Part shown: piece by piece, positions 1 to 64,000 of the stretch | Position numbering within the stretch: position 1 is the first letter of the stretch | Layout of the letters: every line of letters starts with the position of its first letter | Source: Lingula anatina | Taxonomy: Eukaryota; Animalia; Brachiopoda | Direction: 5' to 3' | Length of the DNA: 64,000 nucleotides | Assembly (NCBI GenBank): GCA_051362555.1 | Contig: CM120648.1 | Coordinates: 1,713,721 to 1,777,720 of the forward strand | Position numbers and translations under genes: made by a program | The notes under the pieces: generated by a model | Seen by the model: the letters and a program-made list of their open reading frames with translations, nothing else | The model's database searches: none | Told to the model about the DNA's origin: nothing

Positions 1-3000
1 AGGGGGGGGGGGAAGTTGCTGTAGGAGAGGATATTACTATGATGCAGATTTGAAATTGTGCCATATTTATTATTAGCGAAATATTTATTTGCTAAGTATT
101 GGTGAAGCAAGCATTATTATTAGATTGAATGTTTGGATAAAATGTAGTGCTTTAGGGATCGATTTTTTAAAATTGGGGGTGGGGGAGGGGTGTTGCACAG
201 GGGACATTTCTTATGATAACTTCATGATAAAACATAAGTTAAGGTAAAAATATTTATCATTGCAAGTATATTATTAGCAGAGGTGGGAGTTTTCCTTTTA
301 TTGAAGATGGTTTTCTCCTTTTTATATGGAAAAGATTACTTTGCAAATGTGCTGGATTTTATATCAAATAATGTTAAACTGGAATTATACCTTGGATATT
401 TTCAGATTTTTCTCTTCATTTGAGAACATTTCTTGAATGTTCAGTCCTTAAAATAACTTCAGGTTTCTGCTGTCTAAAATTGTTGATTTGCTTCATTCTT
501 GTTCATTTTAAAAAATGTTTTAGGATAAGGCATAAGGCAGAGTATATCCAATAATGTATCAAACCCAGTGACTTATTTTGTCTAGTCAGTATTGTATTGG
601 AAAGATAAGCAGTCTGTACGGGCACTTACTATACTGAACAAAATTGGGAAAGAGAATTTGTACAAATATAAATGACAAATTTATTTATTTAGTCAAAGGA
701 GAAATTGTTCAAATTTTATGGTTAAGGATCACAGTTACATATTATGGACATGGTATTGGCTTTAATGGCAAACAAGTAGTGAAGGAGAAACCAGGGTCCA
801 AAAAAACATTAAATGGGAGGGGGGGTGGGGGGGGGGGTGATTATTAGCACACAGACTCATGTCTAGACCAAACTGGAGGAAAATGGTTGTAATCTGATTA
901 TTCAATGACTTTGGTAATTTTTGATGTTAAAATAAAAAAGTCTAGCCTATTTGAAAGAGTCAGTACACAGTTTGTTTATACCTGGTAAGCCGTCATTGTA
1001 TATTAAACACATCTGCATAAATATTATAATCCCTTCAATTGAATTAATTTTCATGTATCATGCTTTAACACACATACACACACACACACCCTTATGCATA
1101 TATATAGAAGTGATTTTTTTTTCTGCTTCTCAGTTGCTCATGTAGAATATAGGACTTGCCAAACTAAATTGCTTGATGGTTCCTAGTTTACTCTAGGCTT
1201 GTGATGGGTGCAGATAAATTCTATGCCATATGTACAATGAATTAGGTAGCTATAAAATTTGTAATGAAATATGTTCCTGGATAGTGCATAGCAACCCTAC
1301 CTCTTACTGAAACAGTAGTAAAAGTGTATTAGGCAGGAACTACATTATGCAATCTTTTTTAGCCCAGTATGGGAAAATAATATAAAATCATCAATAGAGA
1401 TTTTGCAGGATTGGGAAGAGAGTGGGGTCAGAAATAATGGCAGACAGAATTTATCCATGGATAATATTTTTATTTTCATTTCTATTAAGTTCTGCCAGAG
1501 GGCAGTCTGTTGCACAACAGTGATTTTACCATGCTTGCAGGATTTTTAGGTGTATTTGGCACTGAAATGTCACTGAAGTAAGTTCAGTCAAAATGGAATC
1601 CTTTTCCTTATAATCTGGGATTCACGGCAGCTTTGTATAGTCATGGCTTGCATTACTGTCATATTATAGCAATAAGGTGTGGTCACATTTAGACAATATT
1701 TTCCACAATTTTATTAAAATACCCTATCACAGTATGTACATAAGGCACATTTTATACCTTACATAAGGGCACACAATGCTTTACTCCAATACAGCTAGCA
1801 TACATTGGGTCAAAGTTGGTGGTTTACATGAAGACTAAAATTGTCAGTTCGGTGAAAGACTCATTATGTTATTCTTTGAATAACTTGAAGCCACTGGCTG
1901 CAATTTTACATGTTAGCGCGAGAGCAGTATTGTGTTCCAACTGCTGAGCAGTTGATCTCCTTAGAATAGTTTAGTTATGCAGTGCTGCCCCCAGTGGTGA
2001 TTTTTTTCAGTCACACCAATCACTGTCAGTCATTGCACAGTGCTGCCTGTAGTGGTAATCATCAAAGTCACAGTCAACAGATTTGCACGTCTTTTGTATT
2101 TTTCATTACTGGGAGGTAGTCTGCATTTGTTGTATTCATATACATTTATATGTATTTAAATCATTATATATGAAGCTATCAGGTGCTACTTTCAGAGCTT
2201 CAGCAGGTGTTGACAACTTAGCTGAATTAAATATAATAGATCTACAGACAGAAGATGAAGACATATATAGAGCAACTTCTTTAATATATTCAAATGTAAG
2301 GGGAACTAATTACAGCGTCAGATTTTCACATCTCTTATAAAACAAATTATTTTCTTTATGAAAGGGGCAACAACAGCTTCAGAGTTAAACATCTTGGAAA
2401 AATATGGATAGCTTTAGCTGTGGTACCCAATCACCTTTAGTTAATAAAATAATTGTGAGAATCTAGTATAAAAAAATCACATTTATTTATTTTGTTCACT
2501 GCTTTTTTTATCAAGCTTTGTTGTCAACTCTGGAAGACTTCTGCTTTCATAATTATGCCATGGTGTTTGTAAGGTGAACTTCATAATAAAGTGTTATTTT
2601 ATCTGAACCCATTTCATGTTTTGTGACTCGGATATGAAAGATTCTGGATATGTACTTATCATTTAGACACTAGATGGAAGGGAGAGGGTCGGGGGGGGAC
2701 ATCTCCAGAATAGAGCCTATTAACCTGGATAAACTCGTTTCATGATGAAGATGATATCACAGACAGAAATATTGGAGGTGATATTAAAAGTAATTTTTTT
2801 TTTTTGGGGGGGGGGGGGGGGAGATGCACCTTTAATAGATGCCAGCTTAATATTGCTGGACACTGAATACTATTGGATCTATTGACTTGACCTGATCAAG
2901 GATTTGTGCTGGAAATGAGAGGATGCATGACATATACCAGCTATTATGCTCATTAATAAACAGAGGGTATTCCGAGAGTGCAGACTTCTGGCATGGAAAA

Positions 3001-3308
3001 ACTCCATGAAAAATTCTTTTCAAAATATATAATATCCTCTAAATCTCATTGGAATTTTGTAAAGGACTCTTTGAGAAAGGTCTATCTTGTCCACTAATAA
3101 CTGAACAGAAAAAGCCACACCAATAAAAATGTTCCCTCTAATTAACAGAGGTAATGAATGAACAACCTCTGTGGGGAGAGGTCAAAGCTTGTTAGTTATA
3201 TAAGAAGTGACCTTACATGCTTATTTGCTTGAACTGTAGCAGCACAAAGTACCTAGAAATTTTGGTGTCCAATCCAACTGCATCAAAATTAAATGTTTAT
3301 TTGTGCTA

Positions 3309-5248
3309 TCAATCATTCTTTTTGTCAGAAATCCACCATTTAACATCTGGCCCATTACTTTCTATAGGTTTGACAATTTCCAAAACAGTGGGGAAATAAA
3401 TAGTATCTCTAATCTTATACTCCCTCCCTGCATCTCTAAAGGCAACCCTTATCCTGTCACGAACTGTCTTAGGGTTGTCCCAATTAGTCACAGGGGTATC
3501 TGAGGGAAGATCGTGCTGAGCAAATGAAATTTCTGGTTGTAAAAGTATATAGGCATGATCAGAGTCAAAAGCATATCTTGAGTGGTTAACTGGGTAGCAG
3601 GGTGCAAACGTCGTCACAAAGAAAGTGATTTTGTTGAACTGGAACACCCATCCTCTTTTGGCGATAAATGACTGCTTCATGCAATGCACGCCAGAAGGAT
3701 CGTAGTCTGATATTGTTGTCAGAACTCTCCGCACAGCTTGTCCAAATGTCTGGAAATGAGGAAGAAAGAATCGATTTAATCACAATAATATTAATTATTA
3801 TTATAGTAATGATGATGTATTGAAATCCTACTTTTCTTTAGAACTGCGTGGTATACTAATTTTTTTAACCATTTACTTGATTTTGTCCGAAGATAAAACA
3901 ATTTTCCTGCATGGCTCAAAAGAACTGGAAAAATACTAATAAAAAAGTAAGATTAAAAAAAACAAAACAAAACAAAACAAACAAAACATCTTATACAGTA
4001 AGCCTTTAGGGTCAACACTGACAGAATTTCCTAAATTCAAAACATCTGGATGTTCTGAGCACCTCCCATTTCATGAATTATGACAAAAAGGATCATTATG
4101 TTATTTTATTTAATTTCTTCTGTACAGAATTCATGAAACATTACCGTACATACCTGGACATTCTTGCCATAGTCTCCTGGAAGTTCATAGACAAAACCAT
4201 CCAGACCAAGAGGTTCACATAAACATGTAAACTTGAGGAAGGTTGGCACACTTTGATATATATTGTGTTCTGAAATAAATAAATAAATAAATAAATAAAT
4301 TAATTAATTGACAAATAAATAAATTAATTAAAGAATTGTGAAGATGACATACTATTGTTGAGTGCTAAATGAAACTAGTAAAATATGAGAAAATGGAAAA
4401 GCACTTTAAAACCTCTGCCAATGCAACTCAATTTTCATTATCATAAATTATTATTAATCATCTAATAAATTAGCATAAATCTAATTATTAGTTAATAAAC
4501 TTTAGTATGATTTAATTTTTCATTCTTTAATTACCTCATCTTAACACATGCCTTTATATGTACATACCTATACTTAAATCATAATTCCATTTCGGAGAAC
4601 CCCATAACCGTGCCTTCTTTGCAAATATGCATTCTGTGTTCATTTTCAGACTCTCAAAATTTGCTAAAGAGTCAACGTCCTCTGCATCATAGGTCACAAG
4701 TTCAGTGACCTTGTGCTCCATAAGGTCAATGACCTTTCTTGGAAGGTCATCAACACTGATTTGTGGCTTGCCTTTCAAAGGATTCCTATTGGATTTTGGT
4801 ATTGCATCTCTTTTATCTTCAGCATCATTTAATGCATAAAGTGAAACTGAAACAAAATAAAATAAAAATAGGTTTTTGGTTTGGTACAGCAAATGAGCTA
4901 ATTCGAAAAGAAATTAAAATAATTCATTTTTACAGAGTATTTTTACCTTATTTCTCTATGTACCCCAAGCCTTTTTAAAACAATCAAAATACATAGTAGA
5001 CCAGCTTTTAGACATGCCCCAAGCTTTAAATTTTCAATTTTGGCAATCATGGTCCTATTAAAATTTTCCATTTTACAGTTATTCAGTAGGTGGCGAATAT
5101 GCTTGTATACACACGTACCTAACAATGCCACAAATGCAGTCAAAGAAGACCAAGATATCACAAGAGAAGTCCCCAGGAACCCTAAGAAGCATGAAATCCT
5201 AATACATAATATAAGATTGGATCTGTACTTATGAAGAGTGTTCCACAT
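3309..5248 (-). CDS. Uncharacterised YqcI/YcgG-like protein with N-terminal hydrophobic anchor (~321 aa, 4 coding exons)
   Basis: Coding exons 5248-5119, 4846-4568, 4269-4154 and 3749-3309 have GT/AG ends and compatible phases (966 nt). ATG context is ttcaccATG, with a probable non-coding exon upstream ending near 5633. Motifs ECIFAKK, GWVFQFNKITFFVTTFAPCY..HSRY, LLQPE.SF and VRDRIR resemble YqcI/YcgG (PF08892) blocks. The gene model is solid; the family call is by eye. Confidence 0.75.
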
Positions 5249-5729
5249 GGTGAATCAGCAGTCTGGCTTTAAACCTGAAAATAAATACGTAATACAGATA
5301 AATGTTAGGTAAACTACTCTGTTTTAAGATTTTAAAACTAATTCTGATTATATTTTTCTCTTATTTTTTTAAAAGTTGCTAGTAATAGTATAAAACTCAG
5401 AGTCAAAAGTCTTTCCCCATTTTTTAAGTCATTTATGGTTTTTGATCTTTACTCTATGCGTCTACATATAGTACATATAAAAATGCAAATAAAAGAACTT
5501 AAGAATGTTTTCCGTGCTGAAATTAAAGAGGTCTTCAGTGATCGATTTACAATTAATGTTCATATAAAAATCCTGCATGACACTCAATACGAATGCTTGC
5601 AACTTACTATAGTACATGTATAGATTGCTCACCTCCTACGCGCACCCAGCAAGGATTACCACTCTCTCCAAAACTTGAATTATTTTGTAAACCTTTGTAA
5701 ACGTTAATATGTACGTACATTATCAACAA

Positions 5730-6600
5730 GTCAAAGCTGACGTCATGCCATGTTAATTTCAGTGGCAGTGTCAAACGTTCCACCGTGGAACTTGTACCCG
5801 TTTTTCTTCTAAATCTGACCAAATCGAAATATTTTCCAGCGATTCTTACAGCTGTACACTACAATTCGATTTTCTAAACACCACCTTATTTAGAGTAGCA
5901 TGTCATGCTTTATCAAGACAAGAAACTTAAGAAAGAAATCTACATTTTATCAGAGAAGTTTGTTTATCCCGGAAGTAGCTCTTCACTATGCGGAGGTATG
6001 AAACTGACAGATCGAAAACAAACCCAAACCCACGTGAAGTAGCTCACAGGTATTGACACGTTTATCACTTCGAGAATTGTCAGCTGATAAGTGATTCTGC
6101 TGTACTGGGTCACGGTATGTACCATTGTAATTATTTATATGGCTTGGCCGGTTAAAGCCAGTCGGGATTTATCAGAAGCGTCCGTTATCTGAAACCTATC
6201 ACAGGTGGCAGTGCCGCGTAACAGGCATTCGGCACGTAGTGACACTGTGCGTTGCGTGATCCGCATAATCGTACAGTAGCTCGTGTGTTTACGTTGTTAC
6301 AGGGCCAGTGTCGAATAAGAGCTCATACAATAAACATGCAGAACAGGCAGATATACATTAAACCAGTGCTCTTGATGGGGCGCAGATCAAATATGTGGAC
6401 GCGTCATCCACTAGTTATACAATGTATAATACCAGGACTACTGCCTGGTAAAATTTAAATTAATAGAAAAAACAAGTGGGATATAAAAATGCCCTACTTT
6501 ACACTGGCCAAACGGACCGACCAAGCAGCAACCGGTTAAGACCAGACCTTACAAGACCTGACATTTCCAAGTACTCAGTACTAAACCCTAATATTTATAT
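5730..6600. promoter_or_regulatory. CpG-enriched, probably bidirectional promoter between the YqcI-like and dehydrogenase genes
   Basis: CpG is locally enriched relative to the flanks, there is a perfect CRE palindrome TGACGTCA at 5738-5745, and the genes point away on both sides. Confidence 0.5.
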
Positions 6601-8377
6601 TTTATACACACATTTTTGTGTCAGCATCAGTCTGTGAACAGAGTTTGTACAGTTTGTCTTGTGTCAAGAGTCTGTGGTAGGTACTTGGTCTGTTTAAGTC
6701 ATTTGTCTGCCTCTTGCACTCCTGTCTGTTTATTTATTTATTCTGTTTATTGACTGATCATGCAAGATCTAGAGACAGTATTAACTGCTGAGATCAATGT
6801 GAAAATGTAATCTGTGGCAGCGTGAAACTGTGCTGTCAGTAGTGGGGATTTGGTGAACTGATTAACTGTAATTGGCAACAATGTAATGAAAAATGAGCAG
6901 TTTTTCAAAAAAAAATGTTATTTCAGTAGGTGACAGTAGTGTATTGTGTTTAAGGCTGAGAGGTATGGGCCTATACTTCGTCAGTGAATCTAAAAACCAC
7001 AAAACAACTATAAAGAACACCACATTATTGTAGTCTATCAAGATGAAAGGAAAATACTGTGGAAAAAAATTTCAGTGACTGATAAAATATACATGTACGA
7101 GTATATGTCATGCTGTTTTTATTATTTATAGACTATTTATATAATATAAGAAGTGTTATTCTAACTTAGAAAGTAATTGTTTTAACATTTGGTTTTTAGA
7201 TTCATAAATTGATCAAAGTGATAGGCTAAGCCTAGTGTGGGTGAAACTGAAGTCCCCATCATGAAGAAGATTATATTAAAGGCAGATTTAAAAAAAAATC
7301 ATTTTCACCTGAACTTCACCTGTATATTTCAGACTAGGTGGTCTGGATAAGATGCCGATTTCAACATTCTTGCCTGTTTTAACAGATAAGTATGAAAGGA
7401 ACACTGGCAGCTCTGAAATTGTTTGATACACAAAGTAGACCATGGGCATTTTATTATAAATGTTATTGATATATGTGGAACAAGTGGAAAGAAAAAATTT
7501 AAGGGTTTTGATTGTCACTTAAAGTTATCACTTGACGTGACACTGGCCGAAATAAAGTGGTTCAACTGCCTGCTTCTCAGAGTGAAGATACTATATCTCT
7601 GTGTCCCTGTATCATGTGCCCACTTTGCCCTCTCCCCCTCAATCCCCCTCCCAGAATTTTCTTTTAGTTTTATTGTTACTATGTTTTGGTATACATATGG
7701 TTTGGTTTCGTGGCAGAGTATCGTCCGGTCATGTTGGGTACTGATGGGTTTGGATTGGTGTTGTTCAGTCTCGGTCAGTGTCGATGGGTCATTTTTTTGT
7801 AGGACCTCTTTTAAATTGTCCTCCTTGAACCCTGAGTCTGATGTTATGAATAATTGATATTATCTTTTCTAATATTGAATTACAAAAAAAAAATCAGACT
7901 TTCAATTTGGCTCTGGGATCTATTGGTACAAAGCTGGGATCTTAACTGAAACTTCACAGGAGTGGGAACTTTCAATTTGCTATGTGTCCCAACCCCTTAA
8001 TGCTTAGTTTATCCAGTTTAAAATAAGGTCATTATATAAGAGAAGAACTTCATCAGCTGTGTAATATTTGTCATTTGAATTAAATAGTAATTTTTCTTCA
8101 ATCAGCTGATTCCAACCCTGATGAAGATGCTCTAGACAGGCATCAAATATTGGAGGTAAAGCAATTTCAGCATTACATGTTGATAGAAGAAAAATTACTG
8201 TTAATCCAAAGATCATTAATGTGTTTGTCAAGTAAAAATTTGAAAAAACAATACATCCATCACTAGTTGTCTTATCTTGTGCTTCTTCCCAGTAATGTCA
8301 GTACTAGTACTAGTAATCAATTCCATATGTATTTTGTATTTATATCTAGATGTTATAAAACCAAAAGTAGAGTAGAG

Positions 8378-8551
8378 CAGGGTGGGATTTAGGCTGTCTT
8401 CTGGGTCTTCCGGAAGACGGTCAGATTTTCAAGTTTTCATTGACAGGTACGAGTATCTAATTTTTTCTGTCAGAAGACGGTCAAAAATGGAGGCTGGATC
8501 AGCAAAGATAATTTGGAAGATGGTCAGAAAATATCTGTGGATCCGCCCCTG
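8378..8551. mobile_element. hAT-like MITE (CAGGG...CCCTG), family A copy 1
   Basis: Short terminal inverted repeats, a 5-bp flanking direct repeat TAGAG, and a clearly homologous copy at 14900-15065. Confidence 0.7.
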
Positions 8552-10285
8552 TAGAGAGCCTGTTAAATGTAACCTGTACACATTTTAGTGCCCAATAAAG
8601 ATGGTTATAAAATGGTATTAGTAATAGAATTGAGTTATACCCAGCCGGCTGCAGCATTCTGGCCTCATCACACGCCATTCTGCAGCTTACCTATTACCAG
8701 CATATTCCACCTACCTCTGAGTCAGCTGTTTTGACAGGCATATTGTTTTCAGTTATGCTGGTTTACATCAGCCACACAGAGAGGTATATTGAAATATGCA
8801 GGTAGTAGAGGTGTGTTTTACATAGACAGAAATTCAATGTCTTATGTATTTCCCCTATTTTAGGTCTCTGAGCTACATGCGCTTGAAATAATTTCAATGC
8901 AGTTGAATCCTCTGGTCCTGAGCCCCTGTACTCCTATTGGCTATCATAAACAAACTAATTATTTGGATGGCAAATTGGAGTTTTTTTAAAAATTAAAAAT
9001 TAAATTTCTGGGTTTTGACAGTCAGTTTGATCACAGTCCAGAAGACAAAGCAATGTACAAGCTAGGCACTCAAAAAAGGACTTTTTATATAAAAAATACA
9101 TAAGTGCAAGCATCTCGTAAATTTGATTTATTTCCATTATCTGTGATGATAATAAACACAAAGAAAATTATGTAATTGGGCATATTGCTAGTAAGTAATA
9201 ATTTCTTTAGAATGATATTGTAGAAATTTGCCTCCAACACATACACCAAAAGCCCCCTGTATGATCTCATTTTCTAACATTCGAGAGAATTTCTCATTGT
9301 CCTTTTCAAGGTAGCACTTAGCCTTGGCAGTGTCATTGGTCACTGCAGACCGCATTATATAATATTTTGGACACTATAGTTATCTATATGGCTGTATATC
9401 TTAGTGTGGACATATTTGGTCACCCTGGGCAAACATTTTATGTGAAACCAGGAGGTGAAAAATCGGCACATTGTATTGTGCTGGGGAAGATAGTCCCGTC
9501 AGGATCCAAATTAAGGTACCTGTTATATAGTTTAAATGTGGCATAAAAAGTACTAGCATATAACAGACACAGAGTTTATTTCATGGAGATCAAATTCATA
9601 CATATACTTACTTTACATTAGTGTGCATGGAAAAAAGTAAGAAACACACATTTTATAAGGAATATTCAGTTCAAGAGGATATATATATACATATATAAAC
9701 CAATCAAAATTTCATGAATGTTAATTAGCCATGGCAAGTTAATGCATGATGGTTTCCTCAAGAAGTTATAAAGAAGTTATAACTTCTTGGTTTCCTTAAT
9801 GCTGCTTGTATCCAGTTTTATACTTTAAATGGCTTGTAATTTGCATAGATCTACAATTACTTTATATCTTATCCCAAGTTATTTTTCCACAAGATCAATT
9901 CACAACATATTTGACTTTTTAATATGCTGGTACTGTAGTGTGTTCATGTTGGTGATATTTATGGTTTTAGCATTTGTGTTTTTAAAGCCCCTGTGACACT
10001 TCAGACATTGGGCTTGCAATTAGAGCTTAGAAAATAATTTTTTGCCTACTCCCCCCCCCCCCCTTATTTTTGAAACTTTGACAATATAAGACAGTCAAAA
10101 TCAAAACCATGCATCAGTGTTACTGATCTTTAAATATTCCCAAGTGAGAGAGCTTTTTCGTTTCTTACATGTTGTGGTCAAAATTGGTTCTGTACTAGTA
10201 AGTAAACACAATAATGGTGTAACTGGGGCTTCACATTTCAAGAATTAATTTTATTATTCTTTTTTCTCTTTCTGTAAGTGACGAA

Positions 10286-13200
10286 ATGGAGTGTCACAGC
10301 ATGAAAGACCCTCTTGGCGTTGCCTTATTCGGTCTGGGACGAGCTGGCATGATACATTTCCTGAACCTGATTCGCTGCTACCGCGTTCAGCTGAAGTATA
10401 TCATTGATCTCGATATCCCCAAGATCAAACAGTTGCTAATACAGTATCACCAGCGTCATACTGTTGCTCTTACTCCTGAGGAGGCAGAAAAAGTATACAA
10501 CGATGAAAGGTGGGTTCTGTTGCATACAGGTCTATATTTTCGGTAGTTCTGTAAATCTGGACTCAATTGCACACAAGTTTCAATTTTGTCTGATATGTCG
10601 CCCTCACTTACAAGTAAATTGGCTATCTCTGTTGATAGAGGGTAGGGAATACCCCCCCCCCCCTTAATCACCAATCTCCAAGATTTAAACAGCTCAATCA
10701 CCAATCACCAAGATATATTCAGGCCAATCACCAATCACCAAGAATTCCTGAATCATGTTTCACGCAGAATATTGGGCTAAAATAACGCATCACGCTCGAA
10801 AAATAAGGCCAATCACGTGTAACGCAAAAGGTATTCCCTACCTTCTTGATTTGACACTGGCTGAAGAGAGAGATATTATCTTTTGTTGATAATTATTATT
10901 TATTGCATGAATTTTGCTTTTTCCTTTTGGCAACGATATCTTAAAAAAAGGATGTACTTTGTTTTGCTTTTAAGTTGCTTGAGTCATTAGTAGGGATGAA
11001 AAAAAAAAAAAACGGAACCAATCAAAAATATGCTTCAGTATTTCTCTTAAATATGTCGTAAATTTTTATGTGATTTTAAAGATGTATTTTTCTTCATTTA
11101 TCTAGCTTTCTTCTTAATCTTGTTTAGCTTTTTTTTAGGGGGGTGCGGCTGTTTTGTGTAAAATGACATCTGCTGTTACCTTTTCAGTCTTGATGCTGGA
11201 ATGATTCAAGATGTTTGACAGTTTCTGCTGACTTATTTGATATTATTTCTGTCATTTTGAGAGCACTGACTTTAACACAAAATCAAATATCCCCAACCAC
11301 ACTTGCAAAGAGTAGACTTAGCAGCAAATGCTGTCATATGTGCACCTTCCCTGCATTGAACTGTATGAATAATGAAAGCACTAATAATACAAAAAAAAAA
11401 AAAAAAAAACAATGTATCTTTGGGTTTTTCAGTTGCCATGTTGACAAACTCACAATAAAAATCTTGGAAAAAATGAATGTATAAAATTGCTGTAAAAAAA
11501 GAATTTTGAAAACGTAAGGGGTGTATGTACTTTGCCTTCACTGTAAATTATGATTTTTTTCACCCTTTGTTTTCAATTGTTTCTCCAATTTCTATGACGA
11601 AGAACTGCAAATTGTATTGTTGAAAATCTATGTTTTGTAGTTTGTAATTAAACAAATTTTTGATCATTTTTTCAAATTTATTTGTGTGAAATATCACATA
11701 TTATTATATGTGAATGGCTTAGAGGAATCTTATTCACATTTACTAGATCAGTGTTAAAGAACCTTTATTATTATTATTAGTTAGATGTGAGATAGGTTTT
11801 AAAAACTTTAAATAATTTGTGATCATATTGTGGTGCCCAGCATAACTTGTTAACTGTGATTTGAGTTCAGATCATGAAATTTTCGGTGATATTTATGGAT
11901 CATTTGAATGTCCATACTGTCATATTTTTTATTAGAACTTTTAAGTTTAATGTTCTAAAGACGAAAAAAAGTCAAAGTCATTTTTCACTGAATGTTCAAA
12001 TTAAAATTTCTAAAGACAGGAAAGTTAAACCATTAGAGAAAAGCCTTTTTGCCACCCTCCCCTAAAAATGTTGCTACTGTATGTCACCGAGGAGATTATG
12101 AAACAAGTAAAAGAAAAAGTTTAACATAATCTTTTATGTATTACAATCTTCTATTGATTTTTAAATGGCATCATATAGTGTGTGACAGCTTAATTAAAGT
12201 ACATATTCTGTACTAGTACCCTATTTCTATACATTTTGTGGTCAACCTGAAAGTTACACTGGATTCTTATTACTCTCATTTCCCCTTCCCTTTGCTATCA
12301 GAATCTGAAGTACAGGCCATCCCAATTTGTTTTGATCTGGAGTACAGGCCATCCCAATTTGTTTTGATCCAATCAGAAAAGGTTGGAAATGAAGTTGAAA
12401 AAAAAAAACCCTTGGGCAATTGAAACTTATCCTCTGGTTGGTTGATAGAGGAACATAACTTGGCACCAATGTTGAGCTAATCAATGGGATGGCCTGTTCT
12501 GAAAGTCTTGATAACATTGTAAGGTGGAACCGCGGAGGTGATTAGGATCTGGTTTTCTTAAGGGGCCTGTTTCACAAAATGATGAAAGTTTTTGTGATTA
12601 GCTAAGAATGCTTAACTTGGATAGTGCGGTATGTCATGTCAACCTTGTGATATCAGATATTTATATTTTATGTATATATTTAGAGGCATGAAAAACATTT
12701 CCTCAGCATGTCACTGGCATAAAGACGTTTCTGAAAATTTTACACTTCCTATCGAAATGACTCTCAGAACCACAGTAATTTGGCCTTAGCTCTTATTTTT
12801 GGGACTGATCACAAGAAGATAATCAGCCTCTTATATTTTTTGTGAAACAATTTGGTTGACTATATGTGATTGTTGGCAATCTTAGCTAAGTCAAATAATC
12901 AACCAACGATTCTTTGATATTTGTGAAACAGCCAGGACCATATTGTATTGTACGTGGCATGCTTTAAATTTGTATATATTTACAGCGTTGGAGCAGTATT
13001 TGTCTGCTCCCCAACTTTTACGCACCAGGAGATAGTGCAGAATGCACTCAGAAAGGGTTAGTCATCGGATCATTTGCTGTTGAATTTATTTGGAGTAAAT
13101 TTTAATTAAAAAATAAAGCAAAATAATAATTTAATTTCTAAGAATATGATAACATTATTGATCAGAAGTATTTTTGGTATACTGGGTAGTTGGGACACAT

Positions 13201-16200
13201 TTACATGAGCTTATACTAATTTTCAGAAAAAAAACAAGAGTTGACCAAGAACATATATTGTTAAAGTGTTGAGTGCAACTAGTATTATAGGAAAGATTGA
13301 ATGGTACCATTGTATGCTAGTTGCTGGATTTATTTATTTATTTACTTTTTTGCACTATTAAATTATCAGTTTTTTGTTTGTTTACCTCTAAGTGATGGTC
13401 CAAGAGCTACCCTGACATTATGAAATCTTTCTTCTCTAAATTTATAACAAACGGCTTTGTGAAAAACAGTCATAGTCATTAGCAATATATATATTTTGTA
13501 TCTGTGTGTGTGGGTTTGTATGTGTGCATTTGACTAGAAACAAACAGGTTTAAGGATATTGTTAGCCTTTGCCAAAAACTCCTTATTTACTGCCTTGCAT
13601 ACATTCTTTTGGATGACAGATAAATTATTAGTGTTCAGAGACTAAATTAATCAACAATTATACATGTGTCATCTTACGGGGACATCATAATTGCGATTTT
13701 GGAATTGAAAATGGAAAATTGAAAAATCATTTTCTCAAATTTCTCCTCTACCAGAGCATCCATGGACACCATTTTGATGCCAATTTAATGACACCATTAA
13801 GTACTCCAAAACCAAGCCAGTGATTTTTTCCAAAAGTTCAGATTTTATCAATGATAAAGCAAAATAATACTTTTGTTTAATAAAAATCTGTAATTAAGGG
13901 CTCATAACTCTATAACAAAAGTGCTTAAACCAAAATGATAGCACAGGGTTGTAGCCTATTCATTTGTGGTCAACTATGCCAATTTTCCTAATAAAATCTT
14001 GTTCAGGGATAAAGTTACGCCCCATTTTGATTGCCATCTCACCTAAAATAGAAAGGTGTTAAGTTAAAAATTAAAACTTTGAGTTGCCTATGCCTATACA
14101 TTGCAACAAAAAATATAAATGCCAATATTTTATATTTTGGAAGGGATTTGTGTTGTTTTATATCAGCAGAAAGATTGATGCAATATTGAATAATTAGATG
14201 CAGGAAAAAACTCATATTTGGTATCTGGATGAAAATAAAGGCTTACAATACCCTTAAGGAATTAAATACTATTAATCTGAGATTGCTGTAACACATTTAT
14301 AAAAATTTCCCTTTTAGTTTCATTTTTTTGTACTTTTCCAGGGAAAGGTGTTTTCTGTGAAAAGCCAATTTCACAAGATATTGCTGGAACTGAGGCATGC
14401 TACGTAGAATCGGAAAAAGCTGGGAAACCCTTGTTCTGCTCGTTCAACAGGTAGGAGCCTGCTTCTGGAGTCCTAGAACTAGCCTAGATAAGTCAGTACC
14501 AGTCCACTTGACTATAAATCATCTTTTATTGTTTCCATTATACATTCAACTGAACTGGGGGAAGGTCCCTCATTATGCACTGGCATCAGCCCCCCCCCCC
14601 CCCAAAAAAAAAAAAAAAGAAAAAAAAAAAATTCTCAAAAATCCCAAAAAAGTTCATGATTCTGTTTGCAGGAGGTACGACCCCAGTATTAGAGGCATCC
14701 TTAATGGCATCGAGGAGCAGAATGTCGGTGACATCCACATGGTCAAAATGTGCAGTCGAGACTCTCCTCTACCACCTATGAGCTACCTGAAGATATCTGG
14801 TAAATCATCATCCCTCGGACAATGTTTTAAGTCATGTGACTAATTGGTTGGTGCGTTCACACCCAAACTGCCTGGCATTGCTCCAATCGTACATGCACTC
14901 AGGGGTGGATTGAGACCATCTTCTGGGTCCTCCGGAAGATGGTCAGATTTTCAAGTTTACATTAATGGTATATAAGTTTTTTGTTGGAAGACAGTCAAAA
15001 ATTGAAGGTGGAACTAAAAAAATAATTTAGAACACTGTCAGAAAATCTCTCTAGATCCGTCCCTGTGCACACACAAACACATGCACAGAGATTTTATGGA
15101 AACTATATTAACAATTAGACAAACAAGCGAAAAAAGAGATTTATTATAACTCAAAAGAATTTCCATTTAAAATTTTTTTTGGCAATTTGTAGGAGGCATA
15201 TTCCATGACTGTGCAGTTCATGACATAGACGTTATCTGCTGGATTCTTCACCAGTATCCAGTCTCTGTCTATGCTCAAGGCCACGCCCACATCAAGGCCA
15301 TTGCTGAAATGGATGATGTTGATACGGTTGCTATAACGATGAAATTTCCCAGCGGCGCCTTGGCGATGATTGATCTCAGTCGCAATGCCAGTTATGGCTA
15401 TGACCAAAGATTAGAGGTAGGTTTTATTCATGATTTCCATTCACCATTGTTTCATATAGAAAGTTGATATGGCTGTATTGAAATATGGAGTACGTAGATT
15501 TTTAATTACTTAGTTAAACAAAACTTTTTTTTGTCTGTGCAACTACCATATTTCTTAGTATTTCTGTGGAATTCTGTATAATTAATATAAATTTATATGG
15601 ATTTGTCCATTCTGTGTGTTGTTATTTTGATAGGATAGTCTTTTGCAGTACAATATTTCTGTTGTTTGATTTAATGCTTTCCTTTTTTTGCTCACTTTGA
15701 AACCTGATCAACAAAGAATGGGGAGGGGCAGGGGAGAGAGGAGGGCAGACATTCTGCCCTTTCCCTGACAGTTTATTCTTAAATATCATAAATTAGTAAC
15801 ATATATTAGCCAAAAAATATGAAAATATTTCAACAACTTTTTAGAAATTTAATCTCTCCTCCCACCACCACACACACACACACACACACACACACAAGAA
15901 AAAAAACAAACAATGAGGGTCTGCTGAAAATGTTTAATTTATCAGTAATATGTAAATGATTACATGAACATCTTCATAATCAGCTGTAAGGCCTCTATTT
16001 GCTCCAGTATCTAAATACAACACCTGATCAAGATGTAATCCAGCAATCAACATTCTAGAAAAAAATATGTAATCATTTGACAAAGGTTGTATTGTAGCAG
16101 TGCATATAACAGAATCATTGATGATTTAAGGTAACAGGAATTTTTGAATTGCTTTGAAATAGCTGTATTTAAAGTTTTTTTTTCTGTAGGTAGTTAAAAC

Positions 16201-16999
16201 AGTTCTTTTTCTCTGACCCTCATATCAGCAGGATTTTAATGTGGGATTCCTCTTTTGACAGGATCTTGCTTTTTTTGTGCCTAGGGTGAAATAAAATTTA
16301 GTTAAAAGTAGACTTAAATGTGAACTTTTTCAACACATAATGTACTTACATTTGCATGCAGTATAACTGTATTGCCTGTAATGGCATATAATATAGCCAC
16401 TGTATCATATATTGTGAGCCGATAATTTGTGAAATACTAGCTACCAGGTAGACTTATGATTTGCCTCTTGACTGTCCAGCTTATGGGGTCTCAATTTCAA
16501 TTTGTTGAACAGGCCCCAGTAGAGACAGAGTTGCTTTTCTTCATGAAACACTTACGCAATAGCGTAATTACGCAAAAAGGGAAATATAACTGCACATTTG
16601 GCCATTTACTAGTAAATTCAAGTTTTTTTTTGTGAAACATTAACGTGAAAAGACATAAAATGCAACTATCACAAGCACTATAAATATATCTACTTTGCCA
16701 AGTTGATTGAACTGGATAAAAAAATGATCATAAATTGATATTCTGCTTACCTAAACACAAGTGTCACCAATTTGGATGAAACCGTCGTTACAAGTACACT
16801 CGCAGACTGTGTAATAATAAATATAGCCCCAATAGTAGCAATATTTATATTGCCGCAAGCAAGTCGCATCAGGTTGGATATCACATTGAGCTGAAAAAAA
16901 AAATGCTCATTATAAAAACAGGAAAGTTTTGTTCTAGCCCAGTTTCTCAAATGTAAAACCAGTCTTTTAGTTGAACCAATTTTGATCTGTTTCAATTCA

Positions 17000-17046
<47 letters not shown>

Positions 17047-20000
17047 ATTCCATTAAACTGTTTCAGTAATTGTTGTTCATGGAATTTTATCCTTTTTTTT
17101 TCTTACTTGCAAAATAGGTTCAATACTGCCTTTTAATTGGACTATTACTGATTTGTGGAAGAAAAGGGAAGACAAGAATATTTGATTTTCTTTTACAATT
17201 GTTGGTACCAGTGTGTAGACTGAAATGTTGCATTTGATCAGTTGTTTTATAAACATCGGCCATAGGCAAAGGAATTTAAATTACTTAAAAGTGATCATAT
17301 CTGCAGGAAGAGAGGGGAAAGCCCCCCCCCCCTTCCAAAAATGTAATTCTTAGGCACCTGTTGTATGTATGGCACAGTTAAGTCTTAAAATCCTAATTAG
17401 CCAATTATATCACTGCCTCTATTGTAATTAAATTGGAAATAAGCCAGAAATTCCTTAAATAAACTTACTCAGTTGGCAGTTAGTCCCGGCGTAGGCTGGA
17501 GGGCATTGACAACTGTAGCCAGTGGTTAGTACCGTGCAGTTGCCTCCATTTTGACATGGGCCAGAGGCGCATGGATTTATAGCTGTTTGAAAACAAAAAA
17601 AACAAAAAAAAAAAAAAAAAAAGATTTAGCAGACATTTTATAGAATCTTGCTGAAAATAAGTTCCAGTACCTGAAATTTTTTTTTCTTTTCGAGGAAAAC
17701 TATTTATTGCTGTTATAATATTTATATGAATGTCTAACATGTATTGTAAGCCACATTTAATTTACCTGTGCAGTACCCAGCAGTTCCAGTAAACCCCAGA
17801 TTGCAGGTACATGAACAGTCGTAGTAGTAATAGTAGTAGCCGTAATAGTATCTGCATCTGTATACCAATCGGCATGATGCATTAGGGTCGTTATTGGGTA
17901 CCGTGCACGTGGTCTGGGCATTTTTTGGGAAGAAACCTAAAAAGATTTTTAAAAATGACAAAAAATAAGCCAGTAAATAATGATATTGAGGATTGATCAG
18001 AGAAGAAACAGTTAGTCAGAACTGAAAATGCAAAATGAGAATGGCAATCCAGCAATGCAGCTGTACTGTAGGGGAAAAAACTTGGACCAGTGATTTTTGC
18101 TATTATGATCAATGACTTCAGAACCGAATGTGACTCTTTAAAATATGTAGTTGACACCACTATTCCTAAATATTGAAACGTCCGAAAAAAGCCAGCTTGC
18201 CTCCTACCTTCAGCAGCACATCTCACTCTTTGGTCTAGTGATAACAACTTAACAATAAATGCTGGCAAAACCAATTTGAAAGAACCGATGTTTGAGTTTT
18301 TAAGAGATGATCACAATAATTATAGCACCTTCATAACATACCACTGCCCCTTAAAAGCTTTTTGAGACATTTTGTAATCAAACAAACAAAGAAACAAACA
18401 AACAAATACAACAATGTGATGAAGGCATAAGGTCTTTCATTGGCATATCTAAGAATAATAATGAAATTTAGCAAATTGCCTTTTACAACTTTGTGTTATA
18501 AGTGACATGTACTTACCTAAGACCATCAGGCTGCACAGGAACAGTGCTTTCAACATTTTCTTCAGCTTTAATTTAGACTTGAAGATTTTCTAGGTTAAAC
18601 AAACCCACTGTGTTTGGACCTCGTTAAAAGCGGTATCTTTCTTCAAAACAGCGAAGAAATACAGTGATAACTTAAGTTCAGCTGATGAGAAGTTATACCA
18701 AATTTGTCCAATGAGCACACTTTGATTCATTTTAAAATTAAAACTGACACCTCTGACACATCCTTCTCCAAAACTTGAATATATGTATATCGATGTATTC
18801 AAATACCCGTATATTTGTCAGCTTATATTCCAAAACATCCTAAACCGTAGGCACAAACGAAAACTAGAAAAAAGTTGAAAAAGTTAAAGACAACAAGAAA
18901 ATACATCTATTCCAAAGAGAGAAAAAAATATGTTGTAAGTTGGCAAGAAAGATTCAGAAGATTGCAGAAATTGACTGATTTTATCAATTATGCTTGTTTT
19001 GATAAAATTGGTCTCTTTGAGGTCACAGTCCATCACTTTATTCAGCCATACTGTTAAAGGGCCCGAGTTTTCAGTAACCCCTAAGAATCTGGGCATCCCT
19101 GTAGAATTTAGGGGATTGCAGCAGAGTGTTACGCACACTCAATCACTTGTAACACTTCAGGCCTGTAACCAGGGAGGTTCGGGGGGTTTGAAAGAACCAC
19201 CCTTTTTGCTGGGAAAAGGTCCACTCTGGGTAAAATCTGATCTATGTACTTGAGGATTGTATGGTAAAAGGTCCACTTTTTCAGAAAACGAACCCCCCCC
19301 CCCCCCCCTCTGAAATTGCTGGCTACGGGCCTGCACTTATAAGTGAATGTGTATCCAAGATTATATTTTACCATATTGAATGTGTACATTGTGAAAGGGT
19401 TTTTTCATAGTCTCTAGATAGGATTCTGTATTAAGCTTCTAAGATACTGAAATAGAATTATTCTTTGCTTATAGAGCCTTAATAATAGGAGTCAAACACA
19501 ACGTTTCAATCAGTTTCCCTTATAATTAGCTGCATGATAGTCAGACTATAACTCTCAGCAAAAATTTAAATAATGCCCTCTTCATTTTCATATTACAGAG
19601 ATTTTGGTATCATTTAATAATTATGGATAACACATGTTCCTTCGTTGCTTGAAAAGGGGTGGGTGGGGGGCGGCCTGCTCTGTGTGTGTGTGTGTGTGTG
19701 TGAGTGTGTGTGTGTGTGTTTAATGACAGTATGCATTCATACCAATTGTAATGGTGAATTCATTGTGTACTTATTGGGGCCGGAGGGGGGTGGGGGGGGG
19801 GGGGGGTAGAAGGAGATTAAATAATTCATGCCCCTGAAAGCCATTTTAAAGAGGTACTTTATGCCAATATTTGGCACAATTGACCAGGAATATTTTAAAT
19901 GTTAGTGAAAAGGTTTGGGTGAATTTTTGAACCCTCTTTTAAAGACACTGAAAGCTCACCTCTATATATTTTCAGCCTGACTCTGTGTTTTCATGTAGTA

Positions 20001-23000
20001 TATTCTTTTCAGAGAATGAAAACTGCAGGGGCACGCTGATAATGTATAGCTCTGAAAGCCTGGGTGCAGTGTTCGAAATTAACGCTGGACCGTCTGCCCG
20101 GTGTTGACAACTTTCAGAACGGGCCAAGAAGTTTTCCCACCTGGCAGACATTCAGTCCAGCTACTTTTCAAGATGGCTGGATCTTCTGTCCAGCAACTAA
20201 TTTTCCTAAGAGGCAAACACTGCCTGGGTGCATTCATGTTAATCTCACTAAATGTTTTGTTGTTGTCAGGACAAAAGGTATGCTGATTCTCTTGTGTTGT
20301 TGTAGGTATTTGGGACGAAAGGTATGCTGGTCTCGGAGAATCAGAGGTGCACCGGTGTCCAGCATTCCTGCACCACAGGCACCAGTTTGGCTCCTATGCA
20401 CTTCTCTTTCCCACAGAGATATGCTGACAGTTACGTGCTGGCTATGGAACATTTTCTTAATGTTATGGAAGGTAAGATTGTGTGTTTCCATGAGAAAGAA
20501 CAAAGAAAGTATATACATAATGGAAAAAAAAATAAATGAAAATAATGATAAACAAATTAAATGAATTAATAAAATAAGATTGTATGGTCCCATGAGAAAG
20601 AACAAAAAAGTATATAACCAGTATAATGAAAAGAAATGGAGAATGATCAATAAACAAATTATATCAATTATTGAAATAAGATTGTATGTTCCCATAAAAT
20701 AAAACAAATATGAAAAAAAATATATACATAAAAATCATAATGATAATAAAATATATAAATTAATAAAATAAAAAGTCAAAATATGCTTTATGTCAATGTT
20801 ACTCATGTGCAAAGAACACGACAGCACAGCTTCTCAAAATAATTTGAATCAAAATTTAGTTTCAGTATTGTCAAAAGACCAAAATATATGATATCCATTC
20901 CAATCTGTAGTAGTGAACCAAAACATTGGCCATTCGTATTTTTTTCTTTGAACCATTGCCGTTATGGACCATGTTATATATTTGCTAGGTGAAGCCAGCC
21001 AAAATATTTTGCCCCATTTAAAATACCATGCTTTACAGGTGAATAAAAAAGGTTTAACCTCCCGTTTTAAGTGTTTATGTTTGTTGGAATGTTTCAGTAG
21101 GAAACCAGGAGTCGATGTATAGGTAATGTAGGTCACCTATTTTTTAAGGGATATTATATCAAGTTGCCACCCTGGCGCAGCATACGGACTTATGGTGACT
21201 TTGTATAACATAGCCCGTTGTAGACCTATCTCTCTGCTTTACAATTCACGTGCAACTAAAGGAACACTGCATTTTGAAATTCAGATGTATTTGCATTTTC
21301 TCTCAGAGCATGATTTTATTTATTTATTTATTTAATTATTTATTTTATATTTTTGGACCAAACAAGTAACTAAATTTGTGAGGCTAATTAAGAAATGGAT
21401 GGTTGATATTTAACCCAAGTCCAAAGATACCCTCATGCTATTTGTATCATTTATTGAGATATTATCATGTTCATTGGCACAGGAATACAAATATTACTAG
21501 AGAATACTTTGTATGTAAAAGCCATGCGCCAGAGTTGGTCATTTTTCATGCAACAACTATCTGGAAATCTTAATCTTTTTCAACTTGTCCATGTCCTGCT
21601 GAGATTGTACGATTTTTGATTTTGTTCTCAGATGATTTCAAGTACCGTGACCTCTTTGTCTGTATTGGTTACACTTAGGTGAGCATTTATAATGCAAGCT
21701 ATTTCTACAGGTTTTATTAGTTTGTTTCTATTTCTTCGCATTTTTCATTCTATATCTGAAATTGTCTTGTGTTTCAATTAATAATTAGTTTTTTATGTAA
21801 AAATTTAAAAAATGAAAATGATCACTCTGTATTAATTGACACACAAATTATGTCCACTGTTTTTTATGCCGATCTTTAAAATGCTGAATATTGTGTTACG
21901 AGGCAAATGGTGATCATTAATAATGACGTCAAAGAAATAATCCTAGAAACGAAGGCAGTGTTTGGAAAGAACCAGTAAAGGGGCTGTCACAGTGAAAGTC
22001 GAAGATAACTAGAGTAGGAACAAGTCTGAACAGAATGTTAAAGTACCACAAAAACATCTATTGTAATTCAATATCAATAATCCTATATAACTACAACGAT
22101 GTACAAGGAACTGATATGTACAATGCTAGCTTACACTGGTTACATTTCCCATAATGCATCACAGTGGCTGGTCACTATAATTATGCAGATATATTGACTT
22201 CTAAAGGCATGTTGACTATTGATTATTTGCAACTCTTGCTAACAGAATGAAGGACACCAACTGGTGGAAAGGACTGCTGCAATTATGGTGGCAAGGGGAA
22301 CAATTTCAGGACCCATTTCTTTATGCTAAAGCTGGGCAGAATTTAGCTAGACAATTTATGAATCAATTTGTGCATCAACATTGAACTCGTAAAGAAAGGC
22401 CGCATTCAGAATTGTGGACTAGCTAGCTCGAGGGTCAAATATGGTCGACCCACTTGAATACTTTCCCACAGTGTCTATTAACGGATTAGATGGCAAGGTT
22501 TCTAGTGGGTCGCCATATTTGACCCGCAGATTTGTTAGTCCGCTGTTCTGAATGCTGCCAAACTTGGTGCTAGCTCTGGGCATCTCATCTTGCATGAAGT
22601 CCATGGTACAGCAGTACTTTATGATATCACAAAAGTCAAAGTAGTGCAGCCTGTTAAAAAATTGAAAAGACCCCTGGGAGGTCCCAGATGAGTAGTCGCC
22701 TCTTAAACAACTATCCCGTCCCTTACACAGTGGCACAGGAGCAGAGAGACAGATAATGTTAGGGTCACAGCTAGGCATAAGAGTAAGTCCATGCAACCCA
22801 ATGTTACAGGAATTAAAATATTACACAACAAAGGGATATCATAGGCGCTACTCAACATCCAGGTATGAAATAAATTTCAAGAGAAATACAGAGGGTAAGT
22901 CTGTGGAGGAAAGAGCTCCTCCTGATCCTCTCAGATCTCACAGGGGTCTTTTCTGTAATATTACAACTGACTAGCAGTGACCCCTATGGTCAGGAAGCGT

Positions 23001-26000
23001 GACAACACTGACATGCATCAAAACCCAATTCTTTAGTAAGGAAAACATTTTTTGTTCCTCTGTTATGTTCATACAATAAGTTCTGATCAAATACCAGTTG
23101 TTTTTTTTTTCTTGCAAAGTCAGAAGGTTGAGGAATCTGGGAAAAATGGTTAAATAATTTACATTTGCATTAGCCAAGATGCTAGATTTGATAAAACCAA
23201 ACATCAGTAATGGTTTGCTTTGATGTAAAACTAGCAGTTCTTCTGAAAATGGTGAAAAGAATAAAACCACATCAATCACGTTAAATTGAACAGACACAGT
23301 CAATATTTCCCATAAAAAAACCCAGCTGGTGCTTTTAAACCATTTAATCACTCATTTTAAATCAGATTAGTACAAGCGCACTCAAGAAAACAGCGGTCTA
23401 TAATTGGGATTCCTATACATTAGTACCGCAATACTAATGATTCATACAGACCTGCTCTGGCCAGCAATTTAACAGATTGGCCCGTCTTTTTATCCACCCG
23501 CCCCTTTTTTCAAGGAACACTTTATATGCACCCTTTGAAGAGATGAAAAAAAAAATGTTTGGAACTCTGAAATCCTATTTAATTTCATACTCTTGGTGAT
23601 TCCTTTTTAATCTGGGAAAAATGTAAGTGAAGCTAGAAGTAGAACACTCCCAATAAATAGGAAGGTCATGCACTGCACTCATACTAACATACTGGGTTCA
23701 GAATGCCCAAAACCTCCATCTTTTTTATCAGAAATGTTCAGTTGCCCTCCCCCTACTAATATCATGCATCAGCTGCCAGTGAACTAATGATAAGACTTTT
23801 AGAAGGCTTACAATTGGGAAACAAGTGGAACAGCATCTTATGCTTATTGCATGCAGTAATATGACACAAGTTTCATAGTCAAATTGTCACAAATATATAT
23901 CCAATCAAGCTTGGAAGGGGTGGATCCAAGTATTTTTTATTATAAGTCAAGCTGCTGGCTCCAGTTAGCAATCCTCCTACATAGATTTACAGTATACGGT
24001 GTTAAATAAGAAACGTCACACTTGTGAATAATAACACTATCTCTTTTCATCAAAACAATAATAATAATAATAACAATCAAGTCCATTAAGTACACATCTA
24101 CAAGAGGATTCTGTATAAAAATTGTTATTATCTGTCATCCTGCTTGGGGGGAATAGTTACAAGCAGTTTGGGATTCCAATTTCCATGTTTCATAAAAAAA
24201 AGCATCTCAATAGATGACAGAAGTTTTTTTCCTCAGACAAGTCACGATACAGATAATACAGTCAGTCTTTCATTTCTGAATTTTTTTAAAGTTCGGTTAC
24301 GAGTCCTCCGGTTTCCCCGATGTCTCTAAATCTTCAACTTGCTCCTGTCCTTGCCCCTGCTCGTCTGCTTGCATGTCCGACGTCCACAGTGTCAAGTTGT
24401 CCCGGAGTAACTGCAGTATGAGCGTGGAATCCTTGTAACTTTCATCGTTCAAGCTGTCCAGCTCTGCTATGGCGTCATCGAAAGCTAATTTGGCTATTTG
24501 ACATGCCTTGTCCGGGGCGCCCAGGATCTCGTAGTAGAACACGGAGAAGTTCAGGGCCAGGCCGAGGCGTATTGGATGCGTAGTCGCCAGGTCAACTTTG
24601 GCGGTTGTGGTGGCAGAATCATAGGCGATCAGACTTTTTTCCGCAGCTTCCTTTCTCTGTGCGCCCGTTGCAAACTCGGCAAGGTATCGATAATAATCAC
24701 CCTTCATTTTGTAATAGAAAACTTTCGATTCTCCGCTGCCCGCTGAAGGGATGAGGTGTTCGTCCAACACGCTTAAAATATCATTACAGATATCTTTTAG
24801 TTCATTTTCCACGGTCAGTCTGTAATCCTTTATCATTGGTAGTTTCTTGGGATCATCAGCTTGAGCTTGCTTTGTTTCTATACTGCTAATAATTCGCCAA
24901 GATGCCCTTCTTGCACCAATTACATTCTTGTAAGCTACAGACAGGAGGTTTCTCTCTTCTATCGTCAGATCAATATTCTGCTGGGCAACTATCTTCATCT
25001 CCTCCACCATTTCATCGTACCTCTCAGCCTGCTCAGCTAGCTTGGCGCGGTAAACACGATCCTCTCTGTCTACCATGTTCGCTAGGTTTATGGAGCCGGA
25101 CGATCAGAAATATTATTAATTGTTTACCGCTTCTGGAAATAAAGAACAAGATGGCCGCGCCCGCCAACAGGTTACCTCGATCAGTAATGGAATGTGTCAC
25201 GTGATGCTGAGCCGCCAATGAGAAATCTGTAAATATTGCACTCCGTTATAGGCATATACATATTTTGTCGCTTATTATGATTAATTAGATATTATGTTAA
25301 GTTTGTACGTGTTTCATTCATAGTTTCAGTAGGTTTGGCCTTGAATTTTAGGGTGCAATAATCCAATCAAACAAACTTGATGTTCAAAAACAGGTTACAC
25401 GTTAGTTACTAGGGAAAGTTGACACTTTTTTCCAAGTATCTCCCTCCCCCCACCGCATGACCCTTTGATTTTCAATATCTTTTCTCAATTAATATGTGTA
25501 GTGACTTTGAGCAACGTCTCAAGTATTCAAATAATTTAGTTTTGCCATTCATTTACTGAATTATCGATGTATTTTACATGAAATTTATGCGATCCAAATA
25601 CTGCGAAAGCCGGCTCATTGCTGGGGTGAAAATTTGCTGCTATCTCATTGGTCAAAGAGCTTGAAGATTAAAAAAAAAATTAGTCAGTGAATTCCCAATT
25701 TAATCTACATCCTTCTGAATAGTAAGGAAATTCATCAAAGTCAACACATAACTTAATTTGGATTAGCATTAAAAATTAGAGAGTTATTTAAAGGGAAGTG
25801 ATCAAATTAATTAGAGCCAATTAATTTGGTGAGGCATAAAAAAAAGAAAGAAGAAGAAAAAAAGTTAATCTAGCTAGATCTTTACCTATAATGTATAAAT
25901 AGGATAGCATTTCGACCCAATTGTTTTGTGAGAAGAGTCCACATTGATTAGTTGAGAAGTAACATCTAACTTAATTTTTTTTGCCTTGAAATGGTGAGCT

Positions 26001-27440
26001 GGAAAACTGCCAAAATACACTCTGGAAATTGGCAGAACAGTCAATAACTGATTCATCTGTCATAGAAAGGATCCTTTATACACTTGCTCAATTGAAATAT
26101 GTATGTCGCTTGAAAGGGTGAATTAAATTACCACCCTTCCAGACCAGAAATGTTGTGACAGCTAGCAACCAAGTACCCCCAGTATGCATAATATAGCATA
26201 TATATGTGCAGCCAGTGTGTGCACTTTACACATACCCTTAAAAAATTAGCAAAATAAAAAAAATTGCGGCAACCAGTTTACAGAAGTTTGCAAGAAAAAT
26301 TGTATTAATTGCTGCTTATTTGCAGCAAATTTGCAAGAACATCTGAAGTTTGCAGCAGGTTTGCAAGAAAGCACGAATTCTTGCAAATTAGCTGTAAATT
26401 ATCAGCAAGTTCAGGAGAGAGTTAATATTGAGGCAGCTAGGCCTGATATATACTTTGTGAAGGGTAGCTTACCATGCAGATCATGCAGTAAGTAATTAAA
26501 GCCCCTAGTACAGCTGCAATCAGTGACAATACCTGTGGAGTTCATAAGGGCCCATATGTGTTACCTGACAATTAACACTTTGGGAATGCACCCTATATAA
26601 TTTACAAGAATGGTTCTTGAATAATGACCACGTATGATACTGAACAAATTGGAAAACCAGCTTAATTGACTTAATTATTTTTCTTTAAGTTAAACTTTAA
26701 AATCCCATATTGGACTGAATTAATTAAACCTTATCGATGTTAGTTACCGTGTACATTTCCTGAATGTCTACATATTACCTACAGTACATAATTAGATATT
26801 GATAGTGCTTATGGTGTTTATCATCATGTAATATACTGCATCAAAATTGACAAAAACTAGATATAGCTGCTTCAATAGCATTAATACAAAAATTAAAGAA
26901 AATAAACCGCATGCATTACTTTTTTTAACTGAAAGAATCATGCTAGTGCAGTACTGCAAGTTGGAAATTATTAGCTTGATTGAATTATTAATTTTAAGTT
27001 ACAAATTTTTTATGAAAAAAAATTTTTTTTTTCACGTATATATATATTGGCATTTTCAGTGTGTGGAAGCTTGGCTTTGAAATCTCATTTGCTTGAATTT
27101 CCATAAGTTACCTGTAGCACATAATTAAAATTTTGTGGTGATTAAATGCTGTCAAGTATATATAATACTGTAATTAAATAATGAACATACCCTTTAATAA
27201 ATATGCTTTTGTGTTATGTCCGTTGAGATCCCACAGAATGAAAATATTTCATGTAACTTTCTGTATTTTCTAGAAAAAGAAGCTATGGAAATCACAAAAG
27301 AATCTACTCTGACCATCAGCAAGATAGCAACAGCGTGTGAGGAGTCCTACAAGTTGGGCAAACCTGTGGAACTGTTTCTTACTCAGCCAGAGGGACCAAC
27401 TTTGAAGTCTGACACCAATGGTGAAATGGTGACCGCTTGA
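10286..27440 (+). CDS. myo-inositol 2-dehydrogenase-like Gfo/Idh/MocA oxidoreductase (~362 aa, 7 coding exons)
   Basis: Exons 10286-10509, 12986-13056, 14342-14450, 14672-14799, 15193-15416, 20306-20471 and 27274-27440 have consistent phases (1089 nt). Motifs: GLGRAG (Rossmann fold), [41 protein letters not shown], and C-terminal [15 protein letters not shown]. Confidence 0.88.
10637..10846. mobile_element. MITE with 17-bp TIRs and internal AATCACC repeats
   Basis: agagggtagggaatacc ... ggtattccctaccttct, flanked on both sides by TGAT (4-bp TSD). Confidence 0.65.
12562..12935. mobile_element. Degenerate PIF/Harbinger-like MITE
   Basis: ggggcctgtttcacaaa at the left end and tttgtgaaacagcc at the right end; a related end is seen near 16500-16517. 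Confidence 0.45.
14900..15065. mobile_element. hAT-like MITE, family A copy 2
   Basis: Homologous to 8378-8551 (ttctgggtc.tccggaaga.ggtcagattttcaagttt), with CAGGG/CCCTG termini. Confidence 0.7.
16751..18556 (-). CDS. Secreted 154-aa protein with three EGF-like domains, two carrying Tyr-rich loops; nested antisense in a dehydrogenase intron
   Basis: Exons 18556-18517 ([13 protein letters not shown], signal peptide), 17936-17766, 17582-17469 (canonical EGF: [36 protein letters not shown]) and 16890-16751. All junctions are phase 1 GT-AG, as is typical of EGF modules; the 465-nt frame is open and ends in TAG. Confidence 0.85.
19158..19333. mobile_element. hAT-like MITE (CAGGCCYGTARCCAG TIRs)
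   Basis: caggcctgtaaccag ... ctggctacgggcctg, flanked on both sides by CACTT (5 bp). Confidence 0.7.
20067..20222. mobile_element. hAT-type MITE with 8-bp TSD
   Basis: CAGTGTT...AACACTG termini, with an exact CCTGGGTG duplication at 20059-20066 and 20223-20230. Confidence 0.8.
20472..20710. repeat. Degenerate ~103-bp tandem repeat starting at the exon 6 donor of the dehydrogenase gene
   Basis: taagattgt.tg...ccat recurs at about 20473, 20575 and 20677. Confidence 0.7.
22398..22559. mobile_element. Fold-back MITE, family B copy 1
   Basis: Long imperfect inverted repeat (ggccgcattcagaa...ttctgaatgctgcc; gggtcaaatatgg...ccatatttgaccc), homologous to 55472-55646. Confidence 0.75.
24297..25076 (-). 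CDS. YWHAE: 14-3-3 protein epsilon, intronless CDS (259 aa), nested antisense in the last intron of the dehydrogenase gene
   Basis: One uninterrupted ORF with [70 protein letters not shown] and [13 protein letters not shown]. The N-terminus (MVDREDRVY) and [12 protein letters not shown] are epsilon-type. Confidence 0.96.
25140..25225 (-). promoter_or_regulatory. Probable 14-3-3 epsilon core promoter
   Basis: CpG-rich patch with a YY1-like AAGATGGCCGC (~25148-25158), an E-box GTCACGTGA (~25196-25204) and a CCAAT (~25215). Confidence 0.5.
26235..26464. mobile_element. Small non-autonomous DNA element with CCCTT...AAGGG ends
   Basis: TA-flanked CCCTT/AAGGG termini and internal (t)ttgcaag/ttgcagca repeats. 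Confidence 0.5.
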
Positions 27441-28655
27441 ATGGTGATAGCTTTAGTTGGGAAAATATATGAATGTGCATCGCTACACGCACATTATAGA
27501 CAGTAATGACTGATTGGTAAATTATACATCATTGGGTTTTTTTTTATAATCAGGTCATTAGTATATATATGCTTCAATACTTGTCAAATTCAGAACTTGT
27601 GTCCATGAGCAGAGCTGATGTTTTCTGTCTATTTTGAGTTTTCTAGTAGGTTATTTTCTGGTGCTAAGTGAGAATTTAAAAAATTGCAGATATTAAAAAA
27701 AAAATAATAATAAAATTGTTTTGTCATGGCTGAAAGTATGGCTTACACAGAATTCTTTTGTTTCATTTTGCTAGGGAAAGTATACTAGTAAGTAAAGGTG
27801 AGGTTCAAAGTATTAGAATATTTTAATCATGTGTCTTTTCATTTTTCTAAATTTTTATTTGGCTAACAAATGTAGTGGTAGCTAGGGAGAGTAACCCCTA
27901 CTCATTTTCCATGGAAGTGTTAAATAACTATAATTTGTTGCCCTACGTTTTGTCCCACAATAAATGTTCACAGTTGATATTTAAACCAAGCTATCATATT
28001 TGACTATAGCTTGCACCTTTCCAGACACATTGCATGTCAGTATTTAGGTAACACCTGTTTAACAAGTATTACTTGATCGAAAACCTTTTTCTGTTTACAG
28101 CAGGTTATGGTTTATTTTAAACAGTTATACATTAGGTAGATTATTATGATGATGATGATGATGATTTTTACATGTTATTCAAGTAATGTCATTCTAGCAT
28201 TCCAGTTGTTTTTCTCTCTCTCTCTGCTCATAAAACAAGAATTATTATCAGAAAATTCATTTACACTAAATACTTAATGGACATCTTAGAGTTATATGTA
28301 TTATATTCCTTCAGTTTTATATTTATAGAAGGCATATTGGGAATTGAAAATAAACATTAATATTTAATATTAACAGAAATTGGAATTTGTCAAACAGGAT
28401 AAAATAACCATTATATTTATTATTTCAATGTCGTGAATTATTAATTACTGGTACAGTGCCCGGATACAAAATCATAATCTGATCTTATTCTCTAATATAA
28501 TAAATAACATCAATATTGTTACTCTAATTTTTATAATAAAACATTTCATCCAGATTTAGTTTCTCATGAAGATTGAAAATTATATTTTCCATTACTTCAT
28601 GTTAGTATTTTGTCATTGATTACATGTGGAAGAACACCGTCTTTCTTTATTTCTT

Positions 28656-31600
28656 TCAAGTTGGATCAAAATTTTGCAGGCAGACAAGTCTTGATGGTTC
28701 TAACTTCTCTCTGCATAGGGGGCACTCCAGCTGAAAATAAAGAGTTGTAAAATATTGACACAAAATTATCCACGCGCAGTAACCAAAATTACAGGTGACT
28801 AATTAAATGCCCCCAACAATGTGATGACAAAACTATCGATAGAAAAGGACCAATTAAAGCAACCAATGTAGTCCCATTAATCTTGTTAAAATATTAATTC
28901 ATTACTTTACAGTATGTAAAACATTCAGATGAAATATTTACTAATTTACTCCTGTAAACGTGATTAAAAAAGTATTTAAAAAAAAAAAAAACTAACCTTG
29001 GACTCACACCATTCTAGAATACAGTCCCAGCAAAATAAGTGACCACAAGGTGTTGCTGTAGAATGCTTTCTGGACTCTAAGCACAAAGAGCAGCGAGACC
29101 CTGGACTCACATAAGACTCACTGTGAGAACTAGGAAGTAATAAAAAAGATTTTAAAGATGTTAAAAAAACAACAGATTTTGAAGGTGAAGATAAAAAAAC
29201 GAAGAATGTAAGTAGTCAAAAGATCATTGCATGTAATTTTCTCATTTAAATTGTTACTGTTACTGTACTATCTTTTTAGAGTTTTATGGTGGGGCAATAT
29301 TAGAATGGAAGCCTTTTTTTTCCATCGTAAAAACCTCGCATGCAGAGAGAGGGAAGTGGAAGGTTCCTTCTGGGGGGGGGGGGGGGGGGGGGTAATCTGC
29401 TGTGCCCACCAATGGATCTGCCACAGCTGTTTATCTTTTTCACAGCTTTCTTGCTTACCTTGCCGTCACTTGTTCTTTCTCCTCTTCCTCATCTCTTTTG
29501 CCATCTGTTGTTGTTGATGTTGCCATGGACACTGCATCCCATCCATGTTTACCCACAGAGTATGTCAACTGTATAAGGCTCAGCCAGCCAAGAATGCTAT
29601 AACTGGCCCTGGGAGACCCAGGATCTGAGGGGGAACTACTGACACGCAGCTGGAAAAAAACATTATTAAAATCAATTAAGTGTTGCATTTTGTGCAGAGT
29701 TTTAGAGAAGTGGAAGGTCAAAAGTACAAGATGCGATGAAATAGACAGTCTAGTGTAATAGACCTCGCCTAGGGGTTCTACTTCTAGGCTCTTTTCACAC
29801 CTATATGTGTGTGTATTATACAACACAGTCTGTATCAGTTTACTTTGAGAGATTACCAACTTATTTGCCTGCCTTTTACTTATAAGAGAGTCACAGATTC
29901 TGAAGTAGAGCCTCCATACTTGACATGGACAATTAAATCGTAACTCAATAATTACTGGATCTTTGTGAATTTTACAGATGCTGTATTTTTAAGTCAGAAT
30001 TTCTTAAAATAAGAACATTCCTTCTGAGTGACAACAACAAAATTAAAAAGGCTACTCTATATAGTTCTATTCCATGCAGCTAAAGCACCACAAATGCTAT
30101 ATGGAAATATAATTATTGGATTATAAAATTATGTATCAGAAAGCTTGATAAATTTTGCCCAATAAAAAAATGGAGTAATTGCCCAGAAATTGTGGAGAAT
30201 TTGTACATGTTAGTCCACAGATACAGACTGGATCGTTGTAGCACACTACACCATTCAACAAAGTAGAAATTAAGGGCCATATACAAGCTCTGAAGGGGTA
30301 CGTTGAAGTTTAACACTTACATATCTAATTCCTGTTACTCTCTTGGATACATTATAATAGACACCCTGGAGATAAAATAAAGCCAGATGACTTCTGTGAA
30401 TGTATGGGATGACAGCTCTGCATGTCTTCACAACCTTAAGCAACAGCACCCTGAATCTCTGGCTTAGTTCCCATGTGTTGGAATGGAGTTTCATCTCAAG
30501 GAACGTGAAGAGTTTCTGCAGGAGGTATGGGGTGCACACCTGAAGGAGGATCATTAGCCCTCGTCTCTGGGGGAAAAAAAACGTTTCAAATTATATTTGA
30601 ATAAATTAGAGAGCGTTTAAAAAAGTGTTGAATGATAGTAACTGCACATGGAGAAAAATTTGTCAAAACTCTGAGAAATAATTTGAAAAATCGTAACTGA
30701 ATGATTTCCAGAGTTTTTAAGAAGTACATTTATAAACAAAGCTAGAAAATTTATCTGTATGAATTCTAATGAGTAATGTAGACATTTTGAATAAGAAAGA
30801 CATTTTGAATAAGAAATTTGTCTGATTTATTAAGATGATTACTATTTATAAAAGCATTCTTTAAGGCCTTGAGATTTCAACTTTTTAATCAATTCACTTC
30901 TTCTTTGAGCAAATATGTTGTAAGTAACAGCCCATCAGAAACACTAACTACCAGTTATCTACCAGGGGAAGTTATCAGCACAAAAAAATGAAAAATTTTT
31001 TTTCGTTGAAAACTAATTAAAAATCAGTACGTATAGGGATGAGTACTAGTAAACAGTTAATACAATTACAAGGCAACAATTGACTTATTGGAGGTTATTA
31101 TATTATAACATGCATGCTTTTGAATCCTGGAATGGGGGAAGCATGCTATATATATATATATATATATACCATTTCCTGGATCTGCTATTACTGTATTTTC
31201 TTACAATAACATTACACATACCAATTTGGACGGAATTGACCGTTTGGACTGGTCAACTTGCAAGATGCTGACATATTCTTCACCAAGCGTCTGGTAATCT
31301 GCCAGCGTGGTCAGTGCCAGGTAGCCCACACTGGCCAGAATGTCCAGTTCTACTTTCCACCTAAGCCATCGTCTGGCACCTTTAACATCAAATAATTGCC
31401 ATGATCAAAGTTAGTATATATATCTACTGCTCAGTTAATAGCTTGGTAGTGATTAGGAATTGTTTACCTCCAATTTCCTGATTAAATGTATCTGGTATAT
31501 ACCCCAAAGAGTTTTTACATCTATTTTATTTTCACATTGTTTTAGTATGTCATTCCAGATCCTATAATTATTGCTTTGAAGCTGAATTTTTCTCCAGACA

Positions 31601-32014
31601 GAACATATCCAGACATGATCCTTTATTTCAGTTTTAAAGTGTTGACAGTTCAGTTGATGTATGCCTGCCACATACTACCAATAGTCTAATACTGCCTGGA
31701 AGAAGACTATGCGGACCTGAGGACAGTCATATTAGCAAGAGTAACATCCCTTTAGTCCCCTCCCCCGCACCTCTTGCTCCAGTTTTTCAGCCTGACAAGC
31801 TAGGTGCACGCCACTGGTAGCCTGTAAGGCCGAAAACTGAGGCATCGCCCCCTTTCAGATGCTACAATATTTACTAGTTTGTCCAAGAAATAAATGTGTA
31901 AATACCCCAAACAGACTGCACAACGTCTGCAAGTGTATTCTTCAAATACTGGAGGTAAAAATTGTCCTTCTGATTTGACCTGACGATTTCTGCAGCCCCC
32001 GCATCAGATGGCAT
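28656..32014 (-). CDS. PEX10: Peroxisome biogenesis factor 10, RING E3 ligase (~303 aa, 6 exons)
   Basis: Exons 32014-31906, 31379-31222, 30566-30321, 29649-29459, 29129-28997 and 28730-28656. Motifs [23 protein letters not shown] and [23 protein letters not shown]; C3HC4 [34 protein letters not shown]. Confidence 0.95.
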
Positions 32015-32427
32015 TTCTTTTTTATGTACAAACGAAACGTGAAGTCAAGTAAAGGAAACTACTCTTTAGTAAATGGAGTACACAACCGGTCTTTCCTCCA
32101 ACCAGTAATAGCTTGTTGAGGTCAAAACAAATTATAATGTTTGTGTTTTAAATGAACAGGCCCCACAAACACAAGAACGGGTCCCACAAACACAAGACTT
32201 TATTAAGAATGCTCCTATATCTATATATTATACAGTAAATTTTGAAAATACACATTATTTCATAGTTTGAGTGCATAGTTTATCAGACAGGTAAGCATCG
32301 ATGAACAGGTGTTACCTTTTTACTTTATATGTGACTATTGTTAGACTGCAGTCGAACGTTCGGGTAGTTTTACTTTTTTTTCACAAGCTTTCTGAGGGGT
32401 TTAATTCTTTCAGCTTTTTATTGAAAG
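32015..32427. promoter_or_regulatory. Bidirectional promoter PEX10/UBE4B
   Basis: The two divergent start codons are only 413 bp apart. Confidence 0.7.
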
Positions 32428-35400
32428 ATGAGTGAACTCACTCCAGATGAGGTAAGGTTTGAGTACTCTTTCCCTCCGATTGATTTTGTACAACGTGTTT
32501 GACGAAGGTTTTATGTCCCCAAGGGATTGGCTTGGCAGTTTTGCTGCTGTGTCATTATACGTTTGTCGTCGCAAATATCTCAGCATGATTTGATCATTTT
32601 ATTCATATTTTTAGGAAAGAAACTCCGTCTCTATCGACAACGTTATAAGTATCAAAAACCATAAACGTAAATGTGAAGTTTGTGAAAAACTGCAAAACAT
32701 CTTTTTCTTAACCATAGCAGGTCATAATAAAATGCGCAACACAGCGCAGTGCACCAGAGAGTTAACACGGGGAATGGTCATTCACAAGAAAACACTGTAT
32801 TGAGAATTTTAGCATGACTGTTGAATAGTTAGAACACTGTCAGTTAGCAATTCATACTGTACAATACTTTAATTTAAAACCATATAAAATGGTAATCATT
32901 AATCTTTTCAATGGGCAAAATGATCAAACTTTCAGACACATAATTTCATAAACATAAAAATTATATTTCTATATGGCACTTCTGGTGCTTTAAATGCATA
33001 GAATAGAACTTTAGAGTAACCTGCTATTTATTTTGCTACCACTCAATAGGAATGTTTAAATTTTAAGAAATTATGACTTAAAACAAAAATACGGTATCTG
33101 TAAAATTCACAATTTCCTCTCCATTGAAAGGATTGAGAAATGACTCTAGTAATACCTATATATAGCATAATAAAATGAGTTAGATAAGATAGCACTAAAA
33201 GTCAGAGTAGTGAAGTCGAAAAGTTCTACTGCACTCAAAACTTTGTCTGCAACCATGACACACATTATGCTCTAACTAACTATGTATTCATATATTTAAA
33301 ATATTTTTGTCACATTTCATTATTAAGATGCGTAGAAGAAGGCTTGCGCGTCTTGGGGCAAGCCCAGCCAGCTCACCAGGGGGAGGTAGTGTCTCTCCAC
33401 AGACCCCTGCCAGTCTAGGTGCTTCACCGTCACTCCGGACACAAGCAGCGTCAAGTACACAACCCTCACCATCTGAAACACCCATGTCAGGTAAAACATG
33501 CCATTGCTAAGACTATCAATTATTATAACAACAACAACAATGACAATATAACACTTATAAATAAATAATGGTTTATTTATTGAAAGATACACAAGCACAG
33601 TTTTGGTTAATAAAAAAACATGCATTTTGCCTAGTCAACTTCAAAAAAGAGAATTAAATTTCAAAGCTTCAATGACTTCATTCTTACATTCAAGGTACAA
33701 TTACTAGATGTTCTGATGCCTGATAAGTAAGGTAGGGACTTGGTTAATTTACTGAGACATAGTGTAGTGTATTATATAAGAACCAAACCTTTTATTTTGC
33801 AGTAGATCAAAGTGCCTCAGAGACATCCAACATGGAAACAGATGATTCCTCATGTGAAAAGAGGTTTGTTAAATCTTTTTTCATGGGATGCTTATGCTCA
33901 TTACTTTACTTTAAATCCAGCAACTCTCTTAGGCTCTGTTCACAACATACTAGTAGTTGGTATACACTATCCAATATTGTTGTGAATGTTACAATCTGTT
34001 GACAATTTGAAATCAACATTTTTTACTAAAACCATCAATTTCAGGCATGTCTGGAATGACTTTGCTCAAATTCTTATGAGAAGTGTCTATGAGTGCATTC
34101 CCATAGATTTAGATTGATCGATCTAGATAGACCTAACTCCCTGGGGGTTCACGCTAAAGTGCTGTCAGCCGAGCGCGCACGGTAGTTAATTACCCCCTTA
34201 CAGCTTTAAGTAGGAGGGACAGACATTTAAGGCCGGTGATAGTAAAAGGACCAAAGTCATAGAAACAAAGCCCTGGGCTTATAAGTTTTTATAAAAAATT
34301 AAAACAAACTTCCCAAAAGGCCAATTAAAGACGGGGATTAAGTACAGTGTCCAACGGATGACGCTCTGGCGCCAATTTGAGGGGGAAAAATGCCGTTTTC
34401 GGTATTGGGATTTTCTCTATAACCAAGACAGCTATTCAAGTGATTCAAAAGGCCTCATAAAGCTGGGTGAAAGCACTTCAGCGCGGTACCAGGGAATTGT
34501 CTTAAACTATTTACTTTTGATTTTATCATCTTTTACGTTAAATTACCCCATATTTCAATGGCTTATTCACTTCAAAAGGCGATATCTTTCAAACAAACAA
34601 TTTTCTCTTAAACCCCTGATATCATGCTGTAGTCCACATTCCTAACAAAAATAGGTGCAACTTTTGTAACGATCGGTTGCTCAGATAGTGAGATATACTT
34701 GGCAGCGATTCACTTATCTCGTCAATATAGAAAGCTGTTAAAACAGCCAAAAACGTTCACAGGTTGGTTAACAGGGCTTATTAGTCAAATGCTTAGCTGG
34801 CAAATTTACCTGTTATCGGTTATACGATCAGCTGGAACCATTGCTTATTGTCATCTAAAAATATTTTGTTTGGGTGCTTTGAAGGGGCAGAAAATCGTGC
34901 TTTTGTTACATTTTCCGACCACTCGTTAGGCATGTAAGCGTGCCGCCATTTTGATTGACAGCTCTGGAGAGGGCCCTAGCCTTGTGATGCCCAGTAGGGT
35001 GTCAAGGATATGTAGAAGGAAGCGCTAACAAAGGCGATTACGTTTAACCGCAATTAAGAGGTGTGAAGTTGCATTTGAACGTTTCAATGGCTCTTCCTCG
35101 GCAATCGAGTAATTTTACCTGAGAGATTCCTTCTTTGTTATCGGCAAAGTGATCAGATAAAACTGTGTCGAGAGCAAGTGTCCGTCACTTGTGTTGATAC
35201 GAGTTTTTTGACGGGTAACGCTGCAGGATTATTTTGCACGGCACTTGGTAGTCGTCAGATCAACGGAAAAATCCAGTGATTACTTCAGAGCGGTCTCGCT
35301 CAAAATGCCAGCTAAGATAAAGGGGAGACGCTCAGCTGCACAAGATTCAGCGGTAAAAGTGGCTGAGAGAAGGCTTTTGAATAAATATTTTATTTTTACA

Positions 35401-38400
35401 CACATGACACTTAGACCCTATTTGCTTTTTACCTGCTAGCCTTGACTATTCTCGGGGTCTTTTTGTGATTTTCATTTTTGGACACTTGAACTCTTTCTTC
35501 CCGCTTGATCAGTGATTTTGAAATTGTTTTTCTCCAAATATCGCAAAATGCAAAGCCGCTAACATGCGTTTTTATTTTTATTGTTTTAATCATGCTGTCA
35601 ACCTTTGCTTGGATTTCTCTTGTTTGGCCATTCAAATCACAATTTTTCGCGTGTCTCTCAAGCTCCATGATATCATATCTTGGAGAATAAAATTTTATTT
35701 TGTCAACATTAGATTTACCTTTTGCAAACGGCAACCAACAATCATTTCCGGTTTCGTAACGTGTCGCAGATACGCTCGACGATATATATCGCAAAAATTA
35801 AAGGCTAGGCTAAAAGTATCCTTTTTTAGCTTTTTTTATTTATGTTTTTATCGATTTTTCTTTCATTTGTCAATTAATTTAGACGTTTCGATTAACTCTT
35901 TCACCCATTTATTAGGTATACAGAAATCAGTCATCCGACTGAACAAATAGGGCCGGTTTTCCCCAACCGCCACGCATAGGCCTTACTCTCAAAATTTTCC
36001 TTCTTTCCTCTGGAAAGGGACTTTTAACACGAACTTTTCTCTTCCCCATAGTGTACTAGCTAGACTTCTTCGCTGCTAAGCTGATGTAAGACTTATGACC
36101 TATTACCGCACACGTAATCGGCTTATAACTCATTAACTGTGCTCCGACCCCCTCATGGCAACGGCCCTTAGTAACAGAGGCGTGGCTTAGTTGTCAGCCT
36201 GACTGGGGCGCGTGCCGGTTGAAAAACTCATCAAAAGACGCATTTTGCGATGCAAATTCATAAAAATTATTACATCCAACGTTAGATACTTTTTTGATTA
36301 ATATAAACACACAAAAAACTCAAAAACACGATTTTAAGCGTATTTAACCCTATCACCGACCTTAAGCCGGCTAAGCTGACCGTAATCTAGTGAGACTCCC
36401 CACAGGGATAGATCGATCTAAAATCTGTGGGAATGGGGTCTATGTCATGAATGTGTGTTATTTTCACAGTGCCCAGTCACAAGTTGATGTTGATTCAGGG
36501 ATAGAGACCAATATGGAAGTTGATGATGAGCCAAGAGCAGAGACAAAAAGGAAAAGAGTAAGCAAATACAAAACCAAATATGTCAAAAAATATTGCCTTT
36601 TATAAGTGATTTGAAGGTACCTGTGCCAATGTAGGTGTTATGTCTTGGATAATCTAATAGTGTGAAGTTGTTGGTAGAAATAGACTGCCAAACTTGCCCT
36701 TAAAAAGTCTTGATCTTGCTTTGATACAACTGCTTTATCCCAAGTTTCTTCATTCCAGGACATCAGCGTATCTGAAGCCTCGGAGGAACAAACCATAGCT
36801 GCTATATGCAGGCTTTTTATAGTGTCGTGGAAGGAGAGGAGTGAGGAAACCCTTTATTTGCCAGACTTAGCAGAATCATGCAGTGGAAGTGAGAATGGTA
36901 AGGGGGTGAAAAAAGATGGTGACAGCAGTCAATTTTGGAGTTCCGAAGAGATGATTCATTTTTTTTTTTTTTTTCTTGAGAGCAGGCCAAAAATAATGCA
37001 TGTACGGATGACATCCATAAAATTAAATCAAAGTGTACACCTAAAGTGTACTTCTCCATGATAAATAGTCCAAGGTGTGCAGTCTTGTGACCATTGTTCA
37101 ATTGTGCAGTTTACCCATGAAGTAAATCTGACAGAAATGCACACTGAGTCGCCTGCTTAGTTAAGTCACTTGAAGATTTTAAACTAGATCAACAATGCAA
37201 GCAGCAATACTGACATGCGGCATAGGTAAAGTTAGTTCTTTCATAGTCAGGAACCAGCAATTTTTTTTTGTAACCAGCTCATGGTAATCATTAAATGTGT
37301 TGCTGGTATTTCACAGATTAATTAGGTCAGCACATATCTGTAAAGAATCAAATTTATTATTCAATTTCAGGGTATGAAGACTATCAAGATTTGATAAGCC
37401 AGATATTGATGGAGGTCCTCACAGTCATGAGTCAACAAAGCAAGAATCCAATGCTAAGTCTCAGACCCCCAAAGCTGGCAGGGTCGCCTTCCAAGTATGG
37501 CGCTAGCCCAGGGTATGTATCATGAGTTACTAAATTCAATGCCAATGGTAGATGGGTGCGTTTTTAAAGAACTCATGACATAAATTGATTTCTGATATAT
37601 ATTTTATATAGAATCTGAGTAAATTATTATGATTTTAAAAAATTTACAGAATTATTAATTTCCTTCTTTCAGCGCTGGTGCTATGTTGCTACATGAAAGA
37701 CCAACAAGAGATTTCCCCAGACTCAAGTTTCAGCCTGAGGACTCTAAGGAGGTGGAGATGCTCAAGTACCTGCTGGACTGCTTTGACAGGTGTTTAAATG
37801 AGGAACGCCTGTCATCAAAGGTAACACGTGTGCTTGTCTGTGATGTCTGTCATGTACGTGACACGGTGTCACTGCATAGTGTCTAGATCACTGTATTGTA
37901 GAATTGTTGTCATCTAAGATAGTACAATTTTTGTTGTGTATGTGACATGGTGTGAATTTGGTATCATGGTTGCTGTTTCGTTGTTTGGATTTTTAAATGA
38001 AAGAATAAGAGAACAGTTTTGGAGGTAATACCCACATATTTTATAAGCTCTTGATAAAAAGAAAAACAATAATTTAAATAAATGAAAGAAGTTTTCCTGC
38101 TATGACACTAATTATGACATTGGATCAGCCAGTTACTTTCAGAGGTTTAAACTGGGCTTTAAGTAAGGTATGAATGATCCCTCTAGCTTCATTTATAAAG
38201 AAAATGCTTTAAAATAATTGAATGAACAAATTTTAAAACTGGTCTTTCTGTTCAGCGCTCCAGAGTGCCACCTCTCAGTACGGCCATCGAGGAAACGAGA
38301 ACTCAGTGTGTCAACATGGCAGCCTTGGTTCTGCAGGGGGTGCTCACACACCCAAGGTAAGAAATAAAGTGTAGACAAAACAACAGTTAGAAGGATAGCA

Positions 38401-39280
38401 ACTCTTCATATGAGATTCAAAACTCCCATATAAATACTTTGTAAATGACACATAGAAATATAATAAAATTCAGTTTACAAGTACCACTGAAAAAAGCCAG
38501 TTATTCTGAAATCTGTGCTTGCCATTGGACCAGGTGGACCTTATAAATGGCTACCGGGTACCCTCCATGATAAGCAAGATTATTACACAAAACACTCTGA
38601 GAAAAAACAATTGACTAACTTTGAATGTTTGAACTGATTCATTAAGCATTGATGAAATCATCATTTACCCAAAGAGAGTCTGTTTTATGGCACTTTTCCC
38701 GCCAAAATGAAGAGTGATTGTCCTTTAAAATAAGAGTTAAATTGCATCGTTGCTGTAATAGTAATGGTTATCAAGTGATCATCTTTTTGGAAGAAGACCA
38801 AGTGTAATGGTAGCTCTCTGACATGAAGCCATTTTTATTACTTTTCAGAAATAATGAATAAACAATTTCATGTTAAATAGCTAAAAATGGACAGTTTTTG
38901 GAAAGAAGTTTTTCAATAAAATATTTTTGTTCAAATATAATGAGTTTTAACCATAAATCTTCCACAGAAGCCCAGCACGGCCTTCTTTACTGCTGCCATT
39001 TTTGCTGAACCACAATCTGCCAGCAGGCTTCTTAGAGATGTTGGTTAAACAGACCAGTGGCTGTCAACGGAGCTTTAAACAGGTAGGAAACTGCTTGTCC
39101 ATCTTCCTCCTGTTTTTCTGTCTGTTTGTCTGTCTGCTCGTCTGTCTGTTTGTAGTGTAATTTTAATTGACTTTCTGTTGCGTGTCTGTCTTTCTTTGAC
39201 ATCAGTAGTTTGATAACTGCACTGAGTCAGTGTGTGTGCACGTGTGTGTGTGTATGTTAATAGCCTGTATGTCTGAATGG

Positions 39281-39330
<50 letters not shown>

Positions 39331-42300
39331 GAGAAATGAAAAAGCCAGTGATGCTTCTTTTCAAATTCACATTTGTTCATACTTTAGGTGTTTGCGCCCA
39401 TCCTCCAAGGCCTTTACAACACCATAAAAAGGCTATCGTTTGATGAAGACGACTACAGGCAGCCTATACTGGTGCTTAGACAACTCTGTGATATACAAAC
39501 TTTTGGAAAACAGAAGCCAGTCTGCAGCTTGGTAGGTTTTGATGTACAATTGAAGAAATAATTGTGTATTTCATTTTTTTTTTTTTTTTTTTTTTGTGAC
39601 ATTCATTTATGATGTTGTTTTTGGAAAGCTAAAGGCTTTTTTACCATTCCATAATAAGTAAAAATCTTAGGAATTTGGCCCAAAATATAATGCATGATGC
39701 GAAAAGGGCCTAAGATATAAAGCATGATGTGAAAAGTCCTTTATTGTGCTCACCATTCATCAGAGGTGAAATTGATGAAGTGATGAAACTGCCTTTGTTG
39801 ACAATACTTAATGATTGACAATATTATTGATGTCACTGTAGATCATACAACTTGATAACTGGCTGCCGGCTGGTATGACAGAAGCAGAAGGGATGGAGCT
39901 GCAGAAACTGGCTTTTTTGGGACCTTTCTTTGCCCTGTCAGTATTCGCAGAAGACAATGTAAGGGAAAAAAAGGAAAGGGTAGTGAATATAGATGACATA
40001 GCAGGGGAATAAATAGAATTATACATAAACTCTTTTTCAGCTCAAAATGGTTTTCAATTCTTATGTGCATGGGACTTTTAGTTCACATAAAATTTAAAAA
40101 CTTAAAATCCTAGAGCAATAAAGATGGCTTGGTGAAGCTGGTAACAGAAAATTTATGAGGGATACCAGAGGGAATGCTCTTGTAGTAAAAAAAAAATATG
40201 ATGCTTAAATGTTGGACCACTTACTTGTTTTTAAACATGTGTAGTTGTTTTTTTTTTCATGTTAAATGTAAATGCTGTAAAATATAAACCCACATGTGTG
40301 TGACTTTTTCAGACACAGGTTGTTGAAAAATTGTTTGCTAACAAAGAGATGCCACCTGACAGTATTCGACTTGTTCATCAGAGACTGAGAAGTGAGATGG
40401 ACTTTGCCAGGGTAAGATATCTCTCTCTCTTCCTCCTTCCATCTCTCTCTCTCTCTCTCATTTATTTGCACACACCATCTTGCATTTCATATTAAAAATC
40501 ATTAATTTAATACTTGTCTTTCATATTTGTTTCCTTATAATTTACTTTCAGAATGAGCTGTTTGAAATAGTCCACACATTTTTAAGGAATGTGGACACTA
40601 GAGATTCCTGTTTGAACTTCATCACTGCTGTAATTCAAAGAAATCTCAAACGAGCACAGATCCAGGTATACTGAAACAAATGGTGTTAATAAGAAATTTG
40701 ATAATATTTTGTTACTGGCAGCGCCAAGATTTAATTACTGCTTTGGAAGTAACTGGCTGCCCGTAATAACGCCGTGATCACAAGATACCGTAAATAGATT
40801 TTTAGATTTTTAAAAAATAGATTTTTCATGTGAACGCAGGCTAAGAAGTCAATATGGTGATAATATGCAACTTTTCTTTTCAGGCTGATGAGCGTCTACT
40901 CTGTGGGGAGGGATTAATGCTGAATTTTCTCACTGTGCTACAGAAATTATCCAGACCCATTAAACTAGAGAAGGTGGGTGCTCTGTTCTGTCTTTTGTAA
41001 ATATGTATGGACAATATTTTTAACTGAAAATTTTTGTGTTGTTAGTTAGGAAGAGCATTGCAATTTTGACATGAAAGAGTGTTGTGTAATATAGTCGTGG
41101 TGTTTTTATAGCGAGGTATTTTGAAAGACCAGAAAACAGTTATTCTTTTCTCGGTCACCAAGGTGCAACATTTCCATAACAGTTAACACAGTCCATTAAC
41201 ACTCTCATTTTAGAGATTTTAGTTTTTTGTCTAATTATGTGTCGATTGTCTGATTTAGATGGAAACTGGTGATTTTCAAGTGTAAAAGGAAAATAAAAAT
41301 TTAGAACTCGAAAAGGTTTATTTCTTATAATATAAATATTTTAATTTTCTTATTAGTTTTAGATTTCAGATTATAACTTAAAAATTAAGGGAGAATTGAT
41401 ATTAAATTTTTTTGCTATACAAATAGCTTTAAAGTGTATTTTCTCTATTTTTAAACAGGTAGACCCCTTCTATTTGTTCTCCCCTAACGCACGCGTCAAT
41501 ATTTCGGAAGAGGCAAGATTAAAGTGCACCACTCAGGACTCTACACAGTGGATTGAAGAACTGAGTGAGTTAGAAATTAATAATTCAATGAATATAAATG
41601 GCATAAACACTGACAGAGCCCATTAGCAATGTGCTTGTATAATTAGCATCAAGTTTTCATTTATCAGGAGCTGTAGAGTCTGGTAGAAAAATTTGCTTCA
41701 TGATGTTTTGTCACTATGCCATAAACAGACTACAGAGAAAGAGAGCCCACATGTTCAGTTATTATAAATATAAATTTCAGACAAGGACACGTCGCACATT
41801 TGGCAGGATGCCAAGTTCCCCACGGAATGTTATTTCCTCACTCTTCACTCTCACCATCTTTCCATCCTTCCCATAACGCGCAAATATCAGCGACGCCTAC
41901 GAGCCATGCGGGATCTCACACGCATGATAGAAGAACTGGAAAACCACGAGCCACAATGGAAACATCTACCAACAGTTGCCAGTAGGAATAGAGAATTATT
42001 GAAACGCTGGAAGTCTCAAGAACGGGTAAAAAACATTGTAGAGTTGATATTATTATATGATAATAACTTAGAAATCATTATTTTCTGGCATTTGCTTACA
42101 GACCTCAAATTTATAATTATACATTTAATTACTTTAATAATGTTTTTTCCCCCCATTGTGATGCATATTGTTTTTAGTTTAAAAAATTTTTTGTCACATG
42201 AACCCAGCTCACTTTTAAGAACATGAACTGTAGTTTTCAGGCAGTGCATGCAAAATGTTTTTAAAGGGTAATTAAATCAGTTTTGTTCATAGTAAGTGAG

Positions 42301-43488
42301 GTTTTCCCATAAGATATTTGAATTTTAAACAAAAATAAATGCAGAATAAAAAAACTTTGTATCTCCCACATGCTTTCAGAGACTACAGCGCGGCAAGATG
42401 TGTGCTGATGCCGCAGTTTTCCAAGAATCTTTGTTAGTCGGCACACTACAGTTCTTCGAGACTCTTGTGCAATATCTACTCAGGCTGGTTTGTCCTTCAT
42501 ATCCAAGGTTTGTCTGTGTGTATAGATCTTTCTCTTTCTCTCTCTCTCTCTCTGAATGTGTGTACAAGTGTGTCTGTGTGTTTAAGTGTACCTCTTTCCT
42601 CTGTGAACATTTTTTTCACAAGAACTCTCTTTCTCTCTCTGTTTGACTATGTGTATATGTGTATTTACTTTGTAAATTTATCTAGTTAGAATGATAATAT
42701 CTTTAAAAACATTAAATTGTATTGCTTCTTTAAAAAAAAGAAAATGTTTTACATATTGTTTTCTTTTAATATTTTTAACCATTCTTTGAAATAAAAAAAT
42801 TAATAAAAGTATTTATTTTTAAAAAAATTTAAGGATCTCCCTGCCACTTCCTCAAGAGGTTCCAATGTTGTTTGCAGCACTGCCAGAATACTATGTGGAG
42901 GATTTGGCCGACTTCTTTCTGTTTGTCATACAGTGAGTACAGTTTGCTACTGATGGTCAGATTGGAAAATGCTAGTGTCTTCATTTTCAAGCCTCTGTGT
43001 GTATGTGACCATCTCTTAAATATTAACATGTTTTTCATACTATTTCAGATACACGCCCCACATTTTGGAAACTTCACTGACTCATATAAAAGATCTTGCG
43101 GATTTCTTGATAGTGTTCATATCAAGTTCCCATTATATCAAAAACCCATATTTGGTGGCAAAACTGATCGAGGTCATGTTTGTACTGAACCCAAACGTGC
43201 AGCCGAGAACGGAAAAGACGAGCGACATGGTTCTGAACAACTCCCTGGCTCTGGACAACCTTTCTCCTGCCCTGATGAAGTTTTATACAGGTGAGCGTTT
43301 CCAATAGAATGATCGCTCTGCTTTTAAATTTAGAGAAAAGTATACATATCACTTTTATCAGGATGAACCTTTTACCTCTTATCATTTGTTAATTGTATTT
43401 GTTGTCATTATTATTATTTTTATTATAATTGTTGTTTTACATTTTGGTACGACAGTTTCTCACATTTAACAGTTACTTATTTGTTCTC

Positions 43489-43545
<57 letters not shown>

Positions 43546-44784
43546 TAATAATAAGATATGTGTATATATGTGTATATTTTCAGATGTGGAGTCAACTGGA
43601 GCTAGCAGCGAGTTCTATGATAAGTTTAGCATTCGCTATCACATCAGTATCATCTTTAAGACGTTGTGGGAAAACCCTGCACACAAAGGGAAGCTGATTG
43701 AAGAGGCAAAGTGAGAGCTTTTGCTTATTATTATTATTTATTTATTTATTTTTATGAATGTGCATATTCTGAAGTTTTAAAGAAGCACATTGATAAAGAA
43801 GTTCTATCATGTGAAAAGTGGTAGTCTTGAAGGTACATTTGCATTAGGTTTGTTAAGTTACTAAGGTTACATTTTTTTTTTGAGTAGATGGAATCTCTAA
43901 GTTAACAACATGATTTTTTTAAATTTTATAGATGAAATCCCCGAAGTCATAATATTTATTTTCCTTACAGCTCAGGAAATCAAGAATTTTGTTTGTTTGT
44001 TTGTTTCTTTTTTTTTCCTAAGAGATAAAATCACAGGCAAGACTAACCAAACATTTCAATTTCTAATCATCTCCAGCTCAGGAAAGCAGTTTGTGAGGTT
44101 TGTCAACATGCTGATGAATGACACCACCTTCCTCCTGGACGAGAGTCTGGATACCCTGAAGAGCATCCATGAGGCACAGGAGCTGATGGAGAACAAGGCA
44201 GAATGGGGGAAGTTGTCTAGGGTAAGTGCTGGCAGATACTGGAGGGAAGAGGGGGTGGGGGAGGGGGGCAAGAACAAGAAAGGGTGGGGGAAGTTGTCTA
44301 GGGAAAGTGCTGGCAGGTCCAGGTGTGTGAGGGGGAGTGGAGGGTTTGGGTGCAGGGACAAGAACAGAAGAACAGAAAGAATGGGGAAAATTGTATGAGG
44401 TAAGTGCTGGCATATCCGTGGGAAAGAAGGGGGGAGGGGAGCTAGGATGGTTTTTCAAACTCTATCATTGTTGGGGAAGATATGTTTAAACCATACCATT
44501 ATTGGACATGTATCTTGGACCAGCAGAAAGCAGTGAAAGTTAAATTACTGTTACTTTGTTGGTATTGTGGAGTGTATAAATGATAACCATACCTTTATCT
44601 GTTGTGTATCTAGGAGCAGCAGCAAAGCAAGCAACGCCAGTTAGCCCAGGATGAGAGACAGTGCAGATCCTACCTGACGCTCGGCTCAGAGACAGTGGAG
44701 ATGTTTTACTACCTCACTCGCCAGATACAGATGCCTTTCTTAGTGCCTGTAAGTGTCAGCTTAAACCTCTTGTCCCTTCCTTCA

Positions 44785-44823
<39 letters not shown>

Positions 44824-46692
44824 GTTAATAGTGGGTCAAATTCATGTTTACAGTTACTGTATTCTTTTATACTAAATAGCAGTGGTATACTGTTCAATTT
44901 GGCAGAATAGTTCACTAAAACTTGGTGATTTTTCAGAAACTGATATAAATGGTTGCATTTTTAGCCAAAACAGTACAATGCTTAAGGGTGGGTCACTATC
45001 TTCCATGACTGATAATGATATGATTATTGAAAACTCCATATTTTACCCTAGAAGAATGCTTGTTGCTAAAGATGCCTTACATTGTACAGTTTATTTATAT
45101 TTTTTTAAAGTTTTATTATTTTTATCTTTAGGAATTAGCTGACCGCTTGGCAGCCATGTTGAACTTCAACCTCCAGCAGTTGTGTGGACCAAAGTGTAAA
45201 GAATTGAAGGTGAAGAACCCTGACAAGTATGGCTGGGAACCCAAGAAACTTCTGGACAGGCTGACCAGTATTTATCTCCACCTCAACAACTGTGATGCAT
45301 TTGCTCAGGCTATTGCCAATGATGAGGTATGCACAATTAATGATGAGGTAATACACAACAAATGATGAGGTATTATGCAATAAATAATGAGGTAATGCAC
45401 AACAAATGATGTGGTAATACACAACAAATGATGAGGTAATACACAACAAATGCTGTATGAATATATTATAGACTCGACCAAAGAAGTTGGGAATTGTTGA
45501 AGGTTGTATAAAACAGTAATTACATTATGTATATTGAATTTATGAAAAGGTACTAAACAGGCATTGACGGGTAGAATAAGAAAGAGAGAGTGTGTGTGTT
45601 TGGGGGTGGGGGGGGGGGGGGAGGAAGACAAGACGGCCCCCACAATATTCATGGGCTATCCATCAAATATGGTCATATCTATCTGCATTCCAGAGATCTT
45701 ATCGGAAAGAGCTATTTGATGATGCTGTGGCCAGATTAAAGAAGGCCTGTATCAAGACTCATACAGAAATTGCCCAGTTTCAACAGCTGCAGAGTAAGGT
45801 GGAGAAGCTGTTGGTGGAGAAACACAAAGAGGAGACAGATTTTGGGGATATTCCAGACGATTTTAGAGGTATTTTGCCAAAAAGTTTTTTGTTTGTTTGT
45901 TGTTTTGACAGCTGTTTCCTGAAGGCACTCTGAAAATTAACCCTTCTTTAAAGTATTACTGCATAAGATGCGAAGAAGTATTTTACTGTGTGCATGTTTA
46001 ATTAAGTTACAACCAAAACAGCACATGTATTTTTTCACCATTCTCAACCAATTGAGAAAAAAGAGTTATTTCCACACAATTTAAAGCCATCTATTGAGGA
46101 ATATGCTAACACAGTGCTGCCGTCTATTGTAGATCCGCTGATGGACACCCTGATGACAGACCCTGTGATACTGCCCAGTGGGACTGTCATGGATAGGCCT
46201 ATTATACAGCGCCATCTATTGAACTCCAGCACAGATCCCTTCAACAGGCAGCATTTGACAGAGGAGATGCTGATACCAGGTAAAGAGGGATTTCTTTCGG
46301 AAGTCTATTATATTTGACATCAAACTTACCTGGAAATGAAAATTTCCAAGATGGAATATTATGATGATATTAATAATGAGTATAATGATAATAATAATGA
46401 TAATATGACAAAAGTTGTGCTTATCACAGTTTTCATTATGAAGGGGTGTTCGCTACAAGAAGCAGATGTCGCGTCTCCCACACTTCTGTTTATTAAGCAG
46501 TTACCTACTGTGTCATTCTGACTCGATTTTGAAAAAATGTCCCTGCTCCCATCACTTCACTTTATGATTTATTTTGCAAAAATATATTTTTTTTCTGCTT
46601 TTTCAATTGTTGACATAATGAATCATTTCATTACAGCAACAGATCTGAAAAAGCGCATCGAACAGTGGAAAAGAGAGAAAACAAAGAAGTGA
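32428..46692 (+). CDS. UBE4B: Ubiquitin conjugation factor E4 B (Ufd2 core plus U-box), about 26 coding exons
   Basis: Exon 32428-32451 gives MSELTPDE and 33328 onward gives MRRRRLARL. Later exons give [100 protein letters not shown] and the U-box [31 protein letters not shown]. Stop codon at 46690-46692. Confidence 0.96.
34096..36434. mobile_element. Outer ~0.2-kb MITE interrupted by a nested insertion
   Basis: Inverted ends cattcccatagatttagat..gatcgatcta and tagatcgatctaaaatctgtgggaatg; the TSD is not clear. Confidence 0.55.
34231..36361. mobile_element. 2.1-kb non-autonomous Kolobok-like DNA transposon in UBE4B intron 3
   Basis: 12-bp TIR GG(C/T)CGGTGATAG at both ends, TTAA at 34227-34230 and 36362-36365, CpG-rich interior, and no recognisable transposase ORF. 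Confidence 0.7.
44190..44420 (+). repeat. Three degenerate copies of a UBE4B exon end plus 5' splice site
   Basis: agaaca...tgggg.aa.ttgt.t..gg.aagtgctggca at about 44190, 44270 and 44368. Confidence 0.8.
45318..45455 (+). repeat. 21-22-bp minisatellite (about 6 units) containing a UBE4B splice donor
   Basis: aatgatgag|gta... is repeated; the first unit is the true exon end at 45326. Confidence 0.85.
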
Positions 46693-48235
46693 CTGAAGAA
46701 AAACAGAACACAACATCTGGTTTAACATATCAATTAACAATATATACAGACACATCTGTGTCTGTACATAAAAAACAGACCCTCAAAAAATAACACGGAT
46801 ATGGAGTATTCCAGTCTTTCCTGGAAAATAACTGTTATCCCTAGTTGAACTTCTACCATATATAAAAAAAACTGGTATTTTTCTGCAAGCAAGAATATTT
46901 TGGAATTCTCAACCTTTTCAATAACAAGCTGAGGAAAGCTGAAAGTTTTACTTATCTATTATGATGCAGTTTATATGTATTTATTATTTTGTCCTTCAAG
47001 GGAAAATCTTTTTAGTTGCTAAAGAAGGCCAGTATCACTCAGTTATTATTTGTAATACTTAACAAACCCCCATTTATTCCGTCTCTTAAGTATACTATTC
47101 AAAGATACGTGAATATTTTGAGGTAAAAATAAAATGCTTTTTTGTTTTTAAGTTTGGGAGGTGGGAGGGGGGTGGGTGGGTTGAAAGAAAACATAAAATA
47201 AAACAGTTCTCCTGTTCTCCTTTCTAGTGTTCAAGAAATAAGGTTCCTTTTTGGTCACATAATCATTTATGTTGGAATGATGGTAAAGAGCATTGGGCAG
47301 GTTATAAGGGTGCTTATGGTCCAGTGTTACAATGAAGGTATTTCTGGACTGATTACAGATTTTCAAAAGTTTTGATGGTGGGACACCACATCATTGTCGA
47401 CCTGGACGAGGCTGTGGTAGGGTAGTAAACCACATGCCTTGCCGTATTCAGGGGTTTTGTCCCAGGTGGTTTGTACCTAGTTTTATTACTGATATTATAG
47501 CGATTAAAAAAGTCAATCCCTTGGAATGGACCATTTGAGCGAGGGGAACACATTATGGCAAGTCTTTCATTTTTGGAGTCTGAAAGATATGTATTAAGAA
47601 AGTCCACTTTTTGTGCTTTTGACTTTTTGGCCAATATTCAGTCATTAATTGCACATAGTCAATTTGCACATGTGATAGGTTTCCTCCCTTTTCTGTTTCT
47701 GTACAACTTTGATATTCACCAAGTGAACCCACTGGTTCTCTCTGTCTATTCAAGCAAATACATCTGTCCAGACTGCTTTGTACCATGTTGTTTCTCTGGA
47801 TTATCAGCTGGTTGTTTCACAAGTTCAAAGAGTAAGTCAAGAATTTGTAATATGTATTATAGGAGTTTTAAAGATGAAGCCTTTATTCAATGTTTCTGTG
47901 GGAATAAAAATATCTCAATTGACCCAATTGTTTTTCGTTGGTTGGTTTATTGAGTGGTAGAAAAAAAATTGCCAGTGGCACAAGAAACAAGTACCATTTC
48001 TTCAAGCTAGAGAATTCTGTTTTATTTTGGTACAAGCTAGAGAATTCTGTTTTATTATGGTAATCTTATTACCCTCCACACAAAAGAGAGATGATTTCTT
48101 ATAGCCAACTGCTAAAGTTTCTAGCACAATAAATAAATCACAAATAACCAAAGTTAAACAGCTACAAAGTTCCTAAGTACAAAAGTCCTTGATGTTTGCA
48201 TTGTTAACAACACTGCGGACCTTCACACAGCGCAG

Positions 48236-49693
48236 TTAACAACAAGCTTCCAAAAACTCCACGGCTTTCAACAGTCCAGACATATCTGCCCTCCTCAGCA
48301 GGGACCTCTTCAACTGCTGCCGACAGTTCATGTGGGAACAGAATGACCTCCCCGGGCTGAAAACGACCTCGGCAGTCAAGGTCAGAAGCCAGGTCATGAG
48401 GATCCCCCTTTGCAGATTGTTCTGGTTTTGGTTGCCCCCAGAGGTCAGGACAGACCAGCCCAGTGGGAGCAGGTGCTCTTGCCAGAGATATAAATGGAGA
48501 AGGTTGGCTATGGTGTCTGCTTCAGGCCTCTACGAATAATAATATCATGATGCTATTAATAAAATGAGACAAAATCAGAAAATTTTTACTACAAACAATT
48601 GTGGGAAATAGAATTCACTAGAATCCAATAGTTTTCACTAGAATTAAACATATTTCATGTTTTGCATTACAAGTCAAACATTAAGCGTGTTACTGATTTT
48701 GCTCACATTTGTGCCATAAAAAATTCTTTTTTTACACTCTGTTCCACAAAGCAATCATTAAAAAAAAAATTGAACACACAAATTGCACACTTTTTTCCCC
48801 CCATTTGCTAAAAGTCTATTTGCTAATTAAAAAAATAATTTTCAAGAAGAATCTTTACCTCATTTGGATCCCTCATCAGCATACTATATACAGCCATCTT
48901 TATGAGGACTGGGATGTTATCTGTGAATTAGAAGTCAAAATGATATCAGTCATAAAATTTAACTTCACCTTAAATAGCCTTATTTTCCCCACAAATCGGA
49001 AAGAGTCCCAGTTAACTAAAACTATATAAAGAAAAGCAATAAAACATCTTTTTAAACATCTACTTGAAGGATACTTTAAACTACTTTTCTCGGGCAAAAC
49101 TGGGTTTCACTTTAGCAGAGGGAAGATATAAACACTACTGCTGCCTGCTCTTAATTCACATTCCAGTGAATGACTTAACTGTCAAATGGTACAAAAATCT
49201 TTAAAGTCTAAGTCTACAGTGACTGTCAACAGAATATTTCTTTTCTACCTGGCAAACAAGGCAAATCCTCCTCCTTATAGAACCTGCTGTCTAGGCCTTG
49301 GCCATGAAACGGGTTGGTCAGCCCAAAGATTTGGAAGGCCAGTGTGCCAACTGCCCAGAGGTCTGCCTTCCTGTAGTCAAGGTAACTGCACTGACCAGGG
49401 GAGGCACAGGCTATCTGAAACCCAGGGACAGTAGGGTTGAGTGAGGTCTTCAGGAAAAATAATACTTTTGACCTCTCTAAGGTTAAATTTGTGTTGGTTA
49501 CTTTTAAGGAATTTCTGTTTCAAGTTATTTTTTCAGATGAAGAAACCAATTTATGCCCGAACTCTCTCTCTCTTTCTCTCTCTCTCTCTCACACACACAC
49601 ACACGCACACACATCTGTTAAAATCTCACACCAACAAGTTCAAGAACATACTAGTAAGCATGCACGCACTTGCTGATGTGATCATGTATGAAG

Positions 49694-49735
<42 letters not shown>

Positions 49736-52700
49736 ATACCTCAGGAGCCATAAGAGCCGGGTTTCCACCCTTCCCTACTTCTGATGTCCAGTAGGGGATG
49801 ACCAGCCCATTCTCTTGGTCACACAAACAGTTGCCAAAGTCTGTGACAACCACCTGCGGAGAGGAATCTGGCAAAACAAAATAAATAAATAAATAAATAA
49901 ATAAATAAATATGAATAAATGAATATGAATAAATGAATAAAGAACTGAGAGATCAGCTCTCTTGTCACTAAATATTTTTTTTAAAAAACAAACAAACAAA
50001 CAAAAAAAAAAACTTTTCAGGTCAACTCACCTCTGTTGTCCTGAAGGTCAACCAGGATGTTATTGGCCTTAAGGTCACGGTGGGCAATCCCATGCCTGCC
50101 CATGTGTACCACTGCCTCCAGGAGCTGTGCCAGTACCAGGATCCTGGTCTCCAGGGAGGGGCTGTGAGTGGTGAGGTATTCCTCCAGGGTACAGGAGTAT
50201 CTGGGGAAACGGTGAGCATGAGGATTTAAGATAACGTAGACTTGTATCACTATTACTATTATATTCTTATTCTGATTTCAGGTACCAACTACACTACCAT
50301 CTCTCTCTCTCTCTCTCTCTCTCTCGTTTTTGTTATTAATAATACAAATGCAACAGGGAACATGTCCAGTGTTACTGAAATTTCAGACCAGTAGATTTTA
50401 GGAAAATGGTGGTCTGAATGGCCAATACGCTAAAAAGTTTTTGCACAGACAGTTCACAGGTTTTTAAGTTGTTCCTCTTGCAAAACATTCCCCCTTCTTC
50501 CCCAAGTGGGTTCTATTGCCGCCTACCTTTTCATCACCAGATACATGGTCATATTCCTGCCGCAGCCTTCTGGGTTGATTCTCTGGGGTAGAGGGCACGG
50601 GAATTCCTTCAAACAATCCTTGAGCTCTAAAACATCTCCAACAAATACTTGTCTCATGTCCACAATGTTGGGGTGAGGGGGAAGTTTCATTTTCTTTTTC
50701 ACATGGTTCCTATAAGTCCAAGATGATGAAATATATATAAAGTTTTAAAAAGAAAATAACATAGTTATACTTACTATTTATCCATAAGACTGTTATCTCA
50801 TATTTCTCAAAATGCAAAGGTTTTGACATATTAATACTTGTGCAATGATTGAAGGCAGAAAATCAGTTGCCAGACTATCATAAAAGATATTTTGACAAAA
50901 CTGCATCTCAAGCTACCAACTTTTTAATATTTCCATATAAACCATACTCATTCTCCCACATATCCATCTGAACCTACCCATTCTCTCACATATCCATCTC
51001 AACCTGCTGATTCTCCCACATATCCATCTGAACCTACCCATTCTCCCACATATCCATCTCAACCTGCCAATTCTCCCACATATCCATCTGAACCTACCCA
51101 TTCTCCCACATATCCATCTCAACCTGCCGATTCTCCCACATATCCATCTGAACCTACCCATTCTCCCATATATCCATCTCAACCTGCCGATTCTCCCACA
51201 TATCCATCTGAACCTACCCATTCTCCCACATATCCATCTCAACCTTTCCATTCTCACACATCTCCATCTCAACCTACCCATTCTCCCACATATCCATGTC
51301 AGTGTTGGAAGCAGCCATCTTGGCAGGCACCATTTCTTTGCTCATCTCTCTGAGGATCAGCTCTGCGTTGGATGCCACATGGTAGTTGAACATGACTTTC
51401 ACAGCCAATTTGTACTCCGTTGATGTGTTGTGATCTGAAATCAGTAACCCACAGCAACAACTTTAGAGGAAAAGAAAGCCAAGTTTACACCTGTCCAGCA
51501 ATAAAGTTAACCTCTTAAAAATATCCACAAAATGATCCAAACTTCGTAAGGGTCCTCTGGGTAAAATAACCACCACACAAAGAAGTGGTGCACTGCTCAT
51601 GACGGGTGCACTGCATTAAACTGATTTTTAAAACAAATATTTTTTTCAAGTAACGGAAAATTTCGCTCAGCACTCAATGAATATTTCATATGCCTGTATA
51701 ACTCTGGTCGCAGACCCTTGACCTCCTCTCCCCATATATTCCAATAACTTGATGCATTAACTACCTTGGTGATTCAGGCCCTGTGTGCCCGTCTCCAGGT
51801 CATCATCACTACAAAAACTGAAGTCAGCTTCATCATCTGATGACATCACCTCTGAGGACTGTTCTGATTGGCTAATCTCAGTAACCTTGACCTGGTCATC
51901 AAGTACAGCATCTTCCAATGTTTTCATGGCAACATCAGCATTCAAAGTAGAGAGCTCCTCTTCTTTTGGTATGTCATAGTCATTGAGAGAAAGGCTGGTG
52001 TTTGAGCCTGTATAGAAATAATCTGTGGGAAAATGAGATATCTAGATAATATTGAAAATCCATCTCCAAGAAAGTTCAAACAAGACCTAAATCAGTCTTT
52101 AACAAGCCCTCACATATCATATCATATTATACACTGTTCTGAGTATCATTTAGATATACATACATGCAATTCCATACAAGCAAACTCCACCTGGTTTTAA
52201 AAAATCTGAAATTGTTTATTAATTATGTCAAGCTCTGTGAGTAATCACCATGAATGATTTCCAACAATGCACTTCTACCTGTTAGTTTTGCCTCATACAC
52301 AGCTGCATTGCAGCCCTTTGCGATTATGTTTCCAAATGTATAATCTTCAAGGCAGAATCCAATTTCTGTTGAGCAGGGTTTGGCCTCAACATTTTCATAT
52401 GATGATTTGAAAAGCTCCTGTAAGTGGACAGAGGAAAAAATGTTCATTTAAAAATTTCCACGCATTGCCTTTCCCATTGTTTTTCTGTTAATTAATTTTG
52501 TCTAGATAAACTAGACAAAAATCTGACAAATGTACAGACATTAGTTATTAATTCTCACAAATGTTCAATTATGGAGATGAAATCGTGGCAAAATTTTTAA
52601 TAAGAAAAGTGAACTTGCTTTTCACAATGAAAATATAATCTATTCCAAAATGTTTACCCCAGGATGCTGTTTACAGTATCACTAGCCCTCAAATAATTGA

Positions 52701-53947
52701 GACTTTATTTTTAAAGACAATTCCAATTTTTTAAATCAAAAACGCTCACTTGAATCTCACTGCAGAGCAGATCTTCAGTTTTTGCCTCCGAAGCATTTAG
52801 ATTGCTGACTAAACCAAATCCTACTAATCCTAGAGCAGGGACGCGTCCGCCAGATCTGACCTGGTTAAGTGCTGCGAAACGCTGTGCTGCAACTCGATGA
52901 ATCTGTGCTGGTAACTTGAAATAGCTGTAATGTAGAATGAATGACTGCTTTAAATTGTAACAAATTTAAAGCCCACAAATGAGAAAAATAGAATTTCCAG
53001 CTTTATTTTTAAACCCAAAATGGACAAGTCAGAGATCTTTCCATGCATATTGATTATGGATCTTTTTGTTTTACAAGCCAAAAATTATCATAAAATGTTT
53101 AATCAATGTAAATAACTCTGAAAGTAACTGTCACTGACAAAATAAACTTGACAATTATAAAGTATGAGATATATATTTGATTTTTACTAGATAACCTCAT
53201 TAACTATGGCAGTATTAACCTCCATCAGGGAATGAGGTTATCCAGGTGAAATGCTTCTATCAAGGGGACATACTTGGAGGTAAACAGTTTCAATATAAGC
53301 TGCTGATTGAAGAACAAATCACTTCTTTATTCATACTAAACTTAACACAGCTGATGAAATTCTCCTCCGATTTAAACCTGCGGCCGTAGCAACAGTCGAA
53401 AGGTTCATTGGTCCGAATGTTCACTATAGAACCTTAAGATCAGTGAACCCTCGATTAAAAACCAATTAAAATGTTACCATTTTTGGGACCAATGAACCTT
53501 CGGACAAACAAGATGCCCTCTTTAAATCTCACCTCCTGACTGATGTCTTCCATACCTCTTGCCTTGTCACCAGCTCTCTTCCAGGATAACCAAATGCACT
53601 TTCTGAAACACACAATTCACAACTGGTAAGTAATCTGTTACGTCAAAATATTCTTCTAGCACATAATATTCAGTAACCACATCAGTCATAACAGAATTTT
53701 GACAAAAACTTGATTTGTAAGGTCAATATCATTATAATTGTAATTTCCACAAGACGCCAATTTTGCAATAACGGTAAAAAATACCTGCTTAAAAATTAAC
53801 TTGAAATCAAAATGAGTTCTTAATAAAGTAACCAAACACACACACACACATATACATACCAAGCCCTTCACCTCGACCATGGACTTTCCCAACTTTGCAC
53901 CATAATTCTTTCCCACGCTTGAATAATGCTAACAACTTCTGTCTCAT
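48236..53947 (-). CDS. PINK1: Mitochondrial Ser/Thr kinase PINK1 (about 12 coding exons)
   Basis: Presequence-like start MRQKLLALFKRGKELW and TM segment PALGLVGFGLV. Kinase motifs IAKGCNAAVYEA, LAVKVMFNY..SN, HPNIV, AHRDLKANNIL, DFGNCL, GGNPALMAPE and DYRKADLWAVG, followed by the C-terminal extension. Stop codon at 48238-48236. Confidence 0.96.
50941..51297 (-). repeat. 30-bp minisatellite (about 12 units, 60-bp higher-order period) spanning a PINK1 splice donor
   Basis: Unit ttctcccacatatccatct[g/c]aacct(accca/gccga); the first unit overlaps the exon end at 51278. Confidence 0.95.
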
Positions 53948-54448
53948 CGTCTCCTTGTTGCCATCTGCTGCGATGCAGAATTTCCCCCCGCTGGCCCCAA
54001 AAGAGGCCTTTAACTTAAGCCCCAAAAGCTTAATGATTGCGTGGACTTAAACACTGACGCAATGCGCCCTAAAAGGGCGAAATATTTTCGCTCATCAACT
54101 GCGCAGTTTTGTATCTGATGACGAAACCAGAGAAAATTCCCCAGTCAAAACATTGGTGACGTCATTACATCTTACTCTCAAAATGACTAAAATTACTTTT
54201 AAGTTTGTTTGTTTAAAATCTCACACTCATTATTATCTTTGTGCATCAAATAATGATTTTTAAATTTCATATTGATGCGATATGGCCAATATTTACATTA
54301 ATGGGAATGAAAACAAACATTATGTACAGCTACGGTTTGAGATTAAGTGGCACTCTTGTGAATAAGAAGGTACATAAATAGTTTGTATACAACACGTGAG
54401 GCAACGAGGACAACACGAACTAAGAAAATATAGCTAAAATTGGTAAAC
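53948..54448. promoter_or_regulatory. Bidirectional promoter PINK1/RANGRF
   Basis: Divergent ATGs about 500 bp apart, CRE TGACGTCA at 54157-54164, and the palindrome ACTGCGCAGT at ~54099-54108. Confidence 0.7.
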
Positions 54449-57026
54449 ATGGAGACTTTCCACGAACAAATGATGTTCGGGGATTCTTTATCAGTTTTTC
54501 TACCCAATGATGCGAAGGATGTCAGGTACTTTGGAGTCCCATCCCTCAATCTCTCTAAAACAAACGCACGTGCACACATTCTCTCTCTCTCTCTCGCACA
54601 TAACGACCAATCAAAGATAATATTAATTTTATTATTATTGTTACAATATTATTTTTTATTACTGGTCGTAGTAGTAGTAGTAGCTAGTAGTAGTGATCAA
54701 GTAGTAATACCAGTAGTACATGTAGTTTCTTCTAGAACATGGAATTCAGTTCATTAAGTAAATTTCCTATCTAATTTATTTCAATTGCAGGGACGAAATT
54801 GATAAAAGGTACTGCATAAGTGACTTAACAAAAAAAAAAATAAAAAAAAAAATAAATAAATAAAATAAAAAATAAAAAAAACAGAAAATCCAAAACTTAT
54901 TTACTAGTAATTATTTTTTCATGGGATGGGGGGGGGGGGGGGAGGCACAGGGAAATATACTGTATACTCGGTAAGTTCGTGGTAGCATCATCATGTGACT
55001 TATAAAAATAGCCAAAGACATGATTCCAGTGGTTATAAAAATAATGATATTTTGATATTTTCAAGTGAAATCCGGGAGATCCCAGACAATCAAGAAGTGT
55101 TTACCCATTCACAGATGGACCAGAGTGTAATATTTGAAATTTTGGAATACGTAAAAGAGGACTCACACCAACAGGCAATGAGGTTACAATGCTTCAGTTA
55201 TTTATTTATTATTATTATTTTTTTTAATAATAATTACACAGAAGCAGTCATAGCAGTTGACACATTCATTCATTCACAAAATTCAGTAAAATGTATCATT
55301 TGTTTTGTAATTTGATTAATGAATAGTAACAGTTGTATATTTCATGTAGAAGTGAAGCATATTGGAATTTGTAAATACCATTTCAATATACCTTAATGTT
55401 CTAGTCTGCACCAGTACATGCAGTTACCACTATACTTGCTTGTGATTTGAAGACTGAACATTAATGTCTAAGGCCCCATTCAGAATAGGGGACTAACTAG
55501 TACGAGTGTCAAATATGGCCAACCCACTTGAATACTTTCCCACAGGATATCTATTCAGTGTCTGTTAGCAGATTAGATGGCAAGCTTTGTAGTGGGTGGC
55601 CATATTTGACCCTCTGACTAGTTAGTCCCCTATTCTGCATGGGGCCTTTGACTGTCCTTTTGCATTTCATGTAGAACCCACTTTGAAGATGTGTGTCTCA
55701 GTAATGAGGTGGGTGAGGACTCGGAGATTATTACAATTGAAGCTGTGCCTGCAGACAGAATTCAAATGGAACAGTGAGTATAATATTATTGAGCTGAACA
55801 AACTCAAACTAAAGCCAGTTTGAGAATAAATTGAAAAAAGAAGGGTTATTTTAATACCAAATATTTTAGCCTTCGTCAATTTATGACAATTAATTCCTTG
55901 GTTGTCCATTGAAATAAAGTAAAAATTTGATCAGTATGACATTTCTAAGTTATTAAAAAACTGAATTTAGTTACCTCAACTGAACTGACACTCGAAAGTA
56001 ATTATTGAAAATTTAGCTCAAAATAACTGATATGAATCGATTTGTTAAGCTTTTGCCACCGTTCCTGCTTTTATTCAGAAGTTTAAATCCTGATGTCCTA
56101 AAGGGCCAGCATACTACAGTATTTTTAGTACAGACTGGGTGATTCTGTTTCTAAATGATAAATTAAATATACTGTATTTTCAGCGCAAAATGCGTGTGGT
56201 ACCTTAAGGGCTGCCAGAGAGTTGCTAAATTCAACGAGGATGCTAAAAACACAGTGGAGATCCACATGGCTTTGTTCAGGCTGCCTCAGTTTGACTCTGA
56301 TATACTTGTCACATTTAATAACCCATTAGAGATCAGGTACGTGTGCTCTTTTATGGACAGATGTTTTTACAGCACACTGTTACTGTAGAAGTTTTAATAT
56401 AGAGGGGTCATGTCGATGCACCGTTACTCCCCGCACCGTTACTTCCCCGCACTGTTACTTCCCCGCACCGATACTCCCCTGCACCGTTACTTCCCGGCAC
56501 CATTACTTCCCCGCACCGTTACTTCCCCGCACCGTTACCCCCCACACCAATACTCCCCCGCATCGATACTCCCCTGCATCGTTACTCCCCCGCACCAATA
56601 ATCCCCCTTAGTATTTTTTTGTATTATGCACATCGATACAACCCCACAATGATAGATCCTCGCACTGATACTTCCATGCACCGATACTCCCCCTCAGTAT
56701 ATCTGTAATTGTGGGGGAGATCGGTGCGGGGATGTATCGACATGTAACCAATATAGAGTCTTGACACTGATTAGTACTACCGCTGATGGCAATAGCCAAT
56801 AAGAGTATTTTGGAGTCACCAATACCACAAAGTAGTTGACTAGCTGATTTTGATAGTCTAAGCCAAGCCCCAAAACTAAAAGATTAAATTAATGTTTCTT
56901 TATTATTTTAGCCCCCTCAGTAGCAGCCATGCAGCGGTGCCCGTGTCAGCACAGCCTTGGACATTACAACACTTTCAATGTATAGTGGACTCCTTGAAAA
57001 TAATTAACACGGATATTTTTGGCTGA
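54449..57026 (+). CDS. RANGRF: Ran guanine nucleotide release factor (MOG1), ~186 aa, 5 exons
   Basis: Exons 54449-54525, 55066-55182, 55675-55773, 56184-56336 and 56912-57026. Motifs DVSEIREIPDNQEVF, DQSVIFEILE, HFEDV, QRVAKFNE and LFRLPQFDSDILVTFNNP. Confidence 0.93.
55472..55646. mobile_element. Fold-back MITE, family B copy 2
   Basis: ggccccattcagaataggggactaactagt ... actagttagtcccctattctgcatggggcc, homologous to 22398-22559. Confidence 0.8.
56405..56749. mobile_element. Mutator-like (MULE) non-autonomous element with an internal ~17-bp tandem repeat
   Basis: Exact 9-bp TSD AATATAGAG (56396-56404 and 56750-56758), TIR gg.t(a)catgtcgat, and an internal array of ccgttactyccccgca. Confidence 0.8.
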
Positions 57027-58505
57027 TTTTCTGGATAGTGAAAGCAGTGTTGTGTTTGGTTTTGGTTGAAGAGCAAACTCAGATGCCCTTGATGGATATA
57101 CAAGGCTATACTGAGGATTCTTGGGATATTCGGCATCTTTTATCAATTTTTTTCATCAATCTGTGCCAATGCTCTAACAGTTCCAACATACATTGGATAA
57201 GACATAACTCTAAGGATTATTATGGCTGTATTTAGAAGGCAATATCATTGGGAAATGGCACATCTACAAAATGAATATTTCAAGGGTATATCTGACTGTA
57301 AAATCCATTGGAAGTACTAAATACAAGAAAAATCCCAGTGAAATATTTTGACTTTGATAGTACTTTCAGATTATTTTACCAAATAAGCATGCATACTGAA
57401 ACCGCAAGAGAAAAGCACTTTTTTGACCTCTTAAAATGACACTTGATGGACAAGTTATAAGAAATATATTCTTTAAAGTTTATCAGTTTTCTCTGAAAAT
57501 TAAATTGAGTAACAAAAGTTGATGCACATATGAAACTGGGATCCCTGGATACAATGACAGTGTCACAGCCATATTGAATTTGGTGGCCATATTTGACAAA
57601 TATTTTTATGGAAAAATAATGGGAGATCGACCACAATAACATAATTTCATTAGTTTAAAATAAAAACATAAAAAATATTCATAAAAAGCAATGTTGCACT
57701 TTATTTTTCATATGCACTACATGTACTTTCAATATTTGCATAATCCTTAAAATCTGTTCATCATGCAGTATACACATTTCAATGTTACTGAAATATGTAA
57801 TTTGTCACTGTAATCTGATTATACTAGTCTTTCTTTTCTTTACCAGCAAGTCCAGAGTGCATCATGGTAACTAAGTCAATATAATCCTGGTCCTAAACCT
57901 GTTATGCCAGAGTCATTTGGTCATTTAAATAATATTGTTCCCATGATATGAAAAAGACTTCAATTATGTCCTTGAAATGTAGCACAGATTAAAAAAATAA
58001 AACTGGATATTATACACCTTGTATTATAAAATTTTAATAAATGTACAAAAGTACATGAACACAATTTCAAGTTGTCTTCCTACTTCAACCAGGGCTAAAA
58101 AAGCACATGAAAAATATAAATGACTTGATAAAAAGACAATAAGTGGCACTTTGAACATAATGTATGCCAGTTAACTACAATAAAAAGTACAAATTTGTGG
58201 CTTTTTATCTTTCATTTAAAATCATATTCTTGTAAGTGAACTATCAGAATACTACTCTGACCAGTAAAAAGAATATTTGAGAGAGGAAAATACATTGTTA
58301 ACATTTAAAACATTACATCTGAAATGCTTTTTCTGTCTGTGAAAAACATTTATTTTAGTGTTATACTTTCTTTGTCTCCATCCTTCATGCCAATTCAATT
58401 CAATTCAAACAAATTGAAAAAAAAAGATGTTAGAATAACTTATTTCTACCTTTGTAAATGGTAAAAAGATGATTTTTATTTTTTAATTAAAGTAAAATAT
58501 CTAGG

Positions 58506-61287
58506 TCAGGAGTAAATTTTTCTACGGTCGCATCTTGTCGCATGTTCCCTTTTATCATGGCAGGCAATATGGACAAGTTTAAGATTCATCCTTGTAAAGA
58601 GGAGGTCGTAAAAGTATTGAACATTTATTTTCCTGCCCCTAGGAATGTTCTTGGCGGCTTCCACAAGACATGGTAACACTTCTCTGGACTTTTCAATACT
58701 AAAAGAAAAATAATAATAATAATAATAATAATAAAAAGAAAGAAAACTTGACATGTAATTCATAACAAATATTTTGTGGCTGACATGCACTACTAAACAA
58801 CCCCATGCTCTGTGAAATATTTTGAAACCATAATGCCTAATAGCAAATTCATTATTTTTCCAATATTTACAAAAACATTTCACATTTATAGGCTGAGTTT
58901 GAGAGAAAAAAGCAAATTCAATGTCCCCAAGTGCAAAACTATTTCATAAAGTATTTCAAATTTTCTATCATATATCACTTTTGAGATCAATGCCCTCGAC
59001 TCCACACCATTAATTTTTCAAATTTGTTTACTTAATGGTAGTATATATCTCACACTGTTTCTCTGCAACTTACACATGATCTAGATTCCATGTGCTGAAC
59101 AAAATCCTGCTTTCCTTGGACCCGTACGGGTTAATAGAATGATAATGTTGGCATTTCTTCTCATTGTAAAGTCCCTCACAGCTGAACCACCCATCCCTGT
59201 CACACATTCTTTCCTTGTCAACTGAATGAGATCTCACAAAATAATGTCCATGGTAACTGTTAAGTTTAAGCTGTTCTTTGAAACTGTCCATGACTTGTTC
59301 TAATTTGAGTTTTGTATTTTCAGGTATCTTTTGAGCATTGAAATGTTCTTTGGCCTAAAAAATGGGGAAAAAAGTAAAACATCATAATATTATTGGTGAT
59401 AAATGCTTTAAAAGACCAACAACTATGTACCTTTCTTCTTTTTTCAAAATTATAAAATATTGACCTTACGATTTTAAACTGACGTAAACATCTACTAAAA
59501 ATAATGCATTGCCAAATGCTTTCCAAACCAGAAATGGCATGGTTTTCTTTGGAAATGCACAATTCTTTATCTTTATTTATTTATTAATGTATTGAATGAC
59601 ACTGATTATTACTTAATATTAATACTTAATATTAAGATACAAATTTCTGTGACCACCTTGTCCAAGTACCCCCTGATTCTGGCTTTTGCACTGTATCTCA
59701 AATGTTCTTCTTTTGCCCTGCATTTAGATGATAACCCTACAACATACAAAATGAAAATCCATTGAGTATCATATTAATATCACTACATACAAATCTGTAA
59801 AAAATAAACATCTCATAAATAATTTATGAACACTTAAAAACCAAAAACTTATACATATGGCTCAGGCTGAATCAGTTATCATTGTTGCTTAGAAATTAAT
59901 ATTGATAAGTCTCATTGATGTTGGATATAAAAAAGGAAGACTTAAGAAAATGATCATACCATATACTACAAGTATCTCTTTAATATTAATATGAAAAAAT
60001 ACCTTCAAACCAATCTGGATCCTCTTCCCTTGTACTAGATTTTATATTCATTTTTATATTCTTCACAAACTCTGCCAATCCAACTGCAGTCTGTTTGTTG
60101 ATGTCTCCATCCAAAAGTTCCTTGTGGATACATGTGTAGATGTCTTCTTTTCTTGAACAGATGTTTTCCTCAATTCTACTTATACTTCTAAGTAGCATGG
60201 AGGCACCTGAAGAGTAAAGGTAAGTAATGTGAAAGAAAATCATGTTAGAATTTGTTACATTCACAGTAAAATAATGATAAGCATGCATACATTGTGCATG
60301 AGACCTTCACAGAACAAAACTGCTTTTAAAGGAACTGATGTGACTCAGAGATTCACTTCTTTTGTGGAGAGATCTTAAATCAATCGTATCACTTATAATT
60401 ATAGATCTATTCCTAAGAAATATCCACAGGAGAGGATATATCATCCTCCCATCCTGCCCAACCCCTCCCCTCCCAAACCAGGCAAGCCTTTGTCTTTAAA
60501 GCTGTCAAAAAGAAGAGATTATCTGAGGGAATGATGGTTTGACACCAAAAGAAACAAAAGATTATGGCCAAACTTACTTATAGTGAACATTTTGGTTTAA
60601 TCGTGTCACATGATCTTTCACGACCATTTCTGGTGTTTTTAATGGTGTACAATAGCATCTATGGTCTCTTTTGCAATTATTTGATATCTTCTAAAATGAC
60701 CAAATCTCACCTCCCTCCCATTTTTCTCCTTTACATAAAATCATTAGAACGGTCTGTGAGGGAAGACTCCACAGGTACTTGTTGTCTTCAACTTCTGTGC
60801 CATCTTCTTCTAGACAAACTGTCACTTCTTGTGTTGGAATCTACAAAAATAATGCATTGAAGAGAAAATTACACACAAAAAAGAAAAAACTTATAAAAAT
60901 TAACTGTGTGTGCCATTAACACTTAGATTCCTGGGATTTTTCTTAAACAAAAGGAGGGTCTCAATTTAAGGTCTCGATTGGAAAAGTTAAGTAACGTCAC
61001 AGAAAATACAGACACAGGAAATATGACTTAAGGATTAAACGCGGATTATATATCTTTAATACCGGCAGTGAGGCAACGTTAGAGTATAGACAACAAAGTG
61101 CCAGCGTGGAATTTGAAGCCGTGGAAATGGAAAGTAACGCCTGTTGGCTACATTTCAGTGGGCTTACCTGTAGTTTTTCGCAACCTTTTAATTTCAATTC
61201 GTTCAAATCCTTAACGGCTATTCCTACTCTCTTCCTTTTGTTAACACCAGTAACTTTGAAAGCCTTCATAGTAAAATCTTTCGTCAT
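58506..61287 (-). CDS. DFFB: DNA fragmentation factor beta / caspase-activated DNase (~335 aa, 6 exons)
   Basis: Exons 61287-61168, 60840-60711, 60206-60003, 59736-59657, 59354-59074 and 58698-58506. CIDE-N domain (LEEDGTEVED), REEDPDWFEG, GWFSCEG, HSINPYGSKESRILFSTWNLDHVIEK and NLKLVHIACH. Confidence 0.95.
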
Positions 61288-61640
61288 TTATCATTCTCAA
61301 AACAAGTCGAAAGTGAAATTTCCCCCCATGCGACCTCCATTTGTAAACATTGCAAGTCTCGTGACCTCTCGTCCATGGCCTATTTTTTATTCCCATTGAG
61401 TTTTACCTATAAAAGACAATTAAACAGAATACGTGTATAACTACATTAATTTTATTTTAACTACTCAAATTAGAAATAAATGCTAATCCAAATACTCTTC
61501 GCAATTGCACATAAATGGGACTTTGTTTTATAGGTCACGTGACTAGAATCTCGGACGAAATTTGGCGCAAGCGCAGAAATGTGTGTACAAATTTTGGTTT
61601 CTAACCAAGCAGATGTAGGATTTATTTAAGCACAGCTGGT
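61288..61640. promoter_or_regulatory. Bidirectional promoter DFFB/CEP104 with a CLEAR/USF-type E-box
   Basis: Perfect palindrome GTCACGTGAC at 61534-61543 in a CpG-enriched stretch; a likely non-coding CEP104 first exon ends at ctg|gtaag near 61638. Confidence 0.6.
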
Positions 61641-62845
61641 AAGCAGGGGTCAAATGTTGTTAATATGTATAATCATCGAAAAAGGGTATTACCTCAAGTC
61701 AAATTAGCCGCATATTTTGCCTTTTGCTTGCATTGTTTGGGCGCACGCAACTTTCTTGGTCCTGTCGTTCCGACCATGACTTTGATATTATTTTGTTGGA
61801 TTCGTGACATATTATCTGACACTGTAGTTCAGTGACACCGTAGATCTATACTTAATTATGCGTCATCACTATTACCGTATAATTGTGATGTTAATTGACC
61901 TTTAATAGTAGTTTGCATTAGCAATATTGTTCGACAGATGTTTAATGACTTCAAACTCTAGATGTAATAAGGACACCATGTGCCTTGCAAATAAATGTCA
62001 AGTTGTGAGATTATCATCAGGTTGGCAGTAATATACTGGTATGTGTATGTAATAATTATTTTAGGGTCTGTATTCATGATGGGTCAGTTGTTAAGCTAAA
62101 AAGCAGGTAAATAGTATGTTTAATTATACTAACAATTACTTGCATGTATAAACTTTCATGAGCATGCAAGCATGGATATAATCTTTTAAGAATTATCATT
62201 TGTTTGTGTTATTGTTTTTGCTACATTAGCAGATAGGGTTGTGTTTATGCACTTTAGAAGTTCACCATTGAGTTAATGGTTTGTGTATTTTATACCATGG
62301 AAACTGGAGTGTGTTTCTATATTTTGCTGCACCGGTTAAGTATGTAGAAGGAGGATTCTATACCGGTATATCTGCAGGCTTTTAAGGGTAGGTCATTATA
62401 CCCCTCACTTAACAAATATCTTCATTAGGTCTGGAAAAGCTTATGTTTATGTCATAAGGTAAGAGGTTTTTCAGGCAAAAATATAATTATTAAAATTAAA
62501 AATTGCTTTGAAGGGAACGTCTGCAGGCTATTGGGCAGGAATAACTAAAGAATGCATTTACTATTAGTGAATTTTTTTTTTTTTTTTTTTTTTTTGACCG
62601 GATACTTTTTGACTTAGTTCTGAGTTTCAAAATCAGAAAGCTAGGAATGTGTGTGCTTTTGATACCAACATTTTTAGCAAATATTCTGTCAATTAAAAAA
62701 ATGGCTATGGAGGGAGAGGAATCAGGCCTAGGTGGGGGATCAGGCCTAGGTTCTCTCAGCTGCTCTGCACCAGCATTTTAAACTAATTTGTCAGTGATTT
62801 ATTTGAAATCTCTTTTCTTTGCTAGTGGCATAGGTAAGCCGAGCC

Positions 62846-64000
62846 ATGCCAGGAAAGCTAGAGTTTCGTGTTGTCCATGTGTCTGGCCAAGATGATGGTT
62901 TCAAGGCCACTGAACTGAATACTCATTCACCTACTACCAAGGGATGGCAGTCTTCAAGGTAGTGTTTTTTTGCCAGCTCTTATTATATATATAATATAAG
63001 AGGAAATACTTAAGTTTGTCTATTTGAGCAAGTTAAAAAGAAAGAAAGACCACGCTAATTTTGTAAAAAAATATTCTTGTGTGTATAGATCTATACAATT
63101 GCCAAATAAATTTGAAAATCACATTTAATTTGAATCAAATAATTTATGATTAATGAGTAACTGTATATTTATATATATTATAATAATATGATGTTTATCT
63201 CCACAGATTTTGCCTTTATCCACAAGACATGGTTTTACAGTTAGACAAGAAATCTCGAATGAGGAAACTTCAGATTCTTGTTCATCAGTACAACATTGGT
63301 AAGTTGTCTCAAGATGGTGATAATAAAAATGAAGAAGATGGCTTATCTGTTTTTTCGATTGTTATGCTGCTGATCGTGAGTTGTTGCCAAGGTGACCAGG
63401 TTGCTTTGCAACAGGTTTCAGTTACTAGTGCTTAATGTTGAAAATATCCTATCCAGGATCTCCGTGACGATGCCAATTTTTTCTTACTCATGAAGAAATG
63501 AATTGCTTTGTGTGTATTTCATTTGTTTCTGTGTGACTGTATTTTATTATCTTGTTGTTCATCCATACTTTTATATTTTACAGCCACAAAGATAGAGTTT
63601 TATGTTGGAGATGTTCCAGAAGACACTCCTGTTACACTTCAGAATGCTAGATATACACGCCTGGGGTAAGACAACGGACACATTTACTATTCAAAGTTTC
63701 ACTGAAAACTCATATTTTTTAGAAATATATGACCTTACTTTGAAAACTGAACATACCTCTGATAAATTTTTCATAATTTATGTTTTCTCATAATTCAATT
63801 TAAAGTAAATTTATTTCTAAAGATAACATAATGATTGGTATAATTCATGGCACATTCCTATGGTTTGATCAATTTTTAATTGGAATATAGACCCAACCAT
63901 TTGTGTAATATCTGTTTACATTTACATTATACATTGTTTCTACATGATGTCCTGATGGATTGTGTTATAACTTTGATTCGTGTTAGGTATGTCTGCATGT
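62846..64000 (+). CDS. CEP104: Centrosomal protein of 104 kDa, 5' part (continues beyond the window)
   Basis: Exons 62846-62958, 63207-63298, 63584-63665 and 63987 onward encode MPGKLEFRVVHVSGQDDGFKATELNTHSPTTKGWQSSRFCLYPQDMVLQLDKKSRMRKLQILVHQYNIATKIEFYVG...RLGYV, matching the CEP104 N-terminal jelly-roll domain. Confidence 0.92.

Follow-up and report, generated by a model that had tools for sequence, protein, structure and literature searches.

A predicted membrane-anchored heme-thiolate protein of the YqcI/YcgG family in the brachiopod Lingula anatina

Introduction

The closest described system is AglA of the argolaphos pathway (PDB 9UB3, 9UB5, 9UBT; PMC12866846), a soluble bacterial protein with an arginine-phosphonate substrate. 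That article describes AglA as having no significant similarity to known heme enzymes, as requiring a reductase, and as being shifted to free arginine by single mutations. In its account, C44 ligates the iron, R166, K196 and R200 contact the heme propionates, F152 and F182 sandwich the substrate, and R179 binds the substrate carbonyl. It depicts the family as ubiquitous in bacteria, archaea and eukaryotes and lists six characterised members, all bacterial and all acting on arginine-type guanidines. ChmN, DcsA, GntA, Mhr24 and AmbT, compared here by description rather than by aligned sequences, belong to the same family, have the conserved N-terminal Cys, and occur in natural-product clusters with arginine-type guanidine substrates. 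In ChmN, the C47A substitution is reported to cause loss of heme (bioRxiv 10.1101/2024.01.24.577118). PMC2922099 put forward an older idea in which the Cys serves to anchor a peptide chain; the results for AglA and ChmN have since replaced it.

Both the family and its chemistry are already known, and databases tag many of the proteins considered here with PF08892. A full-text search, which misses most subscription journals, found no paper on the clade described below, which is marked by Glu248, by anchor or Arf fusions, and by MazG-fused bacterial sisters. A literature match to YqcI (PMC3532174) proved to be an unrelated peptide, 'YQCI'. In many invertebrates and protists, the clade represents a further class of predicted Cys-ligated heme enzyme, one that is distinct from P450, is apparently anchored in a membrane and has kept its active-site residues almost unchanged.

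Results

Gene structure and expression

The gene lies on the minus strand of the window, which is the whole 64-kb stretch of Lingula anatina DNA analysed (Table 1); no second copy was found within the window. Twelve open gene models were enumerated, and the one chosen is colinear with the annotated Lingula proteins P0001 and P0002, from which its 321-aa product differs at 6 and 12 positions, respectively. The product is 98% identical to RefSeq L. anatina LOC106168264, and the last exon, used as a query, retrieved 29 proteins, the top two being L. anatina RefSeq proteins of 321 aa each. The RefSeq loci P0001 and P0002 are 97% identical to each other and may be alleles or a recent duplicate.

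Transcription was evaluated using eight raw-read RNA runs from the same species, with 6-26% of each run covered and a low depth of a few reads per position. The reads covered the exons and left the introns empty except at a dispersed repeat near 4041-4089. In runs X1-X6, the first mates over the exons were nearly all on the plus strand, indicating minus-strand RNA. Two of the three coding introns were confirmed: the joint 3749/4154 was present in four of the eight runs and 4846/5119 in two. The joint 4269/4568 was absent from the joint list of the eight runs; it abuts a skipped repeat, and read depth within that intron was zero. A further joint at 5272(+2)/5631, found in two of the eight runs, means that the gene has five exons, the first of them non-coding. 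The initial annotation had described a clean four-exon gene, which holds for the coding part, given the GT-AG introns, the colinearity with P0001 and P0002, and the RNA. The gene is genuine, spliced and transcribed. The short repeat at 4041-4089, in the last intron, attracts many off-site reads on both strands.

Table 1. Features of the gene in the window
Feature	Position	Strand	Evidence or remark
Coding exons	5248-5119, 4846-4568, 4269-4154, 3749-3309	minus	GT-AG introns; product 321 aa
Non-coding first exon	5633..5990 (upper end approximate)	-	RNA joint 5272(+2)/5631 with CT..AC ends, 2/8 runs; minus-strand depth ~5630-6000
Exon 2	5119..5274	-	ATG at 5248; residues 1-43, most of the predicted two-helix membrane anchor; RNA joint 4846/5119
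Exon 3	4568..4846	-	Residues 44-137, linker and start of the predicted heme domain; colinear with P0001; RNA depth
Exon 4	4154..4269	-	Residues 137-175; RNA joint 3749/4154
Exon 5	3309..3749	-	Residues 176-321 and stop; bears F219, R233, Q246, E248, F251, R272, R276
Cys116 codon	4629..4631	-	Predicted axial heme ligand, equivalent to AglA Cys44; hhalign
Glu248 codon	3531..3533	-	Takes the place of the substrate-binding Arg179 of AglA
Loop 252-271, eukaryote-type insert (T263, W265)	3462..3521	-	Between the equivalents of AglA F182 and K196
3' untranslated region	2630..3308 (lower end approximate)	-	Minus-strand read depth

Family assignment and predicted fold

The motif blocks named in the initial annotation were all found in the product, in the order given: ECIFAKK (115), WVFQF (209), FFVTTFAPCY (218), HSRY (231), LLQPEISF (244) and RDRIR (272). 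Its assignment of the product to the YqcI/YcgG family was upheld by profile and fold comparisons. The profile match to PF08892 scores just below the gathering cut-off of 27 bits: P0001 as a whole aligned at 25.1 bits (E 1.8e-5), with residues 116-253 on profile positions 12-151, and P0002 scored 26.4 bits. Chance is excluded because the last exon alone (E 6.6e-4), P0001 and all 27 of the homologues scanned match this profile, the homologues at E<=0.012; eight of the 27 exceed the cut-off. The bacterial sister proteins score 44-48 bits. Using hhalign, the clade matched classical members of the family with a probability of 93.9% (E 1.6e-7) and, in a second run, 97.7% (E 7e-12, 205 columns).

The AlphaFold model, built from 21 sequences, had a pLDDT of 78.7. 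In Foldseek, its top five matches were all AglA (probability 1.00, E 1.7e-3 to 8.8e-3), and the next match had an E value of 0.52. VIA-align superposed the model on AglA 9UB3 with Z 16.1 and an rmsd of 3.3 A over 207 residues, at 13% identity; the best match other than AglA (Z 6.1) involved the N-terminal helices only. In the ESM Atlas, the top match scored 0.91 and the ten best matches all agreed on the family. PDB sequence searches with the eukaryotic profile and with the Trinickia domain did not find AglA, which was recovered solely through fold searches and through a classical Bacillota homologue (E 7e-34 to AglA). This failure of sequence searches with clade members makes the clade a distant branch of the family. 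The NCBIfam GntA model NF041366 gave no match at E 0.001 for P0001, P0254 and P0256, while the classical controls L019 and L011 matched. Judging from the predicted structure, the product is very probably a heme-thiolate protein of the AglA fold.

The C-terminal CPF motif is absent from the window protein. This motif is part of the family name in source annotations and has no known catalytic requirement. CP occurs within the last 30 aa of 10 of 264 clade proteins versus 22 of 29 classical ones, the other seven classical members also being without it.

The N-terminus is hydrophobic, with Kyte-Doolittle 19-residue windows above 1.6 across residues 11-49, and AlphaFold places helices there at 2-27 and 33-47; the two helices indicate a hairpin rather than a single helix. 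Hydropathy and the modelled helices make an N-terminal membrane anchor likely, as the initial annotation had proposed, and 32 of 37 named animal proteins have the same hydrophobic N-terminus.

Residues of the predicted active site

Residues were mapped by chaining two alignments, one of a classical Bacillota homologue with AglA and one of the clade with the classical profile. This places AglA C44, F152, R166, Q177, R179, F182, K196 and R200 at C116, F219, R233, Q246, E248, F251, R272 and R276 of the window protein. Thus, the AglA heme set Cys44/Arg166/Lys196/Arg200 corresponds to C116/R233/R272/R276 and Phe152/Gln177/Phe182 to F219/Q246/F251. Conservation was counted over the 264 proteins that covered >=85% of the domain profile, out of 323 that matched it. 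Cys116 is kept in all 259 homologues that reach the position, and R233 (264), F219 (264), Q246 (263), R276 (261), F251 (260) and R/K272 (256) are nearly invariant. The Cys of ECIF, claimed earlier to be the FPC-type heme ligand, indeed aligns to the FPC Cys and to AglA C44, and heme binding through Cys116 is likely on these alignments. The F-P preceding the FPC Cys is not retained, the window protein having T-E-C-I-F.

Three departures from classical members are consistent in the clade: Glu248, a longer loop after F251 in the eukaryote-type proteins, and the missing C-terminal CP motif. Glu occupies position 248 in 218 of 264 clade domains, with Y, M and L also occurring; among the 29 classical proteins, 8 carry R, 21 carry H and none has Glu. 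The loop between the F182 and K196 equivalents is 13 residues in AglA and 20 in the window protein. Across the clade, loop 252-271 measures 18-26 aa in nearly all anchor-type (125 of 130) and Arf-type (21 of 22) proteins, versus 9-16 aa in 42 of 43 MazG fusions.

Distribution and domain architectures

The profile retrieved 938 representatives at E<=0.001. Among animals, named matches come from sponges (two), hemichordates (three), nemerteans (two), annelids (two), a flatworm, a rotifer and many molluscs; among protists, they come from Diphylleia, Clastostelium, Ploeotia, Lacrimia, Pigoraptor, Rhodelphis, Symbiodinium and Epithemia. The earlier framing of the gene as an animal novelty does not fit this spread over sponges, hemichordates, spiralians and several protist lineages. 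Vertebrate, arthropod, nematode, cnidarian and echinoderm names did not appear among the matches listed (the best 120 of 167 in one word-limited search, in which most rows carry no species name).

Of the 264 domains, 43 are fused to a MazG-like domain and 22 were binned as Arf-GTPase fusions. The bins (anchor, Arf, MazG, short) are heuristic: bacterial P0322, P0324 and P0325 fall in the anchor bin, and P0067 may be wrongly placed in the Arf bin. In some protist members, the Arf GTPase replaces the anchor, as confirmed by Pfam for P0017, P0021 and P0023. This joining of a predicted heme enzyme to a GTPase of a trafficking family recurs in about 20 other proteins, with Lacrimia and Epithemia among the named sources.

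Origin of the eukaryotic genes

Trees were built using FastTree on 293 rows and IQ-TREE on 60 rows, many of them labelled 'eukaryote' by inference. In the IQ-TREE phylogeny, a single branch (SH-aLRT 97), placed among bacterial MazG-type rows, unites the 40 eukaryote-type rows, and FastTree concurs. Lingula lies inside a 12-row lophotrochozoan group (96; IQ-TREE). A phase-0 intron before codon 176 is identical in four animal-like loci, each of which is closest to Lingula or to molluscs among its named matches; four other loci tested differ or gave no result.

An independent acquisition of the gene by animals from bacteria, separate from that of protists, would accommodate the position of Macrostomum and Adineta, which stray outside the main animal group in IQ-TREE, and a tree constrained to join animals with six bacterial rows is not rejected by the AU test (p 0.143, lnL 33.9 below the quick tree). 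We regard this origin as very improbable in view of the single eukaryote-type branch, of the tree with all animals constrained together, which is 35 lnL above the free quick search (p 0.90), and of the loop insert and W265, which are common to animals and protists, W265 occurring in none of 43 MazG fusions. Grouping the non-animal eukaryotes as one clade gave an AU p of 0.72, which does not bear on transfer. Two constrained searches outscore the free quick tree, so the branching order inside the eukaryote clade is provisional.

The shared loop insert favours a single eukaryotic origin. From the sequences, it appears likely that eukaryotes acquired the gene early from a bacterial lineage with the MazG fusion and that animals then inherited it vertically. 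Of the two histories offered in the initial annotation, ancestral inheritance within animals is the better reading, given the one eukaryote-type branch, the animal monophyly test and the shared intron. One protein at the base of the eukaryote-type clade, P0118, is a MazG-like fusion with a poly-Asn tract, possibly from a eukaryote that retained the fusion. A viral vehicle is unsupported: the eukaryotic profile found no viral contigs, and the fusion profile found one prophage-type locus (L092).

Bacterial relatives and their gene neighbourhoods

The bacterial relatives stand at 27-39% identity. A GTDB scan with the animal alignment returned six loci, four with an N-terminal MazG-like domain, one cut by a contig end and one stand-alone. 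The nearest prokaryotic relatives are uncharacterised YpjD/MazG-YqcI fusions (Anoxybacillus, Trinickia, Lederbergia, Amycolatopsis). The motifs C-x-F-A, FAP.Y, QPE.SF and, at the C-terminus, WW are common to them and the window protein; where the latter has its anchor, the fusions carry a tandem YpjD-like domain at the N-terminus, in some cases together with HAD or HD domains, and they are without the loop insert. The MazG-like domain, a tandem YpjD-like unit, has YpjD as its nearest match (2gta, E 2.6e-12, with a fold match too), and its acidic motif is retained, E34, E35, E38, E56 and D59 being invariant in six of six. YpjD is described as a putative pyrophosphohydrolase in PMC5372718.

Neighbourhoods were scored in 17 bacterial locus groups, from which insert-bearing loci or loci of unclear origin were left out (L051, L053, L054, L059, L070, L073, L077, L082-L091). 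The families scored were HD/YfbR nucleotidase, HAD phosphatase, cytidine or dCTP deaminase-like, nucleoside phosphorylase-like, PfkB kinase and uridine kinase. Eleven of the 17 groups have a MazG fusion or, no farther than 1.5 kb away, a gene for a nucleotide/nucleoside enzyme: HD/YfbR in Anoxybacillus, L006, L042 (fused), L044 and L061; HAD in L005 (fused) and L045; cytidine deaminase in L005; phosphorylase-like genes in L045 and L048; PfkB plus a dCTP-deaminase-like gene in L072/L076/L080; uridine kinase in L092; and the fusion alone in L058. The remaining six (L002, L050, L052, L064, L066 and L093, two of them cut at the N-terminus) have neither fusion nor such neighbours.

The control set consisted of 29 classical loci with 105 surrounding ORFs, drawn from 301 and 401 genomes. 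None of the 29 has a neighbour from the scored families. Their neighbours are LysE, amino-acid permease, DDAH and DUF1989 genes: LysE occurs at 5 of the loci and DUF1989 at 12, one locus has a DDAH-like gene, and five have other nucleotide housekeeping genes; LysE flanks five of the seven classical Bacillota loci. The difference, 11/17 vs 0/29, is strong and gives a Fisher p of 9e-7, or 0.003 when the five other nucleotide housekeeping neighbours are counted, and both values are optimistic in that the family list was drawn up post hoc, the metagenome query was the MazG-fusion alignment, and groups L044 and L061 are probably related. No amino-acid exporter or arginine-pathway gene was found beside the bacterial loci of the clade, and no reductase gene was noted there. 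In 8 of 17 groups, an adjacent gene encodes a SAM methyltransferase, which fits any small-molecule pathway.

Judged by gene content, loci of the L042, L005 and L045 type look like an undescribed nucleoside-modifying pathway. In these loci (L042:5764-8426, L005:3478-5699, L045:2787-8814), fusions of the types MazG-YqcI-HD and HAD-MazG-YqcI occur near genes for methyltransferase, deaminase, phosphorylase-like and PfkB proteins. A different arrangement occurs at L044:5758-8545 and at L061, where the YqcI-type gene is followed by a gene for a 400-aa HTH protein and then by an HD nucleotidase. L044, with GmrSD, PLD and type III restriction genes at its flanks, is a candidate defence locus, the only one of the 17 groups in such a context. 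PADLOC (2023 library) gave no match for the YqcI-domain proteins scanned.

Proposed function and alternatives

The reading that we tentatively prefer is a membrane-anchored heme-thiolate N-oxygenase acting on an amidine or guanidine nitrogen, more likely that of a nucleobase, nucleoside or nucleotide than that of free arginine. N-oxygenase chemistry as such is probable; a nucleobase-type substrate, suggested by the bacterial sister proteins, is a more hesitant proposal. The hydrophobic hairpin of residues 11-49 would sit in an internal membrane, with the catalytic domain (~94-315) on one face, probably the cytosolic face of the ER. Cys116 would ligate the iron, Arg233, Arg272 and Arg276 would hold the heme propionates, and Phe219, Phe251 and Gln246 would line the distal pocket as in AglA. 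An outside reductase, which AglA and ChmN also need, would supply the electrons for oxygen activation. For an ER protein, cytochrome P450 reductase and cytochrome b5 are the obvious candidate donors. Microsomal cytochromes P450 have the same combination of N-terminal anchor, Cys-ligated heme and outside reductase that is predicted here, on an unrelated fold. The pocket would be reshaped by the loop insert and by Glu248, which stands in for the carbonyl-gripping Arg of AglA and may suit a ribose diol or an amine. Together, Glu248 and the fusions to MazG narrow the candidate substrates to a short list open to testing. Against the substrate part, the clue comes from bacterial proteins at 27-39% identity, and in the eukaryotic members MazG is gone and a loop insert has appeared beside the pocket, so that the substrate may have shifted; moreover, six of the 17 bacterial groups have no nucleotide-type neighbours, Glu248 varies within the clade, and all six characterised members of the family act on arginine-type guanidines.

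The retained guanidine-facing residues F219, F251 and Q246, together with the propionate contacts, would suit a heme enzyme that N-hydroxylates a cationic guanidine or amine of non-nucleotide type (agmatine, a methylarginine or a phosphagen precursor, for example), with Glu248 binding the amine. Every characterised member acts on guanidines, an Arg-to-Glu exchange suits a carboxylate-free substrate, and methyltransferases adjoin 8 of the 17 bacterial groups. We nonetheless hold this alternative to be rather unlikely, as it leaves the MazG, HD and HAD fusions and the kinase and deaminase neighbours unexplained, and exporter or arginine-pathway genes are missing beside clade loci, compared with LysE at five of seven classical Bacillota loci.

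A heme sensor, a heme chaperone or an oxidase with other chemistry, e.g., oxidative N-demethylation of modified nucleosides, would account for the 22 of 264 Arf-GTPase fusions, which are odd for a biosynthetic enzyme, for the bacterial loci at which no reductase gene was noted, and for the mostly missing C-terminal CP motif (10/264 vs 22/29). The near invariance of F219, Q246 and F251 is what catalysis on a defined substrate would be expected to produce, and such a role is improbable.

The version in the initial annotation, N-hydroxy-L-arginine made from free arginine without NOS and feeding NO release or arginase inhibition, has only a slim chance, given that the AglA Arg179 position is Glu in 218 of 264 clade domains and 0 of 29 classical ones and that the bacterial sister contexts are nucleotide-type and the classical ones are not, even though single mutations enable AglA on free arginine, the catalytic core of the window protein is intact, and ChmN is reported to hydroxylate free arginine (bioRxiv 10.1101/2024.01.24.577118). 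A free arginine substrate is accordingly disfavoured. The bacterial contexts are those detailed above. Molluscs and other invertebrates already possess NOS.

Extending the preferred N-oxygenase reading, the clade might make N-hydroxylated nucleosides or nucleotides on purpose, N4-hydroxycytidine-like (the class of the active form of molnupiravir) or 6-hydroxylaminopurine-like. The bacterial MazG, HD and HAD domains would process or detoxify the product, and the anchored animal and protist form would be a viperin-like source of mutagenic antivirals and an endogenous supply of N-hydroxylated bases reduced by mARC/YcbX-type enzymes. This extension is a long shot. Were the product an N-hydroxylated base or nucleoside, it would bear on the physiological substrate of mARC, which a review describes as unknown, adding that doubt has been cast on whether N-hydroxylated bases occur naturally (PMC10637980). 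Viperin is described as likewise having a prokaryotic origin, a linkage to nucleotide enzymes and membrane tails gained in eukaryotes; it differs in its radical-SAM chemistry and proven antiviral products (bioRxiv 10.1101/2023.09.13.557418), whereas the YqcI-domain proteins scanned here have no PADLOC match and L044 is the sole group among restriction genes.

Other genes in the window

A plus-strand gene lies head-to-head with the one described here: window 5990-6114 is joined to 10279 (+), and reads change strand near 6000. Loose read ends at 6049 and 6114 map to 10279. A Pfam search with 70 aa of this gene gave no match; its frame has a G-x-G-x-x-G stretch reminiscent of an NAD-dependent oxidoreductase. 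Window 24297-25103 (-) encodes a complete 14-3-3 domain in a single uninterrupted frame (E 4e-102), intronless and possibly a retrocopy, and window 41774-45933 (+) contains exons of a Ufd2/UBE4-type ubiquitin ligase.

What the first reader, a model, noticed from the sequence alone, without database searches (positions are those of the whole stretch)
16751..18556. Hidden secreted EGF protein with Cys-flanked poly-tyrosine loops
Seen, spliced product: [154 protein letters not shown] canonical EGF domain is flanked by two atypical ones. Each has 7 Cys, appears to lack the usual second EGF Cys, and carries an 11-residue Cys-flanked loop ([22 protein letters not shown]). Tyr makes up 20 of 154 residues. 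Known: Tyr/DOPA-rich EGF proteins act in marine adhesion and sclerotisation (mussel foot protein-2), and aromatic beta-hairpins also occur in antimicrobial peptides. Inference: a new module that displays an aromatic hairpin on an EGF scaffold, acting as a bivalent cross-linker, adhesive, cuticle, radula or shell component, or metal binder; the odd Cys could allow oligomerisation.
Basis: partly seen in the sequence, partly recalled or inferred. Interest (0 to 1): 0.8.

Follow-up and report, generated by a model that had tools for sequence, protein, structure and literature searches.

The report
Tyrosine-fingered EGF protein of Lingula
A lamp-shell (Lingula) gene, spliced and strongly expressed in some RNA samples, encodes a small, likely secreted protein whose two outer EGF-derived modules are each predicted to project a long tyrosine-covered beta-hairpin finger, which likely zips molecules together into a tough extracellular material.

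Summary
The gene is real. RNA reads show the junctions, a start near 18641 and a non-coding fifth exon. It is not hidden: NCBI holds near-identical Lingula anatina models, auto-named 'fibropellin-1-like' and 'delta-like 1'. No relative of the outer module was found outside Lingula. In both outer modules exactly 20 residues separate EGF Cys3 and Cys4, with x-Gly at the centre, and AlphaFold models a straight 12+2+12 beta-hairpin. In that register the inner cysteines do not face each other, so one spare Cys (C41, C126) is predicted mid-finger. 18 of the 21 Tyr sit on the fingers. The Tyr runs are not a microsatellite: finger length is conserved between the modules and in a lineage about 10% diverged. 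Expression is high in 3 of 7 runs laid and near nil in 4. It is absent from two shell proteomes and is acidic and Lys-poor, unlike mussel Pvfp-5. Best reading (0.45): a bivalent self-zipping, disulfide-locked matrix protein. Function is untested. New variant of the EGF module; interest 0.5.

The parts
18557..18641 (-). 5' UTR; main transcription start at 18641 (minor starts 18647-18656); no upstream ATG
   Evidence: Many molecules begin at 18641 in X7, X8, X9 (145 of depth 381 in X7); no ATG in 18656-18557
18517..18556 (-). Coding exon 1: ATG and hydrophobic core of a predicted signal peptide
   Evidence: Sequence and hydropathy up to 2.9; joint to exon 2 in RNA. Cleavage near residue 20 is inferred; no signal-peptide predictor was run
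17766..17936 (-). Coding exon 2: end of signal peptide and atypical module 1 (7 Cys; 20 residues between C35 and C56; Y45-G46 turn; spare Cys41)
17469..17582 (-). Coding exon 3: canonical six-Cys EGF domain, predicted spacer
   Evidence: Pfam PF00008 and hEGF; RNA
16751..16890 (-). Coding exon 4: atypical module 2 (7 Cys; 20 residues between C119 and C140; W129-G130 turn; spare Cys126), ending in TAG directly before a GT donor
   Evidence: joint at 16750 in RNA
15920..16280 (-).
   Evidence: Depth 454 in bin 15908-16208 and a joint from 16750 in X7; acceptor AG at 16281 read from the sequence and no long frame; ATTAAA at 15938

Best explanation
This Lingula gene encodes a small, likely secreted building block with two predicted tyrosine-covered beta-hairpin fingers at the ends of an EGF spacer, which likely zip to the fingers of neighbouring molecules and would be locked by the spare cysteine in each finger, forming a cross-linked extracellular material in one tissue or stage. 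Shown: the spliced transcript, the restricted high expression, the duplicated module exon, the 20-residue Cys3-Cys4 spacing and the Tyr clustering. Predicted: the straight hairpin, with aromatic residues on both faces (5+4 and 4+4). Inferred: the base of each finger is held by disulfides among the first Cys and the three lower hairpin Cys (C24, C35, C54, C56) plus the EGF 5-6 bond (C58-C69). That leaves C41 and C126 free on opposite hairpin faces, suited to a C41-C126 bond between molecules (head-to-tail chain) or within one (closed ring). Inferred from known invertebrate chemistry (own knowledge): peroxidase or tyrosinase may add dityrosine or DOPA links, and the flat Tyr faces may also stack on chitin.
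For: Both modules have 20 residues between Cys3 and Cys4 with x-Gly exactly central; their exons align without a gap over 117 nt (score 87; 0 of 500 codon shuffles reach it) although they are only 47% identical in protein. AlphaFold gives strands 33-44/47-58 (pLDDT 84-85) and 117-128/131-142, and the same turn for module 1 alone (pLDDT 90 at the tip). The seventh Cys lies one residue apart in the two modules, so each keeps a spare Cys without a fixed in-hairpin partner; the mature chain has an even 20 Cys. 18 of 21 Tyr lie in the hairpins. Among 33 coding differences shown for the diverged lineage, pN/pS is 0.26 and no Cys is altered; W129 is replaced by Tyr. Reads laid per million: 600, 172, 490 in X7-X9 against 1.2 in X2, and near nil in X1, X4, X5, where the neighbouring gene is covered; this on/off pattern at high level suits a bulk secretory product (inference). 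EGF-like domains recur in marine holdfast proteins (PMC12817120, passages), and Tyr-exposing Pvfp-5beta coacervates without DOPA (PMC9314366, abstract and passages).
Against: No experiment on function, tissue or disulfides. The model outputs give no coordinates, so pairings come from register alone; module 2 is modelled at pLDDT 59-67 and whole-chain pTM is 0.36. Neither RefSeq accession occurs in the 2026 shell-proteome supplement (0 hits; control accession 21 hits), and no 154-aa EGF protein is in Tables 25-26 of the 2015 shell proteome; trypsin gives only about one well-sized peptide, so this is weak. The protein is acidic and Lys-poor, unlike Pvfp-5. Several finger Tyr vary (Y39S, Y125S, Y131R), which a tight zipper might not tolerate. 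31 of 71 read differences in X7 were not displayed; if all were non-synonymous pN/pS would be 0.75. Expression is confounded with study and lineage: all three positive runs are from P3.
Confidence: 0.45

Rival explanations
1. A soluble bivalent binding protein: each finger is a protruding recognition loop, like the RGD finger on Del-1 EGF2 or a Tyr-rich antibody CDR-H3, that grips a protein or microbial surface (defence, agglutination, gamete or receptor binding).
For: An extended EGF loop that displays a motif has a precedent in Del-1 (RGD in EGF2: PMC8254313 passage; 'RGD finger' seen only as a reference title; loop geometry recalled). Module 1's best PDB sequence hits include antibody heavy-chain CDR-H3 regions (E 0.46-1.5, not significant). 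All 3 differences between the two RefSeq models fall in the fingers.
Against: Over all variable sites seen, 8 of 18 are in the fingers (p 0.16). Only two database models exist, so no repertoire is seen. Aromatic residues on both faces of an unshielded hairpin would favour self-association (inference).
Confidence: 0.22
2. A chitin-bridging linker: the flat Tyr faces stack on chitin fibrils and the two fingers tie fibrils together in chaetae, pedicle cuticle or periostracum, without much self-assembly.
For: Rows of Tyr at alternate positions on both hairpin faces resemble planar aromatic polysaccharide-binding surfaces (own knowledge). The Lingula periostracum and shell contain chitin (PMC13425148 section 8).
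Against: No chitin-binding domain in Pfam at E up to 10; not in the shell proteome lists; it does not explain the spare Cys.
Confidence: 0.15
3. A signalling ligand or antagonist of the EGF or Notch type, as the RefSeq names suggest.
For: The central EGF resembles Notch and Delta EGF repeats and has a C-x-S-x-P-C O-glucosylation-type motif (consensus recalled).
Against: No DSL, CUB or transmembrane part (sequence); the names follow from the single canonical EGF. Very high, on/off expression and no relatives outside Lingula are unusual for a pathway ligand.
Confidence: 0.07
4. A precursor of beta-hairpin antimicrobial peptides released from the fingers.
For: Aromatic hairpins of about 20 residues with some Arg or Lys resemble arenicin or tachyplesin in size (recalled).
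Against: Finger net charge is only +2 and +1 and there are no flanking dibasic sites (sequence); the mature chain has pI 4.5; the inner Cys are not cross-strand partners in the models.
Confidence: 0.05
5. A neutral TAC/TAT microsatellite expansion in a decaying EGF gene.
For: The loop 1 codons are mostly TAC or TAT.
Against: No tandem-repeat call there; gapless alignment of the two modules; no net length change in three RNA runs or two RefSeq models; synonymous excess among the shown differences, p 1e-4; high expression.
Confidence: 0.02

Closest known systems
EGF-like domain (Pfam PF00008; EGF_3/cEGF types)
   Same: Central domain is canonical. Outer modules keep the P-x-A-x-C and C-x-C-x-x-G-F...C motifs, lie on phase-1 exons, and the module-1 model aligns end to end with Notch1 EGF12 (35 residues, rmsd 2.1, 26% identity, Z 2.2) and Spitz EGF (39 residues, rmsd 2.4, Z 2.1) (weak Z).
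   Different: Cys2 is absent, the Cys3-Cys4 span is 20 residues against 8 in the central EGF, two new Cys are added, and the span is filled with Tyr.
Del-1/EDIL3 EGF2 'RGD finger' (PDB 4d90)
   Same: An EGF domain whose loop is extended to display a motif (review passage; geometry recalled). 4d90 is among the top Foldseek rows for the model (E 5e-3).
   Different: Del-1 keeps six Cys and shows an integrin motif at the tip (recalled); here the whole finger is aromatic, there is no RGD, a spare Cys is present, and there are two fingers.
Mussel EGF-type foot proteins Pvfp-5beta (PDB 7qab) and mfp-2
   Same: Small or tandem-EGF secreted marine proteins with exposed Tyr; Pvfp-5beta also has one module lacking a canonical disulfide (PMC9314366 passages). 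7qab matches the central EGF (E 1.2e-6).
   Different: Pvfp-5beta mixes Tyr with Lys along the whole protein and has a cationic face; this protein is acidic, has 1 Lys, and concentrates Tyr on extended hairpins. The match does not cover the outer modules.
RefSeq XP_013402724.1 'fibropellin-1-like' and XP_013412895.1 'delta-like protein 1' (Lingula anatina)
   Same: The same gene or its allele or paralogue: 153 and 150 of 154 residues identical.
   Different: The names are automatic and reflect only the central EGF; no description of the module was found in the searches made.

Membership tests
EGF-like domain (central module) | Six Cys in EGF spacing; Pfam PF00008 above gathering score | tested here: met
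   C-x4-C-x5-C-x8-C-x-C-x8-C; 26.1 bits against 21.5
Canonical EGF-like domain (outer modules) | Six Cys including Cys2, short Cys3-Cys4 hairpin | tested here: not met
   7 Cys, no Cys2, 20 residues between Cys3 and Cys4; no Pfam family at cut-off
EGF-derived fold (outer modules) | EGF-like C-terminal subdomain and overall topology | tested here: inconclusive
   cEGF 19.2 bits, below the 26.6 cut-off; end-to-end alignments to EGF domains at Z 2.0-2.2; ESM Atlas neighbours mostly EGF families at 0.85-0.87, a lead only
EGF-like domain (all modules) | 1-3, 2-4, 5-6 disulfide pairing | not testable with these tools
   Model outputs give no disulfide list; needs mass spectrometry
Delta/Serrate Notch ligands | DSL domain, several EGF repeats, transmembrane helix (recalled) | tested here: not met
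   No DSL in Pfam at E up to 10; stop after module 2 with a non-coding last exon in RNA
Fibropellins | CUB domain, many EGF repeats, avidin-like tail (recalled) | tested here: not met
   Only EGF-type families hit; 154 aa
Mussel foot proteins mfp-2 / Pvfp-5 | Tyr interspersed with Lys, cationic surface | tested here: not met
   1 Lys and 4 Arg in 134 mature residues, pI 4.5, against the description in PMC9314366
Mussel foot proteins mfp-2 / Pvfp-5 | Tyr converted to DOPA; secretion from an adhesive gland | not testable with these tools
   No tissue labels or modification data available
Lingula shell matrix proteins | Detected in the shell proteome | tested here: inconclusive
   Absent from the 2026 supplement (with positive control) and from Tables 25-26 of 2015 by length and domain; a poor tryptic map limits the test
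Beta-hairpin antimicrobial peptides (arenicin, tachyplesin; recalled) | Strongly cationic, disulfide-closed hairpin cut from a precursor | tested here: not met
   Net +2 and +1, no dibasic sites (sequence); inner Cys not opposite in the models. Activity not tested

The most novel reading that the evidence does not exclude
A brachiopod has built an antibody-like bivalent binder on an EGF scaffold: two protruding Tyr/Gly fingers that work like CDR-H3 loops, held side by side by a C41-C126 disulfide to form one aromatic binding site, with allelic or paralogue variation on the fingers that tunes what it recognises.
Probability: 0.1. Interest if true: 0.85.

Novelty: new variant of a known kind. 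Interest (0 to 1): 0.5.

Why it matters
It defines an undescribed EGF-derived module: Cys2 lost and the main hairpin grown from 8 to 20 residues into a double-sided aromatic finger with a spare Cys. If it self-zips, it is a compact, Lys-free design for a wet cross-linked material, distinct from mussel DOPA-Lys glue, in an animal whose chaetae, pedicle cuticle and periostracum proteins are poorly known. If it binds targets, it is a natural small scaffold that displays a long rigid loop.

Tried and rejected
No whole genome is held for this window, so paralogues elsewhere in the genome were not counted; within the window the six-frame scan found no further EGF-like exon. Homologue searches: module 1 against longer proteins gave 1 hit among 2 candidates (P0001); the full protein gave 1 among 6 candidates, itself; module 2 against longer proteins gave none; the two-module profile against 1.84 billion representatives gave 3 hits. 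Of these I dropped P0003 (repetitive aromatic-rich sequence, no aligned stretch) and P0004 (EGF-like repeat matching only the C-terminal 15 positions) after reading them. Shorter proteins were not searched. ESM Atlas gave no hit at 0.9 or more. Foldseek gave nothing at E up to 0.001, and VIA-align nothing at Z 5 or more. The homodimer prediction gave no verdict (score 0.00, controls not folded), which says nothing for or against binding. Literature searches found no description of the protein: searches returned 0 papers; searches listed none on it by title or abstract start. Three supplements of PMC13121700 held no accession or motif (it may use other ids). The 2015 supplement is held cut, bioRxiv supplements are closed, and the primary Del-1 paper is not held, so expression tables that could name the tissue may exist unseen. 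Earlier scan findings held nothing on this sequence. Rejected: a longer coding gene upstream (transcription starts at 18641, no upstream ATG) or downstream (stop kept, exon 5 non-coding); a Cys-closed 11-12-residue loop; a microsatellite.

Full report
Observation. The window is AT-rich animal DNA with 14-3-3, U-box, Mog1 and DFF40 genes. On the minus strand four exons (18556-18517, 17936-17766, 17582-17469, 16890-16751) with GT..AG phase-1 introns give 154 residues, 21 Tyr and 21 Cys. After a hydrophobic N-terminus (signal peptide inferred from hydropathy) come modules with 7, 6 and 7 Cys. The middle one is a canonical EGF.

Transcript. No indexed RNA holder was listed, but nine raw runs with the same species label were offered, and seven were laid. 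X7, X8 and X9 cover only the exons, at depths of hundreds. The exon 1-2 and 3-4 joints are listed; the exon 2-3 joint appears as loose ends that read the start of exon 3. Molecules begin at 18641, and no ATG lies upstream of the proposed start. A further intron opens right after the stop and leads to a non-coding exon at about 16280-15920. X1, X4 and X5 show near-zero depth on the gene while covering its neighbour; X2 has 15 reads, some intronic. Reads laid per million are 600, 172 and 490 against 1.2. Caveats: the three positive runs are one study, their reads are mostly under 95% alike to the window, only 6-30% of each run was read, and tissues are unknown. So restriction to a tissue or stage is likely but confounded with lineage.

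Identity and relatives. Module 1 finds one protein: a 154-aa Lingula anatina RefSeq model. Its cluster has two members, XP_013412895.1 'delta-like protein 1' and XP_013402724.1 'fibropellin-1-like', which differ from the window product at 4 and 1 residues. The gene is therefore annotated, but under names that reflect only the central EGF. Three word-index searches and one full HMMER search of 1.84 billion representatives found no convincing relative of the outer module outside Lingula. Brachiopods are probably thinly represented in these collections, so 'Lingula-only' is provisional.

Anatomy of the outer module. In both modules exactly 20 residues separate Cys3 and Cys4, against 8 in the central EGF, and an x-Gly pair sits at the exact centre (Y45-G46, W129-G130). 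The two exons align without a gap over 117 nt (0 of 500 codon shuffles reach the score), so they arose by exon duplication and kept the length while diverging to 47% identity. AlphaFold on P0002 alone gives strands 33-44/47-58 at pLDDT 84-85 and 117-128/131-142 at 59-67 (mean 64.3, pTM 0.36). Module 1 folded with the two-module alignment gives the same turn (mean 74.6). In this register C41 faces Y50 and C54 faces L37; C126 faces Y133 and C138 faces R121. The 'Cys-flanked loop' is thus probably not disulfide-closed. C35, C54, C56 and C58 lie on one face at the base, where C24 can join them. C41 and C126 stand alone mid-finger, on opposite faces by the standard hairpin rule. 18 of 21 Tyr are in the fingers, on both faces. 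Fold searches give only weak support for EGF ancestry: end-to-end alignments to Notch1 EGF12, Spitz, factor XII and HB-EGF at Z 2.0-2.2 among 16 rows with Z of 2 or more, and Notch and Del-1 EGF arrays at E about 5e-3.

Selection. One search lists 71 differing places for X7 and shows 40, of which 33 are coding. These give 17 synonymous and 16 non-synonymous changes, pN/pS 0.26, with no Cys altered; if all 31 hidden places were non-synonymous the ratio would be 0.75. No indel is listed in finger 1. In finger 2 a one-base deletion and a one-base insertion cancel and reflect a locally diverged stretch, which reads W129Y and Y131R. Y131R is shared with P0001. Variable sites are not significantly enriched in the fingers (8 of 18, p 0.16). 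The microsatellite explanation fails.

Mechanism. The simplest use for two rigid, double-sided aromatic fingers, each with one spare Cys, on an abundant secreted protein is assembly: fingers stack on fingers, C41-C126 bonds lock them, and oxidative Tyr cross-links may follow. This is inference (0.45). A soluble two-fingered binder (0.22), a chitin bridge (0.15), a signalling ligand (0.07) and an antimicrobial precursor (0.05) remain. Against a shell role, neither accession is in the 2026 shell-proteome supplement (PMC13425148: passages, section 8 and supplement searches). No matching entry is in Tables 25-26 of the 2015 paper (PMC4595640: passages, supplement search and part 9 of 22). Trypsin would yield about one usable peptide, so these absences are weak.

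Comparison. It works, by this reading, like EGF-type holdfast proteins (PMC12817120, passages) and Pvfp-5beta (PMC9314366, abstract and passages), but fails membership on Lys content and charge. As an extended EGF loop it recalls the Del-1 RGD finger (PMC8254313, passages; PMC3906135 and PMC11990869, passages and reference title only; geometry recalled). It is not a Delta ligand or a fibropellin. The likeness of finger 1 to antibody CDR-H3 sequences is not significant. Ten literature searches (listings and abstract starts) showed no description of this protein or module; subscription journals are mostly outside the library.

Verdict. Observation confirmed with small corrections; interpretation partly supported. 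A new, apparently lineage-restricted variant of the EGF module with a clear structural logic and untested function. Interest 0.5.

Noticed in passing
window 16751-16750 (-): The TAG stop abuts the GT donor of a 3' UTR intron that is used in RNA. The other module exons end in phase 1, so the gene may be the truncated front of a once longer EGF array (speculation).
   Followed up: partly
window 16821-16833 (-), codon 131: RefSeq model P0001 shares Arg131 with the roughly 10% diverged RNA lineage, while the window and P0002 have Tyr. This could be an old shared polymorphism or two paralogues.
   Followed up: partly
runs X7-X9 on window 13500-22500: Runs with the same species label differ strongly: X7 carries many fixed differences from the window, also in the neighbouring gene, that X1, X4 and X5 lack. 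This suggests cryptic species under one name.
   Followed up: no
window 24297-25103 (-): A 14-3-3 gene with its whole coding region in one open frame, no intron.
   Followed up: no
window about 10271-15600 (+): An inositol-2-dehydrogenase-like gene (weak NCBIfam hit), spliced in RNA and lying tail to tail with the EGF gene.
   Followed up: partly
window 3309-3779 (-): An exon with a weak hit to YqcI/YcgG (PF08892, E 4e-4), a family that I recall as mainly bacterial, here in an animal gene.
   Followed up: no
window 50932-51301 (+): A 30-bp tandem repeat, 12 copies, open in several frames; one frame gives a Pro/Ser/Thr-rich repeat. It lies near a kinase-like exon at 49626-49952 that looks PINK1-like by recall (no Pfam hit).
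   Followed up: no
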